Assembly: GCA_965213925.1 (NCBI GenBank)
Contig: OZ243927.1
Coordinates: 3,264,001 to 3,328,000, forward strand
Length of the DNA stretch: 64,000 bases
Source of the DNA: Trueperaceae bacterium
GTDB lineage: Bacteria; Deinococcota; Deinococci; Deinococcales; Trueperaceae
Reading direction: 5' to 3'
In this document: piece by piece, positions 1-64,000 of the stretch
How positions within the stretch are numbered: position 1 is the stretch's first letter
How the letters are laid out: the number at the start of each line of letters is the position of its first letter
Notes under the pieces: model-generated
The model's input: only the letters and a program-made list of their open reading frames with translations
What the model was told of the DNA's origin: nothing
Databases searched by the model: none
Position numbers and translations under genes: made by a program

Positions 1-2
1 GC

Positions 3-446
3 TTACGCGAAGCGCTCTTTAACATCCTCGGGTTTCAGCCTCGGGGCACCTTTTTGGACCTCTACAGCGGTTCCGGGGCGGTCGGGTTGGAGGCGGCGTC
101 GCGGGGCTGGCAAGCGACCTGTGTGGACCTGAGCCGCGAGGCGGCGAGCGTCATCCAAAAAAACGCGCGGACGCTCAAGCTGGACGCCCAGGTCGTGCAG
201 GGTGACGCGCTCCGCTTCGCGAGCCAACACCCGCACGCTTACGACGTCGTGTTCGCCGCCCCGCCCTACCCCCTGGATTTGGCGGCTATTTTTCAGCAGA
301 TCGTCGCGTCTGAAGTCGCTGCTGATCTCTACATCTTTCAGCATCCCTCGAGCCTGCACCTGCCCTTCCTCGCTAGCAGCGACGTGCGCACATACGGCTC
401 GAACGCGCTCAGCTTGTTGCGCGTGGACCGCGAGGACGAGGGGTAA
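3..446 (+). CDS. rsmD: 16S rRNA m2G966 methyltransferase RsmD (5'-partial)
   Basis: Frame open from window edge: LREALFNIL...FLDLYSGSGAVGLEAASRG and xPPY motif. Confidence 0.85.
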   Translation, partial: LREALFNILGFQPRGTFLDLYSGSGAVGLEAASRGWQATCVDLSREAASVIQKNARTLKLDAQVVQGDALRFASQHPHAYDVVFAAPPYPLDLAAIFQQIVASEVAADLYIFQHPSSLHLPFLASSDVRTYGSNALSLLRVDREDEG

Positions 447-491
447 GGTTCAATCTGCTCGCCCCTTTGTGACGCTCGCAGGGGCGCACCG

Positions 492-1457
492 CTACTCCGT
501 CCACCACGGCTTTCCTACAGGCTCGGAGAGTATCGCTCCTCGGAGCGTCTCCACCGCTTTGCGCAAGCCCTCATCGGGCGAGTCTAAGGCGTCCTCGTGT
601 TCGATGGAGATGACGCCGTCGTAGCCCACGGTCCGCAGAGCGGAGATGATGCGCTTCCAGGTGAGCGCCCCGTGCCCGTACCCCACCGAACGAAAGACCC
701 ACGAGCGGTCCTCGACCTGGTCGTAAGGAACGGTATCTAAAACCCCTTTGAGCGGCAAATTGACGGGGTCTAAATGCGTGTCCTTCGCGTGGAAGTGGTA
801 GATGGTCTCGCCCAAATAGCGAATCGCCCGCACGATATCGACCTGTTGCCAAAAGAGGTGACTCGGGTCGAAGTTGACGCCCACGTTGTCCCGCGTCTCG
901 CCGCGCAGCCGCGTTACGTGTTCGGGGTGGTAGACGACGAAGCCGGGGTGCATCTCGAGCGCAACCTTAACGCCATATTCCTCGGCGAACGCCGCCTCCT
1001 CGCGCCAGTAGGGGATCACGCGCTCTTGCCACTGCCACGCCAGAGACTTCGCGTGGTCGGTAGGCCACGCGCACACGTGCCAGTTCGGGACCTTATCGTC
1101 GGGTCCGCCCCCTGGACAGCCCGAGAACGTTACGACGACCTCCACACCGAGCTTTTCTGCGAGCTTGACGGTATTTTTCCAGGCGTCGTGATGAGGCTGA
1201 GAGACCGCCTCGTCCGGGTGGAGCGGGTTGCCATGACACGAGAGCGCCGAGATGGTGAGGTCGCGCTTGTCGAATTCGTCTTTGAAAGCGCGGCGTGCGC
1301 TGTCGTCTTCCAGTAACGTCGCGGGATTGCAGTGGCTGTTCCCGACGAAGCCGCCCGTACTGATTTCGGCTGCTTCTAAGCCCAAATCTACGAACTTGTC
1401 CAGCATATCCGTCAGTTCCAGATTACCGAACAGCGGGTCAAATGCACCTAATTTCAT
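492..1457 (-). CDS. Sugar phosphate isomerase/epimerase (xylose isomerase-like TIM barrel)
   Basis: LSCHGNPLHP, ALEMHPG, NFDPSH, HFHAKD, SIEHED motifs. Confidence 0.85.
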   Translation of the reverse strand: MKLGAFDPLFGNLELTDMLDKFVDLGLEAAEISTGGFVGNSHCNPATLLEDDSARRAFKDEFDKRDLTISALSCHGNPLHPDEAVSQPHHDAWKNTVKLAEKLGVEVVVTFSGCPGGGPDDKVPNWHVCAWPTDHAKSLAWQWQERVIPYWREEAAFAEEYGVKVALEMHPGFVVYHPEHVTRLRGETRDNVGVNFDPSHLFWQQVDIVRAIRYLGETIYHFHAKDTHLDPVNLPLKGVLDTVPYDQVEDRSWVFRSVGYGHGALTWKRIISALRTVGYDGVISIEHEDALDSPDEGLRKAVETLRGAILSEPVGKPWWTE

Positions 1458-2497
1458 ACGGGTTCCTTTACGTCTAGCTCGATATTTACACGTCGCCCCG
1501 TCTCCGAACTCTCCACCGCGCCGTAGACCATCGCTAAACTGCGGATGTTGTGCGCGCCCGTCGTCTCGGGCGTTTCACCGCGCTGCACCGCGTCCACGAA
1601 CGCTTCGATGGCGCTGCCATGCCAAGCGGTCATCTCTGTTTCTTCAAGTTCGGGTACTTTGGCCTTTTTGTAAGGATAGATAAACCCTTCAGGCGTCTCG
1701 ATGACTTCACAGCGCAAACCCGTCGCCCCGTCCCACAACACGCTCCCTTTCGTTCCAATAATGCGCCACGCACTCTCCCAAGGCGTGCGCAACCCTTCGG
1801 CGCACCAGCTCCCTCGGTAGGTGAAGACGATATCTCCTGTCATCTCAAAAATCGCTACGGCGGAAGCGTCGCGCTCGTACCAGGAGTTTTTAGGGTTCCA
1901 TTCGTAGCAGTAAACACTACGAGCATCCTGAGCGGTCAAAAGCCGCGCCGAGTCGAAGGTGTGAATCGCCATGTCCTTAACCAGCACATGCGCCATCTCC
2001 TCGCGGAAGCCGCCGAAGTGAGCGCCGATGTAAAAGTCCGCGTCCACCGTCGTAAGGTCGCCGATGACGCCGCTCCGCAAGAATGAGGTCAGCGTGCGGA
2101 TATTCGGGTCATAGCGGCGGTTTTGCATCACGGCGAAGGTCTTGCCCGCTTTTTCCGCTACGCGCAGCATCTCACGCGCCTCTTTTATCGTGTCCGCCAT
2201 CGGTTTTTCGCTGAAGACGTGAGCGCCGTGCTCGAGCGCTCGTGTCGTCACCTCAAAATGCGCCGCCGGGACCGTGCAGTTGAAAACGACATCCGGCTCC
2301 AGACGCGTCAACGCCTCCTCTAAATCTGTACCGACGAAAACGTCAAAGCCGAACCTTTCCGCCTGACCTCTTGCGGTTTCTTCCACAAGGTCAACTAAAC
2401 CGACGAGTTCGACACTGGGCAGCCGCTTGGCAGGCTCCAACCACAGATCGCTGATACCGCCGCAGCCGACGAGCAGGGCTTTAAGGGGATGATTCAT
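1454..2497 (-). CDS. Gfo/Idh/MocA family oxidoreductase
   Basis: VGCGGIS Rossmann start, SEKPM and DMAIH motifs; overlaps downstream gene. Confidence 0.9.
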   Translation of the reverse strand: MNHPLKALLVGCGGISDLWLEPAKRLPSVELVGLVDLVEETARGQAERFGFDVFVGTDLEEALTRLEPDVVFNCTVPAAHFEVTTRALEHGAHVFSEKPMADTIKEAREMLRVAEKAGKTFAVMQNRRYDPNIRTLTSFLRSGVIGDLTTVDADFYIGAHFGGFREEMAHVLVKDMAIHTFDSARLLTAQDARSVYCYEWNPKNSWYERDASAVAIFEMTGDIVFTYRGSWCAEGLRTPWESAWRIIGTKGSVLWDGATGLRCEVIETPEGFIYPYKKAKVPELEETEMTAWHGSAIEAFVDAVQRGETPETTGAHNIRSLAMVYGAVESSETGRRVNIELDVKEPV

Positions 2498-2514
2498 CCT
2501 CACTCCAGACTAAG

Positions 2515-2538
2515 AACAAGGGGTTGCAACCCCTTGTT
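2515..2538. repeat. REP-like 24-bp palindrome AACAAGGGGTTGCAACCCCTTGTT
   Basis: Perfect palindrome; also at 18213-18236 and 60732-60755, variant at 25628-25647. Confidence 0.85.
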
Positions 2539-2562
2539 GATTGGATTTCGGAACTATACCAA

Positions 2563-3387
2563 CTACTGCTTTACCGCACCCGACGTTAAACCTGCCACCA
2601 CATACCGCTGCGCAAACAAAAAGATGATTAAGGGCGGCAGCATCGCTAAGGTCGAAAACGCCATCACCGCGTTCCAATCGGTGACGCTCGAGCCGATGAA
2701 GTTCCAAAGCCCCGCCGTGACGGGTCGAAACGAGTCGTTGTTAGTCAACGTCAGCGCGAACACGAGGTCGTTCCAGCCGAACAAAAAGGTGAAAATCCCG
2801 GCAGTGGCGAGTCCGGGCGTCGCGAGCGGCAGCATCACCCGCAAAAACGCGCCCCACGCGGTGCAGCCGTCGATCTTGGCGGCTTCGGTGAGTTGGGGCG
2901 GTAGCGAGAGGAAAAAAGGACGCAGAACGACGAGCGCGAAGGGGAGCGCCAGCGCCGTATTCGCCACGATGAGACCGACGTAACTGTCTAAGAGTCCGGC
3001 GCGGCTAAAGGTGATAAAAAGGGGCGTCGCCAGCATGATCGCCGGAAACATCAGCGAGCTGAGGCTCACCAAGATGAGCAGCCACTTCCCCCTTAGCGGC
3101 AGGTGCGCGACCCCGTACGCGGCGGGCGTGGCGAGCGCCAAGGTGAAAAGCGTCGTCCCTGTGCCGACGATGAGGCTATTCAAGAAGTAGCGCGGAATCG
3201 CCGCGTTGCCGAAAATCCTGCCCCACGCGCTCCAGCTCAGCTCGCTCGGAAAGAAGCTCGGCGGATAGGCGAAGATTTCGGTCTGAGGTTTGACGGAGGT
3301 CACGACCATCCAGTAGATAGGAAAGAGAAAGAGCGCCAAAAAGAGCACGCTGAGAATAGCGGAGAGGTAACGGCGGTTCGACTTCAT
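2563..3387 (-). CDS. Carbohydrate ABC transporter permease (MalG-like)
   Basis: Hydrophobic helices, EAAKIDG (EAA loop). Confidence 0.92.
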   Translation of the reverse strand: MKSNRRYLSAILSVLFLALFLFPIYWMVVTSVKPQTEIFAYPPSFFPSELSWSAWGRIFGNAAIPRYFLNSLIVGTGTTLFTLALATPAAYGVAHLPLRGKWLLILVSLSSLMFPAIMLATPLFITFSRAGLLDSYVGLIVANTALALPFALVVLRPFFLSLPPQLTEAAKIDGCTAWGAFLRVMLPLATPGLATAGIFTFLFGWNDLVFALTLTNNDSFRPVTAGLWNFIGSSVTDWNAVMAFSTLAMLPPLIIFLFAQRYVVAGLTSGAVKQ

Positions 3388-3397
3388 CCAACACCTC

Positions 3398-4339
3398 TCA
3401 CGATACTGTTTCCTCGTAACGCAAGTTCCATAAATAGAGGAGCGAGACGCAGAAGAGGATCAAAAAGAGCGTATTCAGCACGGCTGCACCCTCCCCGAAA
3501 AGAAACTGGCTAAAGATCATCTGAAAGGCGACCGTGGAAAAGACCTGCGTCGCGTTAAAAGGCCCCCCTTGCGTCGTGACCCAAATCACGTCAAAGACCT
3601 TAAAGGTATAGATGAGCCCTAACAGCAAGGTGGCGACGAGCGCAGGACGCAAGAGCGGCAGGGTGACGTAGCGGAGCTTCGCGCCGCCCGACGCGCCGTC
3701 TATCTCCGCCGCCTCGTAGAGTTCGTCAGGGATGCCTTGCAGCCCAGCCAGAAGGAGCGCCATATTAAAGGGGATGCCGAGCCAGATGTTGATGATGACC
3801 GCGACTAGCGCAAGCTGCAAGTCCGCGAGCCAGAAGATATTTTCTTGGGTGATGTTGAGCGTGGTGAGGAGCCAGTTGATGACGCCCACCTGACCGTCGA
3901 AGAGCCAGCGAAAGACGATGCCGACGACGACTGCCGGGATCGTCCAGGCGATGAGGTAGAGCCCGCGCATGGTTTTGTTGCCGGGAAAGGGGCGGTTGTA
4001 AAAGAGCGCCAGCGCGAGCCCGAAAAAGAGCTGAAAGACGATCGAGCCCGCCGTGAAGATAAAGGTTTGCCGCGCCGCTTGGCGGTAGAGCGGGCTGCTG
4101 AAAATCTCGGCGTAGTTCGAGAAGCCGACCCAAGGCGCGTCGCCGCTCATGAGGTTGATAGCTTTGAGGTCTTGAAAGCTGATGCGGAAGTTGAAAAAAA
4201 TCGGATAGGCGATGAAGAGAAGGAGGAACACGCCAGCGGGCAAGACGAAGGAGTAGTTGACGAGCTGGCGCATGAGGTGTGAGCGCCGCGCCGAACCTTT
4301 CGCGCGGCGCTCGGGAACCGCTAGCTTGCGTGTGCTCAT
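3398..4339 (-). CDS. Carbohydrate ABC transporter permease (MalF-like)
   Basis: ELYEAAEIDGA motif, TM segments. Confidence 0.92.
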   Translation of the reverse strand: MSTRKLAVPERRAKGSARRSHLMRQLVNYSFVLPAGVFLLLFIAYPIFFNFRISFQDLKAINLMSGDAPWVGFSNYAEIFSSPLYRQAARQTFIFTAGSIVFQLFFGLALALFYNRPFPGNKTMRGLYLIAWTIPAVVVGIVFRWLFDGQVGVINWLLTTLNITQENIFWLADLQLALVAVIINIWLGIPFNMALLLAGLQGIPDELYEAAEIDGASGGAKLRYVTLPLLRPALVATLLLGLIYTFKVFDVIWVTTQGGPFNATQVFSTVAFQMIFSQFLFGEGAAVLNTLFLILFCVSLLYLWNLRYEETVS

Positions 4340-4378
4340 ACTTGTGTACTCCTCGTCGTCTTATAGACCTCTCACCTC

Positions 4379-4508
4379 ATGTCACCCTGAACGAATGTGA
4401 AGGGTCTCGTTTAGCTACGCTAAAACTTCGTAACTTGCGCTTTTCTGTTAGAGGAGTCAGCAAGGTCAGAGATTCTTCACTCCGCTAGGGCTCCGTTCAG
4501 AATGACAT
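4379..4508. repeat. ~130-bp palindromic repeat family 1 (GTCACCCTGA...AGATTC...TCAGAATGAC), copy a
   Basis: Terminal inverted repeat 13/15; close homolog at 22196-22330. Confidence 0.85.
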
Positions 4509-4561
4509 ATCCGTTTATAGGCAGACACCGATACCCCGCTGACAACGCTGTTCGCTCTCGC

Positions 4562-5158
4562 CTACTCGCTTAGCAAAGGCGTAATGACCGCCGCCGCTTG
4601 CTCGGGCGTCTTCGCGCCGACCAAAACGGCTTGGACCATATTCATAATCTCTTGTGAAGCTTCGGGGTAGTTGGGACCGTACGCCCGCGGCTTCGCCACC
4701 GAGACGGCTTCGACGAACTGCGCGAGCTGCTCGTCCGAGGTGAATAGCTCGTTATCCGCTAGGTCTTCGCGGTTAGTAATAAAGCCCGAGGTTTCGTACA
4801 TACCTAAGAGGTTTTCGGGCTGCGTCACCCACTGAATCACGTCCCAGGCTGCTTCGACGTTCGAGCCTGCGCCGACGGCTAGGTTTTGCCCGCCCAAAAT
4901 CGAGGTCGACGTGCCGCCATCAGGCCACGCCGCGACGTCCCACGCGAAGTCAGGGTTCGCCTCGCGGATGCCGGGAAGTTGCCACGGACCGTTGATCATC
5001 ATGGCGCACCGGCCCGCCAAAAATTGATTGTTCACGTCGCCCTGTCCCCACTGGAGCGCAGAGATGGGAATGCTGCGGTCCTCGTTCATCATCGTATTGA
5101 GGAGCGTCAATGCTCCGATGTTGGCTTCGCTATCTACATTTTGCAGGTCGCCGCCGCT
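4562..5158 (-). pseudogene. Sugar ABC substrate-binding protein, C-terminal part only
   Basis: FLAGRCAMMINGPW and LGGQNLAV motifs; reading frame hits TGA just upstream; no signal peptide or N-terminal half. Confidence 0.75.
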
Positions 5159-5347
5159 TCCCCTGGCGCTCTGTCCGAGTGTGGTCGGCAGTCATCCCGA
5201 AGCGCCCCGCCCCGGACTGGTCGAAGGAGCCGCGTTCCGTCCCCAGCGTGCACCGCAGTCGAAACCCGTGAGTTTGCGCAGAGCGGGCGACCACCTCTTC
5301 TTGCGTTCAACGTACCTCTACCCCTAAAGCTTACAGGTGAAACCGTG

Positions 5348-6550
5348 ATGGACCTTATCCTCCGCAACGCCCGCCTTTCGGACAGCACGCTGGTTGATAT
5401 CGGCGTAGACGATGGGGCGATCGTCAGGCTCGAGCCCGACCTGGAAATCTCCGCCCAACAAGAGGTCAACGCTGACGGCAACCTCACCCTGCCCGCTTTC
5501 GTCAACGGACAACTTCACGCCTGTAAGGTCTTCTGGCGTCGCAAGCTCGCCACACTTTCAAACGAGGTGCGGCGTCTCCCCCGCTTCGAAGCGGCGAAGC
5601 ATGTCAAGCGCACCTACACACCTGAAGGTGTTTTCGAGCGGGTGGACGAGGCGATGCGTTTAGCCCTCGAACACGGCACGTGCGCCATCCGACTCTTCGC
5701 AGATGTGGATGAGGATTCGGGCTTGAACGCGGTTAAAGGGCTCTTCGAGATAAAAAAGAAGTATTAACCTCTTATGAACGTGCAAGTCGTCGCCTTTCCG
5801 CAAGACGGGGTGGGCGGACGAACTGAGGCGTTGATGCGCGAGGCGTTAGAGCTAGGCGCGGACGTCGTCGGCGGCATCCCCTGGATCGAACGGGACGAAG
5901 ACGCACAAAAAGCGCATACGGACATGTGCTTTTCGCTCGCGAAAGAGTTCGGTAGAGATTTACATATGGTCTGCGATGACACGACGAATCCTGGCTCGAG
6001 AACCCTCGAGTATCTAGCCCGTCAGACCGTTGAAAATAACTATCAATACCGCGTCACCGCCACCCAGTGCGCCGCGCTCGCCTTTTACGACGACGCTTAC
6101 GCGCAAGAGGTCATCGGACTTGTTAAAGATGCGGGCATCACCGTTTTTAGCAACGCGCACGTCTCTCTCGTCACCACTGAACATCAGGGAGAACCTTATC
6201 CGCGCGGCGTCACCCGCGTTCGCGAGTTGCTCGAGGCGGGCGTGCCCGTCGCCTGTGCACAGGACGACATCGACAACTGGTACTACCCGTTCGGGCGCAA
6301 CGATATGTTGGAGGTCGCCCAGTTCACGGCGCACGCGGGCGGCTTCGGCTGGGAGGGTGAGCGCGTCGTGCCGATGGTGACGGACGTTCCTGCGAAGGTC
6401 ATGGGTCTGTACAACTACGGCTTAGGGGTCGGCAAGTCGGCGGATGTCGTGGTTTTAGGTGCGGGGACTTGGCACGAGGCGTTGCAGTTTCAAGTGGCAA
6501 AAACGGTGCTTATCTTACGGGGTCAGCGCTTGCGCCGACCCGCCGAGTAG
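5348..6550 (+). pseudogene. Cytosine-deaminase-like amidohydrolase interrupted by in-frame TAA at 5765-5767
   Basis: MDLILRNARL...KKY*PLMNVQVVAFPQDG...GADVVGGIP...AQDD..YYPFG; both halves in the same frame. Confidence 0.8.
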
Positions 6551-6558
6551 GAGCCGGC

Positions 6559-7797
6559 TCAAGAAGCGAGCCGCCGCAACGTCTGCGCTAACACGCGCAC
6601 GCCCGCAACGATCTCCTCCGGCTTGCTGTACTCGTCCGGGCGGTGACTAATGCCGTCTTTCGAGGGAATAAAGATCATCCCGACCGGACAAACGCGGGCT
6701 ATAAAGAGCGTGTCGTGGTACGCGCGGCTCACCATCTGCATACTCTCCAGAGAGAGGTTCTTCGTCCCCTTCTCGACTGCCTGAACAACCTCGGGCGCAC
6801 ACGTTGCAGGTGGGTCGGCGTTGAGGGTTTTGAGATCTACATTGACACCGCGTTCGTCGGCGATGCCTTCCGCTGCTCGGCGGATTTGCGTCATTACTCG
6901 GTCACGCCTTGAGAGGTCAACGTCGCGCACGTCCACGCTCATAAACACGCGGCTCGGGATGCTGTTCACCGCTCTCGGGTGTACATCGAAAATCCCGACG
7001 GTTGCCACAGTATCGCCGCTGCCGCTCTCCCTCGCTGAGCGCTCAACCTCGAGAGAGAGTTCCGCGCCCGCTGTGAGCGCGTCTTTGCGGTCCGCCATTA
7101 GGACCGCGCCCGCGTGTCCGCCTTGTCCTTCTAACGTGACGTGTAAGGTGGCCGGCGCGGCGATGTTCGTTACGACGCCGATAGGGACGCCCGCCCGCTC
7201 CAACCTCGGACCCTGTTCGATGTGGAGTTCGACAAAAGCGTGATAGTGACCTTCGTCTAACTCGACCTCGTCTAACTCGCCCTCGAAGCCCACCTCGCGC
7301 CTCACCTCATCGGGATTGTTGCCCGCTTCGTCCTCCAACGCGCGGACCTCTTCGGGCGAAAGCGTGCCGGACATCGCTCTCGAGCCCAGACACCCCACCC
7401 CGAAGCGCGTCGGCTCCTCGGCGGTGAAGAGGATAAGCTCGAGCGGGCGTTGCGGCGTAAAGCCCGACGCCTTGAGCGCTCGGATCGCTTCCAAGCCGCC
7501 CAACACGCCCACCACCCCGTCGTAGCGCCCCGAATGCGGAATCGCGTCGATATGTGAGCCTGTTGCCACCGCCGAGCGTTCGGGGTTCGCGCCCTCCCAA
7601 CGGGCGAAGAGGTTGCCTAGAGCATCCTCGTGGATAGAGAGGTCGACTTCACGGATGAGGTCTTTGAGGTACTCCCTCGCTTTCATATCCTGCTCGGTGT
7701 AGAGAACGCGCGTCACGGCGGGCGCGGGCGCGTCGCTATAGGTCGCGAGCGTTTCAATCTGGTTCATCAGACGGTCTTGGTCTATCTCGAGGGTCAT
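6559..7797 (-). CDS. M20 Zn/Mn amidohydrolase, ureidoglycolate amidohydrolase (UAH)-type
   Basis: TRVLYT, GSHIDAIP, EEPTRFG, ELHIEQG, SRAYHD motifs; located in purine catabolic cluster. Confidence 0.8.
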   Translation of the reverse strand: MTLEIDQDRLMNQIETLATYSDAPAPAVTRVLYTEQDMKAREYLKDLIREVDLSIHEDALGNLFARWEGANPERSAVATGSHIDAIPHSGRYDGVVGVLGGLEAIRALKASGFTPQRPLELILFTAEEPTRFGVGCLGSRAMSGTLSPEEVRALEDEAGNNPDEVRREVGFEGELDEVELDEGHYHAFVELHIEQGPRLERAGVPIGVVTNIAAPATLHVTLEGQGGHAGAVLMADRKDALTAGAELSLEVERSARESGSGDTVATVGIFDVHPRAVNSIPSRVFMSVDVRDVDLSRRDRVMTQIRRAAEGIADERGVNVDLKTLNADPPATCAPEVVQAVEKGTKNLSLESMQMVSRAYHDTLFIARVCPVGMIFIPSKDGISHRPDEYSKPEEIVAGVRVLAQTLRRLAS

Positions 7798-7913
7798 TCG
7801 GTCTCCAATTTAATAAAGAAGCAATGAGTTGAAAGCAATCCAGTCAAGCTGGTGGCTTTAGCTTCCGCAGGAACGAACGGTGAGCAATGAGTCTAAAGGT
7901 TTTCACTTTCAAC

Positions 7914-8348
7914 TCACTGCTCGTTGCTCATTGCTCCTTCTAACAACTCAAAGTCCTCAAAGTCGAACCCCGGCACGACGACGCACGACACCAGCGCGTA
8001 GCCCTCGGCATCTCCCAGCGGCTCCGCCTCCTGCACGTAACCTCCTGGCACGACGACCTGCGGCCGTTCTAAACCGAGCGTTACGACCTCTTGCGCGCCG
8101 TCCGGTGAGGTCAGCGTCAGGTTGATGGGGTCGCCCCGGTGAAAGAGCCACAGCTCGTCCGAGCGGACGCGGTGGGGGCGGCTCCGTTCTCCTGCGGGGA
8201 GCAAGAAGAGGATGGCGGTGCCGGCGGCACGTGTACTCGGATAGCCCTCTGGCTCGACTTCGTGCGGTGAGCGCCAGGTTTCGCGGTAGTAGCCGCCTTC
8301 GGGGTGGGGTTTGAGGTCTAGCGCTTCGATGAGGTCTTGGGCGCTCAC
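7914..8348 (-). CDS. Cupin_5 / DUF985 family protein
   Basis: LKPHPEGGYYRET, HRVRSDELW, LVSCVVVPGFDFEDF. Confidence 0.9.
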   Translation of the reverse strand: MSAQDLIEALDLKPHPEGGYYRETWRSPHEVEPEGYPSTRAAGTAILFLLPAGERSRPHRVRSDELWLFHRGDPINLTLTSPDGAQEVVTLGLERPQVVVPGGYVQEAEPLGDAEGYALVSCVVVPGFDFEDFELLEGAMSNEQ

Positions 8349-8375
8349 GCTAGCGTTCCTCGGGGCTCAGCGCCA

Positions 8376-9662
8376 TCAGTTGAACCAGAGCGCGAAATTG
8401 AGGAAGTTGCCGCCAAAAAGTCCTTGCAAGCGCCGCCAGGTATCGGCGCTACTGAGTGGGCCCTCTTCGAGGTAGGGCGTCGCCGCGCTCCCTTGAAACC
8501 AGAGCAGGGCGTCAAAGGTTCGCGGCTCCATGAACACGCGGCGCACGTTGACGCCGCGCCCATCTTGCACGCGCGGATGCGGAATCAGTAGGTCACCCGC
8601 AAGGACGGCGTCCGCCTCGTCCAAAAAGGTTAGCCAAGCCTCTATCTGCACTTCAGTGAGGCGCACACCTATCACACTACTCTGAGTGGCGTTCGGTATC
8701 CACTCGTGTTCGTCGTCGGTTTCGGCGCGTACCGCGTCCCACGAGCGTCGGCTCTCTAAGAGGACGGTCTCAAAACGTTCCAATGCCCTTTCCAAGCGCT
8801 CAGGTTCAGTTGGCTCGAGGTTCAGCAGATGGATAAAGGCGATGAGGTCAGCGATGAGCGTGACGTCGAACATGCCCTCGGGCTCACCCGTGCGACTCAA
8901 AAACTCATGCGGCGTCTGCACCCGTTCGTAGGTCAGATGCGCCGTGCGTTCGAACAGCTCACGGCTGTCGTGAGCTAGATAGATGTCTGTCAGGGCGCTC
9001 AGAAGTTCGGCGTAACCTCGGAACCAGTGAACATCACCACGGTCAAATGCGGTGAGGAGGTCCCCTTCTCCGGGCAGAACCTGGTTGGGCTGACCAAAAC
9101 GGGCAAAAAGCTGTTGAAGACTTTCATCCTCACGGGCGTCGCCGTCGCCATTAAAGTCCAGCCGGATGCGCCCGACAGGTAGCTCGAGCTTGACCTCACC
9201 GTCCTTAACTTCACCGTCCTTAACTTCACCGTCCTTAACTTCACTGTCTTGAACCTCAGCGTCACCGAGAAAATCCTCGAGCGCCGCGAAGGTTGCACTC
9301 GCTTCGCTCAAGTCTGCTAGAAAGGTTTCTAAAATAGCGCGTAAGTTCTCATATGCGATTTCACGCGCGTCACCATCCGCCGCCGAGGGAAACTGAAAGG
9401 GTAAAAAGGTGACGGCCCGGTCATCGGTGCGTAAGCCGTAGCGAGCGAAGGACTGAGACGCGCCCTCGAACGCGCCAAGAAACTGGACGATGCCCAAGCT
9501 AAACTGCGCTTCGGCGTCTTCCGGCTGAGAGCCTAGTCTCTCCAGAAGCGCAGTTTCAGCCTCGAGCAGACGCCCCGTCTCCAGGTAGGGCACAACGAGC
9601 GGCTGAGCAGCTCCAAAACCCGCCAGCCAGAACCAACACAGTATCAGCATAGAAGTGCGCAA
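8376..9662 (-). CDS. Hypothetical secreted protein with EVKDG tandem repeat
   Basis: 428-aa ORF with N-terminal signal-like segment; starts 1 nt after allE stop. Confidence 0.8.
   Translation of the reverse strand: MRTSMLILCWFWLAGFGAAQPLVVPYLETGRLLEAETALLERLGSQPEDAEAQFSLGIVQFLGAFEGASQSFARYGLRTDDRAVTFLPFQFPSAADGDAREIAYENLRAILETFLADLSEASATFAALEDFLGDAEVQDSEVKDGEVKDGEVKDGEVKLELPVGRIRLDFNGDGDAREDESLQQLFARFGQPNQVLPGEGDLLTAFDRGDVHWFRGYAELLSALTDIYLAHDSRELFERTAHLTYERVQTPHEFLSRTGEPEGMFDVTLIADLIAFIHLLNLEPTEPERLERALERFETVLLESRRSWDAVRAETDDEHEWIPNATQSSVIGVRLTEVQIEAWLTFLDEADAVLAGDLLIPHPRVQDGRGVNVRRVFMEPRTFDALLWFQGSAATPYLEEGPLSSADTWRRLQGLFGGNFLNFALWFN
9196..9255. repeat. 15-bp coding tandem repeat TCACCGTCCTTAACT x3 plus one degenerate copy
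   Basis: Directly visible; encodes EVKDG repeats. Confidence 0.95.
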
Positions 9663-9663
9663 C

Positions 9664-10416
9664 CTAACTCTCCCTCTCCAAACTAAACGGGTCTCGGTTC
9701 ACCTCTTTGTAAAGCAGATAACTCGAGGGCTCTCGCCCCAACGCCCCAAACCACTGCGAGCAGTACGGACCCATCCAGATCACGTCGCCCTCCTGAATCG
9801 GATACCAGACCTCTTCCACCTTGTAGACGCCCCCGCCCGAAAGCATCAAGAGCCCGTGCTCCATGATGTGCGTCTCGACGAAAGGCAGTGGCGTGCCGGG
9901 CTGAAAGGTCATGACGTTTACGGCGAGGTCGAAGCTGGGGTGCTCGGGTAAGAACTTTTTGACGATGAGGTGCTCGTCACCTAGAAACGGCTCGCCTTGC
10001 ACATCGACTTCATGTCCAGTGACGACTTCGGGTAAGGGGGTTTCCTTTAGCTTCACGTAACGCCGCTCGAAGAGGTTGAGGCGTGCGCCGGACGATGTAG
10101 TGAGTGTGTGGTCTTGGTCGGGCGGCACGTAAGCGAAGCCGCCTTTGGAGAGCGCGACCTCTTTCGCCATCTGAAGCGTCACCTCGCCCTCGATAACGTA
10201 GATAAAGCGCTCCACACCGGGGAGTGGCGAGACGCCCTCGCCGCCTTCTTCCAATGTGACCAGTACCTGGACGAAAGCTGCGCCCATCTGCGGCGAGATG
10301 AGCGTAATGGCGCTCGCGAGCGTCCAACCCGGTAAGCCCGTTGGGACGTAGCCGTCGGGGGCGATGAAGGCGTGGTTGCGCCTAACGTTCGTACGAGTTG
10401 CGCCGAAAAAGGTCAT
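9664..10416 (-). CDS. allE: (S)-ureidoglycine aminohydrolase (bicupin)
   Basis: ETHIMEHGLLML, GDVIWMGPYCSQW, YLLYKEVNR; AGGAG RBS. Confidence 0.9.
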   Translation of the reverse strand: MTFFGATRTNVRRNHAFIAPDGYVPTGLPGWTLASAITLISPQMGAAFVQVLVTLEEGGEGVSPLPGVERFIYVIEGEVTLQMAKEVALSKGGFAYVPPDQDHTLTTSSGARLNLFERRYVKLKETPLPEVVTGHEVDVQGEPFLGDEHLIVKKFLPEHPSFDLAVNVMTFQPGTPLPFVETHIMEHGLLMLSGGGVYKVEEVWYPIQEGDVIWMGPYCSQWFGALGREPSSYLLYKEVNRDPFSLERES

Positions 10417-10429
10417 GAGATGCACTCCT

Positions 10430-11774
10430 TTATGGTTGAGTCGGATGGGGAGTCAGAAACTTGCCCTTTGTCCGCTCCAATTTACCATTCCAAACGAGCC
10501 TCTCGCCGCGCAAAAACGTTCCCCTAACGCGCCCACGCAAGGTCTGATTCACGTAAGGGCTTGCCTTGTGGCGGGTCAAGAGGTCGCTCGCTGTCAGGGT
10601 GGTCGTGCCGGGGAGGTCAACAAGGGAGAAGTCGGCGTCGTAGCCAGGCTTGAGCCGTCCCTTCCCCTTCAAGTTAAAACGCGCTGCCGGATTCGAAGCG
10701 GTCAACCGGGCAATCTGCTCGAGCGCTAACCCTTGCGTTTCATGTCCACTAAGGAGCACATTCAAACTGGACTGCACCCCCGCAATCCCGCCCCACACCT
10801 CGAAGAAGTCATCCTCCTCTTTCAGCTCAGGTGGTGAAGGAGAATGATCAGAAGCGATGAAGTCAACCTCTCCCGTTAGAACGGCACGCCACAAGGCTCC
10901 GCGCTCCGCGCCATTTCGAAGAGGCGGCGCACACTTCAAGAGCGCGCCAAAGCGCTCCACGTCTTCATCCGTGAAGTAGAGGTAGTGCGGACACGTCTCA
11001 CAGGTGACGCGCACGCCGCGCTTTTTTGCCTCGGTAACGAGAGAGACGCCTCTCGCCGTGCTGACGTGGACGATGTGGAGGTCTGCGCCGGTCTCTTCAG
11101 CGAAGAGCAGGGCGCGGCTGATAGCTTCAAGTTCCGCGATGACGGGTCTCGAGTCCAGATAATCTCGCACGCCTTGTTGACCTCTTGAAGTCGCCTCGAA
11201 ACGCAACGTCTTCGTCAGCGCCTCGCTCTCCGCGTGAACGGCGACGGGCAAGCCCAACTTAGCCGCGCGCTCCATGCCCCGGTAGAGCGTGAGGTCGTCC
11301 GCCGCTAAGAAGTCGTCCATTCCGCTGTCCGACATAAAAGCCTTGAAGCCGACCACGCCGCATTCGGCGAGTTCATCTAAGCAGTCCAAGTTCTCAGGTG
11401 TCAGCCCGCCCCACAGAGCGAAATCCGTGAGCGACGTGGCTTCGGCGGCGGTTTTTTTTCTCGAGAAAATTCGTTCTGTCTAGCGTCGGCGTCGAATTGA
11501 GCGGCATGTCGATAAACGCCGTGCCGCCGCCCGCCGCGAGCGCGGCGCTGCCTGTCGCGACGCCTTCCCAGTGCGTACGCCCCGGCTCGTTAAAGTGAAC
11601 GTGCGCGTCGATGAGTCCAGGAAAAATATGGAGCCCGCTCGCGTCTAGCGTCTCCCCTGCCCCGTCCAAAATTTCTGGAGCAATTTGGACGATTTGCCCA
11701 CCCTCGACGAAGAGGTCAGCCCGTTCTACACCTCCAGGTGTGACGAGCGTTCCGCCGCGGACAACGAGCGACAT
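10430..11774 (-). pseudogene. allB: Allantoinase, frameshifted at an A8 run (11452-11459)
   Basis: N part IDAHVHFNEPGRTHWEG..DMPLNS; C part GFKAFMS, HAE, ETCPHYL, KCAPPLR, SDHSP; removing one A gives EKKTAAEATSLTDFALWGG. Confidence 0.88.
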
Positions 11775-12127
11775 CAGCTCCCCCGGTACGTGCTGTAACT
11801 CCAGGGCGACACGAGCAGCGGCACGTGGTAGTTCTGCGTCTTATCGGCAACGCCGAAGCGGACGGGCACGGTATCTAAAAACTTGGGGTTGGGCAAGTCT
11901 AGCCCGGCGAAGTAGTCGCCCACGTGAAACACGAGTTCGAACACGCCGACCTCTAAGTCGTCAGTCAGCAGCGGCGCGTCGGTGCGGCCGTCCTCGTTGG
12001 TCGTGAAGCTCGCCAAGTGCTGGCGCGAGTCGCTCATGACAAAGAAGAGGTCGATTCGGATGCCTGCGGCGGGTTTTCCGTTCGCCGTATCTAAAACGTG
12101 CGTGCTGAGGCGTCCCACCTGACTCAT
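11774..12127 (-). CDS. uraH: 5-hydroxyisourate hydrolase
   Basis: LSTHVLDT...[18 protein letters not shown]. Confidence 0.96.
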
Positions 12128-12663
12128 ACCCAGCCCTCGCGCTTGCGTAACGAGGTGATGTGCGCTAAATGATGCTCGCCGTGCCAGGCGTAGTTGGCTA
12201 AACTCTGCGCTAAGTTGAGGGTCTGACCGGAAGCGGGATGCGTAAAGGTGCGCTGCCAGTCACGTTCTGAAAGCGAGTGAAGCAAGATGACCCAGCGCCT
12301 ATGCAGCGCATCCAAGAGCGCTAGCGAGACCTCTACGGGCGCGTGACTATCCCCCAACTCCGCCCAGCCCGCCTCGTCGTAGGGGCGAATCGTCGGGTTC
12401 TCCTCCGTCAAGGCGAGCTTGAAGCGCGTGTAGCTGTTGAGGTGACTGTCGGGCAGGTGATGGACGACCTGGCGCACGGTCCAACCACCGGGGCGGTACG
12501 GCGTGTCAAGCTGCGCGTCGGAGAGTCCGCGAAGCGCCTCTTGTAACTTCTGAGGCAACTGCGCGACCTCTTGTAGCCACGCCCCCTTCTGCGCGACTGT
12601 TACCTCATCTGGCGGGGTAAATTCGCCGATAGGATAGCGCAAATCCACTGCGGTTTCAGTCAT
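12124..12663 (-). CDS. bstA: YfiT/BstA-family (DinB superfamily) bacillithiol transferase-like metal-dependent protein
   Basis: [38 protein letters not shown]. Confidence 0.88.
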
Positions 12664-13603
12664 CGGCGTCTCGCGTCATGGTCAGACCGATGTGACCGTA
12701 GGGCGGCCGCGGGTCCGTATGCACCTTGATACTCTCATCCGCTTCCGAGGCGTAGCCCTTGTCCCACAGCCTATTTTGCGCCTCGAAGGAGACCTCGGCG
12801 AGTTGGGGGAACCGCGCGAGGACCCGCTTGCCCATCTCGTACACGAGGTGTTGGATGGACTTGCTGTTGAATTCGTGAAAGACCGTCGCGGCGACGTCGC
12901 GCACCTGTTCGGCGGGGACGTAGTACGAGTCGTCTGAGACCGCGTGCGCCGCGTCCGCGTAACGCCAGAAGATATCCAAATAGATAAAGAGCGGGCGGTC
13001 GACCATCTCAGGCAACGTCGTGTGCTCGTCGCGCACGAAGTTGGCGAACGAGCTGCCCGTCACCTTGACGAGCTGCAACCCTATGCGCCCGCAGCGGTGC
13101 GCGAGCACGCTGACACCTGCGGGGGTCCGCTCGAGCGCCAGTTGCGCCGCGGCGCGGTCGCCTTGCGAGCGGTGAAAGAGCACCTCGCTCGGCGCGCCGT
13201 TCGCGTGCGCCGCCGTAAAGGGCTGCTCCTCGCCCGAAACGTTAAGCGCCTCCATCTCGGGGTAGCGCTCTAGAAACTGCCGTCCTAAAAACATCAGGTA
13301 GCCCTCTAGGGTCGCGCCGCCGAACTCGAGCGCCTGCTTCAAGATAAAGTTCTTCATGCTATCGGTAGCGACCACGTTGCTGTTGTCGCCTTCGGTATAA
13401 GCGGGTACGAAGTTGTGCCCTAAGACCTGCACGTCGACCTGTACAGCGAAAAGCGTGTTGGCGCGTCCCGTGAAAGACGATTCCGGAATAGGACTGACCT
13501 GTAGCGGAGGGGCGTTAAAGCGGTACACCGTGACCTCGGCTTTGCCGTAGTCTATGGCGGTGATGGTGGGGCTACGCATCTTCGCAGTGGTGGAATCGCT
13601 CAT
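12656..13603 (-). CDS. pucL: Cofactor-independent urate oxidase (uricase)
   Basis: [52 protein letters not shown]. Confidence 0.95.
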
Positions 13604-13706
13604 GGTCCTCCTAAGCTCGAGGGGAGTTTCTTATCGGTATCGGTGACGGGTTTCGTCTTTGCAAGTTGCAGTTAGGTTTCAGTTGGCAAGTTTCAGGCAG
13701 CTGGGT

Positions 13707-14210
13707 CTAACCTACAAGCGCGTCTAACCTAAAGCGGGCGATACGGGCGATTTCGGCTAGCGCGCGTTTTTGCTCGGTCTCGAGGTCGTTGGAGAGCCGC
13801 GCCTCAAACGCGCTTAGAATGCTCTCTTTGGTATGTCCTTTGACGGCGATGATGAAGGGGAAGCCGAACGTCTCTTTGTAAGCCGTGTTGAGCGCGTGAA
13901 AGCGTCTATACTCCTCCTCGCTCAGCCGGTCTAAGCTTGCGCCCGCCTGCTCCTCTTTAGAATTAGCGGTCAGCTCCCCAGCAAGCGCCGCCTTGCCCGC
14001 CAGGTCGGGGTGGGCGCGGATTAGCGCCACCTTCCTCTTTTCGCCTGCCCGCTTCACTACGCCGACCATCGCGCTGTGAAGGTCGGCTAAAGAGGCAAAA
14101 GGACGCTGCGCCGCGACCTCTTGGGCGACCCAGGGTGAATGCTCAAAAATACCGCCTAAGACGTTGACGAAGTCCGCCTCGTTCATCTGGTTGAGTTCGG
14201 CGAGTGTCAC
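13707..14210 (-). CDS. uraD: OHCU decarboxylase
   Basis: FEHSPWVA, AHPDLAG, SKEEQ, FGFPFIIAV, IARIARFRL; start codon uncertain. Confidence 0.93.
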   Translation of the reverse strand: MTLAELNQMNEADFVNVLGGIFEHSPWVAQEVAAQRPFASLADLHSAMVGVVKRAGEKRKVALIRAHPDLAGKAALAGELTANSKEEQAGASLDRLSEEEYRRFHALNTAYKETFGFPFIIAVKGHTKESILSAFEARLSNDLETEQKRALAEIARIARFRLDALVG

Positions 14211-14396
14211 CGAGCGCCGCAATCTGAGCACGAAGTTTGACGGTAAGGAGGAGGCGAGTACGGCATCGCGGGGCATTGTATCACTCCCCTAAGAAGCGAG
14301 TCTCGTCTGTATGCCCACAAACGAATAATTTCACAATTCCTCTGCTCGTGAAAAATTTAGTTCGCGTGCTGTAGACCATGTTCGGGTTTACCAGCA

Positions 14397-14435
14397 CAAA
14401 AGAGGCTCCACGTAGGAGCCTCTTCTCTTTTTTCT
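14397..14435. terminator. Intrinsic terminator, possibly bidirectional
   Basis: AGAGGCTCC-ACGTA-GGAGCCTCT stem flanked by A/T runs. Confidence 0.75.
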
Positions 14436-14446
14436 GGTGAGTAGCG

Positions 14447-14605
14447 TCAGCCCTCGTCCAAAATAAGCGGCACCGAAAGCAGCACGCCGCCCAGGATGAT
14501 GAAGGGTAAGGGCGCGGTTGCGATTGAACCCGTCACGCCTAAAAGCGCGATAATACCGGAAAGAAGGGCGATAACAACGAGCACGAGCCGGATATTGGTA
14601 TTCAC
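14447..14605 (-). CDS. 52-aa small membrane protein (below ORF-track cutoff)
   Basis: GGAGG RBS, GTG start, MNTNIRLVLVVIALLSGIIALLGVTGSIATAPLPFIILGGVLLSVPLILDEG, followed by terminator. Confidence 0.7.
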   Translation of the reverse strand: MNTNIRLVLVVIALLSGIIALLGVTGSIATAPLPFIILGGVLLSVPLILDEG

Positions 14606-14942
14606 TGGTAGCCTCCATAAAACGTCTTGAACTACTTACACGCTCATATTGCTGTGACTTTGTTTTACCATAATACAGCAGGCCTAGCGGGCTAGTGGGA
14701 ACGGAGTGACGGGTTGCGACTTCGTCCACGGTGCATGAGACGCGTGAGCCAATGCGAAGCAGCGCCTACAGCGGATGAAGCTTAGTCATAGTACAAGATG
14801 ATACTCGCACGCTTCGACCTTAGTGGACATAAGGACCGCTGCAATTGCAATCTCGAGCGAGAAGAGCGTTGCGGCGTTTGCAGCACGCCGCGTAGAGAAA
14901 TCGCGAGGAGGGTCCGCTGACGGTTCATCATGAGGAGAGACA

Positions 14943-17168
14943 ATGTCAGAGTTATCTAAAGAAGCGAAAACCCAGATTGATCCAGACGTAAACACATCTG
15001 TTGAGGTCGCGCAGGCCGCACAAAAGGAGCGCGCGGCGGGCGCGACGCCGCCCAAAGCCACCGCGCCTAACGATGTGCCCCCTGACGTCCCGTTGGATAA
15101 CCCCTCGCTCTACTTCAACCGCGAACTGAGTGAAATCGACTTTCACTGGCGCGTGTTCTACCAGGCGAAGGACGAGCGCTTACCTCTCCTGGAGCGCGTG
15201 CGCTTTTTGTCGATCACCGCGAGCAACATGGACGAGTTTTTTCAGAAGCGTGTAGGCGGTTTGAAGCGGCAAGAGGTCGCGGGCGTACGTAAGCTCTCCC
15301 CGGACGGGCGCACGCCCGCCGAGCAGCTGGAGCTTATCCGCCCAGCCGCTAGGGTGATGTACGAGGAGATGGCGGCGCTGTGGGAGGCGCTGAAAGCTGA
15401 GCTAATCGAGCAAGCGGGGTTTGAAGTAACCTCCTATAGCGCGCTTTCAGACGAGGACAAGGAAAAAGCAGGAGCCGACTTTCAGAGCAGCGTCTACCCC
15501 ATCCTCACGCCGCTCGCCGTGGACCCCGGACGCCCCTTCCCCTTCATCTCCAACTTGAGCCTGTCTTTGGCGGTGAGGCTGCGCCATCCTGAGCGAGACA
15601 CCCATAGCTTTAACAACACGCATTTCGCCCGCATCAAGGTGCCGCTAAGCCGAGGGCGGTGGTACGAGGTCGGGGCGGACCGCGTGATTCCGTTGGAGCA
15701 CCTTATCGCGCATCACGTTCAAGACCTCTTCGCCGGGATGGACGTGTTGGAGGTTCACGCCTTTCGGGTCACGCGCAACGCCGACTTGCGCCGCGACGAG
15801 GAGGAGGCGGACGACCTCTTGGCGATGATCTCCGAGGAGTTGCGGGAGCGGCGCTTTGCGCCCGTGGTGAGGCTCGAGGTCGAAACCACCATGCCCGAGC
15901 CCTTGCGGACGTATCTGCTGGAGAAGTTGGAACTAGACGAGTCGGACCTCTATCCCGCGCCGCTCCTCTCCCTCGCCGACCTCTCCGAATTCGCCGACTT
16001 GCCGCGCGAAGGCCTGCAGTATCCGAGCTGGAAGCCCGTGACGCCCCCGCGTCTAGCGGAGGACGGCGAACGGGAGACGGACGACATCTTCGCTACCCTG
16101 AGGCGCGGCGATGTACTCGTCCATCACCCTTACGAGCGCTTTCGCACGTCGGTCTTGCGCCTCGTCGAAGAGGCGGCCCAAGACGAGCGCGTCGTCGCGG
16201 TTAAACAGACCCTGTACCGCACCTCGGACGACTCGCCCACCGTCGCGGCGCTCGTGCGGGCGGCGGAGAGGGGCAAACAAGTCGCCGTACTGGTCGAGGT
16301 CAAAGCGCGCTTCGACGAGGCGAACAACATCGAGTGGGGGCAGATGTTGGAGAACTCGGGCGTTCACGTAGCGTACGGGCTCGTCGGGCTCAAAACGCAC
16401 GCCAAAGCGACGCTCGTCATCCGCGAAGAGGACGAGGGTGTGCGGACGTACGTGCATATCGGCACGGGCAACTACCACATCAAGACGGCTCGCCTCTACA
16501 CCGACTTAGGGCTGCTCAGCGCTGACCCCACGCTCGGCGCGGACGTGACGCGCCTCTTTCACTACCTCACAGGCTACGCGCCCGAGCAGCGCTACGACGC
16601 CCTGCTGGTCGCGCCGCGCGACATGCGCAAGAGGTTTTTGAGGCTTATCGAAGGCGAAATCGAGCAGCACAAGGCGGACGGCAGCGGACGCATCATCGCA
16701 AAGATGAACGGTCTGGACGATACCGAGATCATCAGAGCCCTCTACCGCGCTTCGCAAGCGGGCGTGCAAATCGACCTCATCGTGCGCGGGCTCTGCCGCT
16801 TGCGTCCAGGGCTGCCCGGTATCAGTGAAACCATCCGGGTCATGAGCATTCTCGGGCGTTTTTTAGAGCATGACCGCGTGTACTATTTTCATAACGGCGG
16901 TGCGCCGCACCTCTATCTGGGCAGCGCGGACTGGCGGCGGCGCAACCTCTCGGACCGCGTCGAAGCGGTTGCACCCGTAGAGGACGCGGCGCTGCAGCGG
17001 CGGCTCATCGAAACTTTAGAGGCAGCTTTGGAGGACAACCGTTTGGCTTGGGACCTGCGCGCGGACGGACAGTACGCGCAGCGCAACCCTGCGGCAGGCG
17101 AAGAGGTCAGGAACTACCACGACACGCTCATAATGAGGGCTTTGGACGATGCGCAGGTCAAGGAGTGA
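14943..17168 (+). CDS. ppk1: Polyphosphate kinase 1
   Basis: YFNRELS, HHPY, KQTLYRT, KARFDE, KTHAK, GRFLEH, SADW. Confidence 0.97.
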   Translation: MSELSKEAKTQIDPDVNTSVEVAQAAQKERAAGATPPKATAPNDVPPDVPLDNPSLYFNRELSEIDFHWRVFYQAKDERLPLLERVRFLSITASNMDEFFQKRVGGLKRQEVAGVRKLSPDGRTPAEQLELIRPAARVMYEEMAALWEALKAELIEQAGFEVTSYSALSDEDKEKAGADFQSSVYPILTPLAVDPGRPFPFISNLSLSLAVRLRHPERDTHSFNNTHFARIKVPLSRGRWYEVGADRVIPLEHLIAHHVQDLFAGMDVLEVHAFRVTRNADLRRDEEEADDLLAMISEELRERRFAPVVRLEVETTMPEPLRTYLLEKLELDESDLYPAPLLSLADLSEFADLPREGLQYPSWKPVTPPRLAEDGERETDDIFATLRRGDVLVHHPYERFRTSVLRLVEEAAQDERVVAVKQTLYRTSDDSPTVAALVRAAERGKQVAVLVEVKARFDEANNIEWGQMLENSGVHVAYGLVGLKTHAKATLVIREEDEGVRTYVHIGTGNYHIKTARLYTDLGLLSADPTLGADVTRLFHYLTGYAPEQRYDALLVAPRDMRKRFLRLIEGEIEQHKADGSGRIIAKMNGLDDTEIIRALYRASQAGVQIDLIVRGLCRLRPGLPGISETIRVMSILGRFLEHDRVYYFHNGGAPHLYLGSADWRRRNLSDRVEAVAPVEDAALQRRLIETLEAALEDNRLAWDLRADGQYAQRNPAAGEEVRNYHDTLIMRALDDAQVKE

Positions 17169-17280
17169 GGGAGGCTATAGATAAAGGCTTTTCGGTGGAC
17201 GTTTCAAATCAAAGCAGACCTCTTTGATGAAGTCATGTTCATAGAGGATTACGCTGCTTGTCCCCTATGCCCTCTTCAAG

Positions 17281-17385
17281 TCCGCCAGAGAAGACGCCAT
17301 CTTGCAGCCGCAAAGAGGCTGCACAAAGGCAATCTCTCTAGCGAACCGCTGACGCCCCCCGGCGGATGTGGGGTTGACCCACACG
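17281..17385 (-). ncRNA. Candidate structured ncRNA, copy B (unknown family)
   Basis: Homologous to 19547-19655 with compensatory changes; TTGCTG-17-TACACT promoter immediately upstream. Confidence 0.6.
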
Positions 17386-17437
17386 CCTAGTGTACGCTAC
17401 AAACCCCTTCTCAGCAAACGTAACGCGTAGGGAACGC

Positions 17438-17776
17438 ATGGAGCAGCATACTTTTCCTATGAGAACCTATACCTTGGAGGAGATCGAGAGCGAACTCCTC
17501 TTCGACATGTTCATCGCCCAAGAGACCATCTCCGAGCGGTTTGGCCGCGACGCCCAGAGGGACGGGTGGCGCTACACCGTCTACTCGACCAAGCAGCCGG
17601 GCGAACTCGCGGTTCACGCGCGGCGCGGCGGGCGCACCCGCTTCCGCGTCCTCAAAGCGCCCTTTCTCTCCGAGTACTTAGGCGAGGCGCAAGGCACGCC
17701 GCTAACGGGACAGAAGGCGCTCGAGGTGGTGACGAAAATCGAGGCGCGCTTGGGCAGCACTTTTCCTTGGGTATAA
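17438..17776 (+). CDS. Hypothetical protein
   Basis: ORF with host-like codon usage, divergent from ncRNA copy B; start uncertain. Confidence 0.7.
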   Translation: MEQHTFPMRTYTLEEIESELLFDMFIAQETISERFGRDAQRDGWRYTVYSTKQPGELAVHARRGGRTRFRVLKAPFLSEYLGEAQGTPLTGQKALEVVTKIEARLGSTFPWV

Positions 17777-17860
17777 ATAGCAGTTCTACTTGTCGTTGCT
17801 TGGACGAAGTCATGCGAAGCAACGCTTCTCCGCAGATTTCACGGCTTTGCCGTAACGGAA

Positions 17861-17928
17861 CTTCATCCCTGAAAGTGCGTGCTAGACGTTAATCTTTCCA
17901 GTGAGAGTGTAGCTGACCAGACGACCTG
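17861..17928 (-). repeat. ~73-bp MITE-like repeat family 2, copy
   Basis: Reverse complement shares CTGGTCAGCTACACTCT..CTG..TCTAGCACGCAC with 38371-38443 and 33590-33665. Confidence 0.75.
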
Positions 17929-18176
17929 TTCCCGGAGGGAAACTTCGTAAGCCCGGCGTCAGCGGGTGTACCTGCTAAAAAAGCAGAGCAACCCTCCGCT
18001 CTGGACATGCCCCACGCCCTCCGTCCACCGGGGAGGTCGGTCTAAAGAGGTGAGTGCCGAATCGCAGATTGCTGCTCCGCCTTTCCTAAGTTAGTCTGAA
18101 ACAGCTCAGCGTTCTGTCAATTGGTTGACCGCAGCGGAGACACACGAATCGGTTGAGTCACGTAGAGAAGAGAGAA

Positions 18177-18300
18177 GGGTAGTGGCTTTCTCTGGGATGC
18201 TCACTGAATATGAACAAGGGGTTGCAACCCCTTGTTTGCAGAAGTCGGATTCCGTTCACGAGGCGCGTGACCTTGGCTCACTACCAAGAGAAGGAACGCG
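18177..18300. mobile_element. ~125-bp REP-centred MITE-like element
   Basis: Highly similar inverted copy at 60668-60805; GGTAGTG...CACTACC inverted ends; central 24-bp palindrome. Confidence 0.75.
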
Positions 18301-18399
18301 CTCACACGCCTTCTCACTATCTTCTTTGACCTGAGCGACGTCTCGTGCAACTCGCAGCGTCGCACCTTCCGAATACAGCCGTTCTGATAGCATCACCTC

Positions 18400-18750
18400 A
18401 TGATACTCGGACTACTCACGCTCTTAGGCTATCAACTCATCGGTGAAGTGATGGTGCGGCTGCTGAACTTGCCCGTGCCGGGCCCGGTCCTCGGGATGCT
18501 CCTCTTGTTCGCGACGCTGCTGCTGCGCGGCGGCGCGTTTGCGGGGCTTGGAGAGGTCTCGAGCGGTCTCTTAGCGCACCTCGCGCTGCTCTTCGTGCCT
18601 GCAGGCGTGGGCGTGGTGCGCTACTTGCCGCTTCTGCGGAGCGAAGGCCTCGCGCTGAGCGCAGTCCTTATCATCAGCACGCTGCTTACACTCGCGGTGA
18701 CGGGCGGGATTTTCTATCTCATGCTCAGGTTGGGGTGGGCGCGTGATTGA
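18400..18750 (+). CDS. cidA: CidA/LrgA family holin-like membrane protein
   Basis: LPVPGPVLGMLLLF, LALLFVPAGVGV. Confidence 0.92.
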   Translation: MILGLLTLLGYQLIGEVMVRLLNLPVPGPVLGMLLLFATLLLRGGAFAGLGEVSSGLLAHLALLFVPAGVGVVRYLPLLRSEGLALSAVLIISTLLTLAVTGGIFYLMLRLGWARD

Positions 18751-19456
18751 GGACATCTGGGTCTATCTCGCGCAGACGCCCCTCTTGTGGCTCACCGTGA
18801 CGCTGCTCGTCTACAGCGGGGCGCAGTGGCTCTTCACGAAGAGCGGGTCGCTGCCACTGGTCAATCCGGTGCTCTTGTCGATCACAGCGCTCGTCGCGAT
18901 GCTGCTCGTTACAGGAACGCCCTACGACACCTACTTCGAGGGGGCGCAGTTCGTCCACTTCCTTTTGGGACCGGCGACCGTGGCACTCGCTCTTCCGCTC
19001 TACAACCAGATTGGGAAGGTTCGCTCGAGGCTCCTGCCCCTAAGCGTCGCCCTCATCGCGGGCTCAGCGACGGGCATCCTCGCGCCTACGCTGCTCGCGC
19101 GGGCATTCTCTTTAGGCGAGCGCACCGTCCTCTCGCTCGCGCCGAAAAGCGTCACGACGCCCATCGCGATGGGCGTCGCTGAGAAGATCGGCGGCGCGCC
19201 TCCACTCACGGCTGTGCTCGTCATCCTGACAGGCATCGTCGGGGCGAGCATCGGGGTCGAGGTGCTGCGGCTGCTGCGGCTGGAAGGTGGCGCGGTGCAG
19301 GGCTTCGCGATCGGCACGGCGTCGCACGGCATCGGCACGGCGCGCGCGCTTCAAGTGAGCGAAGAGGCGGGCGCATTTTCGGGGTTAGCGATGGGGCTTA
19401 ACGGCGCGTTGACCGCGCTGCTCGTTCCCCTTCTTATACGGTTGTTGGGGTTGTAG
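18743..19456 (+). CDS. lrgB: LrgB/CidB family membrane protein
   Basis: LGPATVALALPLY, PKSVTTPIA, SHGIGTARA. Confidence 0.95.
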   Translation: MIEDIWVYLAQTPLLWLTVTLLVYSGAQWLFTKSGSLPLVNPVLLSITALVAMLLVTGTPYDTYFEGAQFVHFLLGPATVALALPLYNQIGKVRSRLLPLSVALIAGSATGILAPTLLARAFSLGERTVLSLAPKSVTTPIAMGVAEKIGGAPPLTAVLVILTGIVGASIGVEVLRLLRLEGGAVQGFAIGTASHGIGTARALQVSEEAGAFSGLAMGLNGALTALLVPLLIRLLGL

Positions 19457-19546
19457 ACTGGGTGTCTGAGCGAAACCTCCGGTTTCTCTTTACGGAACGC
19501 CCACACCAATGCCCATACCATAGAACCTTCCCGCTACCTCTCTGAA

Positions 19547-19655
19547 CCGCCAGAGGGACGCTTTCGTGCAGCCGTCTAGTGAGGCTACACGGAAGCAGTC
19601 TCTCTAGCAGGCTACTCACGCCCCCGGCGGAGGTGTAAGGTTAGACCTTACACCT
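19547..19655 (-). ncRNA. Candidate structured ncRNA, copy A (unknown family)
   Basis: TATACT -10 at 19659-19664; 10-bp 5' hairpin; homologous to 17281-17385. Confidence 0.6.
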
Positions 19656-19896
19656 GCGAGTATACGCCAAACGCCGCGAGCATGATGGTCTTATCTTTGG
19701 AGCGACTCTGCATAGAGTTAGCAGATGTTTTCTACCCGAAAGAACGTGACGCCGCTCGGTCCCTTCGGCGTTTCATCCAGGGGCGTAGACACCCTCGAGC
19801 CCATACCTAGCGACCTTTTCATTGCCCCTAACAGCGACGAACCAGCGTCCCAATAGAGTCAGATTAAACACACCTTTCGTACGCTATAGTGGGTCC

Positions 19897-20883
19897 GTGT
19901 TTGACTACCTTTCAAAACTCACCGGGCGACTTCTCAGCCCCCTTTTGTGCGCCCTTGCGCTCTGCCCCCTGGCCGCCGCGCAAACCTACACAGTAGGTGC
20001 CAACGCCTCCTCAGCGGGCTTCGAGCCGGATGTGCGTATAGAAGGGATTAGAGCTGGAGGGCTGCGCTTTGGCGTGCGCGTCGCGGGGGACTCTGAAGCG
20101 GGACGCTTTGAAGGAGGCGCAAGCACCCGCTTCAGCACCTCACTCGGTCCTTTAGGCAACGTCGCAGTGACGGGCCGCGCCAACGCGGATACAGCGGGCG
20201 CGTTCGCCGCCTCGGTGCGCGGCAGCGGTGTGCTCGGACCTGTGGGCGCGCGGATACGGCTGGACGCTTTCAATGTTAACCCGGGTCGCTTCGCACCCGA
20301 AACCCTCTTTGAGGGCGAGCGACCCTTTCTGCTCGGCGCACCTAGTCAAGAAGCGTTCGCCGCCCAACTCGGCGTCGGCTTGACCTACCGCCTCAGCCGC
20401 ACGACGATATTCACCTTAGACCCCGACCTCCTCTATTCGTGGGAGGATGACGAGAGCGGGCTCGGCGTAAGGGGTACGGGCACCGTCGAGCTGCGCCGTT
20501 TAAGAGGTCGGGATAATGGAATCGTATTGGCGGAAGGATACTTGGAGCCAGGAGCCGACGCGGGCTACGGCGCGGCAGGCTTCACCTACGCGCTCAATAG
20601 GCGCAGTTTACCGACGATGAGAGGAACGCTGCTCGTCGGCGCAGGCAGTGAGGGACTCTCTCCGGGCGCACGCTTCTTCATGCAGAAGCGGGACAGGTTA
20701 GATTACAGCCTCACTCTCGCTGCCGAGCCCTACCGCACGGACGTTCCTAAAGTGCGCGGCGAGGCGAGCTTAGCGGGCGCGTTAGGATCAGGGACATTAC
20801 ACACCACCTTGCTCGCCGCGCCGACAAAAGATTTCGATGTACCCCTTCTTACGCTGAGGAGTGCGTATCAGTTTAGCTTTTGA
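19897..20883 (+). CDS. Hypothetical secreted protein, possible outer-membrane beta-barrel
   Basis: Signal peptide (LAAA|Q), Gly-rich alternating strands, C-terminal YQFSF; TATAGT 6 nt before GTG. Confidence 0.7.
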   Translation: MFDYLSKLTGRLLSPLLCALALCPLAAAQTYTVGANASSAGFEPDVRIEGIRAGGLRFGVRVAGDSEAGRFEGGASTRFSTSLGPLGNVAVTGRANADTAGAFAASVRGSGVLGPVGARIRLDAFNVNPGRFAPETLFEGERPFLLGAPSQEAFAAQLGVGLTYRLSRTTIFTLDPDLLYSWEDDESGLGVRGTGTVELRRLRGRDNGIVLAEGYLEPGADAGYGAAGFTYALNRRSLPTMRGTLLVGAGSEGLSPGARFFMQKRDRLDYSLTLAAEPYRTDVPKVRGEASLAGALGSGTLHTTLLAAPTKDFDVPLLTLRSAYQFSF

Positions 20884-21426
20884 GGGCGGGAGTTGAATGT
20901 CAGAATTTAGCACCGCTACATCGACTTCTGAATTCTGGCGAAGCGTGGGGGCTCTTTAGTTTGACAACTTTGGCTTCTAAACCGCCCATGAGAACGTACG
21001 ACCGCAAAGCGTCTCTAGCGAGACGCTTTGCATGTGAAACACGTCTCAGCTCGGCTTCTTCCAGTTACGGCTTCCTACTCAGGGCTTACGCATGTAGATT
21101 CGTGACATCCTATTCGCATTCGATATGTAGCTTTTCAAGGGACAGAATTCGGCTTTATACCCTCTTCGAGCGAACTCTGTTTTCATTTCGAAAGGTTCAC
21201 AGCGACTTCTTCCAAAGAATTGGCGTACATACGTACGCCCTACTTCCTACTTGCGTAGGTGCGACACGTTCGGCGCAGCGTGTTAGACTGAAGCGTGTTT
21301 TCTCAGACCCCTCGAGCCTCTCTGCCGCTACAACCCGCCCCCGACACGCTGGCGGGCGTTTTTTTGGCTCGAGCGGGGCGCACGTGGTGGTAGTGTAGTG
21401 AGGGGCGCGTCTTACCAGGAGGACCC

Positions 21427-22125
21427 ATGCTCGACAAACTCAGCCAAGTACAACTGCGCGACCTAGACCTCGACACCTTGCAAGAGGAGAAGGGGCGCAC
21501 CCCCGAAGACCTCAGCGCCGCGAGGGAGCGCAAAGAGGCGCTAGAAACGCGCCTGGCGCAGACCGAAGCGCGCTTCAATGAGGTGCGCCAAGAGGTGAAC
21601 CGCAACGAGCTGGAGATTAAAACCTTGAACGAGCGCCGCGAGGGTGCCGCGAACGCCGCCATCGCCGCAGGTCCGACCCGCGAAGCGGCGCAGTATCAAA
21701 ACCAAGAGTTGCAGTTCGCGACCCGCGTGCAGGAGTTAGAGGACGACACCTTGCCGCTCATGGAGCGCATGGAGGGGTTAGAGCGAGAGGTCGCCGAGCT
21801 GAAAGTCGCGCTCGCCGACCTCGGACCTCAGCTCAGCGAACTCGCACAAGCCGAAGAGCTTAGGGTCGCCGAGGTCGAGGAGAAGATCAGCGCCATGACG
21901 AACGAGCGCAACGCCGCAGCCAACGGCATCGACGCCTCGCTCCTCAAGCAGTACGAACAGGTGCGCCGCTCGAAGCGCGGCGTCGGCGTGGTGCCCATTG
22001 TGGATAACCAGCGCTGCGGCGGCTGCAGTATGCGCCTGCCTATCCACGTGATCCAGAAAGCCAAAACGGGCAAGAAGATCACCCGCTGCCCGAGCTGCGG
22101 GCGGATTCTGTGGGCGAAGGATTAA
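21427..22125 (+). CDS. Coiled-coil C4-type zinc-ribbon domain protein (DUF164-like)
   Basis: Long coiled coil then CGGC...CPSCGRIL; AGGAGG RBS. Confidence 0.9.
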   Translation: MLDKLSQVQLRDLDLDTLQEEKGRTPEDLSAARERKEALETRLAQTEARFNEVRQEVNRNELEIKTLNERREGAANAAIAAGPTREAAQYQNQELQFATRVQELEDDTLPLMERMEGLEREVAELKVALADLGPQLSELAQAEELRVAEVEEKISAMTNERNAAANGIDASLLKQYEQVRRSKRGVGVVPIVDNQRCGGCSMRLPIHVIQKAKTGKKITRCPSCGRILWAKD

Positions 22126-22195
22126 GAGCAGCAATGAGTTGAAAGGCTTTGGTTTTCACTCATTACACCGCAAACTAACTATTGATACTTCTTAC

Positions 22196-22330
22196 TGATG
22201 TCACCCTGAGCCGAAGGCGTGAGGGTCTCGTTTAGCTACGCTAAAACTTTGTGACTCGCAATCTCTGCAAGAGGAGTCAGCAAGGTCAGAGATTCTTACG
22301 CTCCACTGCGTTCCGCTCAGAATGACATCA
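22196..22330. repeat. Repeat family 1, copy b
   Basis: TGATGTCACCCTGAGC...GCTCAGAATGACATCA; internal identity with 4379-4508. Confidence 0.85.
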
Positions 22331-22359
22331 CTCTTTAATTAGCAGTGTACTGACGAACT

Positions 22360-23136
22360 TCAACTCGACGTTGCGCTCTCACGCTCAGGCTTCCGCCCTA
22401 AAATAATCATGCTGAGCACGTCATCTTTGCTCACCTCGTCCGTTAAGCGTGTATCTACGAGCTGACCATTGTGCAGCACGCTGACGCGGTCGGCGAGGTC
22501 GAACACGTCGTGGATGTCGTGGCTGACCAAAAAGATACCGATGTCCTCGCGCTTGAGCTGACGCACTAACTCGCTCACTTTCTGCGTCTCTTGCGGTCCT
22601 AACGCGGCGGTCGGCTCGTCCATGATGAGCACCTTCGCGTCGAAGTAGATGGCGCGTCCGATAGCGATAGCTTGGCGCTGTCCGCCGGAGAGGTTGCGGA
22701 CGCTCTCGCGCAAGGAGGTGATTTTCAGCTCGAGCCTATCCAACACCTTGCGCGTCTCGCTCTCCATCGTGTCGTTATCAAGCACGCCGAACGCGCCTTT
22801 GATCTCACGACCTAAAAAGACGTTCGCCGCCGCATTGAGGTTGTCAGCCAACGCGAGAGTTTGGTAAATCGTCTCGATGCCACACGCTTTGGCGTCTTTA
22901 GGGCTGCGAAAATCCTGGCGCTCGCCGCGCACATAGACCTCTCCCTCATCCGCTTGCAGTGCGCCCGAAAGAATCTTGATAAGCGTGGACTTGCCCGCGC
23001 CGTTATGCCCGACGATGCCGACCACTTCGCCCGGCTGAACGTCGACGCTGACGTTCTCTAAAGCGTGGACGCCGCCAAAGCGCTTCGAGATACCGCGCAT
23101 CTCGACAAGAGGTGTATCCGCCGCGCTACCCGACAT
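22360..23136 (-). CDS. xylG: Sugar (xylose-type) ABC transporter ATP-binding protein, single domain
   Basis: [25 protein letters not shown] coupling to permease. Confidence 0.85.
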
Positions 23137-24401
23137 CAAGCTGCCCCTCTGCGCCGCCGATAAGCGACGTCAAGCCAGACCGCTAAGATGAGCACGAGCC
23201 CGATAATGACCTGCTGCAAGGCGCTCGTCAAGCCGAGAAGCACCATGCCGTTCTGTAAGCTCTGCATGATGACTGCGCCAAGCACGGCCCCGGTAACGGT
23301 GCCGACCCCGCCCGAAAGCGAAGTGCCGCCGACCACAGCCGCCGCAATCACGTAGAGTTCGGCTAGAGTACCTGTCGAGTTCGAGCCCGCGTTGAGCCGC
23401 GCCGACGCCACCGCGCCCGCCACCGCGCAGAGCATCCCGATAATTACGAAGACGAGCAGCTTGATGCGCCGCGTGTCGATGCCCGCTAGCTCGGCGGCTT
23501 CAGGGTTGCCGCCAATCGCGTAGACGTAGCGCCCAAAAGCGGTGAGCTTGCTGAGCGCACTCATCAGCAGCGTGATGCCGATGAGGATAAGGACCGGAAC
23601 GGGTATACCCCGCCCGACGTCGCTCTGCGGCAGCGTGTAGGCGTTCATCGTCATCACGAAGGCGACGACCAGAGCGCTCAGTAGAAGCGGCGTGGCGACT
23701 TCCGCCCAGAGTGGCTTGGTGGGGAAGTTGAGTTGCTGCCGCCTGCGGCGCGTCCGCAGGGTAAAGCCCGCGATACAGGCGACGGCTAAACCGCCCAGCA
23801 CCCAACTCCACGTGCTGCCAATCGAACCATCAACGCCGCCGCCCAAAACTTGAAAGTTTTCGTTTAGGGGTGCGACGGTGCGCCCTTGCGTCACGAGCCA
23901 AGCGCCGCCGCGCCAGATGAGCAGCCCTGCTAAGGTCACGATAAAGGAGGGAACGGCGCGGTACGCGCTCCAGTAGCCCTGAAACGCGCCGACGACCCCG
24001 CCGAGCACCACGCCGAGCGCGAGCGCCACAAGCCAAGTCCAAGCTGCCTCGGGTAAAATCTCGGTCTGCAAAACCGCCATGACCATCCCTAAAAAGCCTA
24101 AGAGCGAGCCGACCGAGAGATCTATCTCGCGGGTGATAATTACGAGCACCATGCCGGTGGCGATAATGGCGACGACGCTCGTTTGCACCGCGAGGTTCCA
24201 CAGGTTACGGGCGCTCAAAAACGCGCCGTCCGTGAGGAAGTGGAAGCTGAGCCAGATGATCGTCAAGGCCGCGAACATGCCGAGCAGACGCGGGTCGATG
24301 CCTAAAAGCTCGAGGTAATCCCGCGCTCGCTCAGGTTGTTTTTCAGACTGCTCTTCAGATTTTTGTGCGCCTGGCGCATCCTTGACTGTTTCACTGCTCA
24401 T
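23136..24401 (-). CDS. xylH: Xylose-type ABC transporter permease
   Basis: [39 protein letters not shown]. Confidence 0.88.
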
Positions 24402-24406
24402 GAAGG

Positions 24407-25465
24407 CTACTGGCTACAGACCGCAGGGGCAGCGTCACTCGCCGCGTCGACGCCGTCGCAGACCGTCGCCTGGTCAATCCAACCCGCGTCGATGACGACG
24501 TTTAAGTTGTCCTTCGTGATGGGGATGGGCTCGAGCAGCACCGCGTCCATCTCGACACCTTCCGGTCCGTCGTCCCACGTGGTCAAGTCAGCGACGCCGC
24601 TCACGTCCTCACCTCTCGCGAGCGCGACGGCGACCTCAGCGGCGATGCGCCCTAACTCAGCCGTGTCCTTCCACACACTCACGGTCTGTAAGCCCCGCGC
24701 GATGCGGTTGAGCGCGGCGGCGTCGCCGTCTTGCCCGGAGACGGGCACGTCACCCGCTAAACCGGAGGAGCTGAGCGCCGACACGACGCCCCCCGCAGTG
24801 CTGTCGTTCGACGCCACGACCGCCGCAACCTCGCCGTTATTCGCCGTTAAGATTTGCTCCATATTCTGCTGCGCGACCTCGGGCAGCCAGTCCTCGGTGT
24901 ACTGCTCGCCAACCACCGTGATGTCACCCGCGTCGATGGCGCTCTGCAACACGTCGAGCTGTCCTGCGTGCAAGATGTCGGCGTTGGGGTCGGTTGGGCT
25001 GCCCTTGATAAAGGCGTAGTCGCCGGTAGGTTGCGCGTCGTACACGGCTTGCGCCTGTAAGCGCCCTACCTCGCGGTTGTCGAAAGTGAGGTAAAAAACA
25101 TCCTCCGCTTCGATGAGCCGGTCATAGCCGACTACTGGAATGCCCGCGGCCTGCGCCCGAGATATCGCCGGAATCACCGCTTGGGTATCTTGCGCGACGA
25201 TAACGATGACATTTGCGCCGCGCGTGATGAGGCTCTCGATGTCGGTGAGTTGCTTTTCAGGCGAGCCCTGCGCGTCTGTACTGATATAGTCCGCGCCCAA
25301 CTCTTCAAGCCTCGCAGTCAGCGCCGCTTCGTCGGTGCGCCAGCGCTCGAGCTGAAAGTCCGACCAACTCACCCCGACGGTCTGCGCCCACGCAGCACCC
25401 ACCAGAGAGAAAACCACCGTTAAGACCACCGCTAAAGTCACCGTAAAAAGAGAACGCTTCGCCAT
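24407..25465 (-). CDS. xylF: D-xylose-type ABC transporter substrate-binding protein
   Basis: [39 protein letters not shown]. Confidence 0.88.
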
Positions 25466-25627
25466 AGTTGCTCCTCCTTAGAGCTGCCCCGCCCCGATAC
25501 CTATTTTGACTGACGCTTTGATTATGACCTAAATATGTAACGAATGTAAACCGCCCGCTCGAGAAGAGGTCGCGCGAAACGTCAGTGGAGTGGTGGGATA
25601 GGAAGTGCAGAAGAGAGAATGTCAATG

Positions 25628-25647
25628 CAAGGGGTTTCAACCCCTTG
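25628..25647. repeat. REP palindrome variant CAAGGGGTTTCAACCCCTTG
   Basis: One mismatch relative to the 2515 copy. Confidence 0.75.
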
Positions 25648-25888
25648 TTCATCACGTAGATATAGTAGAGAGATAGCAACAGGGAGCACACGGCAGCGTT
25701 CGACTCAGAACCACCACCCACTCCTTTTTAGAATTCTGTCTTCTCGGGGTCGATCAGCTTGTCCAGACCTCCCTGAAGGTTACGGAGCTTGAACATGACA
25801 CGCTCTGTTCTACCCCCCACAGTTTGCCACCACAAGACTTACGCTATACTGATTGGGCACAAACGTATAGAAATGGAGAGATGATCAA

Positions 25889-26737
25889 GTGAGCACGGTT
25901 CCTAGCGTCACAATGAATAACGGTAAGACTATCCCGCAGCTCGGCTTCGGAACATATCAGATTAAACCAGATAACACGGTGGAAGCGGTGACAAAAGCGT
26001 TGGAGGTCGGCTACCGGCACATCGACACCGCGCAGATGTACGGCAACGAGAGAGAGGTCGGCGAGGCGATTCACGCTTTTGACGTAGACCGGAGCGACGT
26101 GTTCGTGACGAGCAAGCTCAACAACAGTTTTCACGAACCTGACGACGCGCGCAGGGCGTTTGACGACACGCTCTCCAAACTCGGCTTCGACTACGTGGAC
26201 CTCTTTTTGATCCACTGGCCGCTGCCGACGCGCTACGGCGGCGACTACGTCTCGACCTGGCAGACCCTAGAGGAGTTTCACCGCGACGGGCGCGCCCGCT
26301 CGATCGGTGTGTCGAACTTTCAGCCGGACCACCTCGAGCGGCTCGCCGCCGAGACCGACACCGCACCGGCGGTCAATCAGATCGAGGCGCACCCCTATTT
26401 TCGCAACGACGAGGTGCGCGCTTACGGTCAAGAGCACGAGATCGAGACCGAAGCGTGGTCGCCCATCGCGCAGGGCGAGGTGCTGGACGACCCCGCCATC
26501 ACACAGATTGCACAAGAGGTCGGTAAAACGCCCGCGCAAGTCGTGTTGCGCTGGCACATCCAGCGCGGCGACATCGTGTTCCCTAAGTCCGTGACGCCCT
26601 CCAGAATCGAAGAGAACTTCGCTATTTTCGACTTTGAACTGGATTCAGACGCAATGGACAAACTGAGCAGCTTAGGCAAGGGTGAAGAGGGTCGCACCGG
26701 ACCCCACCCGGACACGTTTGACTACATCCCCGACTGA
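25889..26737 (+). CDS. Aldo/keto reductase (2,5-diketo-gluconate reductase-like)
   Basis: GYRHIDTAQMY, LFLIHWP, IGVSNF, VFPKS. Confidence 0.93.
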   Translation: MSTVPSVTMNNGKTIPQLGFGTYQIKPDNTVEAVTKALEVGYRHIDTAQMYGNEREVGEAIHAFDVDRSDVFVTSKLNNSFHEPDDARRAFDDTLSKLGFDYVDLFLIHWPLPTRYGGDYVSTWQTLEEFHRDGRARSIGVSNFQPDHLERLAAETDTAPAVNQIEAHPYFRNDEVRAYGQEHEIETEAWSPIAQGEVLDDPAITQIAQEVGKTPAQVVLRWHIQRGDIVFPKSVTPSRIEENFAIFDFELDSDAMDKLSSLGKGEEGRTGPHPDTFDYIPD

Positions 26738-26812
26738 TCAAACTGGGTTACGGGCGAGATTGGATTTTGAATTCGGGTGTAGTACGCTGTTGATTAAGTT
26801 CTGCAACACTGT

Positions 26813-26937
26813 TGTCACCCCGAGCCCAGTCGAGTGGTCTCGCCTTGCATTCTCTCACAGGGAAGAAGGCGGTCAGAGATTCTTTCTCTCCACAGCCTGC
26901 CCTGAGCAAGGTCGAATGGGTTACGCTCAGAATGACA
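26813..26937. repeat. Repeat family 1, copy c (diverged)
   Basis: TGTCACCCCGAGC...GGTCAGAGATTC...GCTCAGAATGACA. Confidence 0.75.
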
Positions 26938-27000
26938 CGGCTTATTTTTTATTTAACGGTGTAGTAGCGTGAGTTAGTAGAAAGTTGTGAATAGATGGAA

Positions 27001-27038
27001 AGAGAGGCTCGAGCCCATTAAAACGCCCGAGCCTCTCT
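27001..27038. terminator. Probable terminator hairpin between convergent genes
   Basis: AGAGAGGCTCG...CGAGCCTCTCT. Confidence 0.65.
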
Positions 27039-27050
27039 ATCAACGAAAAA

Positions 27051-28193
27051 TCAAAACTCCGCTTCCATAAGCGCCTCGAAGCGTTCGCGCATCTCGCTAG
27101 CTTTCGCGCTCTGACCGCGCAGCTCCCAAATATGCGCGAGCCCTTCCCAGGCGCTCTCGCTGTAGGGGTCGTGCTCGGTCATGGCGGTGTAAAAGCGCGT
27201 GGCGCTGTCGTAATCTTCCTGCGTCTCCGCCATCTCCGCCGCCGTCAAAAGGTTGGTGAGGTGGTCGGCGTGAAGCTCGGCGCGGGTCACTTCCGCCCAC
27301 TCCGAATCGACGCCCGTCAGGAAATGCCCTCTATAAAGCTCTAAAAGCTGGATGTAGTCCTCTAAGGTGCCCTCCGACTGCACCGCGAGGCTCTTCGAGC
27401 GGTAACGCTCTGCGTCGTACGTCATCTCCAAATTGCGCTGCAAGTAGTAGCGGCGGTTCGCCGACTCGACGATCTCGCCGCCCATCACCTTGCGCAGCCG
27501 GTATAAGGTGGTGTGAAAGGAGCTGCTCGCTTTAGACTCGGTCTTGCCGGGCCAGAGCGCCTCCGCGACCTCAAAGGTGCTCACGCCGTCCGGGTGTTCT
27601 AAGAGGTAGAAAAATAGCTCTAACGCCTTGAGCGAGTCCCAGTCGAGCCGCTCACCGCCCTTCTCGACCAGCGGCGCGCCCAGCGCGGACGCCTGAACGA
27701 CGCCCTCGACGGGCTTGCGAATCTCCGCAAAGCGCTCGATGCGCCGCTCGACCGCGCCTATGACCTCAGAGCGCTCAAACGGTTTGGTGAGGTAGTCGTC
27801 CGCGCCGAGCGACATGCCGTGGCGCACGTGTTCGCGCTCGCCCATCGCCGTCAGGAAGATAAAGGGGACGCCGCGCAACTCGGCGATATCGCGAGTGTGA
27901 CCGCAGAATTCAAAGCCGTCCATGACGGGCATCGTCACGTCCGAAATGATGACGTCGGGGCGCAGACCGCCCCTGAGTTCCAGGAGCGCGTCCTTCGCCC
28001 GGTCGAAGGTGATGACGGCGAAGCCCGCCGAGACGAGGCTCACCTCGATGAGCTTGCGGATGGCGGTGTCGTCGTCTACGGTTAGGACGAGCCGGTTGGT
28101 GTTCGACTTCTTAACGGGTTGGCTGACGAGGTTGGTCTTTTTCGCCGCACTTTTCGCCGTATCCTTCGCAGCGCTTTTCGTCGCAGTTGCCAC
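27051..28193 (-). CDS. Response regulator with REC, winged-helix and BTAD (SARP-like) domains
   Basis: VDDD, ISDVTMP, GADDYLTKPF; KALELFFYL, EALWP, FHTTLYRLRK, LYRGHFL, DPYSE. Confidence 0.88.
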   Translation of the reverse strand: MATATKSAAKDTAKSAAKKTNLVSQPVKKSNTNRLVLTVDDDTAIRKLIEVSLVSAGFAVITFDRAKDALLELRGGLRPDVIISDVTMPVMDGFEFCGHTRDIAELRGVPFIFLTAMGEREHVRHGMSLGADDYLTKPFERSEVIGAVERRIERFAEIRKPVEGVVQASALGAPLVEKGGERLDWDSLKALELFFYLLEHPDGVSTFEVAEALWPGKTESKASSSFHTTLYRLRKVMGGEIVESANRRYYLQRNLEMTYDAERYRSKSLAVQSEGTLEDYIQLLELYRGHFLTGVDSEWAEVTRAELHADHLTNLLTAAEMAETQEDYDSATRFYTAMTEHDPYSESAWEGLAHIWELRGQSAKASEMRERFEALMEAEF

Positions 28194-28387
28194 TAGTCCG
28201 ACCAGCTCTCGGTCTGCTGGTAGTAGACGAGCGCGCTGTACTCGACATTTTGCACGGCTACAGCCGTTGAGAACTTGATATCTACGATGATGTCGTCGGT
28301 GTCTAACGAGGTGACGAAACGCTCCAGCCTCTCTTCGAAAGTGTCGACGCTACTCGAGGTAATCAGCTTAAATTTGGGCTCCATCAT
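28193..28387 (-). CDS. Small protein resembling Cse60/DUF2758 family
   Basis: FEERLERFV..IIVDIKFS..YSALVYY pattern; GGAG RBS; TAGTG overlap with regulator start. Confidence 0.7.
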   Translation of the reverse strand: MMEPKFKLITSSSVDTFEERLERFVTSLDTDDIIVDIKFSTAVAVQNVEYSALVYYQQTESWSD

Positions 28388-28530
28388 TCTCTCCTCTACA
28401 ACCTCTATAAGCAGGCGCATCTGATCAGAAGCGCGCGTCAAAGCCGTCAGCACACACCTCATAAAATCCCGCTAGCCTTATCAGGCTGAGACTTATGTGA
28501 TTTCAACTCAGCCGCGCCTGTCGCGCTTAT

Positions 28531-29370
28531 CTATCCGCGTTCATCTATCCGTCGCGCGTCCACCCCAGCGTCTCCCGAACGCTTTACAGATAACACCTCA
28601 TCTTTCAACGCTTCGGGGTCATCCGCCATGAGACCGTTCACACCTAGGCGGGTGAGGTCTTTCACACGTTCTCTATCGTTCACCGTCCAGGTGTTCACAG
28701 GCAGTCTGTGACGCGCTGCCCAGCGCAGCATCCGCGCGTCAACCTGGCTGTGGTGCGGATGAAGCGCGTCGACGTGGAGCCACCTGGCGAGGTAGCCGGA
28801 GCGCAGCAGGAGAGGTAAGTCAGGAGCGTAGAGAAGCGCCGTGCGCAACTCGGGGGCGAGCAGGCGCACGCGGAGGAGAGACAAAGGGTTGAAGCTCGAG
28901 AGCAGCACCCGCCCCGCCAAGCCAGACTCGAGCACCGCTCGGACGACCTCCTTTTCCAACCCGTCCGAGCGTAAGCTTTGAGATTTGATCTCCAAGTTGA
29001 GCAGCTTGCCCGGATACCCTCTCGCTAAGGCGAAGAGGTCGTCCAGTGCGGGAATATCTCCGTCAAAGGCCTGCAGTTCCGCCAACGTGAGCGAACGCGC
29101 CGAGCGTCCGTCCGGCAGGTCGACATCGTGGTAGATGAAAAGTCGACCGTCACGGCTCCTCTGCACGTCGAATTCGACGCCGTCCAGCCCCGCTTCGAAA
29201 GCAGCGGTGAAAGCAGCGAGGCTGTTTTCAGGCAGACGCCCGCGCAGCCCGCGGTGTCCGATGAGAAGAGGTCGCGTGGTGGCGCTGACGTCGGGAAGAG
29301 GTCGGGGAAACCAGAGCAGCGCCCAAAGTACGAGGAGCGTGATGAGGCTCACTGTCCAGAGAAAGAGCAT
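28531..29370 (-). CDS. Glycerophosphodiester phosphodiesterase
   Basis: IGHRG, PENS, EFDV, NLEIK, SSFN, WTVND. Confidence 0.93.
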   Translation of the reverse strand: MLFLWTVSLITLLVLWALLWFPRPLPDVSATTRPLLIGHRGLRGRLPENSLAAFTAAFEAGLDGVEFDVQRSRDGRLFIYHDVDLPDGRSARSLTLAELQAFDGDIPALDDLFALARGYPGKLLNLEIKSQSLRSDGLEKEVVRAVLESGLAGRVLLSSFNPLSLLRVRLLAPELRTALLYAPDLPLLLRSGYLARWLHVDALHPHHSQVDARMLRWAARHRLPVNTWTVNDRERVKDLTRLGVNGLMADDPEALKDEVLSVKRSGDAGVDARRIDERG

Positions 29371-29430
29371 GATGACGCAGTATACTCATCCGTATGAACG
29401 GCGACCTCTTACACAACTCCCGGTTCGACG

Positions 29431-29865
29431 GTGCCTGAGTACCCGCTCGCTACGGTCGGCGCACTCGTGGTCGGGCCCTCGGAGCGCGTGCTCATCATTA
29501 AGACGCACAAGTGGCGCGGCAAGTGGGGCGTGCCGGGAGGCAAAATCGCGTACGGCGAGCGCATGACGCGAGCCTTGAAGCGTGAATTTTTAGAGGAAAC
29601 GGGTCTTACGCTCACCGATATCTACCGAGGACCCGTGCAAGAGGCGGTTGACAGCGCGGAGTTCTACAAGGACGCGCACTTCATCTTGCTCAACTTCGTC
29701 GCGCGGACGAAGAGCGAAGAGGTTACGCTCAACGAGGAAGCGGAGGTGTACACGTGGGTTTCGCCCGAACGGGCGCTGACCTACGACCTCAACACACCGA
29801 CTCGCCGGCTTGTCACGTTTTATCTCGAGCATCCTTTAGAAACACTCCCGTGCCTGCCGCATTAG
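29431..29865 (+). CDS. NUDIX hydrolase
   Basis: PGGKIAYGE...REFLEETG. Confidence 0.9.
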   Translation: MPEYPLATVGALVVGPSERVLIIKTHKWRGKWGVPGGKIAYGERMTRALKREFLEETGLTLTDIYRGPVQEAVDSAEFYKDAHFILLNFVARTKSEEVTLNEEAEVYTWVSPERALTYDLNTPTRRLVTFYLEHPLETLPCLPH

Positions 29866-30554
29866 TCACCGGCTCCGCCAAGGGCATCGGCAGAGCGTTA
29901 GCGCTCATGCTGGCGGAAGAGGGCTACGACGTAGGGGTGCATTACCGAACCAGTCAGCGTGAAGCGCGAGAGGTCGCGCAAGAGGTCAGAGAGAGAGGCG
30001 TCCGCGCCGTCACGCTGCGAGCAGACGTGACCGACGCCGAGCAAGCGGCGGCGTTAGTCGGAGAAGCACACGCGCAACTGGGTCAACTGGATGTGCTTGT
30101 CAACAACGTCGGCGACTACCTCTTCACGCCACTGGACGAACTGGGAATAAATGACTGGCACGCCATGTTCGACTCGAACTTGCACAGCACCTTCTACACC
30201 TGCCGCGCCGCCGTCCCGCTGATGAGAGGGAGAGGTGGGCGCATCATCAACTTGGGCTATGCGGGCGCAGAACTCGTCAAAGCGAGACCGAGCATCGCGG
30301 CGTACAGCATCGCCAAAACGGGCGTGATCCTCTACAGCAAGGCGCTCGCTAAGGTGGAGGCGAAGCGCGGCATTACAGTCAACGTCATTTCACCTGGCAT
30401 CATGGAGAACAGCGTGTCGACGCCCGACGACTTGCCGATGGGACGCGCCGGTGCGCTCACCGAACTCACGGGCGCGGCGAGGTACCTCATCTCACCCGAG
30501 GCGCGCTACGTGACGGGGGTGACGCTCGAGGTCGCCGGGGGATGGAACGTTTAG
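29850..30554 (+). CDS. SDR, pteridine/dihydrofolate reductase-like (TmpR-like)
   Basis: TGSAKGIG, VHYRTS, NNVG, YSIAK. Confidence 0.8.
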   Translation: MPAALVTGSAKGIGRALALMLAEEGYDVGVHYRTSQREAREVAQEVRERGVRAVTLRADVTDAEQAAALVGEAHAQLGQLDVLVNNVGDYLFTPLDELGINDWHAMFDSNLHSTFYTCRAAVPLMRGRGGRIINLGYAGAELVKARPSIAAYSIAKTGVILYSKALAKVEAKRGITVNVISPGIMENSVSTPDDLPMGRAGALTELTGAARYLISPEARYVTGVTLEVAGGWNV

Positions 30555-30555
30555 G

Positions 30556-31692
30556 TTAGGGAATCGAGACCGGGAAGCTGTCGATGCCGAGCGCTTGGAG
30601 CTGCGCCTGGACCTCCTCGAGTTCGTTCGGTCCTAAAGGTCCCACGAAGAGCCTGACGAGCCCCGCGCCCGTCTCGCGTTCAGAGGTTCGGTAGCCGAGT
30701 TCTTCGATGCGTTCGCGCCTGAAGCGCGCACTGTCCGAGGAGCCGAACGCGCCCGCTTGCAAAAAGGTTCCGCTCTGCACCATCTCTCCACTGTTGACCG
30801 CGCTACCCGTCGTAGGGGTGCTAGCCACTGCGGTGTCTTCCGCGCCCTCTGCAGCGCCTTCTGCGCCCTCTTCTGCAGCGGCTGAACCTTCCGCGTCCGC
30901 CTCGTCCGAACTCGCTTCTTCCGGTTCGTAGGAATAGACGAGCGCCTCGCCGCCGCCTTCGATAATCGTCTGCGCGACGCTGTTCGCTTCTTCTTCGGTG
31001 GCGTAAGGGCCCACGAGGGCGAGGCTCAAGTCGCCCTGTGAGGCGACGAAGGTCGGGAAACCCTCTTCGCTATAGCGCTCGGTGAGGTTTTGCGCGCCCT
31101 CTCTCGAGGCGAACGCCCCCACTGACACGCGGTATGAAGGGCTCTCTACGGGAACGGTGGTTTCAGAAGCGTCAGGTGGTGTTTCCGCTGTTTCGCCCTC
31201 GCTCGGCGGCGCAGCCGCGTTGTCTTCCGCGCTGCCGCCCGCCGCCGCATTCTCGGCGTTTTGCCCAGACGCCGCACCAGCCGCTTCGTCCTGATTCTGA
31301 GCGGGCGTCTCATCGGCTTGGGCTTGGGCATTATCTGACGCATTGCTCGGCAAGTCGGGCGCGACAGGCTCGATGCCACTCTGCTGAGCCGCATCGCCGC
31401 TCGCGTTGCTATCCGCGCTATTTGCAGGGGCGTTAGCTTGCGACTCCGGGTTCTGCGCGGCACTTTCTCCCGCGCCTCCTTCCGCGCTCTGTTCGGTATC
31501 TTGCCCCGTATTCTGACCGGGGTTCTGCGAGCCTTCTACTGCTGCGGACCGCCCAGTGCTCGTGTCACCTAGACCTTGTCCGCTGAGAGAGAGAGAGCCG
31601 CCGCTGAGCAGCGTCGCCACAATACCGGCGATCACTGCGACTAGGGCGACGCCGATGATGAGGTCGGGCCAATTGCGTCTTAACCAGTCCAT
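30556..31692 (-). CDS. SPOR-domain membrane-anchored protein
   Basis: N-terminal TM, acidic low-complexity linker, two SPOR repeats (YRVSVGAF, LQAGAF). Confidence 0.85.
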   Translation of the reverse strand: MDWLRRNWPDLIIGVALVAVIAGIVATLLSGGSLSLSGQGLGDTSTGRSAAVEGSQNPGQNTGQDTEQSAEGGAGESAAQNPESQANAPANSADSNASGDAAQQSGIEPVAPDLPSNASDNAQAQADETPAQNQDEAAGAASGQNAENAAAGGSAEDNAAAPPSEGETAETPPDASETTVPVESPSYRVSVGAFASREGAQNLTERYSEEGFPTFVASQGDLSLALVGPYATEEEANSVAQTIIEGGGEALVYSYEPEEASSDEADAEGSAAAEEGAEGAAEGAEDTAVASTPTTGSAVNSGEMVQSGTFLQAGAFGSSDSARFRRERIEELGYRTSERETGAGLVRLFVGPLGPNELEEVQAQLQALGIDSFPVSIP

Positions 31693-31845
31693 GCCCTATT
31701 CTAAAACGAATTTAAGTTTAGAAGTATTTGATTCGAGAAGAACAGCGCTGAAGAGGTCAGCCAAATAGAAAAATAGAATGCAAAAGGCAGAAAGGAAAAC
31801 GCTCCTTTCTGCCTCTAAGTTCTCTGATATCTTGACGGCGCTCGC

Positions 31846-33423
31846 TTAGAAGTACTGCCTGAGTGCGGTCCGAGCCGGGGTGTAGCCCAAGTCCGAGGAG
31901 CGCTCCCACGCCTGCCGCGCTTCGTTGCCGCGCCCTTGCGAGAGGAGCGACCAACCCAGGTTATAGTAGGTGTCCGCGTCGCCGCCGGTCTGCTGGATGA
32001 GAAGTTCGTAGACCAACTCGGCGTCTTCGTAGCGCTCCGACGCGAGGTAAGCCGCGCCCAGGTTGACGCGCGCCTCGACGTTTTCGGGGTCGAGTTGCAC
32101 GGCGCGCTCGTAAAACTGCGCGGCGCTGCGGTACTGACCCGCTTGATAGTTCGCTAAACCTGCCCAAAGCTGCGCGTCGGCGTCTCCGGGTTGCGCCGCG
32201 ACCACATCCTCTAGGGCGATGAGCGCGCCCCGGTAGTCACCCTGACGGTAGAGCGAGCGCCCGATGATGAAGGTCGCGTCGCTGCGAAGCTCGGCGTCGC
32301 TAAGGCGTTGGGCAGCGGCTTCGGCGTTGCGGCGGGCCTCGTCGGGTTGAGCGAGCTGGTCGTAGGTGCTAGCGAGCGCGAGGTAGGTCGCGCCTTGCGC
32401 TTCGGCGTCGTCCAAGCTGAGCGCCCGCTGGAGCGTCGCTAACGCCTCTTGGGGCTGTCCGCTCTCTAAGAAGCTGAGTCCTAAGTTGTAGAGCGCTTGG
32501 CTCGAGTCGGCGTTCACCTGCACCGCCCGCTCGAACGAGCGGGTCGCGTCCGCGCCGCGCCCGAGGTCGCGCTGCAACAGCCCGAGTTTTGTCAAGAGGC
32601 GCGCTTGCGTGTCGGTGTCCCCTGCAGCAGCCGCGTTGCGAATCGCACGGTTCAAGGAGCGAAGGGCGTAGTCATTCTGTCCGGCTTGCGCGTAGATGTC
32701 GGCGGTGAGGGCGTCTACGCGGTACCCTTCCAGACCGCCCAAGCTCGGCAGCGCGTCCAAGCCCTGACCTGCGCGGTAGAGGGCGTCGGCGCGAAGATAG
32801 GTCAACTCTTCGTACCTTTGGCGGTCCTGCGTCAAGTTGCTCGCCGCGGTGTAGGCTTCGGCGGCCTCCCCGAAACGTTCCAACGTCTTGAGCTGCTCCG
32901 CGAGCCCTAAGTAGGCGTCCACTTGCGCCGCAGAGGTCGCTTCGGGCTCGGCTTGCGCAATGGCCTCTTGAAAGGCGCTGATCGCCTCCTCGGTGCGGCG
33001 CAACTTCGCCAAGGTGACGGCGCGGTTAAAGTGCCCGTCGAAGCGGGTCGGGAAGAGGCGGGAGACCTCACCGAACTCGAACAGCGCCGCGGCGAAGTCG
33101 CCGCGCGCGTACTCGGTGAGCCCTAAGCCGAAGTGCGCCTCCGCCGAGAGGTAGTCGAGCGTGACCGCCTCTAAAAAGCTCTCTTTAGCCTTTTCCAACG
33201 CGCCACTATCCAGATAGCGCTGCCCTAAGTTGATCCACGCTTCGACGTCCTCGGGGTTGTTCCGGGTCTCTTTAAGCAGTTTCGCTAAGCTCGCCGGCTT
33301 AGCCTCCTGTGAGGATGCTTGTGAAGATAGGGGGGTCGCGGGTTCAGCCCAGCTAGGCTGCGCGTAACCCAAGGTAACGCAGGCAGACGCCGCAATCAGA
33401 ACGCCGCAAGTTAAGACTCTCAT
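31846..33423 (-). CDS. Tetratricopeptide repeat protein, secreted
   Basis: Signal peptide, many TPR motifs; GGAGG RBS. Confidence 0.88.
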   Translation of the reverse strand: MRVLTCGVLIAASACVTLGYAQPSWAEPATPLSSQASSQEAKPASLAKLLKETRNNPEDVEAWINLGQRYLDSGALEKAKESFLEAVTLDYLSAEAHFGLGLTEYARGDFAAALFEFGEVSRLFPTRFDGHFNRAVTLAKLRRTEEAISAFQEAIAQAEPEATSAAQVDAYLGLAEQLKTLERFGEAAEAYTAASNLTQDRQRYEELTYLRADALYRAGQGLDALPSLGGLEGYRVDALTADIYAQAGQNDYALRSLNRAIRNAAAAGDTDTQARLLTKLGLLQRDLGRGADATRSFERAVQVNADSSQALYNLGLSFLESGQPQEALATLQRALSLDDAEAQGATYLALASTYDQLAQPDEARRNAEAAAQRLSDAELRSDATFIIGRSLYRQGDYRGALIALEDVVAAQPGDADAQLWAGLANYQAGQYRSAAQFYERAVQLDPENVEARVNLGAAYLASERYEDAELVYELLIQQTGGDADTYYNLGWSLLSQGRGNEARQAWERSSDLGYTPARTALRQYF

Positions 33424-33589
33424 TCGTGCCTCCAAAGCGTGTGCCGCCTAAAACAAAGCGCAGACACAGCGAGATTGAAGCCATCGTAGTACGCTGCGCA
33501 CGCCGACCTATATTAAATCTGACACGAGCGTCACCTCAGCACGCGCAACTGTTCGAATCTTCACTTGCGAGGTCGCTGGTGGTCAAGTA

Positions 33590-33665
33590 GCAGGTATCAT
33601 CTGGTTTGAGATACTCTCACTGTGTAAGTCGGTGTCTAGCGCGCACATTCTGAGATGATGCCTGC
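33590..33665 (+). repeat. Repeat family 2 (MITE-like), copy with intact TIRs
   Basis: GCAGGTATCATCT ... AGATGATGCCTGC (12/13 inverted). Confidence 0.8.
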
Positions 33666-33762
33666 GACCCTCCGTCTCAGTGTGTTCTGGAAGTGCTAAA
33701 GGTAGAGAATCCGAGAGCGAGATATGTTTATAGGTGACGCTCGAGAAAGTCCTACGAGAGAC

Positions 33763-34815
33763 TCAAGCTGATGCTTGACTCTGCGCTCGGTCTGGGGTTT
33801 GCGTCAGCGCGAGTTGCCCGCACGCGCCGCCCGCGTCGCGCCCACGGCTAAAGCGCACCGACACGGAGAGCCCGGCGCGGCGCAAGGTTCCCTCGAAGGC
33901 TCTGATCTGCTCGGTGGTGCTCGAGTGGAACGTAGACGCCTGCCACGGATTGAAAGGAATTAGGTTGACGTGCGCTAGGAGCCCGTCCAGACGCTCGACG
34001 AGCGCCTCCGCTTGCCAGAGCGCGTCGTTGACCCCTTGCAGCATCGTGTATTCGACCGTGACACGTCGCCCTGTCGCCTCATGCCAGGCGTGCAGCGACG
34101 CGATGATGTCATCGATGGAGTGCGCGTGCGCGGTCGGGATAATGGCGCGGCGCGTCTCCTCATCGGGCGCGTGCAAACTCACCGCCAACACGAGCGAGAG
34201 GTCCTCTTGGGCTAAACGCCGAATCTTCTGCGGCAGGCCCACCGTCGAGAGCGTGATGCGGCGCGGCGACATGTCGAGCCCTTGCGGATGGACCATCGTG
34301 CGGATCGCGCCGACCGCGTTGTCGTAGTTGAGGAGTGCTTCGCCCATGCCCATCAATACAACGTTACGAATCTCCTTTGGAGGGAAGCCTTCGGCTCTCG
34401 CCACGTCGGTAAGTTGCGCCAGGATTTCCGCTCGCGTCAAGTTACGTCCAAAACCTAGTGCGCCCGTCGCGCAAAAGGCGCACCCCGCCGGACAGCCCAC
34501 CATTGAGGAGATACAGACCGTCTTGCGGTCGGCGTAGGGCATGTAGACGGCTTCGGTCTGCTTGCCGTCAGCGAGCGTGAAGAGGTAGCGCACCGAGCCG
34601 TCTTTGGAAGGGAAGCGCTCAGAGCGGACAAAAGGGCTCACCGTGTAGTGCGCAGAGAGCGTCTCACGCCACCCTAGCGGCAAGTTGCTCATTTCCTCGA
34701 AGCCGCTCGCGCCCCGCTCGTAAAGCCACCCCGCGAGCTGTTTGCGGCGGTAGCTCGGTCCGTCCGTTGGGAGATCAGCGAGGTTGAGGTCTAAAAGGCT
34801 AGGGCGCGTTTCCAT
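33763..34815 (-). CDS. rlmN: 23S rRNA/tRNA m2A methyltransferase RlmN
   Basis: [30 protein letters not shown]. Confidence 0.96.
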
Positions 34816-34887
34816 CCCTCGAGCTTAGCACGCACACATTTTTAGCGAGGAAGCCGCGCAACAGCCAAAGGTGGCGGAGGCAAACGG

Positions 34888-34979
34888 CGTAGAGGCGATT
34901 CATGAATCGCCTCTACGAAGCAGCGCTGTTTGTGAATACGAACGTATCTGATGTGATGTAGGGGTGGGCCCACCCCTAC
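34888..34979. repeat. Two GTAG-type REP palindromes (34888-34917, 34958-34979)
   Basis: Perfect palindromes CGTAGAGGCGATTCATGAATCGCCTCTACG and GTAGGGGTGGGCCCACCCCTAC. Confidence 0.85.
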
Positions 34980-34996
34980 GAAGTGCCGCGAACCCT

Positions 34997-35464
34997 CTAA
35001 GCCGACGGCACGTCCGACGTCAGCACGAAGACGGGCATCTTGTCGCGCAAGGGCTCCACCTCACCGCGCAGGCGCGTGAAGACCTCGGCGTCTAGGTAAG
35101 CGGCGGAGGCGCGGAGCAGTCCTAAATAGTAGGTTGCGACCAGGCGGCGCTCGCCTTCGCTCAACTCGCCGCGCTCCCTAGGGGTCAGCAATTCTTCGAT
35201 AAAATGCTCGTCCGACTCCAAGGCGCGGCAGCCGCCCTGCTCGATCATCTTCTTGAGGAAATCCACGCTCTCGCCGGGGTTGTGCCAAAAGCCGAAGTTC
35301 GTCTCCTCGGTCAGCGCCTCGACTTCGCGCAGTGACGCGCGGTAGTCGGACGCGCCTAAAACCGCCTTGGCGAGGGCTTGACGCTCGAGCCGCTTTTTCG
35401 CGTATTCGCTCAGAGACAAGTACCCTTTTAGCGGGCGCGATTTGCCGCCTACGAGCGCACGCAA
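34997..35464 (-). CDS. Hypothetical protein; 5' end possibly frameshifted (true start may be 35511)
   Basis: Host-like codon usage; upstream frames read MEHL / LEYQDYVLAYR / LRALVGG. Confidence 0.7.
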   Translation of the reverse strand: MRALVGGKSRPLKGYLSLSEYAKKRLERQALAKAVLGASDYRASLREVEALTEETNFGFWHNPGESVDFLKKMIEQGGCRALESDEHFIEELLTPRERGELSEGERRLVATYYLGLLRASAAYLDAEVFTRLRGEVEPLRDKMPVFVLTSDVPSA

Positions 35465-35727
35465 GGCGGTAAGCCAATACGTAGTCCTGATATTCTAAGT
35501 AGATGCTCCACCTCTTTATTTTACGTGTCTAAGAGCGTTTCGTGTGGACCGCTTCTTACGTTGCAAGCGGATCAGCCTATCAGTTCATCAGCATCTCAGG
35601 TTTCAAGCTTTTCCTGACGAGCTGAAGTCCAGTTAAGCTGGATGAACGATGCTAACCCGCTTTTCTTGTCCCCGAGCTGCGCTATAGTGCCCCTAAACGA
35701 AGCTTCAGCACCCAGGGAAGGTGAAAG

Positions 35728-36987
35728 ATGAATCATTCGGTTCAGAAGGCAAAAGTTTTAGGCATGGTCTTAGCGGGCGGCAAGGGCACCCGGCTCGGTC
35801 CTTTGACCGCTAAACGCACCAAGCCCGCCGTACCCTTCGGCAGCAAGTACCGCATCATCGACTTCGCGCTCAACAACATGATCAACTCGCAGATTTACGG
35901 CATGTATGTCATGACGCAGTTTAAGGCGCAGTCCTTGACCGAGCACATCCAGCGCAACTGGCGCTTCGGAAGCTTTTTGAGCGACTATTTCATCACCTTA
36001 GCGCCCGCGCAGATGTACCGCTATGAGGAGATCGGCGAGGAGTGGTACCGGGGCACGGCGGACGCGATCTACCAGAACATGCACCTGGTCGACAACAACC
36101 ACGCCGACTTAGTGGCGATTTTTAGCGGCGACCATATCTACAAGATGGATATCCGCCACATGATCGAGCAGCACCAGGAGACGGGCGCGGACGTGACCAT
36201 CGCGGCGTACCCGACGCTCGTCGAGGACGCCACGCGCTTCGGCGTGTTGCAAGTCGATGACGACTTTCGCATCACGGAGTTTCAGGAGAAGCCTGAGAAC
36301 CCTAACCCGATTCCGGGTCGCGACACCCACGCGCTCGCCTCGATGGGGAACTATATCTTCTCGAGAAAAGCGCTGACCGAACTCCTCACGAAAGACGCCG
36401 CTGAGGAGGGTTCCCCGCACGACTTCGGCAAGAGTGTGATGCCGATGGCGCTAGAGCAGAACTACAAGATCATGGCGTACGACTTCGCGCAGAACCCCAT
36501 CCCCGGTCAGGCGGCGCGGAATACGTACTGGCGCGACGTCGGCACCATCGACTCGTATTGGGAAGCGAACATGGACTTAGTCGCGGTGCAGCCCGAGTTC
36601 GACCTCTACAACACCGAGTGGCCCCTGCGCACCTCCTCGGAGTTTTCGCCGCCTGCCAAGTTCGTTCACGATTCGGGCGACCGGCGCGGGCAAGCGTTCA
36701 ACTCGATGCTCGCCGGTGGCGTGATCGTCTCCGGCGCGACGGTGCGCGAGTCCATCTTCGCGCGGCGCTCGCGGGTTAATTCGTACAGCACCGTGGAGCG
36801 CTCTGTGGTGCTCGATAACTCGACGATAGGCCGGCGCTGCACCGTGCAAAACGCCATCGTCGACAAAAATGTCAGCGTCCCCGAAGGCACGCAGATAGGC
36901 GTCAATTTAGACGACGACAGGGCGAGAGGCTTCACCGTCACCGAGCGCGGCGTGGTGGTCGTTCCGAAAAGCTACCGCTTTAGCTAG
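35728..36987 (+). CDS. glgC: Glucose-1-phosphate adenylyltransferase
   Basis: [39 protein letters not shown]. Confidence 0.97.
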
Positions 36988-37287
36988 CAGGCTCTGTTAG
37001 GGAGTCGAGTGCTCGAGGATAAGGTCGCTGGACGGTTTGTACCTGCTGGTTATACACCTTAGTTACATGCCAAGAGGTACCGATACGGTTTTTGGGTAAG
37101 TTCACACTCAACCTTTCATGAAGGTCGCGCTCACCCTCCTTACTTAGCGTTTCATTAACCTTGTCTTACATAGGCTTCGCTCGGAGTTCGAACGTGCGTC
37201 CCGCACTGACACGAACGCCGCTACGCCTGATGATGAAGAGGAGAGAACGACGGTCCTCGCGGTGCACTTTCAAACAAGGAGTTCCTA

Positions 37288-38361
37288 ATGAATCTAAAAC
37301 GCTACATCGCCCTTGCGCTGCTCGTCGGCTTGCTCGCGGCGTGCGGAGGCGACGCCACCGACACAGCCGCGCCTAGCACCCTCGGCGAAGCGGAGACGAA
37401 CGCCGCGCTGGGCGACCTCTCTAGCGACATCATCAGCACGGTGCTTTCGATGAACGGTAACACGAGCAGCGTCGCGCTGCATAAATTTCCCGCCGAAGCC
37501 ACGAGCCTTCTCCTGGCGGGTAGCCGAGCAGGTGCGGAGGGGACGCTGCCGCGCGGCCGCTACGTCTACGACGAAGCTGCGAACGCCTGGCAACGCAGCG
37601 GAGACGCCGACGATCTCATCCTCACCTGGCGCTACGAAGACCTCAGCGCCGCTACTAGCAACGAGGCGACCGTAACGCTCGACTGGAACGCGGGGGGTGA
37701 CACGGTCAACGTGGCGGGACCGGGAGGCGAGACGCTCGAGCTTCCCACCGCCTTCAACCTCATGACGGTCGCCGCCGGAGGAGAGGTCGCTGACGTGGAC
37801 CTCGCGCTCAGCTACTACAACACGCCCGAGTGCGGCACAGCGGACGGCGTCGCCGAACCTACCAGCTTACAGGTGAACGGCGCGGGCAGCCTCTTAGACT
37901 TGAAGAATGTCGGCTTTACCGTTTCCGAAGCGGACGGCGCGGAAACGGTAACGACGCAGGGTGAGGTCGCGCTCAACAAAGAGGGGGGCGTGACGCTCGA
38001 GTGGACCATAAGCTTAGAGGGTGAGCGCGAGCGCGAGAACTGCTTCACGAGCACCTACACACCCACGAGCGGTGACGTGAACGTGAGCGTGACCTCGAAC
38101 GCGGGTAGCTTCGCGCTCGGTGTAAACGTGGACGATGTTGATTTAGAAGGAGGCAGCGCCGCGCTGAGTGACGGTACGCTGCAGATTAACGGCAAGTTAG
38201 CGGTGAGCTTTGCGGGCACGCTGGACGACCGCAACGGAAACGGTATCCCTGGCGAAAACGTTACCTTGACCTTTGCTAACGGGCAGAGCGTGACGCTCGA
38301 GCAAGCCCTTCAGAGCAGCAAGGCAGGCATGATGATGCGGGGGTTTCATTCGAGGCGTTGA
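37288..38361 (+). CDS. Hypothetical lipoprotein
   Basis: AGGAG RBS; lipobox LAAC. Confidence 0.85.
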   Translation: MNLKRYIALALLVGLLAACGGDATDTAAPSTLGEAETNAALGDLSSDIISTVLSMNGNTSSVALHKFPAEATSLLLAGSRAGAEGTLPRGRYVYDEAANAWQRSGDADDLILTWRYEDLSAATSNEATVTLDWNAGGDTVNVAGPGGETLELPTAFNLMTVAAGGEVADVDLALSYYNTPECGTADGVAEPTSLQVNGAGSLLDLKNVGFTVSEADGAETVTTQGEVALNKEGGVTLEWTISLEGERERENCFTSTYTPTSGDVNVSVTSNAGSFALGVNVDDVDLEGGSAALSDGTLQINGKLAVSFAGTLDDRNGNGIPGENVTLTFANGQSVTLEQALQSSKAGMMMRGFHSRR

Positions 38362-38370
38362 GTTATGATA

Positions 38371-38443
38371 GCAGGTATCATCTGGTCAGCTACACTCTTA
38401 CTGAAGAGAACATCGCCTAACACGCATTTTCAGTGATGACCTG
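38371..38443 (+). repeat. Repeat family 2, copy
   Basis: GCAGGTATCATCTGGTCAGCTACACTCT...GTGATGACCTG. Confidence 0.8.
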
Positions 38444-38667
38444 TTTGCCGGAGGCAAAACTTCACAAGCCCTGCTTTAGCGGGTATATCTGCGGAGAAGT
38501 ATAGCAACGATAAGTGGAACTGCTGTAAATTTAGCAGAGAGCGGCCGGAATACATATTCCGGCCATTTTTCATTCCGCGAAGTTGAGAACGCACACACGT
38601 TGCCGCCGAAAGATAAGTAGAGTATGTGTCATTTCTCATCGGGTAGCCCCTAAACGTTACCAAGTGA

Positions 38668-38696
38668 AAGCGCCTCGAGCCCAGCTCGAGGCGCTT
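38668..38696. terminator. Terminator hairpin downstream of CRP-family gene
   Basis: 13-bp perfect stem AAGCGCCTCGAGC/GCTCGAGGCGCTT. Confidence 0.75.
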
Positions 38697-38721
38697 CTTA
38701 TTCCTTACAGTAAAAGAGGTT

Positions 38722-39360
38722 TTAGAACCCTTGCGCGATCTCGTCAAGCTCGTCGGGCGCTAAGAGGACGATCGAGCGGTAGCCCGACTCGATAAGCCCT
38801 TCGCTTCTCAGCTCAGTGATGATCTTCGAGACGCTCTCGCGCGTGCTTGCGGTTCCCTCCGCGATGAGTTCGTGCGTCGCTGAGACCACGATGCGCATCT
38901 CCTCGTTCTCCGACGCTAAGGGCGTCTCGGAGAGTTTAATCAGATAGCGGGCAACGCGCTGGCGCAGATCGCCCGTCTGCAAGTGGTACTCGTAATCCAT
39001 GAGGCGCTGCATCTGGCGCGATAAGGACTGGGTGATGGTCATCAGGTCGCTGTGGTTGATCATCTGGGGGTCAATCGCCTCAATCTGCGCGTTGGTGAGC
39101 GCTTCTGCAATCTCTTCGCGCTTAGAATCCATGAACGCTTCTTCGCCGAAAAAGTCACCGGGCATCACGTGGCGCACCGTGAGAATGCGACCTTCCGGGG
39201 TCATGCGGGTGATGCGGATAAGACCATCCTTGACGCGGAAAACGGATTGTGCGGGGTCGCCGTTATGGTAGAGCGTCTGCTTGCGCTGGAACTTCAAGGT
39301 CTGGCTAGGAGCCTCTAAGCTGGCGTTCATAACATTCACTTCGTTCAAGATTTGATTCAT
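38722..39360 (-). CDS. CRP/FNR family regulator, LdrP/DdrI-like
   Basis: PGDFFGEEA, THELIAEGTASTRESVSK HTH. Confidence 0.9.
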   Translation of the reverse strand: MNQILNEVNVMNASLEAPSQTLKFQRKQTLYHNGDPAQSVFRVKDGLIRITRMTPEGRILTVRHVMPGDFFGEEAFMDSKREEIAEALTNAQIEAIDPQMINHSDLMTITQSLSRQMQRLMDYEYHLQTGDLRQRVARYLIKLSETPLASENEEMRIVVSATHELIAEGTASTRESVSKIITELRSEGLIESGYRSIVLLAPDELDEIAQGF

Positions 39361-40073
39361 GCGTCTTTGTCCCTTCCGCTCGAGTGGCTTAGGTTGAACC
39401 TGCCCTTATCTACACGCGCGGCGCTCAAATTGTGCGCCGCAAGGTATGTCGAACCGTTACACGTTTCGCTCACTGCTCCCCCTTACTCGTTCGTCGCTCC
39501 ACCCGTCTCAGCGTGCGCCTTAGCGCATCGTCGGTCACTCGTTCACGGTAAGCTGTCACGTCTACCAAACTACCCTTTTTCGAGAGTACCCGACTTCTGT
39601 ATGAGCCTGAACTGAAGTATACGAAGGATTTCACAACGTGTATAGGTACATTTAGCTCTATTAGCTTAGATTTCAGTACCCAACTTTCAGCGTTATACCT
39701 ATAACTATGCGGGTTTATTACTGTCTCTTGAGTGAAGATCGACTGGTGCGTTTGTACCAGGTCTGGAGCTAAACTATCCGATTTTTGTCAGCTAGAAAAT
39801 AGCTGAAGGTGCTCTGCAGCACGATTAAATTGGAGTTTTCGCTTCAATCTTGGCCCGTACAAATTCAGAGATAAATACTGTAAATGTTGAGGGCGATAGG
39901 GTCCTCTTCGCTGCGGAGCAGTCGAGCGTAGATGTAGGATTCTTCACAGAGCGAAGCGTTTCGGAACCGTGAGGGCGTTCTCTCCAATGCGGGCTGCGTC
40001 TCCCGGCAAAGGTATGATACATCCTGATGACGAGGACCTTACGAACAGCGTGTAGACGTAGTGGTGGCTGATT

Positions 40074-41426
40074 GTGGCTAAGGTCACCACAACCTATGTA
40101 TGTAGCGAGTGCGGCACCCAGTCGCCCGTACAGATGGGCAAGTGTCCGCGCTGCGGCGCGTGGGGCAGCATGGAGCCTAAGCTCGAGCGTCCCAACCCAA
40201 CCTCAGCAGGCAAGGCGCGCAGCGCCCTCTACAGCGCCACTGTACAAAGCCTCGCCGAGGTTGAAAGTACGGACGCGCTCCGCTCCAGCTCCGGTTTAGA
40301 TGAGGTCGACCGCGTCTTGGGCGGCGGTTGGGTCGCGGGCGCGGTACTCCTCCTCGCGGGAGAGCCGGGTATCGGCAAGTCCACGCTGCTCTTACAGCTT
40401 TCGCACGCTTCGGTGCGGCAAGCGAGAGAGACGCTCTATGTGGCGGGCGAAGAGTCGCTCGCACAGGTCAAGCTGCGCGCGGAGCGTTTAGGGGTGGATA
40501 CCTCTTTGCAACTCACCCGCGAGACGGACGCTCGCGTCCTCGCTGAGCATCTGCGCACGGCTAAGCCACGCCTCGTCATCGTGGATTCCATCCAAACCCT
40601 TTTAGCGGACGACAGCGGCACGCCCGGCAGCTTGAGCCAGGTGCGCGACGCCACCGCTCTCCTGACCCAAGCAGCGAAAGAGGCGCAGAGCACCCTCGTG
40701 CTGATAGGACACGTCACCAAACAGGGCAGCATCGCTGGACCCAAAGTCATCGAACACATGGTGGACGCGACCCTGGCGTTAGAGAGCGCGTCAGGTTTCC
40801 GCGTCTTACGAGCCCTCAAGAACCGCTTTGGACCCGCCGGCGAGATGGGCGTCTTCGAGATGACCCACGACGGGATGACGCCCGTGGCGAACCCATCCGA
40901 GGCGTTCTTAGCCGAAAGACCGCTCGGTGTGCCAGGCTCCGCTGTCGTCGCAGCGTTGGAGGGACAGCGCCCACTTCTCCTAGAAGTGCAAGCCCTCGCC
41001 GCTAAGTCGCCGTACGCCTCGCCCCGGCGCATCGTGCAGGGGCTCGACCAGCGGCGCGTGGACGTGGTGTTGGCGGTGTTAGAAAGGCGGCTCGAGCTTC
41101 CCCTAGCAGGCTTAGATATCTACGTCAACGTCGCGGGCGGCTTGCGCCTCACCGATCCCGGCACGGACCTCGCCGTAGCTTTAGCGGTCTACTCCGCTGT
41201 CACCAACCGCACCGTCCCCGAAGGTACGGCGGTGGTGGGCGAAGTCGGCTTGGCGGGCGAGTTGCGCAGCGTATCCCAGCTCGTGCGGCGCGTTACGGAG
41301 GCGTCCAAGGCGAACTTCCCGCGCTTTATCGGTCCGCCCTCGTACGATGTTGGGACGGACAAGCGCAGCGGGGTTGTCGGCGTGGATTCGCTCGCGGCGG
41401 CGCTCAAAGCGGCGTGGGAGGCTTAA
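40074..41426 (+). CDS. radA: DNA repair protein RadA/Sms
   Basis: C4 zinc finger, GEPGIGKST, KNRFG, Lon-like C-terminus. Confidence 0.97.
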   Translation: MAKVTTTYVCSECGTQSPVQMGKCPRCGAWGSMEPKLERPNPTSAGKARSALYSATVQSLAEVESTDALRSSSGLDEVDRVLGGGWVAGAVLLLAGEPGIGKSTLLLQLSHASVRQARETLYVAGEESLAQVKLRAERLGVDTSLQLTRETDARVLAEHLRTAKPRLVIVDSIQTLLADDSGTPGSLSQVRDATALLTQAAKEAQSTLVLIGHVTKQGSIAGPKVIEHMVDATLALESASGFRVLRALKNRFGPAGEMGVFEMTHDGMTPVANPSEAFLAERPLGVPGSAVVAALEGQRPLLLEVQALAAKSPYASPRRIVQGLDQRRVDVVLAVLERRLELPLAGLDIYVNVAGGLRLTDPGTDLAVALAVYSAVTNRTVPEGTAVVGEVGLAGELRSVSQLVRRVTEASKANFPRFIGPPSYDVGTDKRSGVVGVDSLAAALKAAWEA

Positions 41427-41490
41427 AGACAGGTGTACTATTACTATTTTTGCACCGTTTCCAGGGTCCTATCCTGTATGGTAGTGGGCG

Positions 41491-42543
41491 ATGTACCTTC
41501 TAGCTAGAGGTCTTCTCAGTCTTTTGGGCGCGGTGGCGGGGCTTGTACTCGCGCAGTGGCTCGCGGATAGAGAGGTCTTGAGCGGTCCTATCAACCTCGT
41601 CTACCTCACGCTAGCGGGTCTGCTTATCGGCTACCTCGTCAGCCCGCCCGTTGCGCGGCGTTGGGTTGTGGTTTGGCAACGTCTGTCGGGGCGCGTCAAG
41701 CGCATCCCGCCGGACGCCATCCTCGCGGCGGGCGTCGGCGCGACGGTAGCGCTCCTCATCACCGTGTTGCTCAACAGCGTTTTAGAGTCTATCCCCGGTT
41801 TTACCTGGTACTTCTCGCTCCTGCTCGCGCTCGTGCTCGTTACGGCGTCGTCGTGGTTCTTCGTGGTGAACCGGCAACTTTTTGCGGGGCAGCGGCTGCC
41901 CCCGCCTGCCACCTCTTCTGCTCCAACGCAACCATCCGCCAGCACCTTCGCCAAAGTGGTGGACACCTCCGCTATCATCGACGGGCGCATCGTGGACGTC
42001 GCCGAAGCCAACTTCATCGACAGCCGCCTCCTCATCCCTCACTTCGTCTTAGGCGAACTGCAGCACATCGCCGACTCCGACGACCCTTTACGCCGCAAAC
42101 GCGGACGAAGAGGTCTGGACATGCTCGACCGGCTCGTGCAGGGGCGCAGCGTCAGCGCGGAGGTGGTGAACGACGACTTTGCAGACGTGCCCGAAGTGGA
42201 CGCCAAGCTCGTCAAGCTCTGCCTAGAGAGAGGCGCGGACCTCATCACCACGGACTTCAACCTCAACCGCGTCGCCGCGCTGCAAGGCGTCAAGGTTTTG
42301 AACGTCAACCAACTCGCCAACGCCGTCAAAGCGAGTTATCTGCCGGGCGAACTGCTCGCTTTGCACATCGTCCGGGCAGGGCGTGAGCCGGGGCAGGGGC
42401 TCGCCTACTTAGAAGACGGCACGATGGTGGTGGTGGAAGATTCGGCGCACCTTGTGGGGAATACGGTGCAGACTGTGGTGACGAGCAACTTGCAGACCAA
42501 TATGGGCAGGATGATTTTTGCGCGGATGCAAGAGGATAATTGA
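41491..42543 (+). CDS. PIN/TRAM domain membrane protein (YacL-like)
   Basis: TM N-terminus, VDTSAIIDGRI, RGRRGL, TDFNL, YLEDGTMVVVE. Confidence 0.93.
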   Translation: MYLLARGLLSLLGAVAGLVLAQWLADREVLSGPINLVYLTLAGLLIGYLVSPPVARRWVVVWQRLSGRVKRIPPDAILAAGVGATVALLITVLLNSVLESIPGFTWYFSLLLALVLVTASSWFFVVNRQLFAGQRLPPPATSSAPTQPSASTFAKVVDTSAIIDGRIVDVAEANFIDSRLLIPHFVLGELQHIADSDDPLRRKRGRRGLDMLDRLVQGRSVSAEVVNDDFADVPEVDAKLVKLCLERGADLITTDFNLNRVAALQGVKVLNVNQLANAVKASYLPGELLALHIVRAGREPGQGLAYLEDGTMVVVEDSAHLVGNTVQTVVTSNLQTNMGRMIFARMQEDN

Positions 42544-42547
42544 AGAC

Positions 42548-42985
42548 TCAAAGACTTGCTTTGTAAACCATGTTAATTTTCGTCTCGTTGCGCTCCGTAA
42601 TGACAAAACCTAAACGTTCGTAAAGGGCTCGAGCAGGATTTGTCCGCAGCACGCTCAACCTCAAAGACTTACCCTTTACACGCGCCTCTCGTATGATCGA
42701 ATGGACTACCTCAGAGCCAATACCTCGATTTTGATAAGCGGGCAATATGGCGATGTAAGCTAAGAAAAGGTGATCGGATTTCTCGTCTACCGTGAGCCTA
42801 CCTATGGGCTCGCCGCTCACAAGGATAAGGCGTGAATTTTCAATGTCGAGCGTCTTAGCAAAGTGATCTCGCTGCCACGTCTCATCCCACCCCCAGATTG
42901 GCTCAACATAGTCCCTCAAAGCAGCTTTATGTAGATCGAAAAACCAAGCCAGATTATTCGCTGTTGCTGGGACCAATCGAAACAC
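42548..42985 (-). CDS. GNAT acetyltransferase
   Basis: YQNRGIGS, NPARALYERLGF. Confidence 0.9.
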   Translation of the reverse strand: MFRLVPATANNLAWFFDLHKAALRDYVEPIWGWDETWQRDHFAKTLDIENSRLILVSGEPIGRLTVDEKSDHLFLAYIAILPAYQNRGIGSEVVHSIIREARVKGKSLRLSVLRTNPARALYERLGFVITERNETKINMVYKASL

Positions 42986-43003
42986 GGTCTGAACAGCCTC
43001 TAA

Positions 43004-43579
43004 CTAACGCTTACTCGGGCCCACCGGCACCGCAATCCTATACACGACCTCTTCAAGCACATTACCCGCCATCCCCTCGTCTACTCCTTCTGCAAAGATA
43101 ACGCCGCCCAAAGATTCGGGAATCTTGCGGCTCGGCAGGTTGCGCTTATCCACGGGATAGATGAACGACTCGAGCCTCATCCTCTCCTGCGCCCATAGCG
43201 CGAGGGTGCGAATCGCCTCTCGCCCCAACCCTCTACCGTGCGCCGACCTCTTGAGCCAGATACCGAACTCGGGGTTTTTCACGCCGCTACGCCCATGCAA
43301 GCCGCAGCAGCCGAGAAATTCGTCCGTTTGCTTGTCCAAGATGACGAAGACGAGGTTGTCTGCTCTACCGAATCCCTCTAAGCTCGAGTCGATAAACGCT
43401 CGCGTCTCTTCGATGGTATCGGCAGCTTTTGGAATCATGTACGTCGCGATGTCGCTCGTAAATTCCTCGAAGATGTTTTGCTCATAGGCTCTCGAAATAC
43501 TGACCAAGCGGACGCGCTCGCCCTCGATAGAGAGGTTAGCTAGGTCAGGTTGAGTGCCGATAAATTCGAACTTAGTCAT
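43004..43579 (-). CDS. GNAT acetyltransferase (RimJ/RimL-like)
   Basis: EFGIWL..AHGRGLGREA, NLPSRKI. Confidence 0.88.
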   Translation of the reverse strand: MTKFEFIGTQPDLANLSIEGERVRLVSISRAYEQNIFEEFTSDIATYMIPKAADTIEETRAFIDSSLEGFGRADNLVFVILDKQTDEFLGCCGLHGRSGVKNPEFGIWLKRSAHGRGLGREAIRTLALWAQERMRLESFIYPVDKRNLPSRKIPESLGGVIFAEGVDEGMAGNVLEEVVYRIAVPVGPSKR

Positions 43580-43617
43580 CAGTTTAATTTAGCAATCTGG
43601 GGTTTGGTAACACTGAG

Positions 43618-43824
43618 TTAAGCGGCGGTGGAATCAGGCGGCACAGCCTCGAGCAGGGCTCGCAGGGCTTTATTGACCGATTCGGACGTTTTGAACACTT
43701 TCGATAAGTCTTCGTCGAGCACAACCACGGTGCGTTCACCTACGGCGAAACGGTTGGGTTTGGCGTTGCTGTAGTCAAACTCGTATTCGGGTAAAAGGTC
43801 ATCTTTGTCAGAAGGCGTGTTCAT
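43618..43824 (-). CDS. BrnA-like antitoxin
   Basis: DDLLPEYEFDYS..PNRF..VNKALR; directly downstream of brnT-like gene. Confidence 0.75.
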   Translation of the reverse strand: MNTPSDKDDLLPEYEFDYSNAKPNRFAVGERTVVVLDEDLSKVFKTSESVNKALRALLEAVPPDSTAA

Positions 43825-44084
43825 AGTCCTTTCTCTCGTTTCGCGTGGCTTTCCTTGCGCTGATAATACGGATTCGCTTTTAAGCGTTCAGTAAAGCTAA
43901 CGAGTAGCAAACGACCTTTCTGAGAATGACCGATGATGATTTCGCGGTTTTCCTCGTCCGAGTGCGCTTCGTCGCTAAAAATAACGGCTAGAGGATTGAA
44001 AAAGACAGACTTAGCTTCTTCAAAACTGACATCGTGTTTAGCCTGATTGGACGTTGCTTTACCGTCGTCCCACTCGAATTCCAC
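43808..44084 (-). pseudogene. brnT: BrnT family toxin, frameshifted near 43872
   Basis: EFEWDDGKATSNQAKHDVSFEEA; conserved IRIISARKAT tail lies in the +1 frame. Confidence 0.85.
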
Positions 44085-44132
44085 AACAGTATTATAACGC
44101 CCAGGTGCGAAGTTGGAAGAAGTTGCGCTCAA

Positions 44133-44489
44133 CTAGCGCTCGCTCGAGCCCTCCTCGACCTCTTCAAGTTCACCAGGCTCACCCTCCAGACTCGCCATCT
44201 CCTCCAAAAGCACGTCCAACTCTTCCCCTTCATAGTCTGTCACGGTCTCCGCGATGAGGTCTAGCGCGGCTTGCGCTTGCGCTTCGGGTACGAGCACGAG
44301 CGTTGTCTCGGTTGTATAGGCACCGAGAGACGCCAGCATGTCCGCTGCCACCCCTCCCGCGCCGCGCACCATCGCCACAAAGCCCTCTTCCTCTAAAATC
44401 GCCGCGACCATCTCGGCAAGAGGTTCGGCGGGCGCAACGTCTACCACCGTCCAGGTGTCGCCGTTGATGAGCGTGCTCTCCCCTTTCAC
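44133..44489 (-). CDS. DUF2007-like putative signal-transducing protein
   Basis: AEMVAAILEEEGF..LVPEAQAQAA. Confidence 0.7.
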   Translation of the reverse strand: MKGESTLINGDTWTVVDVAPAEPLAEMVAAILEEEGFVAMVRGAGGVAADMLASLGAYTTETTLVLVPEAQAQAALDLIAETVTDYEGEELDVLLEEMASLEGEPGELEEVEEGSSER

Positions 44490-45634
44490 GCTTTACCCAT
44501 ATACGCGCGAACGAGCGCGGCGTACCCTTTGCGGGCGACGCGCAGATGCTCCAGCGGGATACTCTCTTGCGTCGTGTGCGCGAGTTCTTCTTCGCCGGGA
44601 CCGAAGCCGACGACGACCGCGCCCATCTTGGCCAAGTGCGGCGCGTCCGTACCGAACCACCAGCTCGACTCGTCGTACTGGGCGTCTTCATCCGCCAAGA
44701 CCTCTTTCAACACCTGCCGCGCCGTATTGACGTGCGCGTTTTCGCCCGGCGCGAGGTAGGGCGGGATGATGCGCGGGAACGCGTAGCGGACCTCTTCGCT
44801 TTCGCTCACGGCGTTCTCGGTGGGGATGTGGAAGCTCGCGTCGGGCTCTAAAGCTTGCAAGCGCTTCAAGACCGCTTCGGGCTCGTCGTCGGGGAGGTTG
44901 CGGTAGTCAATCGTCAGTTCGGCGCGTCCCGGCACGACATTTTTACCGTCTTGTGGGTAAGAGGTGAGATGGGTAGGCGTGAGCGTGGAGGAGCCCAAGG
45001 GACCGCCGGAGGGTAGCTCGAGCCCCTCTAAGCGCGTCAAGAGGTGTGAGGCGTGGTAGAGCGCGTTGTCGCCGAGTTCATTTTTCGCCGCGTGCGCGAT
45101 TTTGCCAGGCAGCTTGACCTCGACTTCGACGCGCCCGCGGTGCCCTAGCATCAGCCGCAGCTTGCTCGGCTCGCCTAAAATCACCACGTCGGCTTGCACC
45201 GTCTCACCCAAAAAGCGTGCGCCTAAGCCGCCGACCTCTTCTTGCACCACGCCTGTGACCATCAGCGTGCCTCCAATCTCGTCAGCGACGTCTTTCGCCG
45301 CGTAGACCATGCACGCCAATGCGGACTTCATGTCACACGCGCCGCGCCCCCACATGCGCCCGTCTTTGACTTCACCCGACAGGGGCGGATGCGGCCACAA
45401 TTCCTCGTCACCCAAAGGTACGGTGTCGATGTGACCGTTCAGCATGACCGTAGGACCGTCGCCGCGCCGCAGCGTGCCGATGGCATTGCCCGCGTTGTCG
45501 ATATACGCCTCGTCGAAACCTAGCGACTCAAAGGCTTCGATAAGGACCTGCGCGGCAGGGGATTCTTTACCCGAGGGACTCGCCGCCTGGACGAGTTTTT
45601 GTGCCAACTGGAGTTCAGCATTTGACGTTGTCAT
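44486..45634 (-). CDS. M20 metallopeptidase/deacylase (ArgE/DapE/YgeY-like)
   Basis: GHIDTV, GRGACDMK, QEE, GEP, GTDA, AHT. Confidence 0.9.
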   Translation of the reverse strand: MTTSNAELQLAQKLVQAASPSGKESPAAQVLIEAFESLGFDEAYIDNAGNAIGTLRRGDGPTVMLNGHIDTVPLGDEELWPHPPLSGEVKDGRMWGRGACDMKSALACMVYAAKDVADEIGGTLMVTGVVQEEVGGLGARFLGETVQADVVILGEPSKLRLMLGHRGRVEVEVKLPGKIAHAAKNELGDNALYHASHLLTRLEGLELPSGGPLGSSTLTPTHLTSYPQDGKNVVPGRAELTIDYRNLPDDEPEAVLKRLQALEPDASFHIPTENAVSESEEVRYAFPRIIPPYLAPGENAHVNTARQVLKEVLADEDAQYDESSWWFGTDAPHLAKMGAVVVGFGPGEEELAHTTQESIPLEHLRVARKGYAALVRAYMGKA

Positions 45635-45703
45635 GCGCCCATCATACGAGAAAAATCCTGTGTTAGCTCCCGCAGCGAAGTAACGGTGTGTCATAGTGGG
45701 GTC

Positions 45704-46672
45704 ATGTCTGAGCACACGTCTTACCGGCGTATCCTTGCAATCATCAACCCTGTGTCGGGGCTGCAAGACCCCGACGATACCGAAGCGGTGCTCAACGAGC
45801 GGGCGCGAGAGGCTGGCGTTGACCTGGAGATTCGCCGCACGCAGGGGGACGGGGACGCCCTGAAGTGGGCTAAAGGAGCCGAACGTGAGGGCTTCGATTT
45901 GGTACTTGCCTCGGGCGGTGACGGCACCATTGTCGAGGCGATTACAGGGCTCGTTAAGAGCAAAAGCAATATTCCGCTCGCGCAGCTTCCTACAGGTACG
46001 GCGAGCCTCATCGCGCAGGCGCTCGGCATCTCGCGCAACTTAGATAAAGCTGTCGAGGTCATCTTTGGCGACCAGAGCAAGACCGTTGACCTAGATGTAG
46101 GCTACTTACCCCAGCATGACCGCTACTTCGCCCTCATCATCGGCGCAGGCTACGACGCGCGCATCATCGAGGACTCGCCGCGCGGCTTGAAGCGGCGGCT
46201 CGGTTTCATCGCCTACGTGCTCGTCGGCATCAAGCAACTTTTCAGCCTGCGCAAGACGAACATCACCTTGGAGATCGACGGCGAAGTCAAGAAGGTGCAG
46301 GCGCATACGGCGATGATCGTGAACGTCGGACGCATCGACGACGCGAACGTCATGTTAGGTCCCAACATCTGGCACCACGACGGCACGCTCGACGTGGTTG
46401 TGGTCGCCTCGGTCGGGCTGCGCGACATCTTGCGGCTCACCTGGCGCGTGCTGCGCGGCGACTTCTCCAACTACCGCGACCTGCGTTACTACAAGGGGCA
46501 TAAAATACGCATCAGCGCCGAAACGCCGCTGCCCACGCAAATCGACGGCGACCCTTTGGGGCAGACGCCCTTAGAAGTCGAGGTCGTGCCGAACGGCGTC
46601 AAGATGCTCGTGCCTGACCATTACGAGCCCAGAGCGGGCGCAGAAGAGGCAGTTCGCCAGGCGGCTGACTAA
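45704..46672 (+). CDS. Diacylglycerol/lipid kinase family protein
   Basis: NPVSG, GGDGT, LPTGT, QIDGD. Confidence 0.92.
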   Translation: MSEHTSYRRILAIINPVSGLQDPDDTEAVLNERAREAGVDLEIRRTQGDGDALKWAKGAEREGFDLVLASGGDGTIVEAITGLVKSKSNIPLAQLPTGTASLIAQALGISRNLDKAVEVIFGDQSKTVDLDVGYLPQHDRYFALIIGAGYDARIIEDSPRGLKRRLGFIAYVLVGIKQLFSLRKTNITLEIDGEVKKVQAHTAMIVNVGRIDDANVMLGPNIWHHDGTLDVVVVASVGLRDILRLTWRVLRGDFSNYRDLRYYKGHKIRISAETPLPTQIDGDPLGQTPLEVEVVPNGVKMLVPDHYEPRAGAEEAVRQAAD

Positions 46673-47001
46673 GGACCTTCTGTTTCCGTCGGTCCCGACC
46701 AACGGTAGCGCTCCAGGTCGCAGCGTCCTTCCCGGTCGAAAGTGACGCCCTCGGATTCCAAAAGCGCCCGCTGCAACTCGCCCGCGCCGACCTTATACGT
46801 CGAGATGCCGCCCTGCGCGTTGATGACGCGCTGCCAGGGCACTTCGTTTTCACGTAAACCGTGCAACACGCCGCCAACTTGCCGCGCCGCTCTGGGACTG
46901 CCCGCTAGAAGGGCGATTTGCCCGTATGTCGCCACCTTGCCCTTTGGCACGGCACATACGAGCGCGATGACCCGTTCGCGAAAGCTTGCTGCCTTTTGCA
47001 C
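46669..47001 (-). CDS. Alkyltransferase-like protein (ATL, MGMT family)
   Basis: TYGQIA, ARQVG, PWQRV (Trp in place of the catalytic Cys). Confidence 0.9.
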   Translation of the reverse strand: MQKAASFRERVIALVCAVPKGKVATYGQIALLAGSPRAARQVGGVLHGLRENEVPWQRVINAQGGISTYKVGAGELQRALLESEGVTFDREGRCDLERYRWSGPTETEGP

Positions 47002-47111
47002 ACCTTCACCTTAACGCATTCTCTTCGGCGCGTCGCTTCAGGGCTCGAGAACGCGCCACACCACGCATTTTTACCCTTAACGTGCGCGTCATAATGGAGG
47101 TGGAGGGCAAG

Positions 47112-47363
47112 ATGATACAAACACTCATAGGCGTCGCCGTTCTTCTCGTCGGCGGCTACTTTCTCTTCCTCGGCGTTCGCCGCAGCACGCATGAGGGCGC
47201 GGACCAACAAAAAGGCTTTCTAGGACGCTTTGGCACGTTGATGGTGGGCATTCTCATCGTCCTCGTCGGAATCGCGCTCGTGGTACCCGCTCAAAACTCC
47301 GAGCCCGTGCCGGACAGCGAGACCCCTAACTCTAGCCTCGAGCTAAACTCACCTTTCACCTAA
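47112..47363 (+). CDS. Small two-TM membrane protein
   Basis: GGAGG RBS, two hydrophobic segments. Confidence 0.7.
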   Translation: MIQTLIGVAVLLVGGYFLFLGVRRSTHEGADQQKGFLGRFGTLMVGILIVLVGIALVVPAQNSEPVPDSETPNSSLELNSPFT

Positions 47364-47364
47364 G

Positions 47365-47544
47365 ATGATTCCCGAGCGCGTCCTCTTCGTCAGCTCACTT
47401 ATTTTCTTAGTCGGCGTTTTGATGGTCACGCTGGCTATCTTCGAAGGCGTGAGGGAGCGCTACCCTAAAATCATCCTGCACGGCTTTTTGCTCGCTATCT
47501 CGAGCTTTGTTATCGTCGCCGTGTCCGCGTTCCTTTCCGTTTAG
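47365..47544 (+). CDS. 59-aa two-TM membrane protein (below ORF-track cutoff)
   Basis: ATG 1 nt after upstream stop; MIPERVLFVSSLIFLVGVLMVTLAIFEGVRERYPKIILHGFLLAISSFVIVAVSAFLSV. Confidence 0.65.
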   Translation: MIPERVLFVSSLIFLVGVLMVTLAIFEGVRERYPKIILHGFLLAISSFVIVAVSAFLSV

Positions 47545-47680
47545 CCGTTCCACCTCGGTATTCTCAGATAGGGCGGCATTGTCGGATAAGGCGCATTGTC
47601 AGATAAGGCGAAGTCACGCCCCGCTTAGAGGACTACGCTAGAGAGGTCAACACTATTACGCACTTTTTCAAGGGGGGACT

Positions 47681-48223
47681 GTGATGAACCAGCCAACGCC
47701 GCGTCAGGAAGCGCCTGACCTCTCGTTCAATCTCGTTAGCGGTGAGACGTGGAACCTGAGCGACCAGTCGCCTGAGGCTTTTACGATGATCATCTTTTAC
47801 CGCGGCCTACACTGCCCGGTCTGCAAAGGCTATTCGCAGAAGGCGCAGAACTTGCTGAGCGACTATAAGGAGCGCGGCGTCGAGGTCGTCACGGTCAGTA
47901 TGGACGACGAGGACCGCGCCAAGAAGACGGCTGACGAGTGGGAGCTTAACGACTTAAAGGTCGGTTACGGGCTCAGCGAAGCGCAAGCGCAAGCCTGGGG
48001 GCTCTACTTCAGCGAAGGCATCAAAGACCCCGAACCCGACCTCTTTAGCGAGCCGGGGCTCTTTTTAGTACGCCCAAACGGGGAACTTTATTACGCCGCA
48101 GTCAACAGTATGCCCTTCGGCAGACCTGACCTAAATGAGATGCTTAAAGCGGTTGACTTTGTGCAGGAGAAGGATTATCCGGCGAGGGGTGAGGCTGAAC
48201 TGGGAGCTGTTGCAACCAACTAA
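47681..48223 (+). CDS. Peroxiredoxin-like AhpC/TSA family protein
   Basis: FYRGLHCPVC, FSEPGLFLV, MPFGRP. Confidence 0.9.
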   Translation: MMNQPTPRQEAPDLSFNLVSGETWNLSDQSPEAFTMIIFYRGLHCPVCKGYSQKAQNLLSDYKERGVEVVTVSMDDEDRAKKTADEWELNDLKVGYGLSEAQAQAWGLYFSEGIKDPEPDLFSEPGLFLVRPNGELYYAAVNSMPFGRPDLNEMLKAVDFVQEKDYPARGEAELGAVATN

Positions 48224-48409
48224 ACAACGCTCGAGTAAGGCCCTAAATGATGAACGATTCCATACTTAATTTTGAATGAGTACTTAGAAGAGCACGACCT
48301 CACCGCTTATAAACTGGCGCAGAAAACAGAAGGTCAAAGCCAACGTTCTGTACATCCTCCACAATCTCATGCTAAACTCACCTCAGCTAAACACTTTGAG
48401 GAGAGTTAC

Positions 48410-48826
48410 ATGAAGCGACTTTACGCCCTGTCTCTGACCTTTGTTCTAACCGTTTTAGCTGCGTGTGCCCCCGCCGCAGGTCGCCCCGCAATCCCTTATG
48501 TAGCTCAGTCATCTGACATTGTTGGCGCAGCCGCACAGTTCGGTCCGCAGCTCAGACCGGGCGGCGCATATAACTTTTTGAGCATTGAAACTATCGGGGA
48601 TAATTTTATCACCTTATCCGCAGATCAGACGACAGGCTCACAGATTTTAGGAGCGCTAGGTGGAAACAGTTCCACAACAATTCGCATTACGTTGACGACA
48701 GTGCAAAGCGGCGAGGTGACACAGGTTGCCATAAGTGGATTACCTAGAGGTAATTCCATTGCAAACAGAACACTCGACACTGTTATTCAGGAGCTAGACA
48801 GCCGTTTTCAGCGGGCTCCTCAGTAA
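48410..48826 (+). CDS. Hypothetical lipoprotein
   Basis: GAGGAG RBS, lipobox LAAC; lower GC. Confidence 0.75.
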   Translation: MKRLYALSLTFVLTVLAACAPAAGRPAIPYVAQSSDIVGAAAQFGPQLRPGGAYNFLSIETIGDNFITLSADQTTGSQILGALGGNSSTTIRITLTTVQSGEVTQVAISGLPRGNSIANRTLDTVIQELDSRFQRAPQ

Positions 48827-48859
48827 ATTTGGACAAAGCCTCTAAATGCAATCTTGTTC

Positions 48860-48890
48860 AGTGCGGAAGGATAAACTTCCGCACTTTCTC
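48860..48890 (+). terminator. Intrinsic terminator
   Basis: AGTGCGGAAG-GATAAA-CTTCCGCACT followed by TTCT. Confidence 0.7.
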
Positions 48891-48990
48891 TATCTTCAAC
48901 CTCTTGCTACCTCTTTCTCGTACGGCTCTGCTAAACTACTAAAACAATGAACGACGCTTTACCTACTCAACAAACGAAACGAGCAGCCGC

Positions 48991-50325
48991 GTGAGAGCTT
49001 CCGTCATCACCTACGGCTGCCAGATGAACGAATATGACACCCACACCATCACCTCTGAGCTGGTGGCGGGCGGGCATCAGCTCGTAGACAGCCCGCAAGA
49101 CGCCAACCTCATCATCTTGAATACGTGCGCGGTGCGCGGCAAGCCCGTCGAGAAGGTCGTGACACTTTTAGGCGAACTGCGCAAAGAGAAGCGGGCAGGG
49201 CGCGACTTGACAGTAGGTCTCATGGGCTGCTTGGCGCAGTTAGACGAGGGTCAAGAGATCGCCGAGAAGTTCGAGGTGGACATCCTGATCGGTCCCGGCG
49301 CGATCACGGACGTCATCCCGGCGATCGACGCCATCGAAAAGGGACAGGAGCGCTTCCGCTCGTTAGACTTTAGCGACGCGCTCCACGAGGTCATCACGCC
49401 CGCGCCGCACACCTTGACGGGCTTTCTGACCATCATGCGCGGCTGCAACCACCACTGCACGTATTGCATCGTGCCGCAAACCAGAGGTCCCGAGGTGAGC
49501 CGCTCGGTGGAGTCGATCATGACCGAAGCGTTTGCTATGAAAGCGGCGGGCGTCCAGGAGATTTACCTCTTGGGGCAAAACGTCAACTCGTACGGGCTAG
49601 GAAGAGATGACCTGCCCTCCTTTGCCGAGCTGTTGCGCCTCGTCTCGAGCACAGGCATCCCCCGCGTCAAGTTCACTACTTCGCACCCGATGAACTTTAC
49701 CAGCGATGTCATTGACGCGATGGCGGAGACGCCGAACGTTTGCAACTACATCCATTTGCCCGTGCAGTCGGGTAGTGACAAGGTCTTGCGGCGCATGGCG
49801 AGGGAGTACCGCCGCGAACGCTATTTAGACATCATCCGCGAAATTAAAGACAAGGTCGAGGACGTGGTGATTTCTACGGATATCATCGTGGGCTTTCCCG
49901 GCGAGACGGAAGAGGATTTCGAGGGGACCTTGTCGCTTTACGAAGAGGTCCAGTACGACAGCGCGTACATGTTCATGTACTCCGCGCGCCCCGGCACGCC
50001 CTCGTACAAGCACTTTGACGACATGCCGCGCAAGGCGAAGACGGACCGGTTACAGCGTTTGATCGAACGGCAAAAAAGTTGGTCTTACGTCAAGAATCAG
50101 CGGTGGGTAGGGCGCGAGTTGAGAGTTTTAATCCGTGAGCCCGCGACCGATGGCGACTACGTCGTAGGTCACTCCGACCAGAACCACACGGTGTTAGTCC
50201 CGCGAGATCAAGTCAAAGAGATGGGGCTCTATACCGTCAACATTGATACGGCGACGCCACATACCCTTTACGGCACAGCGAAGGGTCACAAGGTCGAGAC
50301 CGTCCCGCTCATGATGGCGGGATGA
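48991..50325 (+). CDS. miaB: tRNA i6A37 methylthiotransferase MiaB
   Basis: [37 protein letters not shown] domain. Confidence 0.97.
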
Positions 50326-50401
50326 AGCTGTTGGCTTTTAGCTAAAACCTAATCGCTAACAGCTAAGAGCCCCTGCGAAGCGTTGCAAGCTAGCGACTCT
50401 C

Positions 50402-50863
50402 ATGAATCAAACCAATAACGAAACTATCTCTCGAGACTTTACCGCCACCACCTTCGTCGTGTGGCGCAATCAGGTACTTTTGCACTGGCACAAGAAGTCG
50501 CAGGCGTGGTTTCCGTGCGGCGGGCATATCGAAAAGGACGAGCTGCCCGATGAGGCGGCGGTGCGTGAGGTCTTGGAGGAGTCGGGCGTGGCGGTTGAGC
50601 TTGTGGGAGAGAAGACGTTGAACGTGAACGAGCCTAAGCAGCTTGTGAGACCGAGAGGGGTGCAGTTAGAAACCATCGCAAGAGGTCACGAACACATCGA
50701 CCTCATCTACTTCGCGAGACCTGTAGCGGGCTACGAGGGTACGCTACTCGAGACCGACCCCAGCTTGGGCTGGTATGCTCGGGCGGACTTGGCTAAGCTC
50801 GAGCTGACCGAAGAGATTCAGCAGTGGACGGCGCTCGCTTTAGCGGAACTCGCCTCCAGGTAA
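50402..50863 (+). CDS. NUDIX hydrolase
   Basis: GGHIEKDE..AAVREVLEESG, HEHIDLIY. Confidence 0.9.
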   Translation: MNQTNNETISRDFTATTFVVWRNQVLLHWHKKSQAWFPCGGHIEKDELPDEAAVREVLEESGVAVELVGEKTLNVNEPKQLVRPRGVQLETIARGHEHIDLIYFARPVAGYEGTLLETDPSLGWYARADLAKLELTEEIQQWTALALAELASR

Positions 50864-50902
50864 GTCCGCATGAACATATTCTGTATGGACACATGAGGTG
50901 CT

Positions 50903-51985
50903 ATGGACCGTAAAGCTTTGTTACCCCTGCGCCCCGACGCCCTTCCTCTCACTAAGCGCGGAGCGCACGGTGTCGGCGTCGTTACCGAGACGTTCTTCGA
51001 CGAAAGCCGCGACAGACCTCTTACGGTAGAATGCTGGTATCCAGCCGAGGTGCCAGAAGGCACGCGAGAAGCGACGGAGTATGGTCCCGTCTCCTGGCAC
51101 GGTCTCAGCGAGCAGGTGAGCTTCGCAGGTCGGGCGCTCAGGAATAGAGAACCCCACACGCAAGGTGCGCCGACGGTGATTTATGCGCACGGCGCGCCGG
51201 GCTCGAGGCTCCAAGCCACCTACTTGTGCGAGCATCTCGCTTCGCACGGCTTTTTCGTATGCGCAGTTGACTTTACCGCCACGACCTATGGAGACTTCGA
51301 CAGTCAAGCCTATATCTCCGGGCTCATAGACCGACCTCTCGATGTCTCGTTTGTGCTGGACGAACTCGAGAAGAGGTTCAGGGGTGCGGCGAAGACAGCG
51401 CACGCCGCGATCGTCGGTTACTCGTTTGGCGGTTATACGGCGCTGGCGAGTTGCGGTGCTGGCTTCGACTTCGAGCAGCTTAAAGCGCACTCGAACCGGC
51501 GGGATAACATCGGCTACGCGCTGGGCTTTCGGGACCGGCTCGAGCCCGCCAGAGGCAAGCAGAAGGGCTGGCAGGGCGACGCGCGGCTTAAAGCCGCCTT
51601 CGTCATGGCTTCTTGGAACGCGCCCATCTTAGAGCTTGCGCAGGTTTCGGTGCCGCTCTTCGTTGCGGTAGGCGAATACGACGATGTTGCGCCGCTAGGA
51701 CGTGACTCGAGGCGCATCTTCGAGCACGTTTCATCGGAAGAGGTCTACCTGATGGTCTTTGAGCGCGGCGGTCACAACCTCTTCACCAATCCTGGCTTGC
51801 CCGAGTCGCGGCTGAATGAGGAGGCGTGGGCGCACGTGAGCGACGCTGTATGGGACAAAGAGCGCGTGGGCGACCTCATCAAACATGCCGCGCTCGGCTT
51901 TTTGCAGCGTCATCTGTTGGAGCAAGTGAACGGAGCTACCGAACGCCTCAATAACGTGCCGGGGGTGAAGTTGGAGACGCGCTGA
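50903..51985 (+). CDS. Alpha/beta hydrolase (dienelactone hydrolase/PAF-AH-like)
   Basis: HG..G, HLASHGF, GYSFGG nucleophile elbow. Confidence 0.85.
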   Translation: MDRKALLPLRPDALPLTKRGAHGVGVVTETFFDESRDRPLTVECWYPAEVPEGTREATEYGPVSWHGLSEQVSFAGRALRNREPHTQGAPTVIYAHGAPGSRLQATYLCEHLASHGFFVCAVDFTATTYGDFDSQAYISGLIDRPLDVSFVLDELEKRFRGAAKTAHAAIVGYSFGGYTALASCGAGFDFEQLKAHSNRRDNIGYALGFRDRLEPARGKQKGWQGDARLKAAFVMASWNAPILELAQVSVPLFVAVGEYDDVAPLGRDSRRIFEHVSSEEVYLMVFERGGHNLFTNPGLPESRLNEEAWAHVSDAVWDKERVGDLIKHAALGFLQRHLLEQVNGATERLNNVPGVKLETR

Positions 51986-52088
51986 CGTGAAGGGCGAAGC
52001 GTTAGCGTAGAGGAGAACGCAGAGTAGCGGAGGCGGAGGGATGACTTGCCACTCTCCCTTCTGCCCTCTACTTTGCGAGGCTCGAGAC

Positions 52089-52118
52089 TTGACACAGCAT
52101 ACCCGGACTTTATAAAAT
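52089..52118 (+). promoter_or_regulatory. Sigma70-type promoter for tRNA
   Basis: TTGACA at 52089-52094 and TAAAAT at 52113-52118. Confidence 0.7.
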
Positions 52119-52168
52119 CATGTTTGCGCGTTTCGCGCACGGAACCGTCCTCGCATGACCCGTTTTAT

Positions 52169-52239
52169 TGCCCCATCGTCTAACGGCAGGACACCGGATT
52201 TTGGTTCCGTTGATCGAGGTTCGAATCCTCGTGGGGCAG
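52169..52239 (+). tRNA. tRNA-Gln(TTG), CCA not encoded
   Basis: Acceptor TGCCCCA/TGGGGCA, anticodon loop TTTTGGT, GGTTCGAATCC T-arm. Confidence 0.95.
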
Positions 52240-52246
52240 TTATAAG

Positions 52247-52286
52247 GAGCTACGCTTATAACTCAAGCGTAGCTCTCTTCTTTTTC
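52247..52286 (+). terminator. tRNA terminator
   Basis: GAGCTACGCTT..AAGCGTAGCTC then T-rich tail. Confidence 0.8.
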
Positions 52287-52349
52287 CCCTTGCCTTTCTC
52301 GGCGTAACCCTCTACACTTTGAGAAGACATGCAAACTTTGGGGGGAAGC

Positions 52350-52568
52350 ATGATCACGTTCAACTTTATTTTAGGCGTTCTTCTTATCGTTCTAGGTGTA
52401 GCTTCGCTCATCTACGCGCTCAGAGCAAATAAGCCGGGCAAAGCGATGATCGGCGGGGGTGGCGCGGGCATCTTCGTGATGCTGGGCTTCGCTTTTTTCG
52501 CGATGGGGAGCCTTCTCTTTATCTTCGGAATATTAGGGCGCTATTCAGATACCGGGCTCGGCATGTAA
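52350..52568 (+). CDS. Small two-TM membrane protein
   Basis: GGGGGA RBS; hydrophobic helices. Confidence 0.7.
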   Translation: MITFNFILGVLLIVLGVASLIYALRANKPGKAMIGGGGAGIFVMLGFAFFAMGSLLFIFGILGRYSDTGLGM

Positions 52569-52653
52569 AATTGGCATGTGAAACACGCAGTTCGCATTCG
52601 GTTTCGTAGGCCCTAGACTACACACAGCCGCGCGAGCCCGCTATACTCACCTC

Positions 52654-53133
52654 ATGGCTCAACCTAAAACATCCGTCGAATCTTTTAACTTAGACCACAC
52701 CAAAGTCCGCGCGCCCTACGTCCGCTTGGCGGGGCGCTACACTGGACCCAAGGGGGACGAGGTGCGCAAGTTCGATTTGCGCCTCGTGCAGCCTAACCAA
52801 GCCGAAGTGCCCACCGCCGCGCTGCACACCATCGAGCACCTCATGGCGGGCTATCTACGCGACGAACTCGGCGACACCATCGTCGACGCGAGCCCGATGG
52901 GGTGTCGCACTGGCTTTTACCTCACCGCGCTAGGCACGCCGAGCGAAGAGGAGGTCCAGCAGGCGCTCGGTCACGCGCTTAGGGCAATCACCGAGCACGA
53001 CGGACCGATTCCGGGCTGTAGCGAGCTGGAATGCGGCAACTACCGCGATCATTCTCTCTTAGGCGCAAAGGCGTGGGCTGAGGATATCCTTAAACGGGAT
53101 ATCATCGTGCAGCCCACGATTCCGCTGAGCTAG
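52654..53133 (+). CDS. luxS: S-ribosylhomocysteine lyase
   Basis: VESFNLDHTKV, HTIEH, PMGCRTGFY, CGNY. Confidence 0.97.
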   Translation: MAQPKTSVESFNLDHTKVRAPYVRLAGRYTGPKGDEVRKFDLRLVQPNQAEVPTAALHTIEHLMAGYLRDELGDTIVDASPMGCRTGFYLTALGTPSEEEVQQALGHALRAITEHDGPIPGCSELECGNYRDHSLLGAKAWAEDILKRDIIVQPTIPLS

Positions 53134-53225
53134 CAGGTTACTTCGTTCCGTAGGCTTCGCTTCGCGGAGATAGCTTCGCTTAATCAAAGTCTGTCTCACT
53201 AGCGTTCGGTTCACGAAGTCTCTGC

Positions 53226-53297
53226 GCAGCAGCGGTGGTCGCAAACGCTCTCACTATAAAAATACTGTGTAACATACACGTTCTGAGATGATAGCTG
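53226..53297 (+). repeat. Repeat family 2, degenerate copy
   Basis: CTCTCACT...CACGTTCTGAGATGATAGCTG matches right end of the 33590 copy. Confidence 0.6.
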
Positions 53298-53431
53298 TGA
53301 TCCTTCCCTTAGACATAATGCGTAACTATCGAGCTAACGCAGTATATGTGAGTGCAAAGTGAGAGGAAGTCTAAGTTTTCTCTCACTTTCTCATTAAGTC
53401 TCTCATGGTCGGGGTGACTATAATCGCTTTT

Positions 53432-54109
53432 ATGGACCGCAAACCGCTCGTTCTTATCGTAGAGGACGAAAAAGACATCGCAAAATTTATCGACCTGGAG
53501 CTGCAAGCCGAGTCTTACGAGACCAACGTCACCTACGACGGGGTCACGGGCTTGTCCAAGTTCCGCGAACTCAACCCCGACCTCGTCGTATTGGACCTTA
53601 TGTTGCCCGTTTTGGACGGGCTTGAGGTGGCGCGCCGCATCCGCAAAACGAGCAATACCCCCATTATCATCCTGACCGCTAAGGATAGCGTGGACGATAA
53701 GGTCATGGGGCTCGACTCGGGCGCGGACGACTATTTAGTTAAGCCCTTCTCCATCGAGGAGCTTCTAGCCCGCGTGCGGGCGCATTTGCGCCGCGTCAAC
53801 CCAGCTGTCACGGGCGAGGTGCGCGTCGCGGACTTGGTGATGAACTTGGACGGGCGCGAGGTCTTCCGCGACGGACGCCGCATCGAGCTGTCCGCCAAAG
53901 AGTTCGAACTTTTAGAGCTTTTCGCCCGCAACCCCGGTAAGGTCTTTAACCGCTTCGAGATCGAGGAGAAGGTCTGGCCCGAGTACACGGGCGGCAGCAA
54001 CGTCGTGGACGTGTACGTCGGCTACTTGCGCCGTAAGTTGGAGGGCGAGGGCGAACGCCGCCTCATCCACACCGTGCGCGGCGTGGGCTACGTGTTGAGA
54101 GAAGAGTAG
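53432..54109 (+). CDS. OmpR-family response regulator (DrRRA-like)
   Basis: [40 protein letters not shown]. Confidence 0.95.
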
Positions 54110-54410
54110 CCTCATATGAGCGCGTCGCTGCGACGCGCGGATAAGGCGGCGCCGGCGTGGTAAAAGTCGCTGGTGTAGTTAGAATGGTCACACTGTCGCC
54201 TCGCCGCGTCCATTACTTTCTATTCTCATACTAAGGCGATAGACTGCCCTTAGCGTTATACTGAGCGCCGCAAACATTTCATCTTTAGGTCAAAGTGAGT
54301 CAACCCGCGAGAAAATTATGGCATCAATCAATATCGGGCGTCGTGTACGCTCTCAACGTTCACGTGCGCACAACACCACGAGTAAAAGTGGGGACCTGGA
54401 GAACTCCCGC

Positions 54411-55862
54411 ATGTCCCTAAGAATCCGCCTCACCCTCTTCTTTACGCTCTTTCTGGCGTTCGTTTTGACGGTCGCCGCCGCCGTCGTCTACGGCTTTACG
54501 CAGCGCTCTATTCTGGAGTCGGTGGAGACGAGGGCGAATCAGACCTACCGCGACCTCTTCTCAAACGTTCAGGACAACTCCGACTCGCGCTTCTTGAGCG
54601 GCTGGGCGCAAGGATTGTCTAACGACGGTATCTACTACGTGACTGTGGGACAACCGACGAGCAAAGAGGACTTTCAGACGTTCTTTCAGTACGCTCGTCC
54701 GCGCGGTTATAATACGTTTGTGCCGGTGAACGCCGCGAATACGATTTCGAGCGAGCTGAGCAGCGCCGACTTCCGAACGCTCCTCGAGACCGGCTCGCTC
54801 GTGACGCGAATCAGTACGGAGGACGGAGACGAACTCTTGGTGCGCGCGGGCAGGGGCACCTTTCGGTTTGGCGAGCTGACCCTCGACGCCTCTGCACTCC
54901 TGATGGTGGGCTTGCCCGTGCCGACAGATACCTTAGCGCAACTTAGGCGCAACTTGGTCTACACGGTGCTCATCGCCTTCGTTATCTTTGCGCTCGGCGT
55001 CTATCTGCTCTCTTCGCGCGTGCTGTTGCCGCTTAAAAGGGTGACGACGGCGGCGTCTAGGGTCAGCTCTCAAGACCTCTCGCAGCGTGTACCCGTTCCT
55101 AAAAGCCGCGACGAGGTCGGCGAGCTGTCGGTGACGCTCAACCGGATGCTAGACAGGCTCCAGGAGTCCTTCGACACCCAGCGCCGCTTCACCGCCGACG
55201 CCAGTCACGAACTGCGCACGCCCGTGACCGTCATCGCCGGGCACGTCAACTACCTCTTGCGGCGCACGCAGCCGAGCCCGGAGCAGACCGAATCGCTCAC
55301 GACGGTGCGTAACGAAGCGACGCGCATGGCGAAACTCGTCAACGACCTTTTGGAACTCGCGCGGGCGGACGCAGGCTTCAAGGTCGAACGCGAACCTCTC
55401 AACCTCGTCGAAATCGCTGAGACCGTCCACCGAGAGGTTGCGCCCGTCGCTAAGGGCGCAGAGGTGTCCGTCCATTCGCCTCATCCCCTCATCGAAGTCG
55501 CGGGGGACGCGGCGCGGCTTAAACAAGTCGTACTCAACCTCGTACAGAACGCCCTTAACGCAGGCGCTAAACACATCACGATTTCGCTCTCCGAGGAGCA
55601 GGGGCGGGCGCGGCTCGAGGTCCTAGACGACGGTCCCGGCATCCCCAAAGACGCCATCCCCAACCTCTTCGACCGCTTCTACCGCGTTGACGGCGCGCGC
55701 TCCACGCGGGGCAACGGGAGCGGTCTGGGTTTAGCCATCGTCAAGTGGATCGTTAAAGAGCATGGCGGCGAAGTGACCGTGGAGTCGGGTTTGGGCGAAG
55801 GAACGGTCTTTACGGTAATGTTGCCGCTTCTGGAGCCTGCCGAGATGCACCGGGCGGCGTGA
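54411..55862 (+). CDS. Sensor histidine kinase (HAMP-HisKA-HATPase)
   Basis: Two TMs, ASHELRTP, NLVQNA, DDGPG, GSGLGL. Confidence 0.95.
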   Translation: MSLRIRLTLFFTLFLAFVLTVAAAVVYGFTQRSILESVETRANQTYRDLFSNVQDNSDSRFLSGWAQGLSNDGIYYVTVGQPTSKEDFQTFFQYARPRGYNTFVPVNAANTISSELSSADFRTLLETGSLVTRISTEDGDELLVRAGRGTFRFGELTLDASALLMVGLPVPTDTLAQLRRNLVYTVLIAFVIFALGVYLLSSRVLLPLKRVTTAASRVSSQDLSQRVPVPKSRDEVGELSVTLNRMLDRLQESFDTQRRFTADASHELRTPVTVIAGHVNYLLRRTQPSPEQTESLTTVRNEATRMAKLVNDLLELARADAGFKVEREPLNLVEIAETVHREVAPVAKGAEVSVHSPHPLIEVAGDAARLKQVVLNLVQNALNAGAKHITISLSEEQGRARLEVLDDGPGIPKDAIPNLFDRFYRVDGARSTRGNGSGLGLAIVKWIVKEHGGEVTVESGLGEGTVFTVMLPLLEPAEMHRAA

Positions 55863-55877
55863 AGACAAGATGTGTTT

Positions 55878-56507
55878 TTACTCCCGGATGTAGACCTCTC
55901 CGTCACGTAGCACGATAAAGGGAAGTTTCTGCTCGAGAAAAAACGTAACGACCTCTTCATTGGCATTGGATTCTGGATGGTCTGACCTGTAGTGCGGCAC
56001 GACGCTGAAAGGGACCAGTCCTAGACCTTCCCAAACGACCTCTTTCCTATATCCCGCTGGCACGGTCTCGGGTTCGTCAACGAGATGAATCCCTCTCAGC
56101 GTGGGCGTCACGGCGCAAGCGCCCGCGCTGTAGCCTGCGTAGACGAAGGACCCGTCTTGCTCGAGCAGTATTTTGTCGAGCCCGCTCTCTTTTATGGCGC
56201 GTCCTTTTATGGCGCGTCTGAGGATAAAGGTGTTGCCGCCGACCACCCATAGGGCGTCGAGCTGGTTGACAACGTCGCGGAGGATGTCCGGGGCTCCAAA
56301 GTACCGCCTCAAATCGACCTCTTCGGGATGTAGTCCGAGGCTGCGTAGGTCGTCAAACTCACGCGCTCGCCCCTCGTCCAATCTCTTTACATCGTCGGAG
56401 TAGTCTAGCGCGTTACGAACTACGCCTATGCGCTTTTCTCCTGAAACGAGTCTTCCTAAACGTACCGCATCGTTACCGAGTCGGTATGAAGAGAGATAGA
56501 GCTTCAA
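55878..56507 (-). CDS. Peptidase S51 / PepE-like class I glutamine amidotransferase-like protein
   Basis: MKLYLSSY, GGNTFIL, GYSAGA, PHY. Confidence 0.85.
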
Positions 56508-56935
56508 TCCTCTTCCTCGTCGGGCGGACCCAGTGCCCCTTTCGCCTTGTAGGTCTGCATCTTCTCGCTCAGCTCCGAGGACAGCTCGCCGATGCGCCCC
56601 TCCATGCGCCCTTGCAGCGTGTCGAGTTCGCGGCGCAAGCGGATAATCTCCTCGACGCCTGCTAGGTTGACGCCCAGCTCCTGGGTGAGCCGCCGAATCT
56701 CGCGTAGGTGGGTGATGTCGCGCTGCGAGTAGAGGCGCGTTTTGCCGGACGAGCGGCTCGGCTCGATTAGGCCTTTGCGTTCGTAAAGACGCAAGGTCTG
56801 CGGGTGCATATCGACGAGTTCCGCCGCCACACTGATGACGTAGAGCGGTTTGTCTTGACTGACGCCAGACCTAACCTCTTGCTCGTTCGTTTCATCTACG
56901 CTGTTGTCATCCGCACTGTTCACGTCGTCACTCAT
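56504..56935 (-). CDS. hspR: Heat-shock repressor HspR (MerR family)
   Basis: [29 protein letters not shown]; downstream of a dnaJ-family gene. Confidence 0.92.
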
Positions 56936-56968
56936 AGCGTCCTCTCTCACCCCAGACCCTTACCATCC

Positions 56969-57904
56969 TCAACTTAGCGCGCTGCGCACCCGCCGCCACA
57001 ACCCGGACCACACGCCGATGCGGAGCGTCGCGAGCAGGTCGTTGCCACCTAGCCCGCCGCCCGGCACGCGGATAAGTTGACCGTCGGTCGCGCCTGGCGG
57101 GACGGTCACGTCGACGCCTAAAAACTCCGTCGTCACGCCGCGCTCCGCTTCGAAGGGCGTGACCGAGAGGTCGGCGTGGAGCGTGCCGTTCTCCAAGCGG
57201 GCGTGGGGCGGCAAGGCGGCGCGGAGCGTCACAAAGGCGTCTCCTGGCGGGCGTCCCGGTCCGCCGAGTTCTTTGAGGCGCAGCTTGAGACCGTCTTTCG
57301 CCCCGGCAGGAATCTTCACCTCGACCTCCGCGCCGCCGCGCTGATAGCCGCGTCCGCCGCACACTTCACACATGCGTCCGCTGTTCAAGACGCCCTTGCC
57401 GTGGCACGTCGCGCAGACGCTGGGACCAGGGATGCGCACGCGCCGCACGCTGCCCTGCCGCAGTTCGGAAAGCTGCGCTTGTATCCCGACCTCTTTATTT
57501 TCACCCGGCAGCATCCCCGAGGTGCGCATCATCCCCGTCATCGCGCCGAAGAGCGCGTCAAACACGGCGTTGCCCGTGCGCGGCACGGCGTCGCGCTGGC
57601 TCCAATCGATATTGATATCCGCCTCTTGAAAAATCGTTTGCCAGTCCACCGTGTTAAAGTCGGGGCGGCTCGCCTGCGGGCGTGTGCTGCCGAAGCGGTC
57701 GTAGCGGGCCCTAGCCTCGGGGTCGCGGAGCGTCGCGTAAGCCTCGCTGATCTCCTTGAAGCGTTCTTCGGCGTCCTTGTCGCCTGGGTTGCGGTCGGGG
57801 TGGTACTCCAAAGCCAAGCGGCGGTACGCCGTCTTAATCTTGGTGGCGTCAGCGCTGCTCGTAAGCCCGAGTACCTCGTACGGATTGCGAAGCGTTTTAG
57901 TCAC
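56969..57904 (-). CDS. dnaJ: DnaJ-family co-chaperone
   Basis: J domain with HPD, two CxxCxGxG motifs, DnaJ C-terminal domain. Confidence 0.85.
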   Translation of the reverse strand: MTKTLRNPYEVLGLTSSADATKIKTAYRRLALEYHPDRNPGDKDAEERFKEISEAYATLRDPEARARYDRFGSTRPQASRPDFNTVDWQTIFQEADINIDWSQRDAVPRTGNAVFDALFGAMTGMMRTSGMLPGENKEVGIQAQLSELRQGSVRRVRIPGPSVCATCHGKGVLNSGRMCEVCGGRGYQRGGAEVEVKIPAGAKDGLKLRLKELGGPGRPPGDAFVTLRAALPPHARLENGTLHADLSVTPFEAERGVTTEFLGVDVTVPPGATDGQLIRVPGGGLGGNDLLATLRIGVWSGLWRRVRSALS

Positions 57905-57922
57905 TAAGTTTAATATACATTA

Positions 57923-57943
57923 TTTGAGTGTTATCGTGTCAAT
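57923..57943. promoter_or_regulatory. HAIR-like HspR operator overlapping the -35 of the dnaJ-hspR promoter
   Basis: TTGAGT-N7-TGTCAA versus HAIR consensus CTTGAGT-N7-ACTCAAG. Confidence 0.7.
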
Positions 57944-58131
57944 TTAGCTCGAGTCAACAGCGGTGACGTACGGGCGTAAACGTGACGATGCGTCGTGAGC
58001 AGACGGTCTTCAGCGTTGCCGTTCTACCGGCTACCAGTTCCTGATGACTTCAACGACTTTCTTCTGGCAACACCGCGCTCCCGCCTCACGCGCGCTATAC
58101 TCGAGCTACAAAACTCTCAGGAGGCTCAACC

Positions 58132-58485
58132 GTGCAAACCCTTCGCGTAACGAAAAAGAAACTCCTTCTCGCCTTGACGCTTCTACTCCTCGTCGGCGCA
58201 CTCGCAAGCTGCCGCAACGAGACCCAGAACCGCATCCGCCGCGACATCCAAGACTTTACGGGCGGACGTATGTTCATCACGCTCTACTCGCTCGACGGCA
58301 CGCCCATTTATAGCAGCACGGTGGACGGCAAGGTGACGCGCGCCTCGGGCTCGCTCGCGAACAGCAACGAGAACGCGGCGGGCAACTACATCTTCTGGTT
58401 CGACGAGACCGGGCAGTATCACCAGAGCGACTTGCCCTACCTCGTCACCTCGAATCAGCGAGACGCAGGGTCCGGAGAGCAGTGA
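58132..58485 (+). CDS. Hypothetical lipoprotein
   Basis: AGGAGG RBS, lipobox LASC. Confidence 0.8.
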   Translation: MQTLRVTKKKLLLALTLLLLVGALASCRNETQNRIRRDIQDFTGGRMFITLYSLDGTPIYSSTVDGKVTRASGSLANSNENAAGNYIFWFDETGQYHQSDLPYLVTSNQRDAGSGEQ

Positions 58486-58560
58486 ACTATCTTTGTCATG
58501 AATAAGAAGGGTGGACTAAAGATACTACACTGACGACTTTATTGTGACACCTTCTTATCT

Positions 58561-58670
58561 GGTATCGCCCGGTTCACAAGGTAAGACGAAGTCCCTGTCG
58601 TCGTAGGTCGAAGTCTCTCCCTTCGGCAAGCTCAGGGCAAGCTCCACGCTCGTGTAGGGCTTAGAATGAC
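58561..58670. repeat. Repeat family 1, degenerate/partial copy
   Basis: Ends in AGAATGAC; contains GCTCAGGGCA, reverse complement of TGCCCTGAGC in copy c; left boundary approximate. Confidence 0.55.
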
Positions 58671-58919
58671 GTGAATTGAGCTGACAAACGACGCTGGCGA
58701 CGAGAGGTCGTGATCGGCTCGATGCAAAGGTCCAAAGTCGATAAAAACCTCTTCATGAAACGCTTAGGCGCGGCTTAATGGAGGCTTGCTACACTGCCTT
58801 GTTAAGCCGCGCCTAATGGTGCGATACGTTGGAGTCGTTCATTTAGCCTCGAGCCACCCGCATAACCCTTTCGACCCGCATAACCCTCTCGCGGCGTCAC
58901 CATCAAGAGGAGATTATTC

Positions 58920-59432
58920 ATGAACCTTCGTTTTACCTTCTATTTCATCGCTTTGAGTGCACTCCTATCGGCGTGCACCATCTACGTCGCCCCAGACGGC
59001 ACGACGGTCAGCCCCGGCTTGGGCGGTCAAGAGTACGACATCATCACCGAGTTCGAGCCGGATAGGGGCGACGGCGCGAGCTACAGCATCGGCGACGACA
59101 TCAGCTTCCGCGTGCGCACCACCCGCGACGGCTACCTCACGCTGACCTCGCTCAACCCCGACGGCTCCATCGACGTGTTTGGGCGTAATATCTTCGTGAG
59201 AGGGGGCAGGACGAACCTCATCCCAGGCGTAGACAGCCGCGTGAGCTACGAAATCGGCGGACCGAGCGGCACCCATAGAGTCCGCGCCTCCTTCACGCCG
59301 CGCGAAACCGACACGGAGCGCGTCATTTATAGAGGACGTAGCGGCGAGGATGTCTGGACGCAGACCATCGAGAGCGACACTCGCAGCTACGACGTACGTG
59401 ACGTGGCGCAGACGCGCTTCTACGTCCGCTGA
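58920..59432 (+). CDS. DUF4384-like lipoprotein
   Basis: Lipobox LSAC; YSIGDDISFRV..DGYLTL..PDG. Confidence 0.8.
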   Translation: MNLRFTFYFIALSALLSACTIYVAPDGTTVSPGLGGQEYDIITEFEPDRGDGASYSIGDDISFRVRTTRDGYLTLTSLNPDGSIDVFGRNIFVRGGRTNLIPGVDSRVSYEIGGPSGTHRVRASFTPRETDTERVIYRGRSGEDVWTQTIESDTRSYDVRDVAQTRFYVR

Positions 59433-59526
59433 TTCAATTTGTGAACTTCGCGATACCGCTAAGTTTAGGCACATCTCAGACAAGGGTCACGCCGCCGCGC
59501 GTGCCTTTTGTCTATAGTGAGCTGTC

Positions 59527-60612
59527 ATGACCGCTGTCCTGCGCTTTTGCTGCGCCCTTTTGCTACTCAGTCTCGCCGACGCCCCGGTTTTCGCTCAGGT
59601 TTTTTCCGCGACGTATAGGCCTATCGCGGCGGACGTGCGCCTCGAGCGCGACCTCTTAGAACTCACGAATGCGGAGCGCAGGCGAGCGGGTCTACGTACG
59701 CTTTTGCCCGACGACGCCTTGGCGCTCGCCGCCCGCCACCACGCCCGAGAGATGGCGACCTTGAACTACTTCTCGCACAGCTCGCCTACGCCGAGTAGCG
59801 CGACCTTGAGGCAGCGCGTGGCGCAAGCGGGCTCGGCGGCGACGGGCATCGGCGAGAATTTAGCGCTGGTCGGATCGGAAGACGCAGCGCGGGCGAGCGT
59901 TCAAGGGTGGATGGAGAGCCCTGGACATAGGGAAAATTTGCTCAGGTCCGACTACACCCACGTCGGCTTCGGCACGGCGGAAGGTGCCGACGGGCGCGTT
60001 TTCGTTGCGCAGGTTCTGGCGGTGCAGCCCGCCGAAGTGCAGCGCGCGGAGGTGACCTCGAGGCTCCAAGAGAGCTATCTCATCGAGGTCGAACTCACGG
60101 TCGCCGAGACGAAAGAGATCGCGCTTTTTCACGGCACGACCTCCTTGCCCTCACAGGTCTTGGGCGCGGGCAAGCACGTTTTGAGCTTCTTTGCGCAGGA
60201 CGCGCAGCCGCTCCAGTTGCGCGTCGGCGTACGCGAGCCCGGCGCGTCTGGCGGCTTTATCCAGCACGACGACGGTTGGCTGAGCGGGGACGGGCGCTGG
60301 CGCTCCTCGGGGAGTGCACCGCGCAGCCTCGCTAGGGTTGACCGGGTCTCGCGCCGCCTCCGGGTGAGCCGCGTGTACCGCGCCGACCTCACGTTCGTCA
60401 CGCAACCGGAGAATCCGGTCGGCGTCTGGCTCGCCGGAGAATACATCGAACCTGAAGTGAGGGGACGTACGCTCAGCGTGAGCATCCCGAGCACCTTGGG
60501 CGCGGCGACGCTCGACCTCGGGGAGCAGATGCCGGATGGACGCTACAGGTTGATTTACAAGTTGCAGCTCGAGGTTAGAAACGGCGTACCGAGGCTCGCG
60601 CCAGCGCCGTAA
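59527..60612 (+). CDS. CAP (SCP-like) domain secreted protein
   Basis: NAERRRAG, AARHHAREM, YFSH, GENLA, WMESPGHRENLL. Confidence 0.9.
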   Translation: MTAVLRFCCALLLLSLADAPVFAQVFSATYRPIAADVRLERDLLELTNAERRRAGLRTLLPDDALALAARHHAREMATLNYFSHSSPTPSSATLRQRVAQAGSAATGIGENLALVGSEDAARASVQGWMESPGHRENLLRSDYTHVGFGTAEGADGRVFVAQVLAVQPAEVQRAEVTSRLQESYLIEVELTVAETKEIALFHGTTSLPSQVLGAGKHVLSFFAQDAQPLQLRVGVREPGASGGFIQHDDGWLSGDGRWRSSGSAPRSLARVDRVSRRLRVSRVYRADLTFVTQPENPVGVWLAGEYIEPEVRGRTLSVSIPSTLGAATLDLGEQMPDGRYRLIYKLQLEVRNGVPRLAPAP

Positions 60613-60667
60613 GGGTAGAGCGCTCGTCCTTGAAAGGACCGTAGAAGAGCGTGGCAAAGCTGGTTGT

Positions 60668-60805
60668 CGCGCTCTTCTATTTGGTAGTGAGTCAAGGTCA
60701 CGCGCCTAGTGAGCGGAATCTAACTCCCGCAAACAAGGGGTTGCAACCCCTTGTTTGCAACCCCTTGTTCATATTCAGTGAGCATGCCGGAGAAAGCCAC
60801 TACCC
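60668..60805. mobile_element. REP-centred MITE-like element, inverted copy with 14-bp internal duplication
   Basis: Reverse complement of 18177-18300; TTGCAACCCCTTGT duplicated at 60741-60768. Confidence 0.75.
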
Positions 60806-61048
60806 ATTTCGCTAGCACAAAAAAGACGTCGCCATGTGCCCTTTGTCGCCTTTTGTTCACCGAAAAAAGCGCACTTGCCATTTTTTAGATCGTTTGAGGT
60901 AGAATGAGGCGATAGACAAGCGGTCTCGCACCTGCCATAATCGGTAGTGAGCCGTGTCTCAGTTAGCGCTAGCGCATCATTTTGCAACATTTAACGTAAT
61001 TGTAATACTTGACGTAGATCAGTGATGAGCGAGAGGGAGGAGTGCGTC

Positions 61049-61777
61049 TTGGCGGGTCACAGTAAATGGTCACAGATTAAGCGCAAAAAAGCGGCGAACG
61101 ACAAAGAGCGCAGCAAGACCATCAGCAAGCATATCCGCGCAATTCAGGCAGCGGTACGCGAAGGAGGCGGCGGCGACCCGAGCGCCAACTTGCCGCTCAA
61201 AAACGCGCTCTCGGCGGCAAAAACTGACGACGTTCCGCAAGACAACATCGAACGCGCTATCGAGCGCGCGCTAGGGGGCGCGGAAGGCGGCGGCTTCGAC
61301 GAGGTGATGTACGAGGGCTACGGACCTTCGGGGGTCGCGGTCCTTATCGAAGCGCTGACCGACAACCGCAACCGCACCGTCGCGGAGGTGCGCCACGCTT
61401 TCAGTAAGCATGAAGGCAACATGTCGGGCGCGACCGCGTGGCAGTTCGACGCCAAGGGCGTCGTCGTCGTGAGTGACACGAGCGAGCGGACCCAAGAACT
61501 CGCCATCGAGCTAGGCGCAGAGGACTTAGAGGTCGAGGAGGGCCTCCTTACCGTCTACACCGAGCCTACCGGACTTTACACCTTAGTCGAGGGATTTCAG
61601 GGGGCAGGCGTAGAACCCGAGGTGAGCCAACTGACTAAACTGCCGCAGACGACGACGCAAGTGAGCGACGAAGATGCGGCGAAGGTGATGCGGCTCTTAG
61701 AAGCGCTCGAAGAACTCGACGACGTACAAAATGTTTACAGCACCGCTGACCTTAGCAGCGTGAGCGAACTTGTTTAG
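61049..61777 (+). CDS. yebC: YebC/PmpR family protein
   Basis: [29 protein letters not shown]. Confidence 0.95.
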
Positions 61778-62542
61778 GTGGCTGATATGGCGATAGCGAA
61801 TAAGATGAGAGCAAACGAATCCGCGCAAGTACCTGCAAACATTCCCACCCTGAGTTGGAGCGAGTTGCAGAAGGTCAACGCCTCGCAGATGCAGCATATC
61901 TCGCTCTTAGCGACTGGAAAATACGGTCTCGACATGCGCACCCTGATGGAAGAGGCGGGCAGGAGCTTAGCGGAGCTAGCGGCGCACCTCACGCCGTCCG
62001 GTCCGTCACTCGTGGTGGCGGGGCGCGGCAACAACGGCGGCGCGGGGCTCGCGGCGGCGCGTTACTTAGCGGAGATGGGTCGCCCCGTCTGGGTCGTGCC
62101 GACGCACGAGGCGGAGAACTACTCGGGCGTGCCCAAAGAGCAGTTAGAGAAACTGAGCGAGTACAAGAACATCCGCGTGAAGAGCGGCTTGCCCAAGATG
62201 AAGTTTCAGTGCATCATCGACACTGCGGTGGGCATTCACCTAGAAGGTCCGCCGAGAGGTCGCACACTCGACGTCATCACGGTGCTTAACAGCATGAACA
62301 GTTGCCCCGTCATCTCGCTCGACGCGCCAACGGGTATGATCGTGGACGACGGCAGCGTCCCCGGTGACGTCGTTCAAGCCACCGCGACGTTGTCGCTCGT
62401 TCTGCCTAAAGCGGGCGTTAAGCCCGGCGGTCACGTCGGCGAACTTTACCTCGCTGGGCTCGGTCTGCCCCAAGACCTCTTTAACGACCTCGGTTTAGAG
62501 CCCTACGCGCCGCCTGCGCCGTGGGGGAGGATTTCGGAGTAG
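61778..62542 (+). CDS. nnrE: Stand-alone YjeF_N / NAD(P)HX epimerase-like protein
   Basis: LMEEAG, GRGNNGG, LDAPTG, PKAG; start uncertain. Confidence 0.75.
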   Translation: MADMAIANKMRANESAQVPANIPTLSWSELQKVNASQMQHISLLATGKYGLDMRTLMEEAGRSLAELAAHLTPSGPSLVVAGRGNNGGAGLAAARYLAEMGRPVWVVPTHEAENYSGVPKEQLEKLSEYKNIRVKSGLPKMKFQCIIDTAVGIHLEGPPRGRTLDVITVLNSMNSCPVISLDAPTGMIVDDGSVPGDVVQATATLSLVLPKAGVKPGGHVGELYLAGLGLPQDLFNDLGLEPYAPPAPWGRISE

Positions 62543-62599
62543 GTCAAGTTCGAAGTAGAGGCTGAAAAGTTCGGATGAATTTAGGGAAAAATTTAGCAG

Positions 62600-62890
62600 A
62601 TGCCTAAACTCACCTGCAGATGTGGATTCGTCCATGACCTTACACCCATCCCTGACAAGGGATGGGTGACTTGTTTAGATAAAGAGTACGAGCGGTTGGT
62701 CGCTGCTGAAGTCTTGCGAGAAACTTCCGAAGAGCATGATTCACCGAGTGAACGTCTTATAGAGGCGGATCGCACCGTTATTGGGTTGCAAGGTCGCTTG
62801 TTCGAGTGCCCGAAGTGCGGACGACTTCTCTGGCAGAAACCAAACGAAACATCCTACCGTAGCTTTTCTCCCGAATCAGATTTGGATTAG
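62600..62890 (+). CDS. Hypothetical protein with CxC and CxxC motifs
   Basis: 96-aa lower-GC ORF; CRCG, CPKCGRL. Confidence 0.65.
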   Translation: MPKLTCRCGFVHDLTPIPDKGWVTCLDKEYERLVAAEVLRETSEEHDSPSERLIEADRTVIGLQGRLFECPKCGRLLWQKPNETSYRSFSPESDLD

Positions 62891-62939
62891 ACAGCTTTAC
62901 CTGCTAAGCCTTTCCACCTCTCGCGCTATACTGCGTCTC

Positions 62940-64000
62940 ATGACTTTAGAAGACTACTTGAGCGAGCACCAAGCTCGCTTTACCGAAGAACTCACCGACT
63001 TCTTGCGCATCCCCTCGGTCAGCACGGACTCGGACCACAAGGAGGATGTGCGCCGCGCTGCGTCCTTTGTCGCTGAGAAGTTGCGCTCAGCGGGGCTAGA
63101 AACGCGCCTCATCGAGACGCCGCGCCACCCCGTTGTTTACGGCTCCTATCACGTGTCTGACGACGCGCCTACGGTGCTCATTTACGGGCACTACGACGTG
63201 CAACCGCCCGAACCCCTCGAGCTGTGGACCTCTCCCCCCTTCGAGCCCAAGATAGAGGACGGCGTCATCTACGCGAGGGGCGCAACCGACGACAAAGGGC
63301 AGGTATACGCACATATTAAAGGGGTAGAGGCGCTGCTCGAGACTGAGGGCGCTCTAAATGTCAACGTGAAGTTTTTAGTCGAGGGCGAGGAGGAGATCGG
63401 CAGCCCGAGCCTTAACGACGTTCTCGAAAACCATCAAGACCTCTTCGCGGCGAATGTAGTCGTTATCTCAGACGGGTCAATGATTGCACCCGGCACACCT
63501 ACCATCACTTACGGTCTCAAAGGGCTCGCCTACGTCGAAGTCAACGTGCGCGGCGCAGCGCTGGACCTGCATTCGGGCGCGTTCGGCGGCGGCGTACCCA
63601 ACCCGATCAACGGGCTCGCCAAGATCATCGCGCAGCTTCACAACGAGTCGGGGCGCGTGGCGGTGCCAAGGTTTTACGACGACGTTTTAGCTATCACAGA
63701 CGAAGAGCGCGAGGCGTTTGCAAAAGTTCCTTTTGACGAACAGACGTTCGCGGAGGAGATCGGCGTGAGCGCGACGCCGGGGGAAGAAGGCTACAGCCTC
63801 TTAGAACGGCTCTGGGCTCGTCCAACTTTAGATGTCAACGGGATTGGCGGTGGCTTTCAGGGTGAGGGGGCAAAAACGGTCATTGCAGACACGGCAATGG
63901 CAAAGATTTCTTGTCGTTTGGTTCCTAACCAAGACCCCGCCGACATTACGAAGAAGCTGAGCGATTATCTTCAAGAGGTCGCGCCCGAAGGTTTAGAGGT
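62940..64000 (+). CDS. M20 dipeptidase (3'-partial)
   Basis: YGHYDVQP, RGATDDKGQ, EGEEEIGS, DLHSG; runs off window edge. Confidence 0.92.
   Translation, partial: MTLEDYLSEHQARFTEELTDFLRIPSVSTDSDHKEDVRRAASFVAEKLRSAGLETRLIETPRHPVVYGSYHVSDDAPTVLIYGHYDVQPPEPLELWTSPPFEPKIEDGVIYARGATDDKGQVYAHIKGVEALLETEGALNVNVKFLVEGEEEIGSPSLNDVLENHQDLFAANVVVISDGSMIAPGTPTITYGLKGLAYVEVNVRGAALDLHSGAFGGGVPNPINGLAKIIAQLHNESGRVAVPRFYDDVLAITDEEREAFAKVPFDEQTFAEEIGVSATPGEEGYSLLERLWARPTLDVNGIGGGFQGEGAKTVIADTAMAKISCRLVPNQDPADITKKLSDYLQEVAPEGLE

What the first reader, a model, noticed from the sequence alone, without database searches (positions are those of the whole stretch)
17281..19664. Two homologous, promoter-bearing structured non-coding elements of unrecognised family
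Seen: read on the minus strand, intergenic 17281-17394 (B) and 19547-19664 (A) share one ordered architecture. Each has a -10 box (TACACT in B, with TTGCTG 17 bp upstream; TATACT in A), then a 5' hairpin with differing stems but conserved GGTC(T)AACC top, then TCCGCCGGGGGCGT, GCTAGAGAGAYTGC, a GTGYAGCC/GGCTGCA hairpin with different loops, GCGTC and CTCTGGCGG. Stems vary while pairing is kept. Apparent A-C mismatches on the plus strand are G-U pairs on the minus strand, which fixes the strand and points to RNA-level selection. No ORF is shared (A reads GTG-TAA), and both point convergently into the 3' ends of ppk1 and lrgB rather than leading a gene. I cannot match them to tRNA, SRP, tmRNA, RNase P, 6S or common riboswitch consensus. 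Inference: a paralogous small-RNA family bracketing a hypothetical gene and cidA-lrgB.
Basis: partly seen in the sequence, partly recalled or inferred. Interest (0 to 1): 0.8.

Follow-up and report, generated by a model that had tools for sequence, protein, structure and literature searches.

The report
Unclassified small structured RNA gene family
Two short stretches between genes are copies of a small, strongly folded RNA gene with its own promoter, found in only a few related bacteria and in no catalogue of known RNA families; what it does is still unknown.

Summary
On the minus strand, 19538-19656 (A) and 17273-17389 (B) are homologous elements of about 115 nt. Each has a -10-like hexamer, a 5' hairpin that varies in sequence but keeps its pairing, an invariant G-rich linker and a long conserved hairpin. 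The genome holds exactly four copies. Two congeners hold two and one, at syntenic sites, and one genome of a second genus holds one: 8 copies in 4 of 364 phylum genomes searched. Nothing matched in Rfam 15, phages, plasmids or viral contigs, and every hit of the wide pattern scans was a chance match. Covariation supports the fold, and G-U pairs far outnumber A-C cells, which fixes the minus strand. New here: the 3' domain has two mutually exclusive folds, both kept in all eight copies. One exposes the G-rich linker and one buries it. The flanking genes share no function, and copy number and synteny argue against a MITE. My best reading is a clade-restricted family of independently transcribed sibling small RNAs, probably acting in trans. 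No RNA data exist, so transcription and function are inferred.

The parts
17412..17417 (-). Copy B: weak -35-like hexamer TTGCTG, 17 nt upstream of the -10-like hexamer
   Evidence: Read. It is below the threshold of the consensus scan and is not conserved across copies.
17389..17394 (-). Copy B: -10-like hexamer TACACT
   Evidence: A TAnnnT hexamer lies 4-7 nt before the 5' hairpin in 7 of 8 copies; G001b has CTAACT.
17367..17385 (-). Copy B: 5' hairpin. The sequence varies between copies but the pairing is kept.
   Evidence: In helix 1, 6 of 7 pairs show changes on both sides.
17348..17366 (-). Copy B: invariant G-rich linker TCCGCCGGGGGGCGT(CAGC). It is free in fold S1 and paired with the 3' end in fold S2.
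17279..17347 (-). Copy B: long hairpin of fold S1. GCTAGAGAGATTGC pairs with GCGTCTTCTCTGGC, and the apical hairpin is TGCAGCC/GGCTGCA. In fold S2, 17281-17366 forms one rod instead.
17217..17234 (-). Terminator-like hairpin with a T-rich tail, 45 nt downstream of copy B and before the ppk1 stop codon. It is a possible 3' end of the B transcript.
   Evidence: It is not conserved in the congeners: the blast alignment stops at the core.
19659..19664 (-). Copy A: -10-like hexamer TATACT
19634..19652 (-). Copy A: 5' hairpin
19614..19633 (-). Copy A: G-rich linker (CC)TCCGCCGGGGGCGT(GAGT)
19544..19613 (-). Copy A: long hairpin of fold S1. In fold S2, 19546-19631 forms the rod.

Best explanation
A and B are two of four paralogous genes in this genome for a small structured RNA, which I call F1. 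Its core is about 105-120 nt and it is transcribed from the minus strand off its own promoter. The transcript starts with a stable 5' hairpin. An invariant G-rich linker follows (UCCGCC-G5-6-CGU), then a domain of about 85 nt.

That domain can adopt two mutually exclusive folds. In S1 the linker is free and GCUAGAG pairs with the 3' CUCUGGC. In S2 the linker pairs with the 3' GCGUC..CUCUGGCGG, and GCUAGAGAG pairs with what is the apical loop of S1 (CUCNCUAG), giving one long rod.

I read F1 as a family of sibling small RNAs acting in trans. The linker would be the interaction surface, exposed in S1 and masked in S2.

Shown: homology, copy number, distribution, conservation of the structure and the strand.
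Inferred: transcription, the ends of the RNA, action in trans, and any switching between the folds.
For: Copies and distribution.
- The genome holds four copies only: covariance model, nhmmer --max at E<=10 and exact motifs.
- Eight copies lie in 4 of 128 family genomes and 4 of 364 phylum genomes.
- Copy B is syntenic in all three genomes of the genus, and copy A in two.
- Between G000 and G001, B is 94.4% identical over 107 nt. The flanking ppk1 is 81.5% and the hypothetical gene 78.6% identical, and the intergenic flanks do not align at all.

Structure.
- Fold S1: 93.6% of 295 cells paired, and 11 pairs changed on both sides. 0 of 500 shuffles reach this, and slid controls pair in 41-53% of cells.
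- Fold S2: 94.6% paired and 10 pairs changed on both sides, 4 of them in helices specific to S2, again with 0 of 500 shuffles.
- Single substitutions in the two most distant copies fit both folds. Examples are G002 A64 with U119 or U90, G002 U48-A112, and G025 C62 with G123 or G92.
- S2 lies within 0.3-7.6 kcal/mol of the minimum free energy in six copies and is itself the minimum in G001b and G002.

Strand. G-U pairs against A-C cells in the 3' domain number 27 to 6 in S1 and 45 to 3 in S2. A TAnnnT hexamer sits at a fixed distance in 7 of 8 copies, and the scan calls a promoter for copy C.

Independence from neighbours. The flanking genes are ppk1, lrgAB, an opp permease, dnaE, an ABC ATPase, a short-chain dehydrogenase and Pfam-less proteins that are not homologous to each other. 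Terminator-like sites lie between copies B and C and the convergent genes, and copy D ends in its own U-run.
Against: - There is no expression evidence of any kind.
- Only 8 sequences from 4 genomes and at most 5 independent loci are available. The alignment was fitted to the model, and S2 was derived from these same sequences.
- The shuffle control ignores relatedness between the copies.
- The near-equal energy of the two folds is not unusual for a single sequence. Randomisations that keep S1 reach as small a gap in 13, 31, 17, 33, 23, 3, 0 and 17 of 100 trials.
- Against G002, copy B is less conserved (76.8%) than the flanking genes (81-82%).
- No target was identified.
- At all 5 independent loci F1 points against two co-directional flanking genes. 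A free-standing trans-acting RNA does not explain that.
- Copies A, B and C lack a U-run directly after the hairpin.
- Only 1 of 6 genomes of the second genus has a copy.
Confidence: 0.5

Rival explanations
1. F1 is a structured RNA on the minus strand that does not act by base pairing. It might bind or sequester a protein, or sense a ligand or temperature through the S1/S2 switch.
For: Primary sequence is invariant inside helices (GCUAGAGAGAYUGC, GCGUC, CUCUGGCGG), which suggests recognition of more than pairing alone. Both folds are conserved. A closing CCGCC/GGCGG helix with a conserved purine-rich junction is an allowed hybrid fold, at -62.4 against -62.7 kcal/mol in copy A.
Against: No partner protein gene co-occurs in the neighbourhoods. 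There is no Rfam aptamer match. There is no gene in cis on which a switch could act.
Confidence: 0.2
2. F1 is a cis-acting leader. Its fold decides whether transcription from its promoter runs on, antisense, into the convergent upstream operon (ppk1, lrgAB, opp or the ABC ATPase).
For: At all 5 independent loci F1 points into the 3' end of a convergent gene. Copies A, B and C have no U-run right after the hairpin. Two competing folds are typical of attenuators.
Against: Both folds end at the same 3' nucleotides, so they do not form a terminator/antiterminator pair. Terminator-like hairpins lie before the convergent stop codons downstream of B (17234-17217) and C (L032 6430-6406), and copy D has its own U-run. 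The orientation bias in 5 loci is weak evidence, about 1 in 32 by chance.
Confidence: 0.12
3. F1 is a DNA-level repeat: a decayed MITE or palindrome-associated element, or a recombination site, which happens to carry an outward promoter.
For: CCGCC...GGCGG forms a terminal inverted repeat. The copies lie in pairs 2.3 and 3.6 kb apart and all share one orientation. The distribution is patchy, in 1 of 6 genomes of the second genus. The copy-A slot in G002 holds a different element.
Against: There are only four copies. Nothing matches in plasmids, phages or viral contigs. The copies are only 67-75% identical to each other (whole alignment; 76-87% in the core), yet they keep their pairing through compensatory changes. 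They hold syntenic positions across species whose genes are about 80% identical. The 5' hairpin differs in sequence between copies, which is unlike a transposase recognition site. I saw no shared flanking duplication. The strong excess of G-U over A-C cells points to selection on one transcribed strand.
Confidence: 0.06
4. The functional strand is the plus strand. F1 would be a 3'-UTR or terminator element of the upstream gene, or a 5' leader of the downstream gene.
For: At every locus both flanking genes lie on the plus strand. The plus strand also folds well, with z = -3.3 and -6.2.
Against: On the plus strand, 27 (S1) or 45 (S2) of 239 cells would become A-C mismatches. There is no U-run after the hairpin on the plus strand. 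The downstream genes share no function. The conserved TAnnnT hexamer would go unexplained. Folding energies are lower on the minus strand, -60.2 against -49.1 kcal/mol for B.
Confidence: 0.05

Closest known systems
Sibling (multi-copy paralogous) bacterial small RNAs such as Qrr1-5, PrrF1/2, AbcR1/2 and LhrC1-5 (recalled from general knowledge; not from any call)
   Same: Several paralogous copies per genome, some close together. Each has its own promoter. Each has a conserved unpaired stretch between stable hairpins and stands alone in an intergenic region.
   Different: There is no sequence or Rfam relationship. No RNA chaperone, regulator or target is known. F1 has a G-rich rather than a C/U-rich candidate seed. 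It has a second conserved fold that would mask that seed. Most copies lack a clear U-tract terminator.
Bistable RNA switches (riboswitch expression platforms, attenuators) (recalled)
   Same: Two mutually exclusive helices compete for the same 3' strand, and both are kept through evolution.
   Different: There is no gene downstream on the same strand. Both folds end at the same nucleotide. No aptamer family matches.
Promoter-carrying miniature repeats such as Neisseria Correia elements (recalled)
   Same: A short intergenic repeat with inverted-repeat ends and an outward promoter.
   Different: F1 has 4 copies rather than hundreds, is kept at syntenic sites across species, shows compensatory changes, and shows no target duplication.
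Bacterial Y RNA (YrlA, RF02553)
   Same: A small structured RNA of similar size in a genome that encodes a Ro (TROVE) protein.
   Different: YrlA-like matches lie next to rsr, 2.8 Mb from the window. F1 gives no RF02553 match. F1 has no closing stem that joins its 5' and 3' ends.

Membership tests
Any Rfam 15 family | A covariance-model match at or above the family's gathering score | tested here: not met
   the only hit in the window is a tRNA at 52169-52239. (E<=10 over 17150-19850): mir-9195 at 19.2 bits (gathering score 90.5) and glutamine riboswitch at 17.2 bits (gathering score 35). Both are chance-level.
Trans-acting sibling small RNAs | Own promoter | tested here: inconclusive
   A TAnnnT hexamer lies 4-7 nt before the 5' hairpin in 7 of 8 copies. 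The scan calls copy C but nothing for A or B. No transcription start data exist.
Trans-acting sibling small RNAs | Several diverged paralogues kept under selection | tested here: met
   There are four copies, 67-75% identical (76-87% in the core). Covariation supports selection on the fold. Orthologues lie at syntenic sites.
Trans-acting sibling small RNAs | Discrete transcript with a defined 3' end | not testable with these tools
   No RNA run is listed. Terminator-like sites are found only for copy D (own U-run), B and C.
Trans-acting sibling small RNAs | Conserved seed complementary to conserved targets | not tested
   A candidate seed is defined (the linker, invariant in 8 of 8 copies apart from one or two positions). 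I ran no genome-wide target prediction.
MITE or other mobile repeat | Many dispersed near-identical copies | tested here: not met
   There are four copies at 67-75% identity.
MITE or other mobile repeat | Target-site duplication and clean empty sites | tested here: inconclusive
   No shared flanking repeat appears in the alignment. Where a copy is missing in a relative, the intergenic DNA is replaced rather than simply lacking the element, so no empty site could be defined.
Cis-regulatory leader or riboswitch | Lies upstream of a regulated gene on the same strand | tested here: not met
   At 4 of 5 independent loci the next feature on the minus strand is the 3' end of a convergent gene. At copy D, another small element and two tRNA genes follow, and the tRNAs have their own TTGACA promoter.
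Y RNA (YrlA) | Match to RF02553 and adjacency to rsr | tested here: not met
6S RNA | A rod of about 180 nt with a large central bubble; match to RF00013 | tested here: not met
   F1 is about 115 nt with only small internal loops. RF00013 finds nothing in this genome, so the genome's own 6S RNA remains unidentified.

The most novel reading that the evidence does not exclude
F1 is a self-masking, two-state small RNA. Its G-run linker is exposed in one conserved fold and buried in the other. When exposed, it pairs with the C-rich motifs of neighbouring small RNAs. One is E3 (window about 17975-18085, minus strand), where CUCCCCGGUGG is conserved in three species. The other is E2 (beside copy D; in G002 it sits in the slot of copy A), which carries CCCCCCGG(C/U)G. 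Together they would form an RNA-RNA sponge circuit in a phylum where small-RNA biology is barely charted.
Probability: 0.1. Interest if true: 0.7.

Novelty: new member of a known kind. Interest (0 to 1): 0.45.

Why it matters
F1 would add a well-supported and easily testable structured RNA family to a lineage with almost no described small RNAs. It offers a compact natural example, about 85 nt, of one sequence kept compatible with two full-length alternative helices. Such a sequence is useful for studying RNA switching. The locus also shows small-RNA genes being exchanged at a fixed intergenic slot between species. The family is narrow, with 8 copies in 4 genomes, and its function is unknown, so the wider impact is modest unless a target or partner is found.

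Tried and rejected
Expression. No RNA holder was listed for window 17000-20000 (two DNA or unknown-type runs from one study), so I laid no reads.

Wider homologues.
- A pattern scan of genome contigs gave 10 loci, and 0 of 10 matched model R1 at E<=1.
- The scan of metagenome contigs gave 21 loci. One of 21 had a 13-bit partial match at E = 0.6, which is not credible.
- The scan of viral contigs gave 2 loci, with a best score of 8.3 bits.
- blastn against plasmids and phages found nothing.
- These scans may leave out records of the window's own genome and near relatives, and they did not return the known copies in G001, G002 or G025. They say little about close kin.

Gene association. The Pfam-less genes divergent from copies A and C are not homologous.

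Y RNA and 6S RNA. Both were rejected.

Empty-site tests for mobility.
- At copies C and D against G002, the intergenic DNA is replaced.
- At the G025 locus against five congeners, synteny ends at the stop codon and there is no diverged copy.

F1 against E2 and E3. Full-length duplex energies ignore folding within each molecule and are not interpretable as binding. For F1 against E2, 0-1 of 200 shuffles reached the observed energy for copies A, B and C, and 21 of 200 for D. For F1 against E3, 50-150 of 200 did in G000. A weak hit of model R2 on the opposite strand of E2 in G002 (18 bits, E = 0.03) probably reflects hairpin symmetry.

Energy control for two-state folding. It was not significant for single sequences.

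Literature. Two full-text searches (I saw listings and abstract starts only) showed nothing on small RNAs of this lineage. I did not try to establish the organism's taxonomy.
Full report
OBSERVATION

Read on the minus strand, 19538-19656 (A) and 17273-17389 (B) share one ordered architecture and align at 79% column identity. Each has these parts in order:
- a -10-like hexamer (TATACT at 19659-19664; TACACT at 17389-17394, with TTGCTG 17 nt upstream);
- a 5' hairpin;
- TCCGCC(G)GGGGGCGT;
- GCTAGAGAGAYTGC;
- a GTGYAGCC/GGCTGCA hairpin;
- GCGTC and CTCTGGCGG.

Both fold much better than shuffled sequence on the minus strand: z = -6.73 for A and -4.67 for B, with 0 of 200 shuffles as stable.

COPIES AND DISTRIBUTION

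BLAST against the genome found two more copies, 450 kb away and again on the minus strand: C at C1:3735587-3735708 and D at C1:3739211-3739329.

Three independent searches find these four copies and nothing else credible in the genome:
- A covariance model built from the four (R1) scores them at 109.6-124.5 bits. The only other matches are the opposite strand of the same places, at 25-30.5 bits.
- nhmmer --max at E<=10 gives the same four.
- Exact motif counts give the same four.

In relatives, R1 and the 8-sequence model R2 find the following:
- two copies in G001 and one in G002, both of the same genus;
- one copy in G025, of another genus;
- in total, matches in 4 of 61, 4 of 128 (whole family) and 3 of 151 (phylum sample, which did not include G002) genomes.

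An independent pattern for the 3' half gives 8 matches in 4 of 128 family genomes and 4 of 364 phylum genomes. The backwards control gives 0 and 1. Only 1 of 6 genomes of G025's genus has a copy.

Outside these genomes I found nothing:
- Pattern scans of 185,579 species genomes, of metagenomes and of viral contigs returned 10, 21 and 2 loci. None is a credible model match.
- Plasmid and phage blastn searches gave nothing.
- These wide scans did not return the known relatives' copies, so they are uninformative about close kin.

Rfam 15 gives nothing: a tRNA elsewhere in the window at gathering threshold, and two chance-level hits at E>2 in the region.

SYNTENY AND CONSERVATION

The ppk1 - hypothetical gene - lrgA - lrgB - next gene arrangement is kept in G001 and G002. 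Copy B is present at the same site in all three genomes. Copy A is present in G000 and G001.

Between G000 and G001, B is an island of 94.4% identity over 107 nt. It sits in intergenic DNA that otherwise does not align, beside genes that are 78.6-81.5% identical. Against G002 the picture is weaker: B is 76.8% identical, below the flanking genes at 81-82%. Paralogues within the genome are 67-75% identical overall and 76-87% identical in the core.

STRUCTURE AND STRAND

On the model-fitted alignment of the eight copies, the R2 structure, which I call S1, pairs in 93.6% of 295 cells. It has 11 pairs with changes on both sides. No shuffle of 500 reaches this, and partners slid by 1-3 columns pair in only 41-53% of cells. 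The 5' hairpin alone carries 6 of its 7 pairs with double changes. The long hairpin carries 5.

While testing whether the invariant CCGCC could pair with the 3' GGCGG, I found a second complete fold, S2. In S2 the linker CCGCCGGGG..GCGUC pairs with the 3' GCGUC..CUCUGGCGG. GCUAGAGAG pairs with CUCNCUAG, which is the apical loop of S1, and UUGC pairs with GCAG.

S2 is supported about as well as S1:
- It pairs in 94.6% of cells and has 10 pairs with double changes, 4 of them in helices specific to S2. Again 0 of 500 shuffles reach this.
- It explains why the S1 loop sequence is conserved.
- Substitutions in the two most distant copies fit both folds at once. In G002, A at column 64 pairs with U119 in S1 and with U90 in S2, and the otherwise invariant C48 becomes U opposite A112. 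In G025, C62 pairs with G123 in S1 and with G92 in S2, where the other copies have A.
- Its energy is within 0.3-7.6 kcal/mol of the minimum in six copies, and it is itself the minimum in G001b and G002.

The support has limits:
- There are only eight related sequences.
- The alignment was fitted to S1, and S2 was derived from the same sequences.
- The shuffle control ignores phylogeny.
- Randomised sequences that keep S1 often have an alternative fold about as close in energy: 13, 31, 17, 33, 23, 3, 0 and 17 of 100.

I therefore treat S2 as a well-supported hypothesis, not as shown.

The strand is clear. In the 3' domain, G-U pairs against A-C cells number 27 to 6 for S1 and 45 to 3 for S2, out of 239 cells. 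On the plus strand these would be mismatches. A TAnnnT hexamer 4-7 nt before the 5' hairpin in 7 of 8 copies points the same way. The consensus scan calls ATAACA-18-TATACT for copy C but nothing for A or B, whose -35 parts are weak.

CONTEXT

The flanking genes share no function:
- ppk1, the hypothetical gene and lrgAB around B and A, with a Pfam-less protein of 353 aa divergent from A;
- an oligopeptide permease and a pair of paralogous coiled-coil proteins around C;
- dnaE divergent from D;
- an ABC ATPase and a short-chain dehydrogenase in G025.

The Pfam-less neighbours of A and C are not homologous.

At all five independent loci both flanking protein genes are on the plus strand and F1 is on the minus strand. 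That is about 1 in 32 by chance, and a free-standing gene does not explain it.

Possible 3' ends differ between copies:
- Downstream of B a terminator-like hairpin lies at 17234-17217, before the ppk1 stop codon.
- Downstream of C a strong one lies at L032 6430-6406, before the permease stop codon.
- D ends directly in GGGUUUUCCUUUUU.
- A has none that the scan recognises.

These sites argue against long antisense read-through. They leave the 3' ends of the RNAs undefined, at roughly 115-310 nt.

MOBILITY

Four copies, diverged but structurally compensated and syntenic across species, do not look like a MITE. I could not define an empty site. Where G002 lacks copy D, about 350 nt are replaced by 83 nt of other sequence. 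Where it lacks A, another small element sits there. In five congeners of G025, synteny ends at the stop codon.

OTHER CANDIDATES EXCLUDED

The genome has a Ro (TROVE) gene with YrlA-like matches and tRNAs just upstream of it, 2.8 Mb from the window, so F1 is not the Y RNA. F1 is too short for 6S RNA and lacks a central bubble. RF00013 finds no 6S RNA in this genome at all.

INTERPRETATION

The most economical reading is a clade-restricted family of independently transcribed sibling small RNAs. The invariant G-rich linker is the best candidate for an interaction surface, and the S1/S2 alternative would expose or mask it.

My odds are as follows. Overall, I put about 0.85 on F1 being a functional RNA of the minus strand.
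- Trans-acting base-pairing RNA: about 0.5.
- Protein- or ligand-binding RNA: 0.2.
- Leader gating antisense transcription: 0.12.
- DNA-level repeat: 0.06.
- Plus-strand element: 0.05.

No RNA data exist for this organism in the runs on offer, so every statement about transcription is inference.

SIDE OBSERVATIONS THAT MAY BEAR ON FUNCTION

Two further small conserved minus-strand elements lie nearby.

E3 (window about 17975-18085) ends in an intrinsic terminator (18003-17984 plus a T-run) and is conserved at the same site in all three genomes of the genus. It is single-copy.

E2 lies directly after copy D with its own TATACT (L032 10092-10189). In G002 it occupies the slot that A holds in G000. 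It is single-copy in G000 and G002, and I did not find it in G001 or G025.

Both carry a C-run motif complementary to the F1 linker: CUCCCCGGUGG in E3 and CCCCCCGG(C/U)G in E2. This was noticed after the fact, in GC-rich structured sequence, and G001 has F1 without E2. I rate an F1-E3/E2 pairing circuit at about 0.1.

VERDICT

It is a new family of a familiar kind, with an unusual conserved two-fold design. Interest is moderate.

Noticed in passing
window 17975-18085 (minus strand): E3 is a conserved element of about 100 nt between the hypothetical gene and lrgA. It has a long closing stem and an intrinsic terminator (18003-17984 plus a T-run). It is conserved at the same site in G001 and G002 and is single-copy in this genome. 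It has no Rfam match. Its invariant CUCCCCGGUGG is complementary to the F1 linker. It is probably another small RNA gene.
   Followed up: partly
L032 10092-10189 (minus; G000:C1:3739091-3739188) and L034 8541-8641 (minus; G002): E2 is a structured element of about 95 nt with its own TATACT, directly downstream of F1 copy D. In G002 its homologue sits downstream of lrgB, in the slot that F1 copy A holds in G000 and G001, and there it ends in a U-run. It is single-copy in G000 and G002, and model R3 did not find it in G001 or G025. It has no Rfam match.
   Followed up: partly
L032 9746-9817 and 9909-9980 (minus): Two tRNA genes lie downstream of D and E2 on the same strand. They have their own TTGACA-N16-18 promoter, which is conserved in G002.
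   Followed up: partly
L032 6395-6541 (minus), downstream of F1 copy C: This 147-nt segment ends in a strong terminator-like hairpin (6430-6406). It is 86% identical to a segment in G002, although G002 has neither copy C nor the adjacent permease gene. It may be yet another small transcript.
   Followed up: no
L081 (G000:C1:443543-447427): A Ro60-like (TROVE) gene is preceded on the same strand by two to three sub-threshold YrlA-like matches (39, 38.9 and 23.9 bits; gathering score 69) interleaved with tRNA genes. This is a likely rsr/Y-RNA locus.
   Followed up: partly
L032 10731-15857 (plus): The dnaE gene carries an intein with a LAGLIDADG domain. The roughly 1.3-kb insert has no counterpart in the G002 orthologue.
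   Followed up: no
whole genome G000: The Rfam 6S RNA model (RF00013) finds nothing in this genome at E<=0.1. Its 6S RNA, if it has one, is unrecognised.
   Followed up: no
L032 7194-9595 (plus): Two adjacent Pfam-less or coiled-coil paralogues of 404 and 396 aa lie between F1 copies C and D. The G002 counterparts of the two genes are 41% identical to each other. G002 has the same pair at 97% protein identity without any F1 copy, and the 396-aa query found no match in G001.
   Followed up: partly
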